Positions 1 through 42,645 of a DNA stretch of 42,645 bases are shown one piece after another. The stretch comes from an uncultured Dehalococcoidia bacterium. Lineage in GTDB: Bacteria; Chloroflexota; Dehalococcoidia; Lucifugimonadales; UBA826. The DNA lies in NCBI GenBank assembly GCA_964435605.1, contig CAYTAN010000002.1, forward strand, positions 1 through 42,645, given 5' to 3'. Numbering within the stretch: the stretch's first letter is position 1; the number at the start of each line of letters is the position of its first letter. A program made the translations under genes and the position numbers. Below the pieces are notes generated by a model. It did no database searches, was not told where the DNA came from, and saw only the letters and a program-made list of their open reading frames with translations.

Positions 1-743
1 AGTCAGTAGAGGGAATAGAAGATATTGCAATGACAACCAATGCATATCTACTGGATGGAATGGCTGAAAAATTGAAACGTGCGGGCCTCCATCGAGTGAC
101 TATAAGCTTGGATTCATTGGACGATGAAGTATTTCAACAAATGAACGGTAGAGGATTTAGTACTGCAAAAGTTCTAAAAGGAATTTCTGCAGCCAAGGAA
201 GCAGGGTTTGAGGTTATCAAAATCAATGCCGTGGTTCAGAAAGGGGTTAATGAACATACACTGCTCGAACTTGTGGAGTGGTGTAGGAGGAATGATATCG
301 TGCCAAGGTTTATTGAATACATGGATGTTGGTACTTTGAATGGTTGGAAACTGGATGAAGTTTTCTCTGCAGCCGAAATAGTTGGTTTGATAAATAGTCA
401 ATATCCTGTTGAAGCAGTTGACCCAAACTATCCTGGAGAAGTTGCGAAACGATATCGATTTAAAGACGGAAATGGTGAGTTCGGGGTGATATCTTCGGTT
501 AGCCAACCTTTTTGTGGTGATTGTACTCGAGCCCGCTTATCTCCGGAAGGGCAGTTTGTCACATGTTTGTTTGCTGAGTCAGGTAAAGACTTAAGGGAAT
601 TGTTAAGACATGGGGTCAGCGATAGAGAACTTTCAGAAGAAATGGCTAATGTTTGGGCCGTTAGGGACGATAAATACTCTGAGGATCGTAGTTCAATGAC
701 TGTTCCACGAAAGAAAGTGGAAATGTATCACATTGGGGGTTGA
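1..743 (+). CDS. moaA: GTP 3',8-cyclase MoaA, C-terminal part (5' end upstream of window; frame opens at nt 3)
   Basis: Frame is open from nt 3 (SVEGIEDIAMTTNAYLL...). Motifs TTNAYLL, RVTISLDSL, IKINAVV and RFIEYMDVG are present. The C-terminal auxiliary Fe-S motif C-x2-C-x13-C is seen in FCGDCTRARLSPEGQFVTC. A MoaC-domain gene follows 6 nt later. Confidence 0.9.
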   Translation, partial: SVEGIEDIAMTTNAYLLDGMAEKLKRAGLHRVTISLDSLDDEVFQQMNGRGFSTAKVLKGISAAKEAGFEVIKINAVVQKGVNEHTLLELVEWCRRNDIVPRFIEYMDVGTLNGWKLDEVFSAAEIVGLINSQYPVEAVDPNYPGEVAKRYRFKDGNGEFGVISSVSQPFCGDCTRARLSPEGQFVTCLFAESGKDLRELLRHGVSDRELSEEMANVWAVRDDKYSEDRSSMTVPRKKVEMYHIGG

Positions 744-749
744 GGTTAG

Positions 750-1664
750 TTGGCTAGACATCTGAGGATTTACACGGATGGAGCTTGTTTAGGGAATCCC
801 GGACCTGGAGGCTGGGGAGCGGTGATTCTTGACGCAGATAAAAAAAGAGTCTTGCATGGAAACGAGCCCCAAACAACTAATAACCGAATGGAAATTTACG
901 CTGTTATTCGTGGATTGCAGGATGTGCCAAAGGGTCTTCCTGTAACGATCTATTCAGATTCGACTTATGTCATCAACACGATGACCAAAGGTTGGAAACG
1001 GAATAAGAACAACGATCTATGGGACATTCTTGATTCAGAAGTGAACGAAAGGATGGTTAGTTGGAAATGGGTTAAAGGTCACGCTGGAGATCCATTGAAT
1101 GAAGAAGCAGACAGATTAGCTCATGGAGAAGCGACTGGCACTTTAGCAAAAGGTAAATCAATGGAATCAAGTAAAAAAAAAGATGCAGCCCTAACGCATA
1201 TTGATAATACGGGATCGGCTCAAATGGTCGATGTGGGAGATAAACCGGAAACGAAAAGGATTGCCGTTGCAAAAAGTCTTGTCCAGATGCAGACAAAGAC
1301 TTTGGAGCTGATTACCGCTAATGAGTTTGAGAAAGGGGATGTATTAGCTGTGTCGAGAGTGGCTGGGATAATGGCGGCAAAGGAAACGTCACGCTTAATT
1401 CCTCTCTGTCACCCATTGCCATTAACTAAGGTGTCTGTAGAGTTTGAACTTAATAAAGACGCTTCTGAAATATTGATAACCAGCACAGCTCAAATAACAG
1501 GTAAAACGGGCGTAGAAATGGAGGCTCTTACTGCAGCGTCTGTTTCCGCTTTGACAATCTACGATATGTGTAAAGCAGTCGATAGAGGAATGAGCTTCTC
1601 AGTATGGCTAGAAAAAAAGTCTGGTGGGCAGTCTGGCGATGTTTCTTTTGAGGGGCCTGTCTGA
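750..1664 (+). CDS. RNase HI domain (aa 1-125) fused to cyclic pyranopterin monophosphate synthase MoaC (aa ~148-304)
   Basis: TTG start sits directly after an in-frame TAG. RNase HI motifs: [45 protein letters not shown]. MoaC motifs: [41 protein letters not shown]. There is no stop between the domains. Confidence 0.85.
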
Positions 1665-1816
1665 CGAATGTGCTTGTGTGGCCCTAATTAATTGCGGACC
1701 ACTTCTCCTTAATTGGTGAGAATATTCGGTTTGATTTTTACTTGGCATTTAAAGTCTTGATATATTAGACCAAATGTTAAATCGAGTCGTTTTGAGCCTA
1801 ACTATCGGGGGTAAAA

Positions 1817-3028
1817 ATGAGGATCACCGACATAAAAACTTTTATTGTTGATGCGGGCTGGAGACCATGGATGTTCGTTAAGGTGGAAACGGATGAAGGT
1901 CTAATTGGTTGGGGTGAGTGCAGTGACGGAAAATCTCCACATGGTATCGAGGGGGTAATAAGGGATTTAAAACCCTTACTTCTTGGTAAAGATCCCTTAG
2001 CTTTTGAAATGAGATTTTATGAGCTGTTCATAAATCTTAGGCCTAGCAAAGGTGGAATTGCAGCTAAAGCTATCGCTGGTCTTGACTGTGCTTTTATTGA
2101 TCTGAAGGCGAAATTTTTGGGTATTTCTGTACCTGAACTATTTGGCGGTCCCACTCGAGATAAAGTGAGGGTTTACTGGTCTCACTGTGGCTCGAGTCGT
2201 ATCAGGCACCAGGATATATTAGGGACTCCGCCAATTGAATCCTGGGATGACGTTTACAATCTTGGTAAAGAAGTTAAACGTCGAGGATTCACGGCTCTCA
2301 AGACTAACGTTTTGTTGCCAGGAGAAAATGCTACTTTTGGGGGAGGTTCGTTTGGTGGAGCGGGAACAACGGACCAAATCGCTCCAAAGTGGTTGATTCC
2401 GCATATTGAAACTTTAATCGGAACATTTAGAGATGCGGTAGGTGATGAAATAGATATAAATCTGGATCTAAATTTCCACTTTAAAACTGAGGCTTGTTTA
2501 AGAATTGCGAAAGTCTTAGAAAAATTTGAGCTTCTTTGGTTGGAAATTGATATGTATGAATTCGAAAGCTTAAAGCAGATAAAAAATTCCACCAGCACGA
2601 AAATATGCACTGGAGAAAATCTGTTTTACATGAGTGATTATCTGCCGTATTTTCAAAATCATGCAGCAGATATATTCATGATAGATGTTCCATGGAATGG
2701 ATTTTCACAGTCCAAAAAGATAGGCGATTTGGCAGAGGTGTTTCAACACAATGTGGCTCCGCACAACTATTACAGCCATATGTCGACTTTTATCAGCGCC
2801 GCACTTTGTGCTTCACTTTCAAATGTGAGAATAATGGAAATAGATATCGATGATATTGAATGGAAAGATGATTTAACCACTGTAAAACCGGAAATAATAG
2901 ATGGATATATGAAGTTACCCACAGGTCCTGGTTGGGGTATTGAGTTGAATGAAGATGTAGCTCTGGAACATCCGTGGGATGAAACTAAGTTAACGACTAT
3001 TACATCAGGGGGCTACAAAGTTATTTAA
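1817..3028 (+). CDS. Enolase-superfamily enzyme (mandelate racemase/galactonate dehydratase-like)
   Basis: N-terminus MRITDIKTFIV..WMFVKVETDEGLIGWGEC is typical of the family. Candidate metal ligands lie in INLDLN, LLWLEID and ICTGENL. SD GGGGG lies upstream of the ATG. Confidence 0.85.
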   Translation: MRITDIKTFIVDAGWRPWMFVKVETDEGLIGWGECSDGKSPHGIEGVIRDLKPLLLGKDPLAFEMRFYELFINLRPSKGGIAAKAIAGLDCAFIDLKAKFLGISVPELFGGPTRDKVRVYWSHCGSSRIRHQDILGTPPIESWDDVYNLGKEVKRRGFTALKTNVLLPGENATFGGGSFGGAGTTDQIAPKWLIPHIETLIGTFRDAVGDEIDINLDLNFHFKTEACLRIAKVLEKFELLWLEIDMYEFESLKQIKNSTSTKICTGENLFYMSDYLPYFQNHAADIFMIDVPWNGFSQSKKIGDLAEVFQHNVAPHNYYSHMSTFISAALCASLSNVRIMEIDIDDIEWKDDLTTVKPEIIDGYMKLPTGPGWGIELNEDVALEHPWDETKLTTITSGGYKVI

Positions 3029-3117
3029 AACTATGCTTCATTAAGTTTGTAAATTTTATATATATTAGGGGTAAATTAGCCTTAAAAACGGACATATATC
3101 TAAAAAGTTGTCCCCTG

Positions 3118-3126
3118 TGGTAGAAT
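3118..3126 (+). promoter_or_regulatory. Candidate extended -10 promoter element (TGgTAGAAT) for the RRM gene
   Basis: TGGTAGAAT read directly, about 64 nt upstream of the preferred GTG start at 3190. No good -35 element is seen. Confidence 0.35.
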
Positions 3127-3189
3127 TTGACTGTTAATAAAAGTGTGCTGCGCAATAGCGTAGCCGTAAGTGAATCAGGAAGTAGTCGA

Positions 3190-3441
3190 GTGAATATTTA
3201 CGTTGGAAACATCTCATACAACACATCTGAAGACGATCTCAGAGACGCGTTTGGTACGCACGGCGAGGTAACTGCCGTGAGAATCATTACAGATCGCGAT
3301 ACTGGACGGTCCAAAGGATTTGGGTTCGTTGAGATGGCTGAAGATGATGAGGCAAGAGAAGCGATGAAGGCCATGGATGGAAATGATTTCATGGGTCGAG
3401 ATATCAAAGTTAATGAGGCCCGCCCTCGAGAACCGAGATAG
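3190..3441 (+). CDS. RRM-type RNA-binding protein (glycine-tail-less Rbp family)
   Basis: RNP2 NIYVGNISY and RNP1 KGFGFVEM are present. The preferred start is GTG 3190 (VNIYVGN), preceded by AGGAAG 8 nt upstream. The track ORF start at TTG 3127 overlaps the putative promoter and adds 21 residues that do not resemble the family. Confidence 0.85.
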   Translation: MNIYVGNISYNTSEDDLRDAFGTHGEVTAVRIITDRDTGRSKGFGFVEMAEDDEAREAMKAMDGNDFMGRDIKVNEARPREPR

Positions 3442-3541
3442 AGTTAGTTTCTTCCCCAACACAGTTTTAGTTTGTTGCCATTCCGGCAGTTTTTAACTCC
3501 GCAGGATTGATGAATAACTAAACGCACGTAGTAGAATTCAT

Positions 3542-4561
3542 CTAATCTATACGATATGTTTCAGTTGCATTGTCATGGAACATAGCTGCACGCTCTGAAT
3601 TTGAGTAACTTCTCGATAGTTTCTTAAAGGCGTTATACATCACCACATATGAATAAGAGACTTTGTCAACGGGGAAGTTGCTTTCAAACATACATCTGTT
3701 TGGGCCAAATTGTTCGATACAATACTCAATATAAGGGGCCATTTGGCTTGCCAAATCGTCAGAGCTAATTGGAGTGCGTCTACTATGCCAACCAAAGCCT
3801 TGCATTTCCATGCCCATTCCCCCTAGCTTGATGACAATATTTGGACACGCCGCAACAAGGGAGATTCCTTTCTTCCAGATTGGGATAACATCTTCCAAGT
3901 TAGAATAAGGGCCTATTCCGATTAGACCACCTATGTGATTTAGAACAATAGTTAACTTCGGGACGGATTTGGCGAAATCCGCGAGCTCTGGAAGTTGGTG
4001 AAAGAACATCCATCCTTCTAGCGACAAATTCATGTTCGCTAAAATGCGCGCGCCGATTCTAAAGTTATCACTTAGAAGTTGCTCTTTTTCATTTTTTGAG
4101 GAGACGCCGGGGAGATCCCCATGAGGATCCCAGGTGACTCTATGTCGGATTCCTCTAAATCTGTTAGGGCTAGCTTGTTGTAATTTCTCTAGCACCGGTT
4201 TAACTTTGTCACCCAGATTCAGGTTTGCACTTCCAACAATTCCTGCAGCAATTTTCGCGGTTCCATATATTCCGCTCGCGCTTGCTGCGGCGATGCCTTG
4301 CACAAATTCTACCTCTCCCACCGGTTTCAATTCGTCAGGCCCGTCCGCTCTTAACATAGATTCAGCTTCAATAAAAACTGTTGATTTGATGTTGTGACCT
4401 GAATTAATATCCGATAAAAGGTCCTCGATAAGATAGCGCTGATAGGGAATCCTCTCGTACCTTTTGTCCCAAAGGTGATGGTGTGGGTCGCAAATCGGAA
4501 GATCCGGTTCAACGGCCATTTCTGGTGTTAGAGATAACCAGTCATTTCCACCGTAAGGCAT
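3542..4561 (-). CDS. Amidohydrolase-2 family metal-dependent hydrolase (TIM barrel)
   Basis: N-terminal metal motif ICDPHHHLWD, plus later His/Asp motifs (VLNHIGG, ESNFPVD). Length is 339 aa. Confidence 0.8.
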   Translation of the reverse strand: MPYGGNDWLSLTPEMAVEPDLPICDPHHHLWDKRYERIPYQRYLIEDLLSDINSGHNIKSTVFIEAESMLRADGPDELKPVGEVEFVQGIAAASASGIYGTAKIAAGIVGSANLNLGDKVKPVLEKLQQASPNRFRGIRHRVTWDPHGDLPGVSSKNEKEQLLSDNFRIGARILANMNLSLEGWMFFHQLPELADFAKSVPKLTIVLNHIGGLIGIGPYSNLEDVIPIWKKGISLVAACPNIVIKLGGMGMEMQGFGWHSRRTPISSDDLASQMAPYIEYCIEQFGPNRCMFESNFPVDKVSYSYVVMYNAFKKLSRSYSNSERAAMFHDNATETYRID

Positions 4562-4673
4562 CCTATTCTCCTTGTTTTCTCTATTGAAATTTAGAGTATA
4601 GTTCCGACTATATCAGAAGATTCATAAGCTCCAATAATGATTTTGGAAAAGCTAATGCTTTAAACGGAGTTGT

Positions 4674-5003
4674 TTAGTTACCAGGAGGTGAATACAGAAT
4701 GGCTTGCGCCTTTTCCATCGAGCGTTTGGCCTCTTCAGCAGTCATGATACGGCTTATGTTCATTGAATGAACGATTCCTGAGGCACATATTGCCATTACA
4801 AGAGCTTGTATATCAACATCGTTGTCTGGTGCAGTGAACACAATATAAAGCTTCGACTCTCCAACACCTACCCAATAGTGCTCCAAGTCAAAGCCTAAAG
4901 ACTCGAATAATGGTGTGTTACTTGATTTACGATCCTCAGGGTTGTTTATAAAACCTTTGAAAGCCTCTGTTGTGCCATCAATTGTTGCAAGGTAACGGCC
5001 CAT
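4674..5003 (-). CDS. GYD-domain protein
   Basis: 109 aa. MGRYLATIDGTTEAFKGF ... YWVGVGESKLYIVFTAPDN ... ASGIVHS matches the GYD family pattern as I remember it. Confidence 0.65.
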   Translation of the reverse strand: MGRYLATIDGTTEAFKGFINNPEDRKSSNTPLFESLGFDLEHYWVGVGESKLYIVFTAPDNDVDIQALVMAICASGIVHSMNISRIMTAEEAKRSMEKAQAILYSPPGN

Positions 5004-5144
5004 ATTAACTCCTTTTAGTTTAGTTAATGTTAACTTAGTTAAATGTGATAATAACTTAATCTGGTTGCTAATGGTATAAATGATCCATTAATGTTTGAGT
5101 AACGAAAATGGATGCAGTTTAAATTACTGGAGAGGTGTAAAAAT

Positions 5145-5678
5145 ATGGTCTGGATAAAAGAAGATGAGGGTTACGCTGACCTACCTAATGTCATCAAATG
5201 TATGTCAATAAATCCGGAAGTTATGAATGCAGTAATTGAAATGGGACACAAAATTGGGTTCGGGTCTTCCTCTTTATCAAGAGAACAGGAAGAAATCATT
5301 GCGACTGTAGTTTCAGCAATTAATAATTGTGAATATTGAGTTGTTTCTCACGGAGAGTATCTTCGTCAGGCAAGTGGGGACGCTGAATTTGCAGATGCAG
5401 TTATGCATGAATATGGTCTTGCTAATTTTGATGAACAGACGTTAGTAATTGTTGAATATGTAGAAAAACTTACTAAAACTCCCTCTCAAGTTACACGGGA
5501 GGATGTATCTGCGCTAAGGTCTGTTGGGTTGGACGATCAACAAATATTGTCGGTAGTGCTAATTACCTCAATGTATGCTTTTATGAATCGTTTGGCTGAT
5601 GGCCTTGGGGTACAACTAGACAAGGAAAAGAGGGCCTTCGTTGAGAGTTGGTCAAAAAGCCTTTCACCGCCCAATTAG
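5145..5678 (+). CDS. AhpD/carboxymuconolactone-decarboxylase-fold peroxidase-related protein, predicted selenoprotein (TGA 5337-5339 read as Sec in a C-x-x-U motif)
   Basis: Track ORFs 5112-5339 and 5403-5678 share one frame, and the only interruption is TGA 5337-5339. Read-through gives VVSAINNCEY-U-VVSHGEYLRQASGDAEFADAVMHEY..., which matches the family motif N-x-C-x-Y-C-x-x-x-H. The start is placed at ATG 5145 (MVWIKEDEG), with GGAGAGG 9 nt upstream. Confidence 0.75.
5346..5370 (+). promoter_or_regulatory. Candidate bacterial SECIS hairpin
   Basis: Hand fold: lower stem pairs 5346-5348 with 5368-5370, followed by a C/C mismatch. The upper 6-bp stem pairs 5350-5355 with 5361-5366 (A-U, C-G, G-C, G.U, A-U, G-C). 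The apical loop AGUAU (5356-5360) places G-U 20-21 nt after the U of UGA. Confidence 0.4.
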
Positions 5679-5694
5679 TGGTTTCTTGAATAAA

Positions 5695-5889
5695 CTAGAA
5701 TTCAAAGTCTTGGGGATTCACTTTTTGAGATCGTATCCACGAATCTATATCAGATCTGAAGAATCTCCATTGGTGTCCAACTCTATTGGCAGGAATGTCA
5801 CCTGACTTTAGGAGTTTGTAAATAGTCATTCTGTCCAACTGGAGATATTCAGCTAATTCTTTTGTGGTCATCAGATCGTTTGTGGTCAT
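5695..5889 (-). CDS. Excisionase-family/MerR-like helix-turn-helix DNA-binding protein
   Basis: TTKELAEYLQLDRMTIYKLLKSGDIPANRVGHQWRFFRSDIDSWI matches the HTH_17 pattern. The start may instead be the 7th codon (ATG at 5871). Confidence 0.75.
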   Translation of the reverse strand: MTTNDLMTTKELAEYLQLDRMTIYKLLKSGDIPANRVGHQWRFFRSDIDSWIRSQKVNPQDFEF

Positions 5890-6037
5890 ATTCTATATCT
5901 ATCCTTCAAAGTGAATAAACTTAATCATATTAAATCATAAGATACATGTTATGACTAGATTATTTGCAAACTTAAGTTTAAATAGCCAATTTATGCAGGT
6001 AATAGATTCAGAAATATTCCCGAATATTTATATAACT

Positions 6038-7522
6038 TTAACCTGAGTAATTCTTGGTAATCAGAGTGCTGGCTATTCCTGTGGCAGAGATTAGCTGGAG
6101 TGTGCCCATAAGTATAAATACAAATTTCATTCCGCTTATGAAGGCTGTAACTAGGCTGCCAGTATTGCCGGCGTTTAAAACTGCCTCAACGTTTACTTGG
6201 TAACCGCTAGAAATAAGCACTGCCGATACAATCGCAGAGGATAATGCAATACCAGTTACATTGCCTGAGTTCCTTGAAAGGTTAACAAGTGCTGCTATGA
6301 CTCCGTGTTTATCTGAGGGACCAGAAGAGAAAATGGTTGCGCTGTTGGGGGACATAAACATACCTGATCCTGCACTGAAAGTAATTATGCATATGAGAAT
6401 GAACGGTATTGAACTCAGTGCAGACATTGACCCCATCATATATAGGCCAATACTGGCTAAAACTAAACCAGCAAATGTGAAGATTCTTCTGTCGAATTTG
6501 TCCGACAGGATCCCAATAGTGGGACCCAGAATTATCCTACTTATTGCGTTGGGCACGAGCATTACCCCTACTTGAGCAGGATTTAATTTAAGGGCTGCCT
6601 GAAGGTAGAACGGGATTATGAATCTAAAGGATGAGACACCTAGAAACGATAAATAGTTTGCGGTAATACTCAAAGAAAACAGTTTATCTCTAAATAACCG
6701 CAGGTCGAGAAGAGGTGATGTAACCTTCGACTCCCACCATATGAAAAGGGCTACAAGAACAATAAAGAGTATAAATCCTGAAAGAATTTCATAAGATGTC
6801 CAACCGAACTGTGAACCATTTGACAGTGTTAACAGGAATGTTAGTAATGATGCAGTTGAAAGAATTGCTCCCAGCCAATCGTATCGGTTATTTTGCGAAC
6901 CAGTGCCTCTGAATAGAGATGTGTCCAGCACCAATAATGTGGCTACAAAGGCTAATACGCACAAAGGGATGTTGATCCAAAAAACCCATTGCCAGCCAAG
7001 GTAAGTGACTAGTATGCCGCCTAGAATTGGGCCTATGACACCTCCAGTGCCGATAATAGCTCCATGAGCACCAAGGCCTTTTCCTCTTTCTGAATCATCG
7101 AATACAGTCGTGACCATTGCCATGCCTGTCGCCTGAGTCATGGCGGCACCTAATCCTTGCATAACTCTTAATGGAATCATGAACAGCATAATTCTTTGTG
7201 ACCCCAATTGAGACGCTAGGGATGGTGCCGAACCCGCAAGTAATGACATTAATCCGAACAATATTATTCCGGCTAAATACATGGGTTTGCGTCCGATAAT
7301 GTCAGATAGTCTACCCATTGGAAGCAGAAGCACACTTATTGTCAAAGTTTCTGCTAAAACTACCCATTGGATGGTAGTTAATGAAACGCCAAAGTCCTCA
7401 GCGATGGTAGGTAAGGCTATACCAACACTGCCGTGATGGGTGACATTAGTTATTGAGCCAATGGCAACCACTGAAAATACTAACCATTTATAATTTTCTT
7501 TGTATGTTAGTTTAGGAGTCAT
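6038..7522 (-). CDS. MFS transporter, DHA2 (EmrB/QacA-like, 14-TMS) family, copy 1
   Basis: 494 aa and highly hydrophobic. Motifs: GRLSDIIGRKPMY (motif A), QGLGAAM, GPILGGILVTYLGWQWVFWINIP. Confidence 0.85.
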   Translation of the reverse strand: MTPKLTYKENYKWLVFSVVAIGSITNVTHHGSVGIALPTIAEDFGVSLTTIQWVVLAETLTISVLLLPMGRLSDIIGRKPMYLAGIILFGLMSLLAGSAPSLASQLGSQRIMLFMIPLRVMQGLGAAMTQATGMAMVTTVFDDSERGKGLGAHGAIIGTGGVIGPILGGILVTYLGWQWVFWINIPLCVLAFVATLLVLDTSLFRGTGSQNNRYDWLGAILSTASLLTFLLTLSNGSQFGWTSYEILSGFILFIVLVALFIWWESKVTSPLLDLRLFRDKLFSLSITANYLSFLGVSSFRFIIPFYLQAALKLNPAQVGVMLVPNAISRIILGPTIGILSDKFDRRIFTFAGLVLASIGLYMMGSMSALSSIPFILICIITFSAGSGMFMSPNSATIFSSGPSDKHGVIAALVNLSRNSGNVTGIALSSAIVSAVLISSGYQVNVEAVLNAGNTGSLVTAFISGMKFVFILMGTLQLISATGIASTLITKNYSG

Positions 7523-7696
7523 GCCCAGATTTTATGTAGCCAGGGTGTTTAAACGCATTGTATATAAGGGAAAATTCGACAAATAATTTTTTATTTAATT
7601 GGGTCTTTGATAAGTAATTTAGTTTGTTGAGTAATATTCTAAGACTTCATGCATAAGGATAAAATATAGAAACGATCTATGTGAATATGGTGAACT

Positions 7697-8233
7697 ATGG
7701 GTATTAGTCTGTTCGATGCAATGGAATTGATTTCCAAAGAATCATCCCTGATAGGATTAGATTTGTCAGGGCTGGACTTGTCAGGTGTAGATCTATCCAA
7801 TCGAATATTGCGTGGAACCCATTTCAAAGGTACTAATCTATCTTATTCAAATATGTCTGGGTCAGACTGTACTCGGGCTAATTTTCGCGGGGCTAATTTA
7901 TATAATGCGAACCTAACGGAAACTATTTTGTCCAGATCAAATTTAACAATAACCGATATGAGGGCCGTCACTTTAGATTCAGCGGATCTCAGTTGGGCGA
8001 ATCTCAGTGGAGCAGCTTCTAATTCGGGGCAAAGTACAAAAAGAGTAATCGGAGCTAATCTACATGGCGCAAGCGCTCGCAAGGCCAATTTTAAAGGTGC
8101 AATCATGGTTCGAGTAAGACTAAATTATGCGGACTTGACCGGGGCTGTTTTTGATGGTGCCAATATGACTCGTGTGCAGTTGCAGGGTGCTATTTATGAG
8201 GTAGGGACGTTTGACAAAGCTCTTAATGTCTAA
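7697..8233 (+). CDS. Pentapeptide-repeat protein
   Basis: About 150 aa of tandem A(D/N)LxX units: LDLSGLDLSGVDLSNRILRGTHFKGTNLSYSNMSGSDCTRANFRGANLYNANL... Confidence 0.85.
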   Translation: MGISLFDAMELISKESSLIGLDLSGLDLSGVDLSNRILRGTHFKGTNLSYSNMSGSDCTRANFRGANLYNANLTETILSRSNLTITDMRAVTLDSADLSWANLSGAASNSGQSTKRVIGANLHGASARKANFKGAIMVRVRLNYADLTGAVFDGANMTRVQLQGAIYEVGTFDKALNV

Positions 8234-8337
8234 TTTTATTAATGAATCTTTTGTGGGTTCCCAATCTAAATTCTTGTGTTTTAAAAGTAATGTGTGAGAG
8301 AGTGGGGTTACCATGTTAGCAATTAGGCAAAGGATAT

Positions 8338-9309
8338 ATGTCGGAAAATAGCAAACCAGTAATTATTGACTGTGATCCTGGTGTCGATGACGCTGCTGCG
8401 ATTCTATTAGCTCTTTCTCATCCAGCTTTGGATATTAGAGCTGTTACCACAGTTTTTGGAAACGTAGGACTTGATCAAACCACGAAAAATGCCTTAAAAA
8501 TTTTGGAAGTTGCCGGGTGTGGAGAAATTCCGGTTTATAAGGGAGCAGAGAAGACGTTTGATTTTCGGGCTCCGGAGACTTCGGAACACATACACGGTAC
8601 AGACGGCCTGGGGAATAATTTTTTTCCAGACGCATCGGCAGCCCAGTTGCAAAAACAGCATGCTGTTTTTGCAACGATAGACATGGTAAATAAATTTCCT
8701 GGAGAGATCACCTATGTTGCTCTTGGCAGACTGACAAATTTAGCCCTGGCCATAAGTATTGATCCATCGTTGATACAGTCGATCAAGGAAGTTGTCGTAA
8801 TGGGGGGGGCGATCAATGTTCCTGGTAATATGTCTCCCACAGCGTCAGCCAATTTGTATGGTGACGTTCATGGAGCTTCTGTGGTGTATCGATCAGGAAT
8901 AAACTTAAGCCAGATTGGCTTGGATGTTTGTAACCAAGTAGAAATATCTCCTCAAAAACAAGAGGAAATCTGGCAGTTGGATTCAAGCGTCTCAAATTTT
9001 TTGCAAAAGATCATAACTGTGCACAGAACTGCCTATCAGGGGGCGCAGATCGGGACAAAGATTCCTGGGGCGGCAAGATTCAACGATATGCCAGCTATTG
9101 GTTACACGATTAATCCTTCTCTTTTTGAGTGCGAAGTTATGAGAATACACTTTGAAACTCTTGGAAAATTTACTAAAGGCCAAACGGTTCCTGACACAAA
9201 AAATTTTGTTGAGGACGCTCAGGATGTTAATGTCGCTATGAAGGTAAAAGTGGACGAATTGGTGGAATTGTGGATGGATGGAATTAGAAGCTACGGGGCC
9301 TCTCTATGA
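8338..9309 (+). CDS. Inosine/uridine-preferring nucleoside hydrolase family protein
   Basis: N-terminal Asp cluster IIDCDPGVDDAAAILLAL. Length is 323 aa. Confidence 0.85.
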   Translation: MSENSKPVIIDCDPGVDDAAAILLALSHPALDIRAVTTVFGNVGLDQTTKNALKILEVAGCGEIPVYKGAEKTFDFRAPETSEHIHGTDGLGNNFFPDASAAQLQKQHAVFATIDMVNKFPGEITYVALGRLTNLALAISIDPSLIQSIKEVVVMGGAINVPGNMSPTASANLYGDVHGASVVYRSGINLSQIGLDVCNQVEISPQKQEEIWQLDSSVSNFLQKIITVHRTAYQGAQIGTKIPGAARFNDMPAIGYTINPSLFECEVMRIHFETLGKFTKGQTVPDTKNFVEDAQDVNVAMKVKVDELVELWMDGIRSYGASL

Positions 9310-9409
9310 GAAACGCCTTATTTTTCTAAAAAGTGAAGATCAACTAGATCGACTTTTTATTTAAAGTAGTCTTTCGGCGAATAAATTTACAGATACGAAA
9401 ATTTCATAC

Positions 9410-9997
9410 ATGACTAAAAACTCTCATATTTTGACTCCAGACCTGGTAATTTTGGGAATTGGAAACCCTGGCCCACAATATGCGAATACTCGGCACAATG
9501 TCGGGTTTTGGTTTATCGATCAAATTGCTGAACAGGAAGGTATTGAACTTAAAAGACAAAAGAACTTGGTGCGAACATCTCGGATTCAGTTGGACAATCG
9601 TTCTATCATACTGGCCAAGTCACGAACATTCGTAAATGTGAGCGGTGATGCTGCCGAATATCTAATAACCCGTTATCAAATCGAGTTGAGCCAATTACTG
9701 GTGGTGTATGACGATATCCATTTACCGGTAAGCCGCATGAGATTAAGAGCGCAGGGTAGTGCCGGAGGGCATAACGGCATTCGATCTATCATTGCTGCAG
9801 TACATTCCCAGGATTTTCCTCGCATAAGGATTGGAGTTGGTTCGCCAGAATCGGGGGTTGACCAGGTTGGATATGTATTGGGAACGCCTGATAGCAATGA
9901 GAAGGAATCCATAGATCACGCTATTTCCAAAGCGGTTACCTCGGTTAGGGTGATTCTCAACGAAGGGATTGATATAGCTATGAATAAATTTAATTAA
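9410..9997 (+). CDS. pth: Peptidyl-tRNA hydrolase
   Basis: LVILGIGNPGPQYANTRHNVGF and DDIHLPVSRMRLRAQGSAGGHNGIRS. Confidence 0.92.
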   Translation: MTKNSHILTPDLVILGIGNPGPQYANTRHNVGFWFIDQIAEQEGIELKRQKNLVRTSRIQLDNRSIILAKSRTFVNVSGDAAEYLITRYQIELSQLLVVYDDIHLPVSRMRLRAQGSAGGHNGIRSIIAAVHSQDFPRIRIGVGSPESGVDQVGYVLGTPDSNEKESIDHAISKAVTSVRVILNEGIDIAMNKFN

Positions 9998-10049
9998 AGT
10001 GATACTTTGCTGACACTGGAGTACTATGTGACCTCATGGTCATAAAGCC

Positions 10050-11513
10050 TTGAAACACATTGCTGATATTATCGCGTCTAGCTCGAAGTACAAGTGGTGG
10101 GTGTATTCCGCTGTGGCTGTCGGTGCATATGTAACTGTTTCAGATCAAACAGGCACAAACATCGCCATGCCGAGAATTTCAGAAGATCTCACTTTGGACA
10201 TTCCTACGGTCCAGTGGATTTATTTGCTATATACGCTGTGTATAAGTGCCCTTGTTATACCGATGGGCAAGATGTCGGACATTGTCGGAAGAAAGACGGT
10301 TTATTCTTCGGGACTAGTACTGTTTCTGATCGGTTCTATTGTTGTGTACTTTGCTGGAAATTTTTCTATTTTATTGCTTGGCAAAGCAGCTCAAGGCATT
10401 GGAGCCGCGATGATTCAGTCAAATGGTATGGCTTTAATCGTGGAAGCATTTCCTCGTTTAGAAAGAGGTAAGGCATTGGGGCTGTACATGACGATTATAG
10501 GCGCCGGTGCTGTTGGTGGACCTGTTATAGGGGGATTCCTAGTTAGTCTGTTTGGGTGGCAAGCAATATATGCTATGAGCGCCATTTTGTGTTTATTCGC
10601 ATTGATTCTTTCAACATTGGTTCTTAAGCGATTTTCTGGTGAAAGGAAAAACGGACTTCTTACTTTCGACTGGCCGGGTGCAGCACTATCAGCCGGATTT
10701 CTTTCTATTGTTCTAATATCTCTGACTTTCTCGTACAGGGCTGGGTGGTCGAATATGTATGTACTTATGGGGTTTTTGGTGTCATTCGCATTACTTTGTG
10801 GGTTTCTGTATAGGGAGAAAGTTTGTGAAGACCCGATGATTGAATTGTCTCTGTTTAGACATCCGGTTTTCTCATTAGGAATAGCGGCAAGGTATATGAG
10901 TTTTATGGCAGGAGCTTCTGCTTTTTTCTTGATGCCATTTTACTTAATACAAATTTTGGGATTGAAAGAATCTTCGGCGGCCTTGATCATGGCACCTGCT
11001 TCGGTGATGATGGCTGTTAGTAGTCCTATAAGTGGACGAGTCTCAGATAAATTTGGAACCAAGTGGCCTGCGGTGTTAGGTTTATTACTAACCTGTGCAG
11101 CTCTAATCACATATACATTACTGGACGTCGATTCTCCCCCTGTTTTGGTAATGATTGGAATGTTTCTTAGTGGATCCGGTAATGGCATATTTGGGGCACC
11201 CAATACAAGCGCTGTAATGGGGATAGCGGGTCAAAGCAGATATGGCGTAGTAACAGCATTAGTTAATATGACTCGGACAACGGGGAATCTAACGGGGCTT
11301 TCGATGGGGATTACTTTAGTGGTGTTGTCTATGGGATTTGCAGGGTACGAAGCTGATTTATCCAGCATTTCAGAATTAGGTAGTGGTAGTGACGGTACGG
11401 AGTTAAAGTCTGTGTTCACTTTGGGAATGAAAAGAGCTTTCCTTGCTGGGGCTGTGCTTGTAGGATTTGCTGCTATATTCACTGCACTTAGACCCGGTCG
11501 ATCGGATTTTTGA
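10050..11513 (+). CDS. MFS transporter, DHA2 family, copy 2
   Basis: 487 aa with a TTG start. Motifs: GKMSDIVGRKTVY, QGIGAAM, GPVIGGFLVSLFGWQAIY. Confidence 0.85.
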   Translation: MKHIADIIASSSKYKWWVYSAVAVGAYVTVSDQTGTNIAMPRISEDLTLDIPTVQWIYLLYTLCISALVIPMGKMSDIVGRKTVYSSGLVLFLIGSIVVYFAGNFSILLLGKAAQGIGAAMIQSNGMALIVEAFPRLERGKALGLYMTIIGAGAVGGPVIGGFLVSLFGWQAIYAMSAILCLFALILSTLVLKRFSGERKNGLLTFDWPGAALSAGFLSIVLISLTFSYRAGWSNMYVLMGFLVSFALLCGFLYREKVCEDPMIELSLFRHPVFSLGIAARYMSFMAGASAFFLMPFYLIQILGLKESSAALIMAPASVMMAVSSPISGRVSDKFGTKWPAVLGLLLTCAALITYTLLDVDSPPVLVMIGMFLSGSGNGIFGAPNTSAVMGIAGQSRYGVVTALVNMTRTTGNLTGLSMGITLVVLSMGFAGYEADLSSISELGSGSDGTELKSVFTLGMKRAFLAGAVLVGFAAIFTALRPGRSDF

Positions 11514-11608
11514 TGAATCATGTAGTTGGAATGAAACTGCCTAACTTATCCTAGTAGACCCTGATATAATTTTGCGGACCGAAGTAGTTTCTAGAAGGAG
11601 GTTGCCTT

Positions 11609-12427
11609 ATGGCAGGGGAAGAATATTCTTTTACAGTGTTTTCAAAGAATGCTTTTTATGCTGAATTAAACGCTCGTTTGGTGGATTTGGCTGATGTGAA
11701 ATCAGATTTAAGGGTTTTAGATCTTGCTTGTGCCACAGGAGGTGTAACCCGGTTAATTTTGGAGAGAATAAATCGGACTCGGGATACCGTTGTAATAGCT
11801 CTAGATCATTCGCAAACGGCTCTCAAGACAGCGATGGAAGAATTAAAAGATATCTCAAATAATGCTGTGCAGTATGTTCAGGGCGGTGTTGAGAATGTCT
11901 CGGAAGTGGTTAAAGAGTCAGTAGATACTGTGGTGTTTTGCAATGCCATCCATTACCTACCAGATAAAGATAAAGTGATCGGGGACATATCCAAAGCAAT
12001 AAAACCTGGTGGTAAATTTGCTTTTAACACGTCTTTTTATGAGGGAGGGCAGCATGAAGATTCGGCGGCTTTCTACAATAAATGGATGTTCAAAGCATTT
12101 CGTATTTTACGGAAAGAATATGGTTTGAAGCCGGTCCGATCCGAAAAAGTAGAGTCTAGAAGGCAATTATCACCAGAGGAATATGGGGATTTGCTAAATC
12201 GAAACGGGTTAAAAATAGCGAAACAGAAAGTGGACACTGTACAGGTACCGATCGAAGGATGGTTAGATATTAGTACATTTTCAGACTTCATAGAAGGTAC
12301 TATGCCTGGGGTTCCCATGGAGAAAGCAAGCGCCGCTTTGCAGGAAGGAATAAAGCAAACATACGCCGAGTTGAATGTGACACATGTTCCCAGAAATTGG
12401 CTAGATATAGTTGCTGTTAAAAGTTAA
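11609..12427 (+). CDS. Class I SAM-dependent methyltransferase
   Basis: Motif I VLDLACATGG, with AGGAGG SD 7 nt upstream of the ATG. Post-I/II motifs are VIALDHS and VVFCNAIHYL. Confidence 0.8.
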   Translation: MAGEEYSFTVFSKNAFYAELNARLVDLADVKSDLRVLDLACATGGVTRLILERINRTRDTVVIALDHSQTALKTAMEELKDISNNAVQYVQGGVENVSEVVKESVDTVVFCNAIHYLPDKDKVIGDISKAIKPGGKFAFNTSFYEGGQHEDSAAFYNKWMFKAFRILRKEYGLKPVRSEKVESRRQLSPEEYGDLLNRNGLKIAKQKVDTVQVPIEGWLDISTFSDFIEGTMPGVPMEKASAALQEGIKQTYAELNVTHVPRNWLDIVAVKS

Positions 12428-12510
12428 TTTCTAACTTGCATTCAATGAACTTGATATTTATGAGCACTCAACCTTCATGGTACAGATAACCTGTTTTCTA
12501 GGAGTTTACT

Positions 12511-13713
12511 TTGACCGGTGATGTAAATCTACCAGACGATTTCGGTCGCTACGGAGTTTATGGCGGCAGATTTGTTCCGGAAACGTTGATGCCCGCAGTT
12601 AATGAACTGGAATCTGTCTATAAAGAATCTAAAAGTGACGAAGCTTTTCAATCAGAGTTGTCTTCTCTTCTTAACAGTTTTGTAGGTAGACCAACCGAGT
12701 TGTATTTTGCAAAAAATTTGACTGAACAGCTTGGTGGAGCACAAGTTTATATCAAAAGGGAAGATCTGGCTCATACTGGGGCTCACAAGATAAACAACGC
12801 CCTAGGGCAGGGACTTCTCGCTAAGAGAATGGGGAAGCCAAGGGTTGTTGCTGAAACCGGAGCGGGACAACATGGTGTGGCTACGGCTACAGTGTGTGCA
12901 AAGTTGGGTCTTGATTGTGTAGTTTACATGGGGGAGGAAGATATACGCCGCCAAGCTCTTAACGTTTTTAGAATGAAATTATTGGGCGCTGAGGTTGTAT
13001 CGGTATCTTCAGGCAGTAAAACTTTGAAGGATGCTATTAATGAAGCCATAAGAGATTGGGTAACGAATGTAGAAACTACACATTATCTAATCGGAAGCGT
13101 TGTTGGTCCACATCCTTATCCTATGATCGTCAGGGATTATCAAAGAATAATTGGCAGTGAGGCTCGTTCCCAGATGCTTGCGATGTACGGTAAATTACCG
13201 GATTATGCTGTGGCGTGTGTAGGTGGTGGCAGTAACGCCATGGGTCTGTTTTTTGACTTTATTGGAGACGAGGATGTAAAGCTTGTTGGCGTGGAGGCGG
13301 GAGGAGATGGTATTGATACGGGCAGACATTCTTCGACGATCACCGCAGGCTCTGTAGGTGTGTTACATGGGAGTATGTCATATCTTATTCAGGATGATGA
13401 TGGGCAAGTAATTGAAACACATAGTATTTCTGCTGGATTAGATTACCCTGGGGTGGGGCCAGAGCATAGTTGGCTTAACGACACTGGTAGAGCTGAGTAT
13501 GTGAGCGTGGATGACGCTCAAGCACTTGAAGGATTCAAGCTCATGTGCCAGACAGAAGGGATTATTCCTGCTCTAGAGCCGGCTCATGCAATTTATTACA
13601 TATCCCAACTGGCTCCTAGTTTGCCAAGTGAGAAATCGATTCTTTTAGGTCTCTCGGGCCGAGGAGATAAGGATATGGATACCGTAGCTTCGGCTTTAGG
13701 GGTTGAGTCTTAG
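12511..13713 (+). CDS. trpB: Tryptophan synthase beta chain (TrpB1 type)
   Basis: [17 protein letters not shown], the PLP-Lys motif [13 protein letters not shown], and [11 protein letters not shown] start with AGGAG 5 nt upstream. No trpA is adjacent. Confidence 0.93.
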
Positions 13714-13721
13714 GGCTTAAC

Positions 13722-14135
13722 ATGAATACGCTAGATCATGTTACAGGAAATTCCAAAGCGATTTTTAATGCTGTTTTATGGAGGCTGTTACCAACATTTG
13801 TAGGTATTTTGGTTTTAACTCCATACCTAGGGGTTCTGCTGGATCATCATTATCTAGATGATGGACCTATGCACAGCCACATTATGGCTGTTGGTACCAA
13901 GCATCATCATTTTGTTACGACCCATGATCATAATGATCCGAACTTAATAGTTGAGACCCCTACCTTTTATAAGAATGGCTTTGCTAACTCTGGCTTTTGC
14001 ACCGATTATCAATGTGTTCATACAGACTTGGTTACGGGCCCGACTGGTCACTTTAATGTCACTTTAGCCAGAAATGATTTTCTTCGAAAAACTTATCCTT
14101 CTCCGGAACTTAAGCCGCCGATATTCGGAATGTGA
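13722..14135 (+). CDS. Hypothetical N-terminally anchored His-rich protein
   Basis: One predicted TM helix (LLPTFVGILVLTPYLGVLL), followed by 9 His in 32 residues (DHHYLDDGPMHSHIMAVGTKHHHFVTTHDHND). The gap after trpB is 8 nt. No family recognised. Confidence 0.55.
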   Translation: MNTLDHVTGNSKAIFNAVLWRLLPTFVGILVLTPYLGVLLDHHYLDDGPMHSHIMAVGTKHHHFVTTHDHNDPNLIVETPTFYKNGFANSGFCTDYQCVHTDLVTGPTGHFNVTLARNDFLRKTYPSPELKPPIFGM

Positions 14136-14184
14136 TTTTTTGTGTGCTGTTGGCGATGACAAAAAAGATTGGTGAAAGTTTAGA

Positions 14185-14718
14185 GTGAGTGATTTTAAAC
14201 AGGTAGTACTTGGATTAGGTATTGTGCTGTCTTTTATAGGATGTTTGCAATCTGATGTTTTATATGCGAATGGATCTGTAAAAGTCTACGAAAAGCGCAT
14301 CATAAGTTTCTATGAAATTGGTCTAGGTACTGTGCCAAGCTCTCCGGCTGTTGGTGTCACACACTTTGCTACTTATGTGAAAGATATGGAGGCCGGCTAT
14401 TTACTAAACGATGTTGATGTCATTTTCACGGCAACAGATAATGAATTAGGAAAGCAAATAGGCCCCAACAAAATGACTAGTAGCCTTATGGATCCGAATT
14501 ATTATGAGTTGGATCTAAATTTTGAAACTGAAGGGACCTGGACGGTTAGGCTAATTGTTAATATGGAGTCCAGCTCTCATGAGGTTAGTTACCAGGTATC
14601 TGTGCGTAAGCCTAATCCAATTATCCCTATTCTGACAGCGGCGGTGCTATTGCTGTTTTTGGGTATTTTGGGATTATCTGCAAGGGCCTGGGTAAGGGAA
14701 TACAGAAAAAAGAAATAA
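14185..14718 (+). CDS. Hypothetical exported protein with C-terminal membrane anchor (FixH/YtkA-like beta domain suspected)
   Basis: GTG start. The signal-like N-terminus has a lipobox-like FIGC. The beta-rich body ends in EGTWTVRLIV, followed by a C-terminal TM helix plus REYRKKK. Confidence 0.6.
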   Translation: MSDFKQVVLGLGIVLSFIGCLQSDVLYANGSVKVYEKRIISFYEIGLGTVPSSPAVGVTHFATYVKDMEAGYLLNDVDVIFTATDNELGKQIGPNKMTSSLMDPNYYELDLNFETEGTWTVRLIVNMESSSHEVSYQVSVRKPNPIIPILTAAVLLLFLGILGLSARAWVREYRKKK

Positions 14719-14730
14719 GGCTATCTGGAA

Positions 14731-15555
14731 ATGCTGCTTGGGAACAGAAATCAAGGAAATTTAATCGTGAAGAAATATATATTTATGTTCGTTGCTGTCA
14801 TGGCAATGATTTTAGTTATTGCTTGTAATGAGAGTGAAAACTCAACTTCTAGTGATGTGGCAGGAAACGAAATTTCTAACAACTTGGAGTTTATTGAGCA
14901 TAAGATAGTGCTGGAGAAAGGAGAGTTGAAATCAGAGAGCGAGAAAATCTCCGTAAGTCAGGGAGAGAATGTTAAGTTGGAGTTTGTTTCTGACATGGAA
15001 ATGGAAGTGCATTTACATGGATATGACTTAAAGTTAACCGTAAGTCCGAACAAAGAATCTGTTATGCAGTTTACTGCTGAGGCCACTGGTAGGTTTGTTA
15101 TCACCTCACATGCCGATCAAAGTTCGCATGAATCTCATAAGTCTCATACTGAACATGCTAAGTTATTTGAGTCTGAGACACTTTTGCAGGGGGACAGTTT
15201 TCAATTTGATATAACTGAGGATTTAGATGGAAGCACTATCATTTACCACGATCACATGTCTCATAGTGATTCTGGCACCATAGTTGTGTCGCAAGAACAT
15301 CAAACAGTCGATATGGTGGAGATACGAATTAGTGATTCTGGATTTAGTCCGGCCGAAATTACGGTTGGGCCAGGGACGAGCATTAAATGGATTTCGGATA
15401 AAGCATCCAAAGTTAGGATAACGAGTGGTTCCATTCCGGGGGGATCTCATGACTCACATGGTAAATCTCATGATAAACATGCAGAACATGATAAGCATGG
15501 GGAAAAGGAATCTCACGATGAAAAAACTCTACTGGTTGTTGAAGTGCGGCCATAA
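14731..15555 (+). CDS. Hypothetical His-rich lipoprotein with two cupredoxin-like domains
   Basis: Lipobox VIAC. The second domain, VEIRISDSGFSPAEITVGPGTSIKWISD, resembles cupredoxin/EfeO-N but lacks the type-1 Cu Cys. His runs: SHADQSSHESHKSHTEH, YHDHMSHSD, GGSHDSHGKSHDKHAEHDKHGEKESHDEK. The start may instead be GTG 14767. Confidence 0.65.
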   Translation: MLLGNRNQGNLIVKKYIFMFVAVMAMILVIACNESENSTSSDVAGNEISNNLEFIEHKIVLEKGELKSESEKISVSQGENVKLEFVSDMEMEVHLHGYDLKLTVSPNKESVMQFTAEATGRFVITSHADQSSHESHKSHTEHAKLFESETLLQGDSFQFDITEDLDGSTIIYHDHMSHSDSGTIVVSQEHQTVDMVEIRISDSGFSPAEITVGPGTSIKWISDKASKVRITSGSIPGGSHDSHGKSHDKHAEHDKHGEKESHDEKTLLVVEVRP

Positions 15556-15591
15556 TATTACAAAGTTAGTATCCCCGATGAATTTGATTAG

Positions 15592-17142
15592 ATGATGCTG
15601 AATAAAAAAAGACTAATAACTTCATTATGCTTAGCCTTAATTGCAGTGGTGCTTACTGTGCCATCTGTCTCAGCTCATGGTTTTGGGGAAAGATATGACC
15701 TACCTGTGCCATTAGATTACTTTGTTGTTGGAGCTGCAGCAACGGTAGCTCTTTCTTTCCTCATCATTGCCTTTTTTATTCGTAAAGGAAAGCAAGAATA
15801 TGAATATCCATACCTGAATATAATATTTGGTGTTTTTATATATCGCACCTATAAGACTGTGGGAGGGCTATTAGGTCTATTGGGTGTTTTTTTACTTACG
15901 GCTACTATACTTTCGGGATTATTCGGAACAGAGGATGCACTCGATAATTTTGCACCTACTTTTGTGTGGATTATATGGTGGGTAGGGATAGGTTATGCTG
16001 TAGCTCTACTAGGGAATGTCTGGTTGATATTAAATCCTTGGCTGGTGATATTTGGCTGGATTGAGAGAATATTTGGTAGTTCAAATAAACCAATTTTGAC
16101 TTGGAAAAAGCAATGGGACGCTTGGCCAGCGCTAGCTATATTTTTGTGCTTTGCATGGATAGAAAATGCGTATCCAGGTGCATCAAGTCCAAAAAGTCTT
16201 TCAGTACTGATTCTTTTGTACTCTTTCGTTACCTTTTCGGGAATGACAATTTTTGGCAAACATATATGGCTGAGAAATGGAGATCCTTTTTCAGTCCTTT
16301 TTTCTCTTTTCTCAAGATTCTCTCCCACTGAAATTAGAGTGAAGGCTGATGATCAGCAGCATATTATTTGTCGTGGGTGTAGCTCCGACTGTGAGAGTAA
16401 TTCAGACCTTCCCGACTGTGTCGATTGCTATGAATGTTGGACTAGGTCGAGGTCTGAACACCGGCAATTTAATTTGCGGCCGTGGGCGACAGGATTGTGT
16501 CGTGGAGAACGAGTTACTCCTGCTCTGGTAGCGTTTCATTTGACAGCATTGGCCTCAGTGACTTTTGATGGGTTCAGCGAAACACCAGCCTGGGTAGCGG
16601 TACAGACGTCGTTATGGCCTGTGGTGGACCCTTTGCCCGGCCCAGCTGTAGCGACTTTCAACAGTTTTGGGACATTTCTTTTCCCTCTGTTATTTGGTCT
16701 TTTATACGTCCAGATCTGTGGCTATGTATCAAAATTGTCCAAAGGTGAGATGTCTAAAAATAGTGTGGTGCTTAGTTTTGTATTTTCATTGGTTCCAATC
16801 GCTCTAGCATACAATTTGTCGCATTATCTTTCTTTTCTCTTAATTACTGGACAGCAGATAATACCGTTAATATCTGATCCGCTAGGGGTTGGTTGGGATT
16901 TGTTAGGAACAGCTGATTTTAAGCCTAATATAGCCATTATAAATGCAAGAATTGCCTGGATCGTGTCTATTGTTTCTTTAGTCTCAGGACATGTGGTATC
17001 GGTGTATATTGCGCATGTTATTTCCCTTAGAAGAACAAGTTCCCACAAAATAGCAATTAGAAGTCAATATCCCATGTTGGCCTTAATGGTATTTTACACA
17101 GGTGTTAGTCTGTGGATAATCGCTCAGCCTATAGTCGAATAA
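15592..17142 (+). CDS. Hypothetical polytopic membrane protein with mature N-terminal His and a 6-Cys loop
   Basis: The signal peptide ends in VSA|HGFGERYDLPVPL. At least 10 hydrophobic helices are present. The loop at 16369-16437 carries C-x2-C-x3-C-x8-C-x2-C-x2-C. No family recognised. Confidence 0.7.
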   Translation: MMLNKKRLITSLCLALIAVVLTVPSVSAHGFGERYDLPVPLDYFVVGAAATVALSFLIIAFFIRKGKQEYEYPYLNIIFGVFIYRTYKTVGGLLGLLGVFLLTATILSGLFGTEDALDNFAPTFVWIIWWVGIGYAVALLGNVWLILNPWLVIFGWIERIFGSSNKPILTWKKQWDAWPALAIFLCFAWIENAYPGASSPKSLSVLILLYSFVTFSGMTIFGKHIWLRNGDPFSVLFSLFSRFSPTEIRVKADDQQHIICRGCSSDCESNSDLPDCVDCYECWTRSRSEHRQFNLRPWATGLCRGERVTPALVAFHLTALASVTFDGFSETPAWVAVQTSLWPVVDPLPGPAVATFNSFGTFLFPLLFGLLYVQICGYVSKLSKGEMSKNSVVLSFVFSLVPIALAYNLSHYLSFLLITGQQIIPLISDPLGVGWDLLGTADFKPNIAIINARIAWIVSIVSLVSGHVVSVYIAHVISLRRTSSHKIAIRSQYPMLALMVFYTGVSLWIIAQPIVE

Positions 17143-17186
17143 AATGGTGATTTCAATTGTAGGTTTAGTATCTGGAGAATTGGCTA

Positions 17187-18767
17187 TTGGAAACTTTTGA
17201 AGAGTTTGTTCAACTGCCTCGGAAACAAATAATTGTAACTATGGCTTGCGTGATGTTTGCAATGTTTCTAGCAGCCCTGGACCAGACTATAGTTAGTACA
17301 GCAACTCCCAAAATTATTGCAAATTTGGGAGGGTTTGATAAATATACGTTGATTTCTACAGGGTATCTTTTAGCTTCAACCGTGACGGCCCCTATCGTTG
17401 GTAGTCTGTCTGATACTTATGGTCGTAAATGGTTTTTTATAGGGGCCGTCGTTGTTTTTGTTATAGGGTCGATTTTATGTGGTTTCAGCTCAAATATTAA
17501 TCAGCTTGTTATATACAGAGTTATTCAGGGTGTGGGTGGTGGTGTAATAATGGCGATTACTTTCATTTCAATTGCTGATTTATTTCCACCTTCTGATCGT
17601 GGGAAGTACATGGGGCTAGTTGCTGGGTGCTATGGTCTGTCGTCGGTAATTGGCCCTACCCTCGGTGGATACATAACGGATACTTTTTCGTGGCATTGGA
17701 TTTTCTTTGTAAATGTGCCTCTTTCCATACCAGTTTTAATTTTGTTGTACAGGTATTTTCCAGAGACGGACGTAAGTCGCAGGAATGCGCTACTAGATAG
17801 GCAGCTAGACTGGAAAGGCATGGTCTTATTAATAGTCGGAGTCACATTGGCCGTGGTAGGGCTGTCATTTATTGGAGCCCAAGTTGCTAAGTCCACCTTG
17901 ATTGGAGCCGTGCTAGTGACGATCGGGGCCACATTAATATGTATTTTCTTGAAGATAGAAAATGAAGCGCAAAATCCAATATTACCTCTAAGTATTTTTA
18001 GGATTCGAATGGTGTCGGTGTCATTGTTTCTTACCCTTTTGACAGGGTTTTCCATGTTTGGAGCTATTATTTTTGTACCGTTATATTTCCAGGGAGTTTT
18101 GGGGCTTTCTGCAACAAATAGTGGAACATTTCTCACGCCGATGATGTTGGGTGTGGTTATTGGTGCTGCCATATCTGGACAGGTTTTATCTAGGACGAGT
18201 GGTCAATTTAGACTTCAGTTCTTTCTTGGAGTATTAATAATGTCTCTAGGAACGTTTTTATTTGTAACTCTGGATGAGAAGTCCACATATGGTGTCTCAA
18301 TAACTTATATAGTTTTATTAGGGTTTGGGTTGGGTTCTACATTTCCAACCTTGACGGTTGCAGTGCAAAACTTTACTCCTCCGGCCTTGATTGGCGCGGC
18401 TACCAGCCTAACCCAGTTTGCTAGATCGGTAGGCGGATTATTGGGATTATCCGTTTTAGGCATGGTTCTGTCTGGCAGATTTAGTGCTCGGTTCGAAGAT
18501 AAAGTTTTAGAAACAACGATACCAATTCAGAAAGGTGTTCTTGATAGTGTAAAAAATGATCCACGGATTCTGGTGGATTCTGAGGGCCAAGGAATTATCA
18601 ACGAATTGGTATCTGGTTTGAGTTTGGAACAATCGGAAGAGTTATTGATTTTGTTGAAGCAAGTATTGAATGGTGCTATTGGTGACGTATTTATTGTATC
18701 TTTTGCCATTCTGATATTATCCTTAGGAATGTCTGTATTGCTGAATCAAAAGGGATTCACCAGATAG
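17187..18767 (+). CDS. MFS transporter, DHA2 family, copy 3
   Basis: 526 aa with a TTG start. Motifs: LAALDQTIVSTATPKI, GSLSDTYGRKWFF, QGVGGGV, GPTLGGYITDTFSWHWIFFVNVP. Confidence 0.85.
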   Translation: METFEEFVQLPRKQIIVTMACVMFAMFLAALDQTIVSTATPKIIANLGGFDKYTLISTGYLLASTVTAPIVGSLSDTYGRKWFFIGAVVVFVIGSILCGFSSNINQLVIYRVIQGVGGGVIMAITFISIADLFPPSDRGKYMGLVAGCYGLSSVIGPTLGGYITDTFSWHWIFFVNVPLSIPVLILLYRYFPETDVSRRNALLDRQLDWKGMVLLIVGVTLAVVGLSFIGAQVAKSTLIGAVLVTIGATLICIFLKIENEAQNPILPLSIFRIRMVSVSLFLTLLTGFSMFGAIIFVPLYFQGVLGLSATNSGTFLTPMMLGVVIGAAISGQVLSRTSGQFRLQFFLGVLIMSLGTFLFVTLDEKSTYGVSITYIVLLGFGLGSTFPTLTVAVQNFTPPALIGAATSLTQFARSVGGLLGLSVLGMVLSGRFSARFEDKVLETTIPIQKGVLDSVKNDPRILVDSEGQGIINELVSGLSLEQSEELLILLKQVLNGAIGDVFIVSFAILILSLGMSVLLNQKGFTR

Positions 18768-18798
18768 TTTTAGACAAAAAAAGTTGAGGAGATTTCAC

Positions 18799-19026
18799 GT
18801 GTCAAATATGGAACCTGAAAACATTACTCAGTACGAATGCCCAAAGTGTGCTAATAGTGGATATGAGACTGGAACTATTAGGACCACGGGAGGAGGATTT
18901 TCAAGATTCTTAGATATCCAAAACAATGTGTTTTCACACCTTACTTGTGACAATTGCGGATACACAGAATTTTTCAAGCGCAGAAGCGGGAAGTTCGGAA
19001 ATATCATGGATATGTTTACCGGATAG
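18799..19026 (+). CDS. Small zinc-ribbon protein (two CxxC pairs)
   Basis: CPKC ... CDNC flank TGGGFSRFLDIQNN. GAGGAG SD lies 7 nt before GTG 18799. ATG 18808 is an alternative start, and the track ORF starts at TTG 18784. Confidence 0.65.
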   Translation: MSNMEPENITQYECPKCANSGYETGTIRTTGGGFSRFLDIQNNVFSHLTCDNCGYTEFFKRRSGKFGNIMDMFTG

Positions 19027-19080
19027 ATCCTTTTTGAACTTTACAGATTATTTCACTAGTTAGTTATCTTGGGTGTAATT

Positions 19081-20178
19081 ATGAGTAATAAAAGAGTGAC
19101 CATTTTGGGCGGCGGAAACACAGCTTTTTCTGTTGCGGCAAGACTGAGCCATATCGGAATGTCTGTGTGTATATTAGAGCATCCAGATTTTGCTGGAACC
19201 ATTAGTACTATCGCACGCACGAAAACAATTACTCTTGAAGGTGTGATGGAAACAGGCCCGGTTGCTGTTGAAAAAGTCACTCTTGATCCTAAAGAAGCGT
19301 TAGACTTCGCAGATTTATTGCTATTAATCGTACCTGCTTATGCTCATCGTCCTTTTGCTCAGTTTTGTGCACCTCACCTCAAGAACAGCCATACTGTCGT
19401 AATAATGCCAGGCACGATGGGGACTCTGGAGTGGAATGAGATTTCTAAAGAATTCGGGGTATCTGATGTTACTGTTGCAGAGGTTGATACGGCTCCTTAT
19501 GTTTGTCGTAAAACATCAGACTCGGGTGCAGTGATATGGGGTGAAGTCTCCACACTCGGACTGGGAGTTTTTCCATCAAGCCAAAGCACACAGGTAAGTG
19601 AGATGCTGAAGCCGTTATTTTCTAATATAAGCCTTTACGATGATGTGGTAGCTTGCGGATTGTCAGCAATGAACCCCGTTGTTCACCCCGCAGGAGTTTT
19701 AATGAATGCTGGCCGAGTGGAGTATTCAAGAGGAGAGTTTTATTTTTATGAGGAAGGGGTTTCATCTTCAGTAGCAAAAGTTATTGAAACAGTGGACGAA
19801 GAAAGAAGATCGATTGGAAAAGCTTTAGGATATGAGTTGATGCCCGTTGGCGAAGCATTTCATGCCGCAGGATTTGGTCCATCGGGGAATATTTGGGAGG
19901 CCATAAATGGAAGCCATATGCTAACCAGGCTGAAGGCTCCTGGAAGTTTAGAAAGTAGATGGCTCACAGAGGACATACCTTACGGCATTGCAGTCTGGAG
20001 CAAACTGGGCACTCAATATGGAGTAGAAACACCCGTTATTGATTCGCTGGTTTCATTGGGTAGTGTGGTGATGGGTTTAGATGGGTGGGAAGAAGGAAGA
20101 GGGTTGATGGATCTAGGGATATCAGGGTTGTCTAAATCCGAGCTGAAAGATTTCTTGCATACAGGTAACACAGCCTAA
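19081..20178 (+). CDS. NAD/NADP octopine/nopaline (opine) dehydrogenase-family oxidoreductase
   Basis: Rossmann motif KRVTILGGGNTAFSVAARL, with overall length and C-terminal helical domain pattern fitting the family. Start taken at ATG 19081 (track: TTG 19069). Confidence 0.78.
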   Translation: MSNKRVTILGGGNTAFSVAARLSHIGMSVCILEHPDFAGTISTIARTKTITLEGVMETGPVAVEKVTLDPKEALDFADLLLLIVPAYAHRPFAQFCAPHLKNSHTVVIMPGTMGTLEWNEISKEFGVSDVTVAEVDTAPYVCRKTSDSGAVIWGEVSTLGLGVFPSSQSTQVSEMLKPLFSNISLYDDVVACGLSAMNPVVHPAGVLMNAGRVEYSRGEFYFYEEGVSSSVAKVIETVDEERRSIGKALGYELMPVGEAFHAAGFGPSGNIWEAINGSHMLTRLKAPGSLESRWLTEDIPYGIAVWSKLGTQYGVETPVIDSLVSLGSVVMGLDGWEEGRGLMDLGISGLSKSELKDFLHTGNTA

Positions 20179-20208
20179 AAATGAAACTATATTTTGTCGC
20201 GTTTCGGT

Positions 20209-20238
20209 TTGACCACTCATTAATTTGGGCAGTATAAT
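20209..20238 (+). promoter_or_regulatory. Sigma-70-like promoter upstream of purF (TTGACC - 18 nt - TATAAT)
   Basis: -35 element TTGACC at 20209-20214 and -10 element TATAAT at 20233-20238, both read directly. Confidence 0.45.
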
Positions 20239-20294
20239 CGGAGTGCACTTTCACAGTGTTTTTTTAGTATAGAACCGATCCATGAAACCATTAA

Positions 20295-21800
20295 ATGGCA
20301 AATCAGCGCGGGGTCTACGTTATCGGGCAAGAAAATTTGATTTCTGACTATACAGACGCAAGTCAACAATTGGATGCAGGTGTTGCAAATTTGCATCAAG
20401 ATTCAGATGATTCTATGAAAGAAGCCTGTGGGGTTGTTGGAGTGTATGCAAGGGGTGAGGAGGCTGCCAGGGCTACATTTTTTGGATTGTACGCACTACA
20501 ACATCGCGGTCAGGAAAGTGCTGGAATAGCCGCTAGTGACGGGAGACAAATCAGGACCCATAAAGAGATGGGGTTGGTTGGGCAAGCCTTTCAGGAATAC
20601 GATCTTTCAAGATTACCTGGTTATATCGCTGTTGGCCAGACACGATATTCAACGACCGGTTCATCGAATATTAACAATGCTCAGCCGATAATATCTGAAG
20701 GTCCCGATGTAGAAATTGCACTGGGTCATAATGGTAATGTCATTAATGCTGTTGATTTGAAGGAAGAGCTGGGTCAATGGGGTCTGAGTTTTAATTCAAC
20801 TGCGGACTCGGAGGTTATCGCACATTTGGTGAGTAATGCACCGGTGACAGAGTGGTCTGATAGATGTGCATATGTGATGCGGAAGCTGCAAGGGGCATAT
20901 TCCCTGGTGATTATGACGAAAGATAAGCTTTTTGGGATGAGGGATCCCTTGGGTGTTCGGCCTCTTTGTGTAGGTAAAGTAAATGGAGGCTGGGTAATTG
21001 CATCTGAGTCATGTGCACTTGATCATGTGGGTGCAGACTTTGTAAGAGAGGTCGAACCTGGCGAAGCAATACAAATAGATGATGAGGGTTTACATACGAT
21101 ATACAGGAAAGAAGCCGAAGGTCCACTTGGAACCTGCATATTTGAAAACATCTATTTTGCACGGCCGGATAGCTTGCTTAACGGACAGTTGGTTTACAGT
21201 TCCCGCATGGCAATGGGAGCAGAACTCGCCAAGGAGTTTCCAATCGATGCAGATGTAGTGATTGGTGTTCCTGATTCTGCTACAGCGGCAGCCGTAGGTT
21301 ATTCTCAGGAATCCGGAATTCCGTTTACGGAAGGTCTCGTGAAGAATCGTTATGTTGGACGAACGTTCATATTACCGGATCAAAGATTGAGAGAACTGGG
21401 AGTGAGACGCAAGTTGAATTTGTTGCCTCAAATACTAGAAGGAAAAAAAGTTGTTGTTGTTGATGACAGCATTGTTAGAGGTACAACGACACCCCATGTG
21501 GTGAGCCTTTTGAGAAAAGGTGGAGCCAAGGAAGTACATCTTCGTATTTGCGCTCCTCCAATAATTTCTCCTTGTCATTTTGGAGTCGATATGGCGACTA
21601 AAAATGAGCTTATTGCCGGAAATAAGTCAGTTGAAGAAATTAGGCAATTTGTTGGGGCCGATTCTTTAGGTTTTTTGAGTCAGAAAGGATTATTAAGGTC
21701 CGTTTCTGGTAGTAAGGAAAGATATTGCATGGGTTGTTTTACCGGAAATTACCCAATACCTGTCCAACTTGAAATGGACAAGCTGGTCTTAGAGGCATAG
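20295..21800 (+). CDS. purF: Amidophosphoribosyltransferase (Fe-S, propeptide type)
   Basis: Ntn nucleophile in ACGVVGVYA, PRPP loop VVVVDDSIVRGTT, and Fe-S Cys motifs PCHFGVD and CMGCFTGNYP. Start is uncertain: ATG 20295 leaves 44 residues before the catalytic Cys, while ATG 20415 leaves 4 (MKEA|C). Confidence 0.92.
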   Translation: MANQRGVYVIGQENLISDYTDASQQLDAGVANLHQDSDDSMKEACGVVGVYARGEEAARATFFGLYALQHRGQESAGIAASDGRQIRTHKEMGLVGQAFQEYDLSRLPGYIAVGQTRYSTTGSSNINNAQPIISEGPDVEIALGHNGNVINAVDLKEELGQWGLSFNSTADSEVIAHLVSNAPVTEWSDRCAYVMRKLQGAYSLVIMTKDKLFGMRDPLGVRPLCVGKVNGGWVIASESCALDHVGADFVREVEPGEAIQIDDEGLHTIYRKEAEGPLGTCIFENIYFARPDSLLNGQLVYSSRMAMGAELAKEFPIDADVVIGVPDSATAAAVGYSQESGIPFTEGLVKNRYVGRTFILPDQRLRELGVRRKLNLLPQILEGKKVVVVDDSIVRGTTTPHVVSLLRKGGAKEVHLRICAPPIISPCHFGVDMATKNELIAGNKSVEEIRQFVGADSLGFLSQKGLLRSVSGSKERYCMGCFTGNYPIPVQLEMDKLVLEA

Positions 21801-21821
21801 GAACAAGTTTGGGTTTATATA

Positions 21822-22415
21822 TTGTCTAGAATTCCCGTATCGCTCGGTGTAATGGCTTCTCATGGGGGTACCAATTTACAAGCAATTATGAACGCTTGCG
21901 ATGAAGGTGTGCTGAATGCCGAAATTAAGCTAGTAATAAGCAATAATTCTGAATCCAAGGCGTTATCAAGAGCAAGAGCTGGAGATATCCCAGCATTACA
22001 TTTTAGTAGTTTCACCAATCCTGATTTTGGGGATTTGGACCGGGCACTGAAAAATGAATTCACCTCGAGAGCAGTAGAGTACATTATTTTGGCCGGTTAC
22101 ATGCGGAAAGTGGGTCCTATACTTTTACGTGCTTTTTCTGGCAAGGTATTAAATAGTCATCCATCGCTGTTGCCGAAGTATGGAGGGCGGGGCATGTATG
22201 GAGACAGGGTACATGAGGAGGTTATTAAAAATGGAGAAACTGAAACAGGGGTTACTATTCATATTGTTGATGGAGGATATGATAGCGGTATAGTTATATC
22301 TCAAGAAAAAGTCGCGGTTTTAGAGGGAGACTCAGTCGAGGATTTGCGACGACGTGTGCAGGAGGTCGAGCATCGTTTGTGGGTCAAAGTGTTACGAGAT
22401 ATCTGCGAAAGTTAA
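21822..22415 (+). CDS. purN: Phosphoribosylglycinamide formyltransferase
   Basis: ASHGGTNLQAI, LAGYMRK and NSHPSLLPKYGG. TTG start. Confidence 0.9.
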   Translation: MSRIPVSLGVMASHGGTNLQAIMNACDEGVLNAEIKLVISNNSESKALSRARAGDIPALHFSSFTNPDFGDLDRALKNEFTSRAVEYIILAGYMRKVGPILLRAFSGKVLNSHPSLLPKYGGRGMYGDRVHEEVIKNGETETGVTIHIVDGGYDSGIVISQEKVAVLEGDSVEDLRRRVQEVEHRLWVKVLRDICES

Positions 22416-22494
22416 GAAAACGGATCTATGAATTTACCTAGGAGCCGTCGCTATTATAGTTTTTTAGTAATTGTATCGTTAGGATTTAAAAATC

Positions 22495-23523
22495 ATGCGC
22501 AAGGCCACTTATCACTCTGCGGGAGTTAACCTAGAAGCCTCAGAACAAGTTAAAAATCAAATTAAGGAATTGGCGGCCAATACCTATGGCCCTGATGTTT
22601 TAGGGGGCGTGGGTGGTTTTGGGGCTATGTACAAGGTTGCTGGTTACAAACAACCTGTTCTTGTATCCAGTACTGACCCGGTTGGAACCAAACTAATGGT
22701 TGCAGGAATGGCCGGCGACTATTCTAATATTGGAATAGACTTGGTAAACGCATGTATAAATGATGTAATTGTCGTCGGAGCGTCACCATTATTCTTTTTG
22801 GATTATATAGCCACGTCCAAGATGAACCCAGAGGTTGTAAATACGGTGGTTTCTGGAATAGCTGAAGCTTGTAAGGAAGTTAACTGTGCATTAATTGGTG
22901 GCGAAACTTCAGAAATGCCCGGTGTGTTTGCCGATAACAACTTCGATATATCCGGATTTATAGTTGGAATAGTTGAAGAACAAGATATGCTTCGTCCCCA
23001 TGACAATATTGAACCAGGAAATATGGTAATTGGACTGCCATCCAATGGGTTACATACTAATGGATATTCGTTGGTCAGGCATATTTTCGAATTGGATAAA
23101 AACCCTCAACCGTTGTTTAATGAAATACAGGAGTTGGGATGCACTTTGGCTCAGGCGTTGCTTGCACCGCATCCGTCTTACTATGAAGCGCTCAAGCCTG
23201 TCCTAAGGTTGTCGAAAGGTATTGCACACATAACCGGGGGTGGATTGTACGAAAATGTTCCCCGCATACTTCCAGATTCTTTGGGCGTGGTCTTCGATTC
23301 AAGTAGTTGGCAGAAACCAAGAATTTTTAATCATATTGAAAAAGCAGGAAATGTAGCGATTGAAGAGATGTACAGGGTTTTCAATATGGGCCTAGGGATG
23401 GTCATAATATGTGATTCCAAAGATGTTGGATCCGTGCTAGCGACGGTACCTGAGTCTCTGGTTGTAGGGGAGGTGATTAGCGAATCTGATCAATCGCGGA
23501 GAGTATCAATTAAAAACATATAA
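22495..23523 (+). CDS. purM: Phosphoribosylformylglycinamidine cyclo-ligase (AIR synthetase)
   Basis: TYHSAGVN, GGFGAMY, STDPVGTKL, GGETSEMPG, ITGGGL. Confidence 0.93.
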   Translation: MRKATYHSAGVNLEASEQVKNQIKELAANTYGPDVLGGVGGFGAMYKVAGYKQPVLVSSTDPVGTKLMVAGMAGDYSNIGIDLVNACINDVIVVGASPLFFLDYIATSKMNPEVVNTVVSGIAEACKEVNCALIGGETSEMPGVFADNNFDISGFIVGIVEEQDMLRPHDNIEPGNMVIGLPSNGLHTNGYSLVRHIFELDKNPQPLFNEIQELGCTLAQALLAPHPSYYEALKPVLRLSKGIAHITGGGLYENVPRILPDSLGVVFDSSSWQKPRIFNHIEKAGNVAIEEMYRVFNMGLGMVIICDSKDVGSVLATVPESLVVGEVISESDQSRRVSIKNI

Positions 23524-23556
23524 AAATGAAGGATTGTGCCGAGGGAGGTACCTTTA

Positions 23557-25080
23557 ATGAAAGCGCTTCTCAGCGTATACGATAAAACAGGAATTGTAGA
23601 TTTCGGTAGTGGTCTTGCAAAAGCTGGATACAGCCTTGTTAGCACAGGAGGCACTTTCCGAGAACTGGATTCTAAAGGTGTAAATGTCACACAAGTGTCT
23701 GATTTGACGGGGTCTCCTGAAATACTTGAAGGAAGGGTGAAGACCCTGCATCCTACGATTCATGGGGGTATTCTGGCTAGACGTGATGTGCCTAGCCATA
23801 TTTCTCAACTACAACAAAATGGAATTGATGAAATTGATGTCGTTGTTGTGAATTTATATCCTTTTGTCGACACTGTTTCCAAACCAGATGTGGAACTTTC
23901 TGAGGCGCTCGAAAATATAGACATAGGCGGCCCTACAATGATTAGATCAGCCGCAAAAAATTTTAGAGATGTGATTGTCGTGGTGGATCCATCGGATTAT
24001 GAATGGATTGGGAACAGTATAGCTTCAGGAAATGGATTGACTGAACTAGAAAGGAAAGCCCTGGCACAGAAGGCATTTCAACATGTGGCTCATTATGACA
24101 CAGCAATTTCTAATTGGCTTAGAGGCAGATCAGTGTTATCAGAAAAAGTGGTAACTACAGGGTATGAGAAGTTATCGGATCTTAGATATGGTGAGAACCC
24201 TCATCAAAAAGCTGCAGTTTACAAAGGGGTGCTTTCAGATGGTGGGGTTGTTGAATCGAAACAATTACACGGACTACCTATGTCATATACTAATTTTCTA
24301 GATGCGGATGCGGCTTGGACTACGGTGTCTGATTTCGAATCTCAAGCTTGTGTGGTAGTGAAACACACAAATCCTTGCGGGATTTCTGTTAACGAAGATC
24401 AGGTTGCAGCGTATCGAAATGCGTTTTCCGGTGATACCGTATCAGCATATGGTGGAATAGTTGGATTTAACAGAGAGGTGAGCACAGATACAGCAAACGC
24501 CATGAAGGGTGTTTTGTTCGATATCATTATTGCCCCTTCATTCAGTAAAGAAGCTCTAGAAGTATTTACCCGCCGAAAGCGCACAAGAATTTTGCAAGCG
24601 ACCCCAGCAAAAGGACCCATTAATGACGTGATGTTTAAGACTGTGTCGGGCGGTGTTTTAATTCAAACATTAGATAGAGGAAGTGAGGATCAATCCTCTT
24701 GGAAAGTTGTTAGTAAAAGACCTCCGTCCGACTCTGAATGGGAGGATATGGCATTCGCTTGGCAGTGCGTGAGACACATAAAGTCCAATACTATAGTACT
24801 TGCTAAAGATGGGACATTAGTAGGTATGGGTGCGGGACAGCCTAATAGAGTTGTTAGCATTCATTTGGCTTTGAGAATTGCTGAAGATAAATCTAAAGGA
24901 TCTGCTTTAGCTTCTGATGCTTTTATGCCTTTTGCAGACAATATTGAAATGGCTGCTAGTGGTGGGATTACCTCTGTGATTCAGCCGGGAGGATCTATCA
25001 GGGATTCTGAAGTAATTGAGGCTGCTGATAAATACGGTATAAGCGTAGTGTTCACTGGGACTCGCCATTTCAATCATTAG
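23557..25080 (+). CDS. purH: Bifunctional AICAR formyltransferase / IMP cyclohydrolase
   Basis: MKALLSVYDKTGIVDF, VKTLHPTIHGGILAR, LRYGENPHQ, KHTNPCG, QPGGSIRD. GAGGGAGG SD lies 8 nt before ATG 23557 (track start: GTG 23536). Confidence 0.93.
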   Translation: MKALLSVYDKTGIVDFGSGLAKAGYSLVSTGGTFRELDSKGVNVTQVSDLTGSPEILEGRVKTLHPTIHGGILARRDVPSHISQLQQNGIDEIDVVVVNLYPFVDTVSKPDVELSEALENIDIGGPTMIRSAAKNFRDVIVVVDPSDYEWIGNSIASGNGLTELERKALAQKAFQHVAHYDTAISNWLRGRSVLSEKVVTTGYEKLSDLRYGENPHQKAAVYKGVLSDGGVVESKQLHGLPMSYTNFLDADAAWTTVSDFESQACVVVKHTNPCGISVNEDQVAAYRNAFSGDTVSAYGGIVGFNREVSTDTANAMKGVLFDIIIAPSFSKEALEVFTRRKRTRILQATPAKGPINDVMFKTVSGGVLIQTLDRGSEDQSSWKVVSKRPPSDSEWEDMAFAWQCVRHIKSNTIVLAKDGTLVGMGAGQPNRVVSIHLALRIAEDKSKGSALASDAFMPFADNIEMAASGGITSVIQPGGSIRDSEVIEAADKYGISVVFTGTRHFNH

Positions 25081-25120
25081 AATTACGAAGAGGTTTTAAC
25101 TGGAAGCAGAAAGGGTTGCA

Positions 25121-25867
25121 ATGAAATTAGATATTGTGATTCCAGTATTGAACGAAGAGAAAAGCTTATCTAATTGTGTTGATGCAGTTATCGATTATTG
25201 CGGAAGGTATTTGTCTTTGTGGGATTTTAGGGTTGTGATAGCTGATAATGGATCTACTGATCGTACCAGTGAAATTGGAAAATCTCTTGTTCAAAAGTAT
25301 TCTGAAGTCTCGTACTTTAGGATGGAACAACGTGGCAGGGGAAGAGCTCTTAAGAGTGTTTGGTCTAAATCTGACGCTGATGTAGTTTCATATATGGATG
25401 TTGACTTGTCCACAGATTTAGGATCTCTCTCTAAGGCGGTGGAGCATGTTTCCACCAATCGCTGTGACATATGTGTAGGTTCCAGGCTATTACCTGATTC
25501 CAAAGTTAGAAACCGTTCTTTGCGGCGTAGTTTTATCTCAAGAAGTTATAGTTTCATATTTAGGGTACTATTCCTCGTCTCATTTAGAGACGCCCAATGT
25601 GGATTCAAAGTTATTTTGAAGTCTTCTTTAGATAAAGTTTTACCCCATGTTAAAGACTCAGGATGGTTTTTTGATACTGAGTTATTGATACTGTCCGAGA
25701 AAAGTCGATATAAAATATGTGAAATTCCGGTAATATGGACGGATGACCCTGATTCGAAGGTCAACGTGATTGAGACGGCGTGGAAAGACATTAAAGGTCT
25801 TCTTCGTTTAAGGTTCGGCGGCTTGTCAGTGTGCAAGAAGATTATTTCAAATAGATGTTCCAGATAA
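25121..25867 (+). CDS. Family-2 glycosyltransferase (polyprenyl-phosphate sugar synthase-like)
   Basis: IVIPVLNEE, VIADNGSTDRT, and the MDVDLSTD (DxD) motif. Confidence 0.8.
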   Translation: MKLDIVIPVLNEEKSLSNCVDAVIDYCGRYLSLWDFRVVIADNGSTDRTSEIGKSLVQKYSEVSYFRMEQRGRGRALKSVWSKSDADVVSYMDVDLSTDLGSLSKAVEHVSTNRCDICVGSRLLPDSKVRNRSLRRSFISRSYSFIFRVLFLVSFRDAQCGFKVILKSSLDKVLPHVKDSGWFFDTELLILSEKSRYKICEIPVIWTDDPDSKVNVIETAWKDIKGLLRLRFGGLSVCKKIISNRCSR

Positions 25868-25881
25868 AATAAAGGAATCTA

Positions 25882-26406
25882 ATGGGTAATGTGTTGTTGG
25901 TCGTCGATATGATTGTTGGGTTTTTGGAGCCTGGCCATAATTTGTTTTGTGGAGATAAGGCTAGAGACATAATTCCGAATGTACAAGAATTGATTGATCG
26001 TGAGATGGATCTGGGCAGTGAAGTTATATTTATTAATGATAATCACGAGCCTGACGATTTAGAGTTTGAAATGTTTCCGGTACACTGCCTTGTTGGAACA
26101 GAGGAAACTTCAGTGATTCCAGAATTGAGAAAATTCGCTGCTAACGTCATACCTAAAAATCGGTATAGTGCTTTTTATGGAACAGAGCTAGAACAAACAT
26201 TGGCATTGTTAGAGCCGGAGAAGGTTACTATTTGCGGTGTCTGTACCGATATATGTATTTTGCATACAACAGCTGATGCGAGAAATCGGGACTATAAAGT
26301 CGAAATTAGGGAAAGTACGATAGCATCGTTTGATGAGGAAGCTCATAATGTTGCATTGAAGCACATGGAAAACATTCTGGGTGCCAAGATCATACGTGAC
26401 TTATAA
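25882..26406 (+). CDS. pncA: Isochorismatase-family cysteine hydrolase, probable nicotinamidase
   Basis: LLVVDM (catalytic Asp context), PKNRYSAF (Lys), and the ICGVCTDICILHT nucleophile Cys. It is adjacent to the NAPRT gene. Confidence 0.72.
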   Translation: MGNVLLVVDMIVGFLEPGHNLFCGDKARDIIPNVQELIDREMDLGSEVIFINDNHEPDDLEFEMFPVHCLVGTEETSVIPELRKFAANVIPKNRYSAFYGTELEQTLALLEPEKVTICGVCTDICILHTTADARNRDYKVEIRESTIASFDEEAHNVALKHMENILGAKIIRDL

Positions 26407-26459
26407 TTAAAAATATAATGATGACTTGGCTTAACAAAGGCATGTAGAGAGATAACATA

Positions 26460-27491
26460 ATGACCAGTCCACAGTTTGAAATTCGGCCATCTCTGATAAA
26501 AGGAGATCCTGCGGACGCGTACCTCCATTGGACTAAGGAAGTTATGCGGCTTGAATCTCTGAATCCAGTGGTAACCATGGACCTTTACGCTTCTAGTGAT
26601 GGGGTATTGTGTGGTGTTGAAGAAGTAAAAGCGTTACTTAAAAGTGTTCTTCCCCAAAACGATTCAGATAACCCAGTTGAAACTCTTGAAAATGAAGTTC
26701 AGGTTTGGGCTCTTGATGAAGGGGAGGTTTTTACTGCCGGGGAACCACTCATTAGAATTATTGCGAGATACGCTTCTTTCAGCTTGTATGAAACAAGTCT
26801 TTGCGGAATCCTTTCGTCTTGTATTGGGTGGGCAACCGCGGCTAGAAAATGTGTGGAAGCAGCGGGTGATACCACGGTTATTGGGTATGGTGCTCGGCAT
26901 ATACATCCCAACGTTGCTCATATTTTGGATTATGCCTCAGTTGTGGGGGGTTGCTCTTCGGCGTCTACGGTAATGGGATCTAGGCAATCGAGCCGTAATC
27001 CTTTCGGCAATATGCCACATAGTTTACCGCTAATATTTGGAGATACTGTGTCCGCAGCACAGGCATTCGATAAGCATATGGGTATGGAAATCCAGCGAAT
27101 AGTGCTGGTGGACACTTTTAAGGATGAAATTGAGGAAGCACTAAATGTCGCTCAGGCTTTACGAGATCGACTGAGAGGTGTGAGGATTGATACCCCCCGG
27201 GAGAGAGGGGGAGTTACACCGATGATGGTTAAAGAAATGAGGGCAAAGCTAGATCATATGAATTTTAGGCATGTTGAGATATATGTAAGCGGGGGGTTGA
27301 ATCCTGATCGTATAACAGAATTCAGAGAAGAAAAGAGTCCTGTTAACGGATACCTTGTTGGAAGCTTTATCTCAAGCGCGTCACCTAACGACGTTACGGC
27401 GGATATATTGGAAATTGAAGGTAGACCTGTGGCCAAGAGGGGTAGGTTGCCTGGAAAGTTGGAAGGACATCGCCTAGGTAGGGTGTTTTAG
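26460..27491 (+). CDS. pncB: Nicotinate phosphoribosyltransferase (short, archaeal-like type)
   Basis: DLYA.., GARHIHPN.., MPHSLPLIF, VDTF, GVRIDTP, YVSGGL motif series. Confidence 0.78.
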   Translation: MTSPQFEIRPSLIKGDPADAYLHWTKEVMRLESLNPVVTMDLYASSDGVLCGVEEVKALLKSVLPQNDSDNPVETLENEVQVWALDEGEVFTAGEPLIRIIARYASFSLYETSLCGILSSCIGWATAARKCVEAAGDTTVIGYGARHIHPNVAHILDYASVVGGCSSASTVMGSRQSSRNPFGNMPHSLPLIFGDTVSAAQAFDKHMGMEIQRIVLVDTFKDEIEEALNVAQALRDRLRGVRIDTPRERGGVTPMMVKEMRAKLDHMNFRHVEIYVSGGLNPDRITEFREEKSPVNGYLVGSFISSASPNDVTADILEIEGRPVAKRGRLPGKLEGHRLGRVF

Positions 27492-28891
27492 TCCTCTGTT
27501 TGTAAAAATTGTATGGTAACTGTGTTTTGAGTTTCCTCCCGTTTTGCCCATTCAGAGATTCTGTGGCCAACTATCCAACAGATGCCTTCACCCGAAACTA
27601 CCAAAGGAATCTGATTTCGTAGATCCCTAGGGATCTTCTCATCAACCATAAAATCCTGAAGTTTTTTGGAGTTATGCATGCCAATTGGTTGAAATCGGTC
27701 TCCATTGATTCGGCTTCTTACAAAAACCTTGCTGGCTAATATGCTGTCATTGAAGTGAGCAACGTATTTACTTGATATCCGGGGTATTTTACCGGGTTTG
27801 TTGAAACTTATATGTGATTTGATTTCCCACCCATGAATTTTCGTTGTTCCTGGTATGGTGAGCTCGGTGGTACACAGTTTTGGTTGTTTGAGAAGTTTCT
27901 CTTTCATTTTATAAACTAAGATTTTTTCATACTCTTTTTTCACTAAAACAGATCCTGTTAATGTCAACGTTTTGCCCGATGGACCTGCGACGAGCGATGC
28001 AAAAGCAACTGCGTGCGCCATAGATACATCACAAGTTCCTTCAGATATTGTGGCGACAGCACGCGCTAAGAGCCTGTATTTAATGGAGTGGTGGAGAGAT
28101 ACGAGATGATTTGTGCTTATTTTTACGACATTTTCAGAAACGCTGACGTGAGAATCCCAAAATTTTTTGCAGATTTGCTCAATAAATTCATCATCTGTTT
28201 TTGCTGCCGCCGACAAGCGTTGTACGGAACTGTGCAATGAAGGGTTTATCTGGAGCAGGGATGGGATTATGTTCAATCGAAAGTTGTTTCGAGTGTACTG
28301 ATCTATTTTATTAGTTGAATCTGTTACAAATCTAAGAGCTTCTGTAGCACAGTATCCTTCGATGTCGATTCTAAATTGTTCTATTAACGGACGAAATAAT
28401 GTGAGAGGCTGCCCTTCGATAGATAGGTTGGATACAGGTTGCATGCCACGTAATCCCTTTAGCCCAGATCCACGAACAATATGCATTAATATTGTCTCTG
28501 TTTGATCATTTGCGTTGTGACCTAGACAAATGGCAGATGCTTGGTATTTACGAGATACTTTGGAAAGAAATTTCAGCCTTTCAATTCTAGCGACATCTTC
28601 TATGGACTTCTTACCTTCAGCTGATAGTTTAGGGATATCTATGGAACCTATTTCATAGACGAGTCCGAGATGATCAAAAACAGAAATAACAAAGTCTTCG
28701 TCGAGGTCGGATTCGTAGCCTCTTATATTATGATTCAAATGTGCTCCGATTAATTCCAAGCCTAATTCATCTGAAATTTGACTTAGCATGTGGAGCATTG
28801 CTATAGAGTCCGGACCTCCGGAAGTCGCAACGATTAAAGTTGTGTTTTCCAGCTCCGAAGATAAGATTAGTTCTTTAACTCTATTAAGCAT
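27488..28891 (-). CDS. tilS: tRNA(Ile)-lysidine synthase
   Basis: PP-loop VATSGGPDSIAML, LNHNIRG, and C-terminal domain DEKIPRDLRNQIPLVVSGEGICWIVGHRISEW. Confidence 0.88.
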   Translation of the reverse strand: MLNRVKELILSSELENTTLIVATSGGPDSIAMLHMLSQISDELGLELIGAHLNHNIRGYESDLDEDFVISVFDHLGLVYEIGSIDIPKLSAEGKKSIEDVARIERLKFLSKVSRKYQASAICLGHNANDQTETILMHIVRGSGLKGLRGMQPVSNLSIEGQPLTLFRPLIEQFRIDIEGYCATEALRFVTDSTNKIDQYTRNNFRLNIIPSLLQINPSLHSSVQRLSAAAKTDDEFIEQICKKFWDSHVSVSENVVKISTNHLVSLHHSIKYRLLARAVATISEGTCDVSMAHAVAFASLVAGPSGKTLTLTGSVLVKKEYEKILVYKMKEKLLKQPKLCTTELTIPGTTKIHGWEIKSHISFNKPGKIPRISSKYVAHFNDSILASKVFVRSRINGDRFQPIGMHNSKKLQDFMVDEKIPRDLRNQIPLVVSGEGICWIVGHRISEWAKREETQNTVTIQFLQTED

Positions 28892-28927
28892 ATTGATCGC
28901 TTAGATATCTTTTGAGGTTACTAACTA

Positions 28928-29536
28928 TTACACACTGTTTAGGTGCGAGGTTTCATTGATGTTTATGATTGAGTTGTCATCTGGCTCTATGACAACTGTG
29001 GTTAACGAACCTAAGTCTATTTTGAAATGTTCGTAATTGTCGGAGTGTGTTTCAGATATTTTGCATAAAATTCCTTGGATTGGAAACAGATGAGTTACTG
29101 CTAAAACATGGTCATGTATGTGTGACCTAGATAGATGTATTACAGAGTCCCAGGCTCTTTGGTGGACCTCAGCCATCGTATCACCGCCCGGGGGCCTGGT
29201 ATTGCTAGGATCAATGTTCCATTTTTCAATATAGTCTGGGTATTTAAGTTGCATCTCATCCATTTTAATTCCCTCCATTTCGCCAGAGTCCATTTCCCTT
29301 AGTCCCTGAATAGGAATGGCGGTCAATCCTGTCTCTTCGCTGACGTATGAGGCTGTTTGAATTGCTCGTTGGTAAGGGCTGCAGTATATTGCGTTGATGG
29401 AGAGTCGAGACAATTTATGAGCTGCCTTGGCCGCTTGGAGTACGCCGAGTTCCGTGAGTGGAACATTGCTTCTTCCTAACACCAATCTATCTCGGTTGGC
29501 GACAGTTTCTCCGTGTCTAAGTAATGTCAGTTTCAT
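28928..29536 (-). CDS. Histidine phosphatase family protein (phosphoglycerate mutase/CobC-like)
   Basis: LLRHGETVANR catalytic RHG motif and later VTHLFPIQ. It overlaps the upstream gene by 20 nt. Confidence 0.85.
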   Translation of the reverse strand: MKLTLLRHGETVANRDRLVLGRSNVPLTELGVLQAAKAAHKLSRLSINAIYCSPYQRAIQTASYVSEETGLTAIPIQGLREMDSGEMEGIKMDEMQLKYPDYIEKWNIDPSNTRPPGGDTMAEVHQRAWDSVIHLSRSHIHDHVLAVTHLFPIQGILCKISETHSDNYEHFKIDLGSLTTVVIEPDDNSIININETSHLNSV

Positions 29537-30893
29537 TACTGCCTTTTGTTTCGATCGATATTGATGAACCGTTGGTGGTAAGGGGGTTCAATTTTTTAGT
29601 TATGAGTATCGATTCAATCCTAAATCGGTCCATTTCGACAATTTTAAAGAGCAGGTCTTGAAATTCGAATTCTTGGCCAATTTCTGGTATTTCGCCTAGT
29701 TGTGCTAGCACAAAGCCTGCTATGGTTTCATAGCCGCCAGTTGGGAGGTTTAATTTCATTTCATCGTTGGCCTCGCCTATGTCCATTCCACCTTCAATTT
29801 GAAAAACGTTTGGTCGGATGTTTTCATATTCTTCTTCAGGTGACTCTCCTTCCTCTCCAACTCTCCCGACAACTGATTCTGTTAACCTTTTCAAGGTGAC
29901 AAGTCCCGCAATACCACCATATTCATCAAGGCAAATGGCTAACTGATTTCCACTATTTCTCAATTCTTCAAATAGCTCGGAGGCTAGTTTCGTCTCCGGA
30001 ACGAAATACGCGTCTCTTATTATGTCGGATATTGGATCTTGTAAGCGCATTCCTTTTGATGAGAGAATTCTTAGAATATCTTTGGCAGATATCAGTCCAA
30101 TAATGTTGTCACTGGAGTCTTTGTGGACGGGAAATCTCGTATGTGAATGTATTGAATATATTTCAAGAAAGTCTGCCAACTGAGAGCTTTTGTCAATGCT
30201 GACAATTTCTGTACGAGGAGTCATTACCTCTTTCGCTTGCCTGTCACTAAACCTAAAAACATTTTCGAGCATTTCTGCTTCCCCTGGTTCTACCGTTCCT
30301 TCCGCCTCTCCCAGATCGATCATTGAGAGTATTTCTCCTTCCGTGACCGATTCGTCTTTGTCTTCATCGTTTCCAATTAATGTTTGCGTAGTGTTTGACA
30401 GCCATTGTAGGAATAAAACGACTGGATATAGACAAAATTCAACTGCTTTTAAAGGTTTTGCATAAAGGAAAGAAATTTTCTCGGATTTTCTTACTGCTAC
30501 GCTTTTTGGAATGATCTCTCCAAATATCAATAGGAGAATTGTTCCTATCGCCGTTGCAATAAGTATTGAAGTTGCTCCTTCGCCGAATATTGAGACAGAG
30601 AGTGCGGTTATCACGGCGGTAAACGCCACATTAACTAAATTATTGCCCAATAAAATTGTGGCCAACAGTCTTTCCATGTTCGCTATCATGCTTGATATTA
30701 ATTCCGCACCTGGAACATTGGAGTTAACCAGATATGAGAGTCTACTTCGTTGAAAGGAAAGAAACGCAGCTTCAGAACTTGAGAAAAAGGCCGACAGCAA
30801 GAGAAATCCTCCAATTAGGATCAAACTGCCGATTATATCTGCTGTCAAATAAAAACTCCTGAACGTGACGAGAATTATTTCGCCTTCGCCCAC
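29517..30893 (-). CDS. CNNM/CorC-HlyC family protein (DUF21 membrane domain + CBS pair + CorC_HlyC)
   Basis: Hydrophobic N-terminus with SSSEAAFLS, MTPRTEIVSI (CBS entry), EYGGIAGLVTLKRL, and C-terminal GYETIAGFVLAQLGEIPEIGQEFEF. GTG start. Confidence 0.85.
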   Translation of the reverse strand: MGEGEIILVTFRSFYLTADIIGSLILIGGFLLLSAFFSSSEAAFLSFQRSRLSYLVNSNVPGAELISSMIANMERLLATILLGNNLVNVAFTAVITALSVSIFGEGATSILIATAIGTILLLIFGEIIPKSVAVRKSEKISFLYAKPLKAVEFCLYPVVLFLQWLSNTTQTLIGNDEDKDESVTEGEILSMIDLGEAEGTVEPGEAEMLENVFRFSDRQAKEVMTPRTEIVSIDKSSQLADFLEIYSIHSHTRFPVHKDSSDNIIGLISAKDILRILSSKGMRLQDPISDIIRDAYFVPETKLASELFEELRNSGNQLAICLDEYGGIAGLVTLKRLTESVVGRVGEEGESPEEEYENIRPNVFQIEGGMDIGEANDEMKLNLPTGGYETIAGFVLAQLGEIPEIGQEFEFQDLLFKIVEMDRFRIESILITKKLNPLTTNGSSISIETKGSNETDIT

Positions 30894-30955
30894 ATGTCAA
30901 TATTTTAGCATCGATGTTGGCTGCCTGCTATTGACTATAACTTGGTCGGGAGGTA

Positions 30956-31435
30956 CTAACCGTCATTTCGCTTTAACCAAGCGGTGGTTACAGTTTCCCT
31001 GACGACATCTCCACTAAATCCTTTCCTTAGTAAATGGTTCATAAGTTTTTTGATAAATTTATCTTTGGGCAGGTGATTGATGGATCTGGTTTTTTTTTCT
31101 GCCGCACTCAGTGCATTTACGTTATCATCCACTGATTGAATAGCTTCTTCGGCGATCTGTTGGCTGATTCCTTTTGAGATAAGTTCCCTTCTGATCATAA
31201 AAGCGCTTTTGGGTTTGGAATTAGTCCGGCTCTCTACCCATAATTCCGAAAATTTCTGATCATTGAGGAAATTATTATCATGGCATCTTGCAATAACAAC
31301 TTCTACAATGTGGTTTGAATAGCGTTTTAGAAGCCTTTCTCTTGTTTCCTGTTCGGTTCGAGGGCGATAAGATATGTACTTCACTGCGGTAGCAAAGGCT
31401 TCTTCCGATGTTTTATCCTCGCCAATGGTCAACAT
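30956..31435 (-). CDS. recX: Recombination regulator RecX
   Basis: 159-aa helical-repeat protein lying 3 nt downstream of recA. YISYRPRTEQETRERLLKR is a RecX-type opening. Confidence 0.82.
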   Translation of the reverse strand: MLTIGEDKTSEEAFATAVKYISYRPRTEQETRERLLKRYSNHIVEVVIARCHDNNFLNDQKFSELWVESRTNSKPKSAFMIRRELISKGISQQIAEEAIQSVDDNVNALSAAEKKTRSINHLPKDKFIKKLMNHLLRKGFSGDVVRETVTTAWLKRNDG

Positions 31436-31438
31436 TAT

Positions 31439-32473
31439 TTAGTCGACAACACCGTCTGCAGGGATTATTAGATCATCTAGTGGTTCAGGGTTTATTGCAG
31501 CTTTTACTAGCTCGTCTATCTCGTCTGTTAGTACAGGGTTTGATTTCAGAAAGGTTTTTGCATTTTCCCTACCGCGGCCAATTTGAATCTCCCCGAATGA
31601 ATAGAAAGCGCCGCTTTTTTTGACAATTTGATGGGTTACTGACAAATCCAGAAGATCGCCTTCTCGGCTGATGCCCTCGTTGAACATGATGTCAAATTCG
31701 GCGGTTTTAAAGGGAGCTGCTACTTTATTTTTTACGACTCGAGCTCTGACACGATTTCCTATAATGTCGGTTCCTTGTTTTAAGGACTCAATTTTTCTTA
31801 GGTCGATTCTGACAGAGCTGTAAAACTTTAAAGCTTTACCTCCAGGAGTTGTTTCCGGACTACCCCAAAAGACCCCGACTTTTTCACGAATCTGATTGAT
31901 GAAAATTACAGCAGTATTCGATTTACTTATTGAAGCAGTGAGCTTTCGTAAGGCTTGGGACATTAAACGGGCCTGGAGACCGATGTGTGAGTCACCCATG
32001 TCACCTTCTAATTCTGCTTTTGGAACCATTGCGGCGACGCTATCAATCACAACCACATCTACAGCACTGCTTTTAACAAGATATTCTGAAATTTCGAGAG
32101 CTTGCTCAGCAGTGTCTGGTTGAGAAACGAGCAGACTCTCGACATCGACACCGCATTTAGCTGCATACCCTGGGTCCAAGGCGTGTTCAGCGTCTATGTA
32201 CGCCGCGGTGCCTTCATTTCGTTGAGCAGAGGCCATTACGTGGTAGGTTAGGGTAGATTTTCCTGACGATTCAGCACCGTAGATTTCGGTGACTCGGCCT
32301 TTAGGTATTCCGCCGATCCCGAGGGCAGAATCTAGGGATGGAGAACCTGTGGAAATGGTGTCAACTTTAACGTCTTGAGCGTCTCCTAACTTCATCAAGG
32401 TGCCCTTTCCGAAATGTTTGTCAATTTGGTCAATGGCCAGTTCAAGAGCTTTTACTTTATTGATATCTGGCAT
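31439..32473 (-). CDS. recA: Recombinase RecA
   Basis: [22 protein letters not shown], Walker [58 protein letters not shown]. Confidence 0.97.
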
Positions 32474-32569
32474 GTGATTCTCCTAGGAAATGTATAGATA
32501 TATATGGAACGTTTAATTAGAAGTTGACGGGACATTCTTGAAGAATAGCATGAAAATGTGCCTATGTAA

Positions 32570-32581
32570 ACACATATGTTC
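32570..32581 (-). promoter_or_regulatory. Imperfect Cheo-type (GAAC-N4-GTTC) LexA box candidate upstream of recA
   Basis: The minus strand reads GAACATATGTGT, a 10/12 match to GAACATATGTTC, 97-108 nt upstream of the recA ATG. Confidence 0.25.
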
Positions 32582-32632
32582 TAATAATTGTGGGGATATT
32601 TACTGAATTGGAATGGTGTTTGAAAGCTGGTT

Positions 32633-33508
32633 CTAGGATAAAGTTTCTTGGAGGGTTTTTCCGATGCTTCCAGGACTAGGAATGATCGAAACCCCGGCGG
32701 AGGCAAGGGCTTTTACTTTCTCGGATGCTTTACCTGCAGATCCAGTGATGATTGCTCCAGCATGCCCCATTCTTTTACCGGGAGGTGCGCTCTGACCAAC
32801 GATGAGTGCCGCAATTGGTTTGGAGAAATGATGCTTAATATATTCTGCAGCTTCTTGTTCTTTTGAGCCACCGATTTCACCAATCATGACGACGCTATCA
32901 GTTTCAGGGTCCTCTTCAAATTTGCTGAGAATGTCTACAAAACTAACCCCTGATACAGGATCACCACCTATGCCAACACATGTGGATTGGCCTATCGAAA
33001 GATCAGTTAATTGGCTAACTGCTTCATATGTCAGTGTCCCGCTGCGAGAGACAACCCCTGTTTTTCCAGGTGCGTGAATGTGACCAGGCATGATTCCCAT
33101 TTTGAAGTTTTCACCTGGGGAGATGATACCTGGACAATTTGGTCCGACCAAAGTCACATTTTTATCTCTGATGTAACGGACAACTTTTATGCTGTCTTGT
33201 ACAGGGATTCCTTCAGTAATGCATGCAATCACCTCTATTCCACTATCAACCGCTTCAACGATAGCATCAGCTGCAAAAGCGGGAGGTACGAAAATTAGGG
33301 ATGCGTTCGCTTTGGTTTCTTGGACAGCATGTTCAACGGTGTCGTAAATAGGTACATCTTCCATGAATGTTTGCCCACCTTTACCTGGTGTAACGCCGGC
33401 TACAAGATTTGCCCCATATTCAGAGGAGCGTTGGGCATGGTAGCTACCTTCTTTTCCTGTAATTCCCTGCACTAGCAACCGTGTATTTTTATCAACTAAT
33501 ATGCTCAT
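32633..33508 (-). CDS. sucD: Succinyl-CoA ligase subunit alpha
   Basis: LLVQGITGKEGSYH, GPNCPGII, SRSGTLTYE, and MGHAGAII (phospho-His). Confidence 0.95.
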   Translation of the reverse strand: MSILVDKNTRLLVQGITGKEGSYHAQRSSEYGANLVAGVTPGKGGQTFMEDVPIYDTVEHAVQETKANASLIFVPPAFAADAIVEAVDSGIEVIACITEGIPVQDSIKVVRYIRDKNVTLVGPNCPGIISPGENFKMGIMPGHIHAPGKTGVVSRSGTLTYEAVSQLTDLSIGQSTCVGIGGDPVSGVSFVDILSKFEEDPETDSVVMIGEIGGSKEQEAAEYIKHHFSKPIAALIVGQSAPPGKRMGHAGAIITGSAGKASEKVKALASAGVSIIPSPGSIGKTLQETLS

Positions 33509-33530
33509 TGAATTCTCCCGGTAGTGAGTT

Positions 33531-34691
33531 TTACGAGGTTATAGCTTGGATTTTTTCTGCTGCATCGTCTAATGTTTCGACCAAGCTTATATCTAGGTCA
33601 GATTTTGAAAGTATCTCCCGACCCTCCTCTGAATTAGTGCCCAGCATTCTGACAACCATTGGTCTCATCGATCCAGGCATTTCTTGTGCCGCCATCACAA
33701 AACCTCTGGCTGCTACATCGCATCTCAAAATACCACCGAAAAGATTTACAAGAACTGCTTTCACGCTTTCGTCAGATAAAACTATTTTTAGTGCCTTGCT
33801 GACTTTCTCTTCGTCAGCACCACCACCAATGTCCAGGAAATTAGCCGGGGCGGCACCTGCGGCACTGGTGACATCCATTGTTGCCATTGCTAAACCCGCT
33901 CCATTCACGATACAGCCTACGTTTCCGTCTAGTTTGACGTAATTTATATCGTATGATTTGGCCTCCACTTCTAGGGGATCTTCTTGTGAAGGATCTGCCA
34001 TTTTGGCGATAGGCTGGTGTCGAAAAATGGCATCGTCATCAATATCTAACTTTGCGTCAGCTGCAACTATACCTCCATCGCTTGTAAGCACGAGCGGGTT
34101 TATCTCTGCTAGGGAGGCATCGTTGGAAGTAAAAGCCTGGTATAGATTTTGAATGATGCCTGTCATAGGTCTGATGAGTGTTTGGGGGAAATTTAAGTTG
34201 TAGGCGATTTTGCGGCCTATAAATGCCTGTAATCCCACAACCGGGTCAACGGGAACTTGAATAATTTTTTCCGGAGATGTTTCCGCTATTTCTTCTATGT
34301 TCATCCCTCCAGATTCGCTCGCAATAACAACGATTCCTTTTGATTGTCCGTCGATAACCATACCCAGGTAAATTTCCTTGGATATATCTATCGCTTCTTC
34401 AACCAAAAGAGTTTCAACAGGGACTCCATCCTCGTTTGTTTGAAACGTAACTAAATTTTTACCTAGCATTTCTTCTGCTGCTGATTCAGCAGCGCCTGGA
34501 GTGTTAACAACTTTTATTCCACCAGCTTTTCCTCTGCCACCAGCATGGACCTGAGCCTTTATCACCACTGAGCCACCGATTTCGAATGCAGCCGTAGCTG
34601 CCTCGCTTTGGGTCCTTACCACCTTGCCTTTAGGGATGGGTATGCCGTAATCGGCAAATATTTTTTTAGCTTGATATTCATGGAGTTTCAT
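33531..34691 (-). CDS. sucC: Succinyl-CoA ligase subunit beta
   Basis: MKLHEYQAKKIFADYGIP, AGGRGKAGGIK, GNVGCIVNGAGLAMATMD, NIFGGI-like LFGGILRCD. Confidence 0.95.
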   Translation of the reverse strand: MKLHEYQAKKIFADYGIPIPKGKVVRTQSEAATAAFEIGGSVVIKAQVHAGGRGKAGGIKVVNTPGAAESAAEEMLGKNLVTFQTNEDGVPVETLLVEEAIDISKEIYLGMVIDGQSKGIVVIASESGGMNIEEIAETSPEKIIQVPVDPVVGLQAFIGRKIAYNLNFPQTLIRPMTGIIQNLYQAFTSNDASLAEINPLVLTSDGGIVAADAKLDIDDDAIFRHQPIAKMADPSQEDPLEVEAKSYDINYVKLDGNVGCIVNGAGLAMATMDVTSAAGAAPANFLDIGGGADEEKVSKALKIVLSDESVKAVLVNLFGGILRCDVAARGFVMAAQEMPGSMRPMVVRMLGTNSEEGREILSKSDLDISLVETLDDAAEKIQAITS

Positions 34692-34823
34692 TTAGTTCTC
34701 CGAACAGATTCGTTTATTCATGAATTCTATCTTAACTTAAAATTTGGGTTATTAAGGTGATAGATTCATAAAGAGTCTGTGTGGCTTATCTGATAAGTAC
34801 TAGAATTTAATTACAGACGCTTC

Positions 34824-35561
34824 TCACATATTTAATTTTTTGAATATGTTTTCTGGGATTAGTTTTAAGATGATCATGATGAATCTCCAATAAAATGGAC
34901 AATAAATAATGTTTTTGTTTTTGTTGATTCCTTTGACAATTGATTTTGCAATAGTCTCGGGTTGAGCCCACAGTATAGTTTTTTTCATATGATTGGTCAT
35001 CGGAGTGTCAACCAAACCCGGTTTTATATCTAGTACGGTTATCCCTTTAGCAAACAATCTGTTTCTCAATCCCTGTAAAAAAATAGAAATCATTCCTTTA
35101 GCACTGCCGTAGACGTAATTTGTTTTTCTGCCACGTTCGCCTGCTACGCTAGTTATGACTGCGATTGTACCGCTGCCTTGTTCTTCGAATTTATTGGCTA
35201 AATGAGTTAGAACTGAGATGGTTCCAATAGCGTTCACGTTCAATTCTCTTATTACATCTGCAACATTATTTTCACATAGGGCCTGATCGGGTAATGTACC
35301 GTGCGCTATCAATACGACGTCAATATGCTTCAATTGTTTGAACGCCTGATCAATGATTGATGGGTGTGTGGCAAAATCTGTTATCTCAATGAAGCCATAA
35401 TTAACTTGTGAGGCACCATGGATTTCAAAGTCTTTCGCCGTTATTTCCAGTATGTTGGTATCACGGGCCAGCAAATACAAATTGCTAGAGTTTTGAGCGT
35501 ATAGCCTAGCCGTGGCTTTTGCGATTTCAGATGTTGCACCGATGACCAGAATGTTTTTCAT
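34824..35561 (-). CDS. Short-chain dehydrogenase, DprE2-like (polyprenylphospho-2-keto-pentofuranose reductase)
   Basis: ILVIGATSEIA Rossmann motif and YGSAK catalytic motif. It lies 3 nt downstream of the DprE1-like gene. Confidence 0.72.
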   Translation of the reverse strand: MKNILVIGATSEIAKATARLYAQNSSNLYLLARDTNILEITAKDFEIHGASQVNYGFIEITDFATHPSIIDQAFKQLKHIDVVLIAHGTLPDQALCENNVADVIRELNVNAIGTISVLTHLANKFEEQGSGTIAVITSVAGERGRKTNYVYGSAKGMISIFLQGLRNRLFAKGITVLDIKPGLVDTPMTNHMKKTILWAQPETIAKSIVKGINKNKNIIYCPFYWRFIMIILKLIPENIFKKLNM

Positions 35562-35564
35562 TTG

Positions 35565-36869
35565 TTATAAACCTAGACGGATTGACTGCGCAGAATTAAA
35601 CACTTTGTCTGCCTTGTAGGCCTTTCTGACTTCCATAAACTTTTCCCATTCAGGGTAGCTTTCTTTAAATGTACGTTCAGACATTCTAGAGTCTTTGGAC
35701 AAATAGATTCGTCCACCAGAACTCAAAACTATTTTATCTATGTGATCGAGCAGATCAAATAATCTTGTATGAATTTTGAAATCTAATGCCAACGTGTAAC
35801 CGTCGAAAGGGAAGGATATATAGTTATCGTTGGATGGTCCAAACTTTTTCAATACAGACAGAAATGACCCCAGACCAGAATCACTCACCTTTTTCAAGAT
35901 AGATTTTAAGGTATTTAATCCGCTTGCTTCCGGAACCACGAATTGGTATTGAACGAACCCATCTCTGCCGTAGATAAAATTCCAATTGCTTATCCTATCC
36001 AGAGGGTAAAAAAAATCTTCATAATGGACGCTTTTGTTTCCGTGAGTCGTTTTGGAACGGTGGTAGTAAAAACTGTTAAATGTTCGAACTGTGTACTTAT
36101 TCAAGGTACAACTTGGTAGGAATGTGGGGATTCTAAAAGAGGATCTCTCATAATCATGAAATGATCCATTTTCAGAATGTTCACCCAGCATAAGTACAGA
36201 CCGACCCAGTTGTTTGCCGACTGATAAACAATCTATCCAAGCGATTGAATAATGCTTGCCAGAATGAGATTCAAATAAATCGAGTGTTTCGTCTAAATTC
36301 CCAGTTTTGATGGTTTGCTGGTCAATGTAGGTACTTTGTAATGGCATCAATTTTATTTGCGCTTCTACAATGATTCCAGTCAGGCCCATACCGCCACAAG
36401 TTGCCCGAAAAAGTTGGGAATGGGAAGTGCGGTCACAAAATATAATTCCCTCCGATACTGTAGCTATAGATATCGAGATAACATGATCAGAAAATGTTCC
36501 GTTCTGGTGGTGGTTTTTTCCGTGTACATCGCTTGCAATGGCACCTCCAACTGTTACAAATTTGGTCCCAGGTGAAACAGGCAGGAACCACCCTTTATTG
36601 ACAAACGAATCTAATATTGTTGCAAGTGACACTCCAGCAGAGCAAGTGAGTATTCCTGTGGCTTCATTAAAATCTAGAACCTGGTCCATTTGCGTGGTTT
36701 CGATGATATTTTGAGCTAGTGAACTATCTCCGTAACTTCTCCCTAGACCTCTGGCAATGTTCTCAGATGTTTCACACGCCTGAATTTCGGACAGGACATC
36801 TTTTTGGCTACATGGACGAGAGAGCCTTGCGTTGACAACTGGGTAGTGACCCCATCCAGATACTTTCAT
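35565..36869 (-). CDS. FAD-binding oxidoreductase, DprE1-like (polyprenylphosphoryl-ribose 2'-oxidase)
   Basis: The N-terminus VSGWGHYPVV resembles DprE1 GWGR. It has a PCMH-type FAD domain (RGLGRSYGD, VGGAIASDVHGKNHH) and an ALO-like C-terminus. Confidence 0.78.
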   Translation of the reverse strand: MKVSGWGHYPVVNARLSRPCSQKDVLSEIQACETSENIARGLGRSYGDSSLAQNIIETTQMDQVLDFNEATGILTCSAGVSLATILDSFVNKGWFLPVSPGTKFVTVGGAIASDVHGKNHHQNGTFSDHVISISIATVSEGIIFCDRTSHSQLFRATCGGMGLTGIIVEAQIKLMPLQSTYIDQQTIKTGNLDETLDLFESHSGKHYSIAWIDCLSVGKQLGRSVLMLGEHSENGSFHDYERSSFRIPTFLPSCTLNKYTVRTFNSFYYHRSKTTHGNKSVHYEDFFYPLDRISNWNFIYGRDGFVQYQFVVPEASGLNTLKSILKKVSDSGLGSFLSVLKKFGPSNDNYISFPFDGYTLALDFKIHTRLFDLLDHIDKIVLSSGGRIYLSKDSRMSERTFKESYPEWEKFMEVRKAYKADKVFNSAQSIRLGL

Positions 36870-37271
36870 TTAAGTTCTATGCTCAGCGAAAACAAATTTT
36901 TTGTCCAACCTATATTTTAAATAATAACCGATGGACAATCCTATGATTGCCCCAATATATCGAAGTGCCTTTGTATCAAAGAGATAATCAAAACTAAACT
37001 CAAACCCCCAAAAAACTATAGTAGTTCCCAACCCCATTAATGAATATAACAAAAAAGTTCTTGTGGTATGAATTTTATTGGCTGCATGGAAGTTAAAAAT
37101 GAATCTCTTGTCTAGAATGTATTTAACCAATAGCCCTATAATGGTTCCAATAGCGACGGAGTATGATAGGGAGTTTGTACCTTGATATACGGTGATAAAC
37201 GCCTCTTGACTTCCTATGTTTGTAACCATGGCGATGATAGCGAATAGTATGTATTTAAATATGGTTTCCAT
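36870..37271 (-). CDS. GtrA-family membrane protein
   Basis: Four-TM small protein with FILDKRFIFN and YRLDKKFVF signatures. Its stop abuts the DprE1-like ATG. Start taken at ATG 37271 (METIFKY); the track ORF extends to 37361 and would overlap the divergent UbiA gene. Confidence 0.72.
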   Translation of the reverse strand: METIFKYILFAIIAMVTNIGSQEAFITVYQGTNSLSYSVAIGTIIGLLVKYILDKRFIFNFHAANKIHTTRTFLLYSLMGLGTTIVFWGFEFSFDYLFDTKALRYIGAIIGLSIGYYLKYRLDKKFVFAEHRT

Positions 37272-37319
37272 AGTAATTAGATTACCTCTTCCAGGAAACT
37301 TACTTAGGGAGCCAGTATA

Positions 37320-38204
37320 TTGTTGAATCATACCCTGGGGACCACTAGGGATCTTATCCACCTCTTAAGGCCCAAACAGTGGGTAAAGAATATATTTGTC
37401 CTAGCCCCCCTTTTGTTTTCCGGGGAATTTGTGGATTTATACTCAGTTGTTGACGCTGTCTGGGCAGTCATTTTTTTCTGCTTAGCAGCATCAGCGGTCT
37501 ATATCATCAATGATTATTATGATATCGAGTCAGATCAGCGCCATCCCATCAAATCTAGGACAAGACCGTTAGCGTCGGGTGCCGTTAGCAGATTGCAGGC
37601 GGTAGGATTGCTGGCATTTATAGTTGTTGGATTGGTCATCGGCTATTTTATAGTCTCTAAAGTCATGGTAATTATAGCCATTTACATTTTACTGAATTGC
37701 GTATACACACTGGTGTTGAAGAACATTGCTGTTATAGATATATTTTGTATCTCAGTTGGGTTTGTGTTGCGGGTCTATGCTGGCGCTGTTGCATTGTCAG
37801 TTCCCGTATCACCTTGGATGTTTGTGACTACATTGTGTTTGGCTTTGTTTTTAGGAAGCGTAAAAAGGAGGCAAGAACTCCGCCACCATGGAAAGGAAGG
37901 TCGGCAAGTTTTGGATTCTTATTCACTTACTTTAGTAGATAAATACGCCATGATTTCTTCTATGGGTGCCTTGTTTTTCTATAGCTTATTCGTTATCACA
38001 GAGAAAACTGAGATGGTGGTATCGGTTCCCGTGGTTATTTATGGATTGTTTCGCTATTGGTATTTAGCCGAATTTATGAACGACGGTGAGTCCCCGGCGG
38101 ATACGTTGCTTTCAGATTGGCAATTAATTTTAACTGTGTTGGGATGGTTGGCTGTTTGTATTGTCTGCTTGTGGCCCAGTGGGTGGAACTTTCAGTGGTG
38201 GTGA
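37320..38204 (+). CDS. UbiA-family polyprenyl-phosphate phosphoribosyltransferase (Rv3806c-like)
   Basis: LRPKQWVKNIFVLAPLLFSG and NDYYDIESDQRHPIKSRTRPLASG (Asp-rich motif 1). TTG is the only canonical start in frame. Confidence 0.8.
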   Translation: MLNHTLGTTRDLIHLLRPKQWVKNIFVLAPLLFSGEFVDLYSVVDAVWAVIFFCLAASAVYIINDYYDIESDQRHPIKSRTRPLASGAVSRLQAVGLLAFIVVGLVIGYFIVSKVMVIIAIYILLNCVYTLVLKNIAVIDIFCISVGFVLRVYAGAVALSVPVSPWMFVTTLCLALFLGSVKRRQELRHHGKEGRQVLDSYSLTLVDKYAMISSMGALFFYSLFVITEKTEMVVSVPVVIYGLFRYWYLAEFMNDGESPADTLLSDWQLILTVLGWLAVCIVCLWPSGWNFQWW

Positions 38205-38331
38205 TGTGCTTTTGGGATGATTTTTAGCCAGCGGCCGAAAATAATTAGTGTCGCTCTTTTTTTTGTAAAATTGTGCCTAGGAAGCCCAGCATTTAAAAAA
38301 TTGAATAGTCGAGGACTGATTTTAGGTCCGA

Positions 38332-39729
38332 CTACGTGGATTTAAGGACGATAACTATAGCGCTTCCCTCTGAACTATTGTGAATGTTTATTTCACTTTT
38401 GCCAGATATTGATATGTGCTCATTTCTTTTAATTGACTGGATCGACTCATCGGTGGAAATAGTGACTTCTCCCAGCAAGATCAGGCAGTTCAATGTGTCT
38501 ATGTGTTCTCTCGGGATTAAGACTTCTTGGTTTCGGTTAATAATCAATTTCTGAATGGTATAGTCGCTTTCCTTCTCTAATGTAACCAAGGTGCCCCAGG
38601 AGAATTGTTTTTCCTTGTGTTCGCGTACGGTGGGATCGTTTTCCGTGTCCAATTGTGAGTAAATTTCCCGTACACCTTGTACTTCATCTTTATCGGAGAT
38701 TAATAGTGCGTCGTGTGTATCTACAACAATAAGATTTTTCAGACCAATTATTCCAACTGTTCTATTTTCACTGATCACGGTGGTGTCATGAGAGTTTTTC
38801 TGGATAATTCGACCTCTCAACCTGTTGTTATCGGCGTCCGGTTTAGCAAGGTCGCCCAGGGTTTTCCAGTCGCCTATATCACTCCATCCGATGTTTGCGT
38901 GAATGACTGAAGCCTTTCTAGTTTTTTCCATGACCGCATAATCGAAAGAAATATTGTCAACAAGTCGGAATGAATCTGGGTCTAAAAACATTTCATAACG
39001 TGAGTCTAAATTATTGTTTTTTGATATATCTACACAATGGGCTGTCATATCAAGCAAGTCCGGGCAGTGTACATTCATTTCATTTATTACGCCTTCAGCT
39101 GTGAAGCAAAACATTCCTGAATTCCACAGATACCGCCCAGAGTTCAAGTATTCCTTTGCTTGATCGAGAGACGGTTTTTCGACAAATTTCACTATCGAAT
39201 TTTTCTTATATTCAATGTATCCATAACCAGTTTCCGGTGAATGTGGAGGGATCCCAAAGGCAACCAGATTGCCTTTAGATGCGAGTTTTTCAGCTTGCCG
39301 AACGGATTCTTGGAAATTCGACAGATTGTCGATTAAATGGTCAGCAGCGAGGATCAACATATTTGTTTCACCTGAGTGCTCTTTTGAAATGTATGAGGCT
39401 GCTGCTGCTATCGCTGGAGCTGTGTTGCGTCCAAAAGGTTCCAATATAAAACTGGTTTTGATGTTTTCACTATTAATACTGTCATATTCATCAAGAATTC
39501 TAGATAGCAGTCTAGAGTTGCATATTGTCAAAATTTCATTACCCTGGCAAAGTGAAGAAGCCCTAAGGAATGCTTTTTGTAGGAGGCTTTGGTCGTCATC
39601 TAGTTTAATAAATGGTTTAGGCAGATCCGATCTTGACATGGGCCACAGTCGTGAACCCGCACCGCCGCAGAGTATAGTCGGAATTACACTGGCTCTTTGG
39701 GATGAGCACGGTTGACTGTCAGATTCCAC
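38332..39729 (-). CDS. manC: Mannose-1-phosphate guanylyltransferase (type II PMI/GMP architecture; C-terminal cupin looks degenerate)
   Basis: ILCGGAGSRLWPMSR and EPFGRNTAPAIA. The C-terminal FSWGTLVTL...VLIPREHIDTLNC lacks the His cluster (QMHHHRAEHW in classical enzymes, recalled from memory). GTG start. Confidence 0.85.
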   Translation of the reverse strand: MESDSQPCSSQRASVIPTILCGGAGSRLWPMSRSDLPKPFIKLDDDQSLLQKAFLRASSLCQGNEILTICNSRLLSRILDEYDSINSENIKTSFILEPFGRNTAPAIAAAASYISKEHSGETNMLILAADHLIDNLSNFQESVRQAEKLASKGNLVAFGIPPHSPETGYGYIEYKKNSIVKFVEKPSLDQAKEYLNSGRYLWNSGMFCFTAEGVINEMNVHCPDLLDMTAHCVDISKNNNLDSRYEMFLDPDSFRLVDNISFDYAVMEKTRKASVIHANIGWSDIGDWKTLGDLAKPDADNNRLRGRIIQKNSHDTTVISENRTVGIIGLKNLIVVDTHDALLISDKDEVQGVREIYSQLDTENDPTVREHKEKQFSWGTLVTLEKESDYTIQKLIINRNQEVLIPREHIDTLNCLILLGEVTISTDESIQSIKRNEHISISGKSEINIHNSSEGSAIVIVLKST

Positions 39730-39807
39730 TATTGATGCCTAGACCATTGGAAACAGTGTCTGCGATCAAAGCAGAGATTTTCTTGTAGGTTAGGTGGTAA
39801 GTCATGC

Positions 39808-39897
39808 TGGCGGAGGGTGTGGGATTCGAACCCACGATACCCGTGAAGGTATGCCAGTTTTCAAGACTGGTGCATTCGTCCACTCTGCCAACCCTCC
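39808..39897 (-). tRNA. tRNA-Ser (anticodon UGA), class II with long variable arm, CCA encoded
   Basis: Hand-folded from the reverse complement. Acceptor GGAGGGT/ACCCTCC; D arm GCA-GAGTGGACGAA-TGC. Anticodon arm CCAGT-CTTGAAA-ACTGG; variable arm ATACC-TTCACG-GGTAT. T arm GTGGG-TTCGAAT-CCCAC; discriminator G followed by CCA. Confidence 0.93.
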
Positions 39898-40002
39898 TCT
39901 ATGTGATGAACTCAAAAGCAAATCATCTGTCGGACAATACTCATTTTATTAGTTTATGTGGTGAGTCAGCAATATCTGCTTCCCAATGAAATTTCGTTTC
40001 CT

Positions 40003-40785
40003 TCAAACGAAAGGCCATGGAACGTCTCTATTGGGATCCAAAATAGGTATGGTAGGATCATTCAGCATGGCATTGATCCTACTCGTTAAGGCTTCAATTT
40101 CTATCTCGGAAGTTAGAGATAGCATTTCTTCGTAAAATTCATTTCTTTCGTCAATTGATCTTTTTAAGGAGTCTAAGCTTTTCATCAAAACAGGGCTGAT
40201 TTTTTTGCCACAATACTCCAGCATGACTGTTCTCAGCTTGAATGTGTGATGGAAGGTAAGACCGTGGTCAATGGACCATATGGTTCCATGTTGATCGACG
40301 AGGCAGTGCCCCCCCTTGCGATCAGCATTGTTCGCTAGGAGGTCGAAAGCGGCAATCGGTGCGAGTTCTTCCTTTAATGTATCACGCATTTCAAAGTAAG
40401 TAATTCTGGGATCACAATCGATATAGAGCTGTACAGATCCTATACCATAGGGCCCATCTCTTATAATCGTTAATGGTACGTTGGGCCAGCCTAGTTCTTT
40501 ACTTAGCACATAAGTCGCTCTTTCCCGTTTATACAGTGTGCCGCTTGGAAAGTCATGCAGCGGGCGTTCACCGTCACGGGGTTTGTAAATTGCTCTTATG
40601 CATTTACCGTCCTCTACTGACAACCAAATCATAAAGGTGTAGTTAGAGCCCCAGGGCATGGTGTGGCCGCCTATAAACTCACCGTTCACCAGTATATCGT
40701 TTGCCATTTTTTCTGTAGGCTCAATGATTTCCGCTTCAGGAGAGGGGAAATAATCTCGAGGATCTTTATTTTCTAGTGAAGACAT
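40003..40785 (-). CDS. SCO1664-family protein (PI3/PI4-kinase-like fold, function unknown)
   Basis: GSNYTFMIWL, IYKPRDGERPLHDFP, FDLLANNADRKGGHCL, and IDHGLTFH (kinase-like catalytic and DxG-type motifs). Start set at ATG 40785; the track ORF start at 40896 would overlap the DUF3090 gene by 65 nt. Confidence 0.75.
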   Translation of the reverse strand: MSSLENKDPRDYFPSPEAEIIEPTEKMANDILVNGEFIGGHTMPWGSNYTFMIWLSVEDGKCIRAIYKPRDGERPLHDFPSGTLYKRERATYVLSKELGWPNVPLTIIRDGPYGIGSVQLYIDCDPRITYFEMRDTLKEELAPIAAFDLLANNADRKGGHCLVDQHGTIWSIDHGLTFHHTFKLRTVMLEYCGKKISPVLMKSLDSLKRSIDERNEFYEEMLSLTSEIEIEALTSRINAMLNDPTIPILDPNRDVPWPFV

Positions 40786-40831
40786 ATTAGACCCAAAGTT
40801 TGCATAATATCTGTCGTATTTTCGCCCGTGT

Positions 40832-41350
40832 TTAGAGAAGGTCTTGTGGGTTCTTTGAGTGGCCATTCTGCCTTGGGCATGAGTGTCCCGTAGCATCCAT
40901 TGGGCGTGAACAAAGTGGGCAGTTTGGCCGGCCAGAAGCCACTATTTCAAGACCAATGTTTGCGAATTCAGCGATTAGTTCTCTAGGTAACCAGACTCTT
41001 ATCGAAGGCTCATCATTGTCGTCTTCAGGATCGTGGGCATCTACTATGAACATTCCCGTATTAGGGTTGTGCCCAAATGCCAATCTGGTAGCCTTGAATT
41101 CTAAGTTTGTTAACCCTTGAGCTTCTAGATGCGTCGGAGGATCATCCAGTGCAGTGCTACTTTCGGTGGTTTCTTTAGATAGCTGGACCATGGCCATACA
41201 CAATTCTGCTAGTTGTTCCTTTTCTAGCCAGACTTTTGCATTACTGCTTCCGCTGTCGACGTTAAAACGAAATGTTCTCATGCCCGGCTCTCCGAAGGTT
41301 TCGGGCAAGAATTTACTTACTTGTGTGAATTCATTTAAAGGTCCGGCCAT
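40832..41350 (-). CDS. DUF3090-family protein (function unknown)
   Basis: FGEPGMRTFRF, the acidic middle region, and the C-terminal motif GRPNCPLCSRPMDATGHSCPRQNGH typical of the family. Confidence 0.8.
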   Translation of the reverse strand: MAGPLNEFTQVSKFLPETFGEPGMRTFRFNVDSGSSNAKVWLEKEQLAELCMAMVQLSKETTESSTALDDPPTHLEAQGLTNLEFKATRLAFGHNPNTGMFIVDAHDPEDDNDEPSIRVWLPRELIAEFANIGLEIVASGRPNCPLCSRPMDATGHSCPRQNGHSKNPQDLL

Positions 41351-41433
41351 CTATCCACCTTAAAATTCGCGAAATGAATTTGTTAGAAACTGCTTAAGGA
41401 ATTACGGTTCATACAGGGTAATGGTAGAGGGAA

Positions 41434-41452
41434 CTCTTGCGGCAGGCAAGAG
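41434..41452. other. Perfect 7-bp/5-nt-loop hairpin (CTCTTGC-GGCAG-GCAAGAG) in the divergent DUF3090/rpsU intergenic region
   Basis: Read directly. No U-tract follows on either strand, so it does not look like an intrinsic terminator. Confidence 0.5.
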
Positions 41453-41498
41453 TAGAACTGACCTGTTCTTCGACCTGTCTGTACCGATGTTTTAGCTA

Positions 41499-41507
41499 TG
41501 ATATAAT
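41499..41507 (+). promoter_or_regulatory. Candidate extended -10 promoter (TGaTATAAT) for rpsU
   Basis: TGATATAAT read directly, 94 nt upstream of the rpsU TTG start. The -35 element is weak (CTGTAC). Confidence 0.35.
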
Positions 41508-41521
41508 TGGCCCCTGAAAAT

Positions 41522-41553
41522 TTTATTTGGGTTCAACTCTTTATTTGGGTTCA
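41522..41553 (+). repeat. Tandem 14-nt direct repeat TTTATTTGGGTTCA x2 (period 18) in the rpsU leader
   Basis: Copies at 41522-41535 and 41540-41553 are identical, read directly. Confidence 0.6.
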
Positions 41554-41600
41554 GCTGATTGCTGCCCGATTTGGATTGTTTAAATAGCTAGGAGTTAGTA

Positions 41601-41792
41601 TTGGCTTACGTTACCTTGAGAGACGGAGAAGAAGGAGAAATTCTTCTTAAAAGATTCCAAACTCAAATGCAGAGGTCTGGAATATTAAGGGAATTGCGTA
41701 ATAGAAGATTTTTCCGATCTAAAGGGGAACAAATAAGATTGGATAAACAACGAAGCCTGAGGAGATTGAGGCGTAGGCGCGTTAAGCGATAG
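41601..41792 (+). CDS. rpsU: 30S ribosomal protein S21
   Basis: 63-aa basic protein: VTLRDGEEGEILLKRFQTQMQRSGILRELRNRRFFRSKGE...RRLRRRR. TTG start with AGGAG 6 nt upstream. Confidence 0.88.
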   Translation: MAYVTLRDGEEGEILLKRFQTQMQRSGILRELRNRRFFRSKGEQIRLDKQRSLRRLRRRRVKR

Positions 41793-41858
41793 CCGTAGTT
41801 TCGTCGGATTTTTCGGTTTAAATATCGTCTATAAAATCACCCGATTAAGGTGTCTCAA

Positions 41859-42645
41859 ATGAGTGTACTTTACGTGATGTCGGAAGCCAATGGTGCCGGT
41901 AAAACCATGATCTGTGCGTCTCTGGCTGCCAATTTGAAACAGGATGGGCACGAGGTTTTTGTTTCAAAGGTCCATGGGGATGTGGTTGGTGACATCAGTA
42001 GGTACAAAGATAAATTTTCTTTGAACGTTCAACTGCCTCAGTCAGATGCACCTGAGGATGTCAAGGAATTCATAAGTACGCACCAAACTAAATCGGCTGT
42101 TACGCTTGTAGAGGCTTCATCTGAAATTTCCACCGATGAGCAAATCGAATTTCTTTCTGACCTCGACGTTTCCGTTGTAATAGTTGCCACTGTAGATGAA
42201 GTCGAACAAGTGATTTCCACATCAAAAACTTTAGGGGACAAACTGAAAGGTGTGATCATAAATTCTGTTTCTCAATACCTTGGTACTCATGTCTCTGATG
42301 TGGTTGCTCCAGCATATAAAGAAGAAGGTATCACTGTTCTGGGAGTCATACCCGAGGAAAGAAAATTGCTTTCTTTAAGTGTAAGTCAGATAGCAGATAG
42401 ACTTAATGGAAGATTCTTTTCAGATAATGGCGACAGGGAAAAACTGGTGGAAAGTTTTATGGTGGGCGGGTTTGGAATGGATCCGGGTCAATATTCTTTC
42501 AGCACGAGGAATAATAAGGCTGTGATTGTCAGAGGTGATAGACCTGATGTTCAAATGTCGGCTTTGCAGACTGATATGAATGCTTTCATTATGACTCGGG
42601 GATTGGAACCAATTGAATACGTTCAGTATGAATCAGCGGAAGAGG
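41859..42645 (+). CDS. Phosphotransacetylase N-terminal-like protein (BioD/CobQ-like P-loop + DRTGG domain), 3' partial
   Basis: I translated this by hand because it is absent from the ORF track (open to the window end). Sequence: MSVLYVMSEANGAGKTMICASLAANL..., VIPEERKLLSLSVSQIADRLNG, VIVRGDRPDVQMSALQT (DRTGG-type). Confidence 0.65.
   Translation, partial: MSVLYVMSEANGAGKTMICASLAANLKQDGHEVFVSKVHGDVVGDISRYKDKFSLNVQLPQSDAPEDVKEFISTHQTKSAVTLVEASSEISTDEQIEFLSDLDVSVVIVATVDEVEQVISTSKTLGDKLKGVIINSVSQYLGTHVSDVVAPAYKEEGITVLGVIPEERKLLSLSVSQIADRLNGRFFSDNGDREKLVESFMVGGFGMDPGQYSFSTRNNKAVIVRGDRPDVQMSALQTDMNAFIMTRGLEPIEYVQYESAEE

Follow-up and report, generated by a model that had tools for sequence, protein, structure and literature searches.

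Positions 5145-5678 of the window, the whole 42,645-nt stretch of DNA that was analysed, encode with a probability of about 0.93 a single 177-residue AhpD-like thiol/selenol oxidoreductase, which belongs to the TIGR01926 branch of the carboxymuconolactone-decarboxylase/AhpD superfamily and carries selenocysteine (Sec) as residue 65. Judging from comparison with related sequences, Sec would actually be inserted at an in-frame UGA codon that interrupts the gene, and a conserved hairpin located shortly downstream of this codon is predicted to be a bacterial SECIS element.

The reading frame and its redox site

The open reading frames 5112-5339 and 5403-5678 lie in one frame and the TGA at 5337-5339 is the only stop that separates them, just as the first-pass annotation had described. 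Reading through it from the ATG at 5145 yields 177 codons, in agreement with the full-length product of about 177 aa that had been proposed, and the TGA is found within the motif N-N-C-E-Y-[TGA]-V-V-S-H-G-E-Y-L. The ATG at 5145 is likely the start codon in preference to the ATG at 5112, since the N-termini of the homologues, M-[VSPA]-W-I-[KE]-E, align there and a GGAGAGG sequence, a putative ribosome-binding site, is present 9 nt upstream. The features of the gene are as follows.

5129..5135, + strand: Shine-Dalgarno-like GGAGAGG, read from the sequence, 9 nt 5′ of ATG 5145
5145..5678, + strand: AhpD-like (TIGR01926) selenoprotein gene with a predicted Sec at codon 65; complete, 177 codons and a TAG stop
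5292..5294, + strand: Glu50 codon, at the position of the proton-relay Glu (Glu118 in Mycobacterium tuberculosis AhpD, Glu36 in PA0269); invariant in the homologue alignment
5328..5330, + strand: Cys62 codon (TGT), which opens the C-x-x-U redox motif; invariant in the homologue alignment
5337..5339, + strand: in-frame UGA, predicted selenocysteine codon of residue 65; a conserved TGA that aligns with Cys of homologues
5349..5351, + strand: His69 codon (CAC), relay histidine of C-x-x-U-x-x-x-H, the last two bases of which start the hairpin; invariant in the alignment
5350..5366, + strand: predicted bacterial SECIS core of 17 nt, ACGGAGA-GUA-UCUUCGU, starting 10 nt after the UGA

For profile scoring, the 177-aa protein was entered with Cys in place of Sec. 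It scores 130.8 bits against the TIGR01926 "peroxidase-related enzyme" model, the curated cutoff of which is 81.8, and the match spans positions 27-177 of the 178 in the profile. The Pfam CMD model PF02627 is likewise exceeded (46.1 bits, cutoff 23), as is the AhpD core model TIGR00778 (42.1 bits, cutoff 27.8), and the AhpD/carboxymuconolactone-decarboxylase family that had been assigned from the letters is thus borne out by TIGR01926 and PF02627, both over their curated cutoffs. The canonical AhpD model TIGR00777 gives only 22.7 bits against a cutoff of 191.95, and the NF041238 AhpD_rel_CFYUT (seleno)protein model gives 66 bits against 175, with the match confined to the C-terminal half of the 357-position profile. 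Lying so far below these two cutoffs, the protein is AhpD-like and not an AhpD orthologue.

Sequence matches in the PDB include 2OYO (E=1e-27) and 6K40 (E=1e-26), followed by 2PFX, 3C1L and 2PRR down to 2e-15. In 2OYO and 6K40 the second Cys of the C-L/V-Y-C-A-V-S-H-G string aligns to the UGA of C-E-Y-[UGA]-V-V-S-H-G, and Cys also occupies the UGA column in the database proteins P0070, P0074, P0075 and P0077. The placement of the TGA at the second redox Cys of a CxxC motif, as originally claimed, agrees with all six of these sequences. The nearest full-length homologues in the protein database have Gly instead, a non-Cys residue of the kind that the first-pass annotation had named as a possible refutation; they stand apart as a group of their own, in which the hairpin is mostly lost. 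The surrounding relay is strictly kept: E50, C62, Y64 and H69 are invariant in the homologue alignment, with the UGA at position 65 and a spacing of E-12-C-x-Y-[C/U]-3-H, and the Cys62 column is Cys in 82/82 distinct TGA-bearing sequences analysed.

The gene resides in a gene order of the marine SAR202 type, comprising MoaA, an RNase H-MoaC protein, an MR_MLE enolase, an RRM protein, the AhpD-like gene, a convergent HTH_17 gene and an MFS transporter, and much of the gene order of the window is found again in relatives. A scan of 4950-6050 for promoters and terminators gave nothing over shuffle expectation. The HTH_17 neighbour is ultra-conserved and convergent to the AhpD-like gene in the marine SAR202 clade. 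The HTH_17 protein could, speculatively, be a redox-responsive partner; as a universal partner it was rejected, being adjacent only in 19 loci of the close marine clade.

The UGA codon and the hairpin that follows it

When one genome was scanned for each GTDB species, 80 loci were recovered; the UGA column is TGA in 78 of these species representatives and Gly in the remaining two. Going by their record titles, the 78 TGA loci belong to Dehalococcoidia/SAR202, one SAR324, several Binatia and one genome labelled Thermodesulfobacteriota, and span 39-87% amino-acid identity, the nearest species representative being at 87%. The in-frame TGA is also shared by eight metagenome contigs. Within the window's own species it is present in 10/10 independent assemblies, drawn from ALOHA, BATS and TARA together with two NCBI MAG assemblies, which are 98.7-99.6% identical at the nucleotide level and show zero differences in the stretch from the UGA to the hairpin. 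A sister species at 80% nucleotide identity to the window likewise has TGA in 10/10 assemblies.

The minimal SECIS element of Escherichia coli is a 17-nt upper stem-loop located 11 nt from the UGA. The hairpin core at 5350-5366, a predicted bacterial SECIS, can be read either as seven base pairs with a GUA loop or as six base pairs with an AGUAU loop. Counting from the U of the UGA codon, the G-U of the loop is 20-21 nt away, and the gap between the UGA and the loop is 16-17 nt. The first-pass annotation had drawn the hairpin at 5346-5370; the core and the position of the loop G-U stand, whereas relatives do not keep the 3-bp extension beyond a C/C mismatch (5346-5348 with 5368-5370), which was dropped. 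A lower stem that pairs nucleotides 6-10 with 32-36 after the UGA in the fold of the window was also discarded, being unsupported by the consensus fold.

The comparative evidence for the core is as follows. First, 98.5% of the 476 cells examined in 68 distinct sequences are standard pairs, compared to 43-60% in a control with the 3′ partner slid along the sequence. Next, compensatory changes are present at two positions: pair 17-27 changes from G-C to C-G in Binatia, which involves a Gly-to-Ala substitution in one arm and a synonymous Leu change in the other, and pair 20-24 alternates between G-C and A-U. The same helix was predicted independently as the RNAalifold consensus. Finally, synonymous entropy is near its maximum over codons -20 to +30 and drops only at TAT(-1) and at codons +4 to +9. 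Among 82 TGA-bearing sequences the codons of the hairpin are almost invariant, with CAC for His69 in 81/82, GGA or GGG only, GGG in 58/58 and CGT in 77/82.

The published bSECIS criteria specify a loop of 3-9 nt, a stem of 4-16 bp, a G in the first two loop positions, a distance of 16-37 nt from the UGA and an MFE of at most -7.5 kcal/mol (PMC13188914). The hairpin conforms to these values, and its A-G-U-A-U loop fits the N1-G-[G|U]-N-N2 pattern. Folding the core with its flanks (24 nt) gives an MFE of -7.5 kcal/mol, which is borderline; the 48 nt that start at the UGA give -11.2, and the 23-nt segment 5347-5369 by itself gives -6.2. The near-classical bacterial SECIS geometry noticed at the outset therefore holds, in that the hairpin fits the published model and is conserved with compensatory changes. 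Folding of 5337-5400, which had been recommended as a check, gave a single-sequence fold of these 64 nt that is no more stable than shuffled sequences (z = 0.23). It is consequently the conservation, covariation and synonymous constraint, and not thermodynamics, that set the hairpin apart from chance. A permissive Rfam scan of 5300-5450 returned no SECIS family, only noise matches.

A natural control for the hairpin is provided by the homologues with Gly at the UGA column. These include the closest full-length database homologues (P0002, P0004-P0007 and P0009, together with loci L076 and L077), which have Gly and not Cys at this position, and they constitute a separate homologue group with GGA or GGG as the codon. 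The H-G-G-F-L-R peptide is common to three of the four Gly forms and to most Sec forms, while the codons differ. Those three Gly forms can make 4, 4 and 6 of the 7 hairpin pairs and the fourth, which has H-S-G-F-L-R, makes 3; of the TGA forms, 87/87 make 6 or 7. The hairpin is thus mostly absent from the Gly forms even when the same peptide is encoded.

SAR202, SAR324 and Binatia share this hairpin at an unchanged distance from the UGA, with proteins that are only about 40% identical. An unlikely reading is that the gene moves between phyla as a unit with the 17-nt SECIS inside it, and that in the separate Gly group a putative replacement of Sec by Gly (UGA to GGA/GGG), and not by Cys, was followed by loss of the hairpin in most members. 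Should the Gly forms be active, at least one function of the family could do without the second redox residue, and Sec-to-Gly replacement would then represent a route of selenoprotein loss so far undescribed.

Decoding of the UGA codon and the alternatives

In the proposed mechanism, a ribosome arriving at the UGA at 5337-5339 would encounter the hairpin at 5350-5366, which has G-U in its loop and would serve as the bacterial SECIS and recruit SelB-GTP-Sec-tRNA(Sec), so that Sec would be inserted in place of termination and translation would run on to the TAG at 5676-5678. In the resulting protein, Glu50 and His69 would surround the Cys62-x-Tyr64-Sec65 site as in the proton relay of AhpD, and the redox pair would be expected to cycle between the selenol/thiol and selenenylsulfide forms. 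By analogy with characterised AhpD-like proteins, the reducing equivalents might be passed to a peroxiredoxin-type partner or straight to peroxides, and likeness to DR1765 and M. tuberculosis AhpD suggests a peroxidase or disulfide-reductase activity. In M. tuberculosis AhpD, the second cysteine, Cys133, is reported by Koshkin et al. (2003) to be the residue that attacks the partner, and Sec would then hold the nucleophilic position.

A different decoding of the same codon, in which the UGA is read through as Gly, Cys or Trp by code reassignment, a suppressor tRNA or near-cognate decoding and not by the Sec pathway, appears very improbable, although of the alternatives it survives best. It could draw on the separate group of homologues that have Gly (GGA/GGG) in this column, and on the Sec machinery, which was not observed in the part of this genome that was searched. 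Neither selA, selB, selD nor tRNA-Sec was found in the 42.6-kb window, which is part of the genome only, and sel genes are likewise not found in the 10 kb past the end of the window, a stretch that holds nuo genes, a transporter and others. Searches of about 1.6 Mb comprising the window and the relatives' loci L001-L090 with the E. coli SelA, SelB and SelD proteins (tblastn, 1e-5) yielded no selA, selB or selD, and no tRNA-Sec was found in 60 of the relatives' loci. With Rfam at the gathering threshold, one tRNA and nothing else was found in the whole window; it is a tRNA-Ser with the anticodon UGA at 39808-39897 on the minus strand, and not a tRNA-Sec. An AIRS-family protein at 22495-23523 was considered as SelD and rejected, being the PurM of a purF-purN-purM-purH row.

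Several observations nevertheless argue against decoding as a standard residue. TGA terminates 6 of the 37 Pfam-supported genes of the window and is internal in none of them, and the genetic code of the window is therefore standard; the two ordinary TGA stops pointed out previously, at 741-743 and 1662-1664, are among the six and indeed end genes, which accords with the earlier view that the code is not altered. The 42.6-kb window contains no further credible TGA-split gene, as all the other candidates are enclosed by a larger ORF in a different frame or on the opposite strand. The hairpin, its SECIS distance and the loop G-U are maintained by compensatory changes and synonymous-site constraint in the TGA forms only, a pattern predicted by SelB-dependent decoding but not by general read-through. 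The column also coincides with the catalytic position of the CxxC motif, at which Sec and Cys regularly replace one another (PMC1088965). Finally, the class Dehalococcoidia has selenoprotein-rich genomes with a Sec pathway: BSepDB takes in only Sec-pathway species, and its Table 2 has Dehalococcoidia MAGs with 46-49 selenoprotein genes (PMC13326102). On the preferred reading of the codon as Sec, selA, selB, selC and selD would be presumed to be present in this genome.

Genuine termination at the UGA, which would leave a 64-aa N-terminal peptide and a separate 91-aa protein initiated at the ATG at 5403, perhaps as a split enzyme, is less probable still. The window does have an ATG 63 nt 3′ of the TGA, and an in-frame downstream ATG is seen in many relatives too, but its position varies, with MHEYG in the window and MASIVMQ in others, and no evident Shine-Dalgarno-like sequence precedes 5403. 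The conserved hairpin, moreover, is located where a SECIS would be. Synonymous and amino-acid differences between the window and the sister species at 80% nucleotide identity were counted per codon block.

Codons 1-64: 29 synonymous differences, 5 amino-acid differences
Codons 66-86 (TGA to the next ATG): 8 synonymous differences, 0 amino-acid differences
Codons 87-177: 37 synonymous differences, 17 amino-acid differences

Purifying selection acts on both sides of the UGA, and codons 66-86, with 8 synonymous and no non-synonymous differences and with the invariant relay residue His69 among them, are coding sequence under purifying selection and not a spacer. The earlier statement that family-like sequence continues through the 21 codons ahead of this ATG is thereby upheld.

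The weakest alternative, a pseudogene or a sequencing or assembly error, would make this an ordinary CxxC gene that has lately acquired a nonsense mutation or whose TGC/TGT was mis-called. It may point to the two fragments of 64 and 91 aa given by gene callers and to the sel genes not seen in the stretches searched, yet it is practically negligible in view of the identical TGA in 10 own-species and 10 sister-species assemblies and in 78/80 species representatives from several phyla, the purifying selection on both halves, and the persistence of the codon down to 39% protein identity, which is not expected of a nonsense mutation. Sequencing error, which the first-pass annotation had listed as a possible refutation, is excluded together with the pseudogene by the 78 representatives and the 10 same-species assemblies.

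Relation to known proteins and SECIS elements

Every public gene call that was inspected splits the gene into fragments of 64 aa and 91 aa (or about 107 aa), so the mis-annotation as two fragments that had been foreseen does occur, with the 64-aa and 91-aa pieces found in the public calls. In a protein search, the matches were about 60 clusters of C-terminal pieces some 107 aa long and a few that start just past the stop, several of them named SAR202; the protein database has more than 60 clusters of these partial proteins. The practical value of the present assignment is an annotation fix for a pervasively split gene, and, counted as one selenoprotein, the gene would identify this SAR202 lineage, which is abundant in the deep ocean, as one that uses selenium. 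The natural SECIS alignment with its compensatory changes and the Gly-form control could also help to train SECIS predictors. No new biological question is raised by the gene.

Among proteins of known structure, DR1765 from Deinococcus radiodurans (PDB 6K40) and its relative from D. geothermalis (2OYO) align over about 155 residues with E=1e-26 to 1e-27, and their active-site string is identical to that of the protein described here, N-x-C-x-Y-[C/U]-x-V-S-H-G. The Deinococcus proteins differ in having Cys instead of Sec, with neither the UGA nor a SECIS, and in being about 20 residues longer (196 and 197 aa compared to 177 aa). Deletion of DR1765 is reported to make D. radiodurans more sensitive to H2O2, a phenotype whose complementation involves the CxxC cysteines (PMC8945050). 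In Pseudomonas aeruginosa PA0269 (PDB 2O4D), the residues E36, C48, Y50, C51 and H55 correspond with identical spacing to E50, C62, Y64, U65 and H69 (PMC3141380). The relay of M. tuberculosis AhpD, consisting of Glu118, Cys130, His132, Cys133 and His137, likewise corresponds to the relay residues of this protein (PMC3141380); the layout is thus the same as in the TIGR00777 protein, but the present sequence falls far below the cutoff of that model.

As in the fdhF-type SECIS of E. coli, the hairpin is located inside the coding sequence just past the UGA and has a small apical loop with a G-U. In contrast to the fdhF element, it has no bulged U and a loop of 3-5 nt, shares no sequence similarity with it and has no Rfam match.

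The first report of AhpD-like CxxU selenoproteins of COG2128 described 27 sequences from the Sargasso Sea (Zhang, Fomenko & Gladyshev 2005, PMC1088965); they were the fourth most abundant family in the GOS data with 299 sequences (Zhang & Gladyshev 2008, PMC2398784), and are entered under TIGR01926 in a 2026 review (PMC13188914), all of which agrees with the initial remark that the family itself is already known from marine metagenomes. SAR202 is not named in the published surveys of this selenoprotein family, and none of the papers found mentions the two together. The gene belongs to this family, described in 2005; the family, the motif and the mechanism have been known since, and the novelty lies in the attribution to a host and not in the kind of protein. 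Like the AhpD-like 1 family (COG2128/TIGR01926, CxxU), the protein scores over the cutoff of the NCBIfam model, has a predicted Sec at the second redox position of the CxxU motif, is encoded with a SECIS-like hairpin directly 3′ of the UGA whose small apical loop contains a G, and comes from a marine habitat, and its close relative P0008 bears the same COG label. There is no difference of substance between that family and the gene at 5145-5678, which represents a copy from a SAR202/Dehalococcoidia genome.

Probable sequence constraint around the UGA codon

The codon immediately 5′ of the predicted Sec-UGA (window 5334-5336, aligned in the homologous loci L001-L088) encodes a tyrosine, and 80 of the 82 distinct sequences use TAT at this position. 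TAT is kept even in GC-rich genomes, where the other tyrosine codons of the same gene favour TAC (44:13 and 58:14), which suggests that the base 5′ of the Sec-UGA is under constraint.

The hairpin following the UGA, the predicted SECIS core, is retained between phyla with an identical offset from the UGA at a protein identity of approximately 40%. It is found in homologous loci from SAR324 (L079) and the Binatia (L080-L085, L087 and L088), and in L086, which is titled Thermodesulfobacteriota. Such retention would fit the gene and its predicted SECIS having been transferred horizontally as a unit. The taxonomic label of L086 may be a binning artefact, because the 84 nucleotides around the UGA are nearly identical to the Binatia sequences.

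Glycine at the predicted selenocysteine position

A separate group of homologues with 41-46% identity, represented by the loci L076 (9580), L077 (10196), L089 and L090 and the database proteins P0002, P0004-P0007 and P0009, has a glycine in the column of the predicted Sec. Their motif reads C-R-Y-G, replaced by S-R-Y-G in L077, and the glycine codon is GGA or GGG, a single base away from TGA. In these forms the hairpin has decayed, with three to six of the seven pairs left. The group presents an apparent replacement of Sec by Gly, and not by Cys, at a catalytic position, which would be unusual.

Gene calls and the convergent neighbour

All public gene calls inspected (loci L099-L119 and protein clusters P0010-P0067) break the selenoprotein gene at the TGA, yielding either fragments of 64 and 91 residues or pieces of about 107 residues. 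In the protein database, C-terminal fragments of this kind, which carry no Pfam assignment, make up more than 60 clusters (90% identity).

Downstream, the selenoprotein gene faces a convergent gene across a 16-nt gap:

5695-5889 (-), gene of a 64-aa HTH_17 protein

Between the window and the sister species the HTH_17 protein is 100% identical in amino acid sequence while its gene is only 81% identical in nucleotides, all 37 differences being synonymous. Each of the 19 loci from the close marine SAR202 clade has the HTH_17 gene as its adjacent convergent neighbour, an arrangement seen in none of the more distant loci that carry the TGA.

Other features of the window

39808-39897 (-), 90-nt tRNA-Ser, anticodon UGA, the sole tRNA in the window
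750-1664 (+), single 304-aa ORF with RNase H and MoaC domain matches
13722-14135 (+), 137-aa ORF
15592-17142 (+), 516-aa ORF
40003-40896 (-), 297-aa ORF

The tRNA resembles a tRNA-Sec at first glance owing to its long variable arm, but it is not one; its anticodon decodes UCA codons. In the 304-aa ORF, an RNase H domain (residues 5-126) is followed by MoaC (159-293), whereas the gene calls of the homologous loci L001 and L002 contain two overlapping genes, one for a 142-aa RNase_H and one for a 195-aa MoaC; the contrast could stem from a fusion, from a frameshift difference or from the way the genes were called. For the remaining three sizeable ORFs, no Pfam family matched at E<=1e-4. The 137-aa and 516-aa ORFs adjoin YtkA-like and cupredoxin-like genes (14185-15555), an adjacency that may hint at a copper-related cluster.
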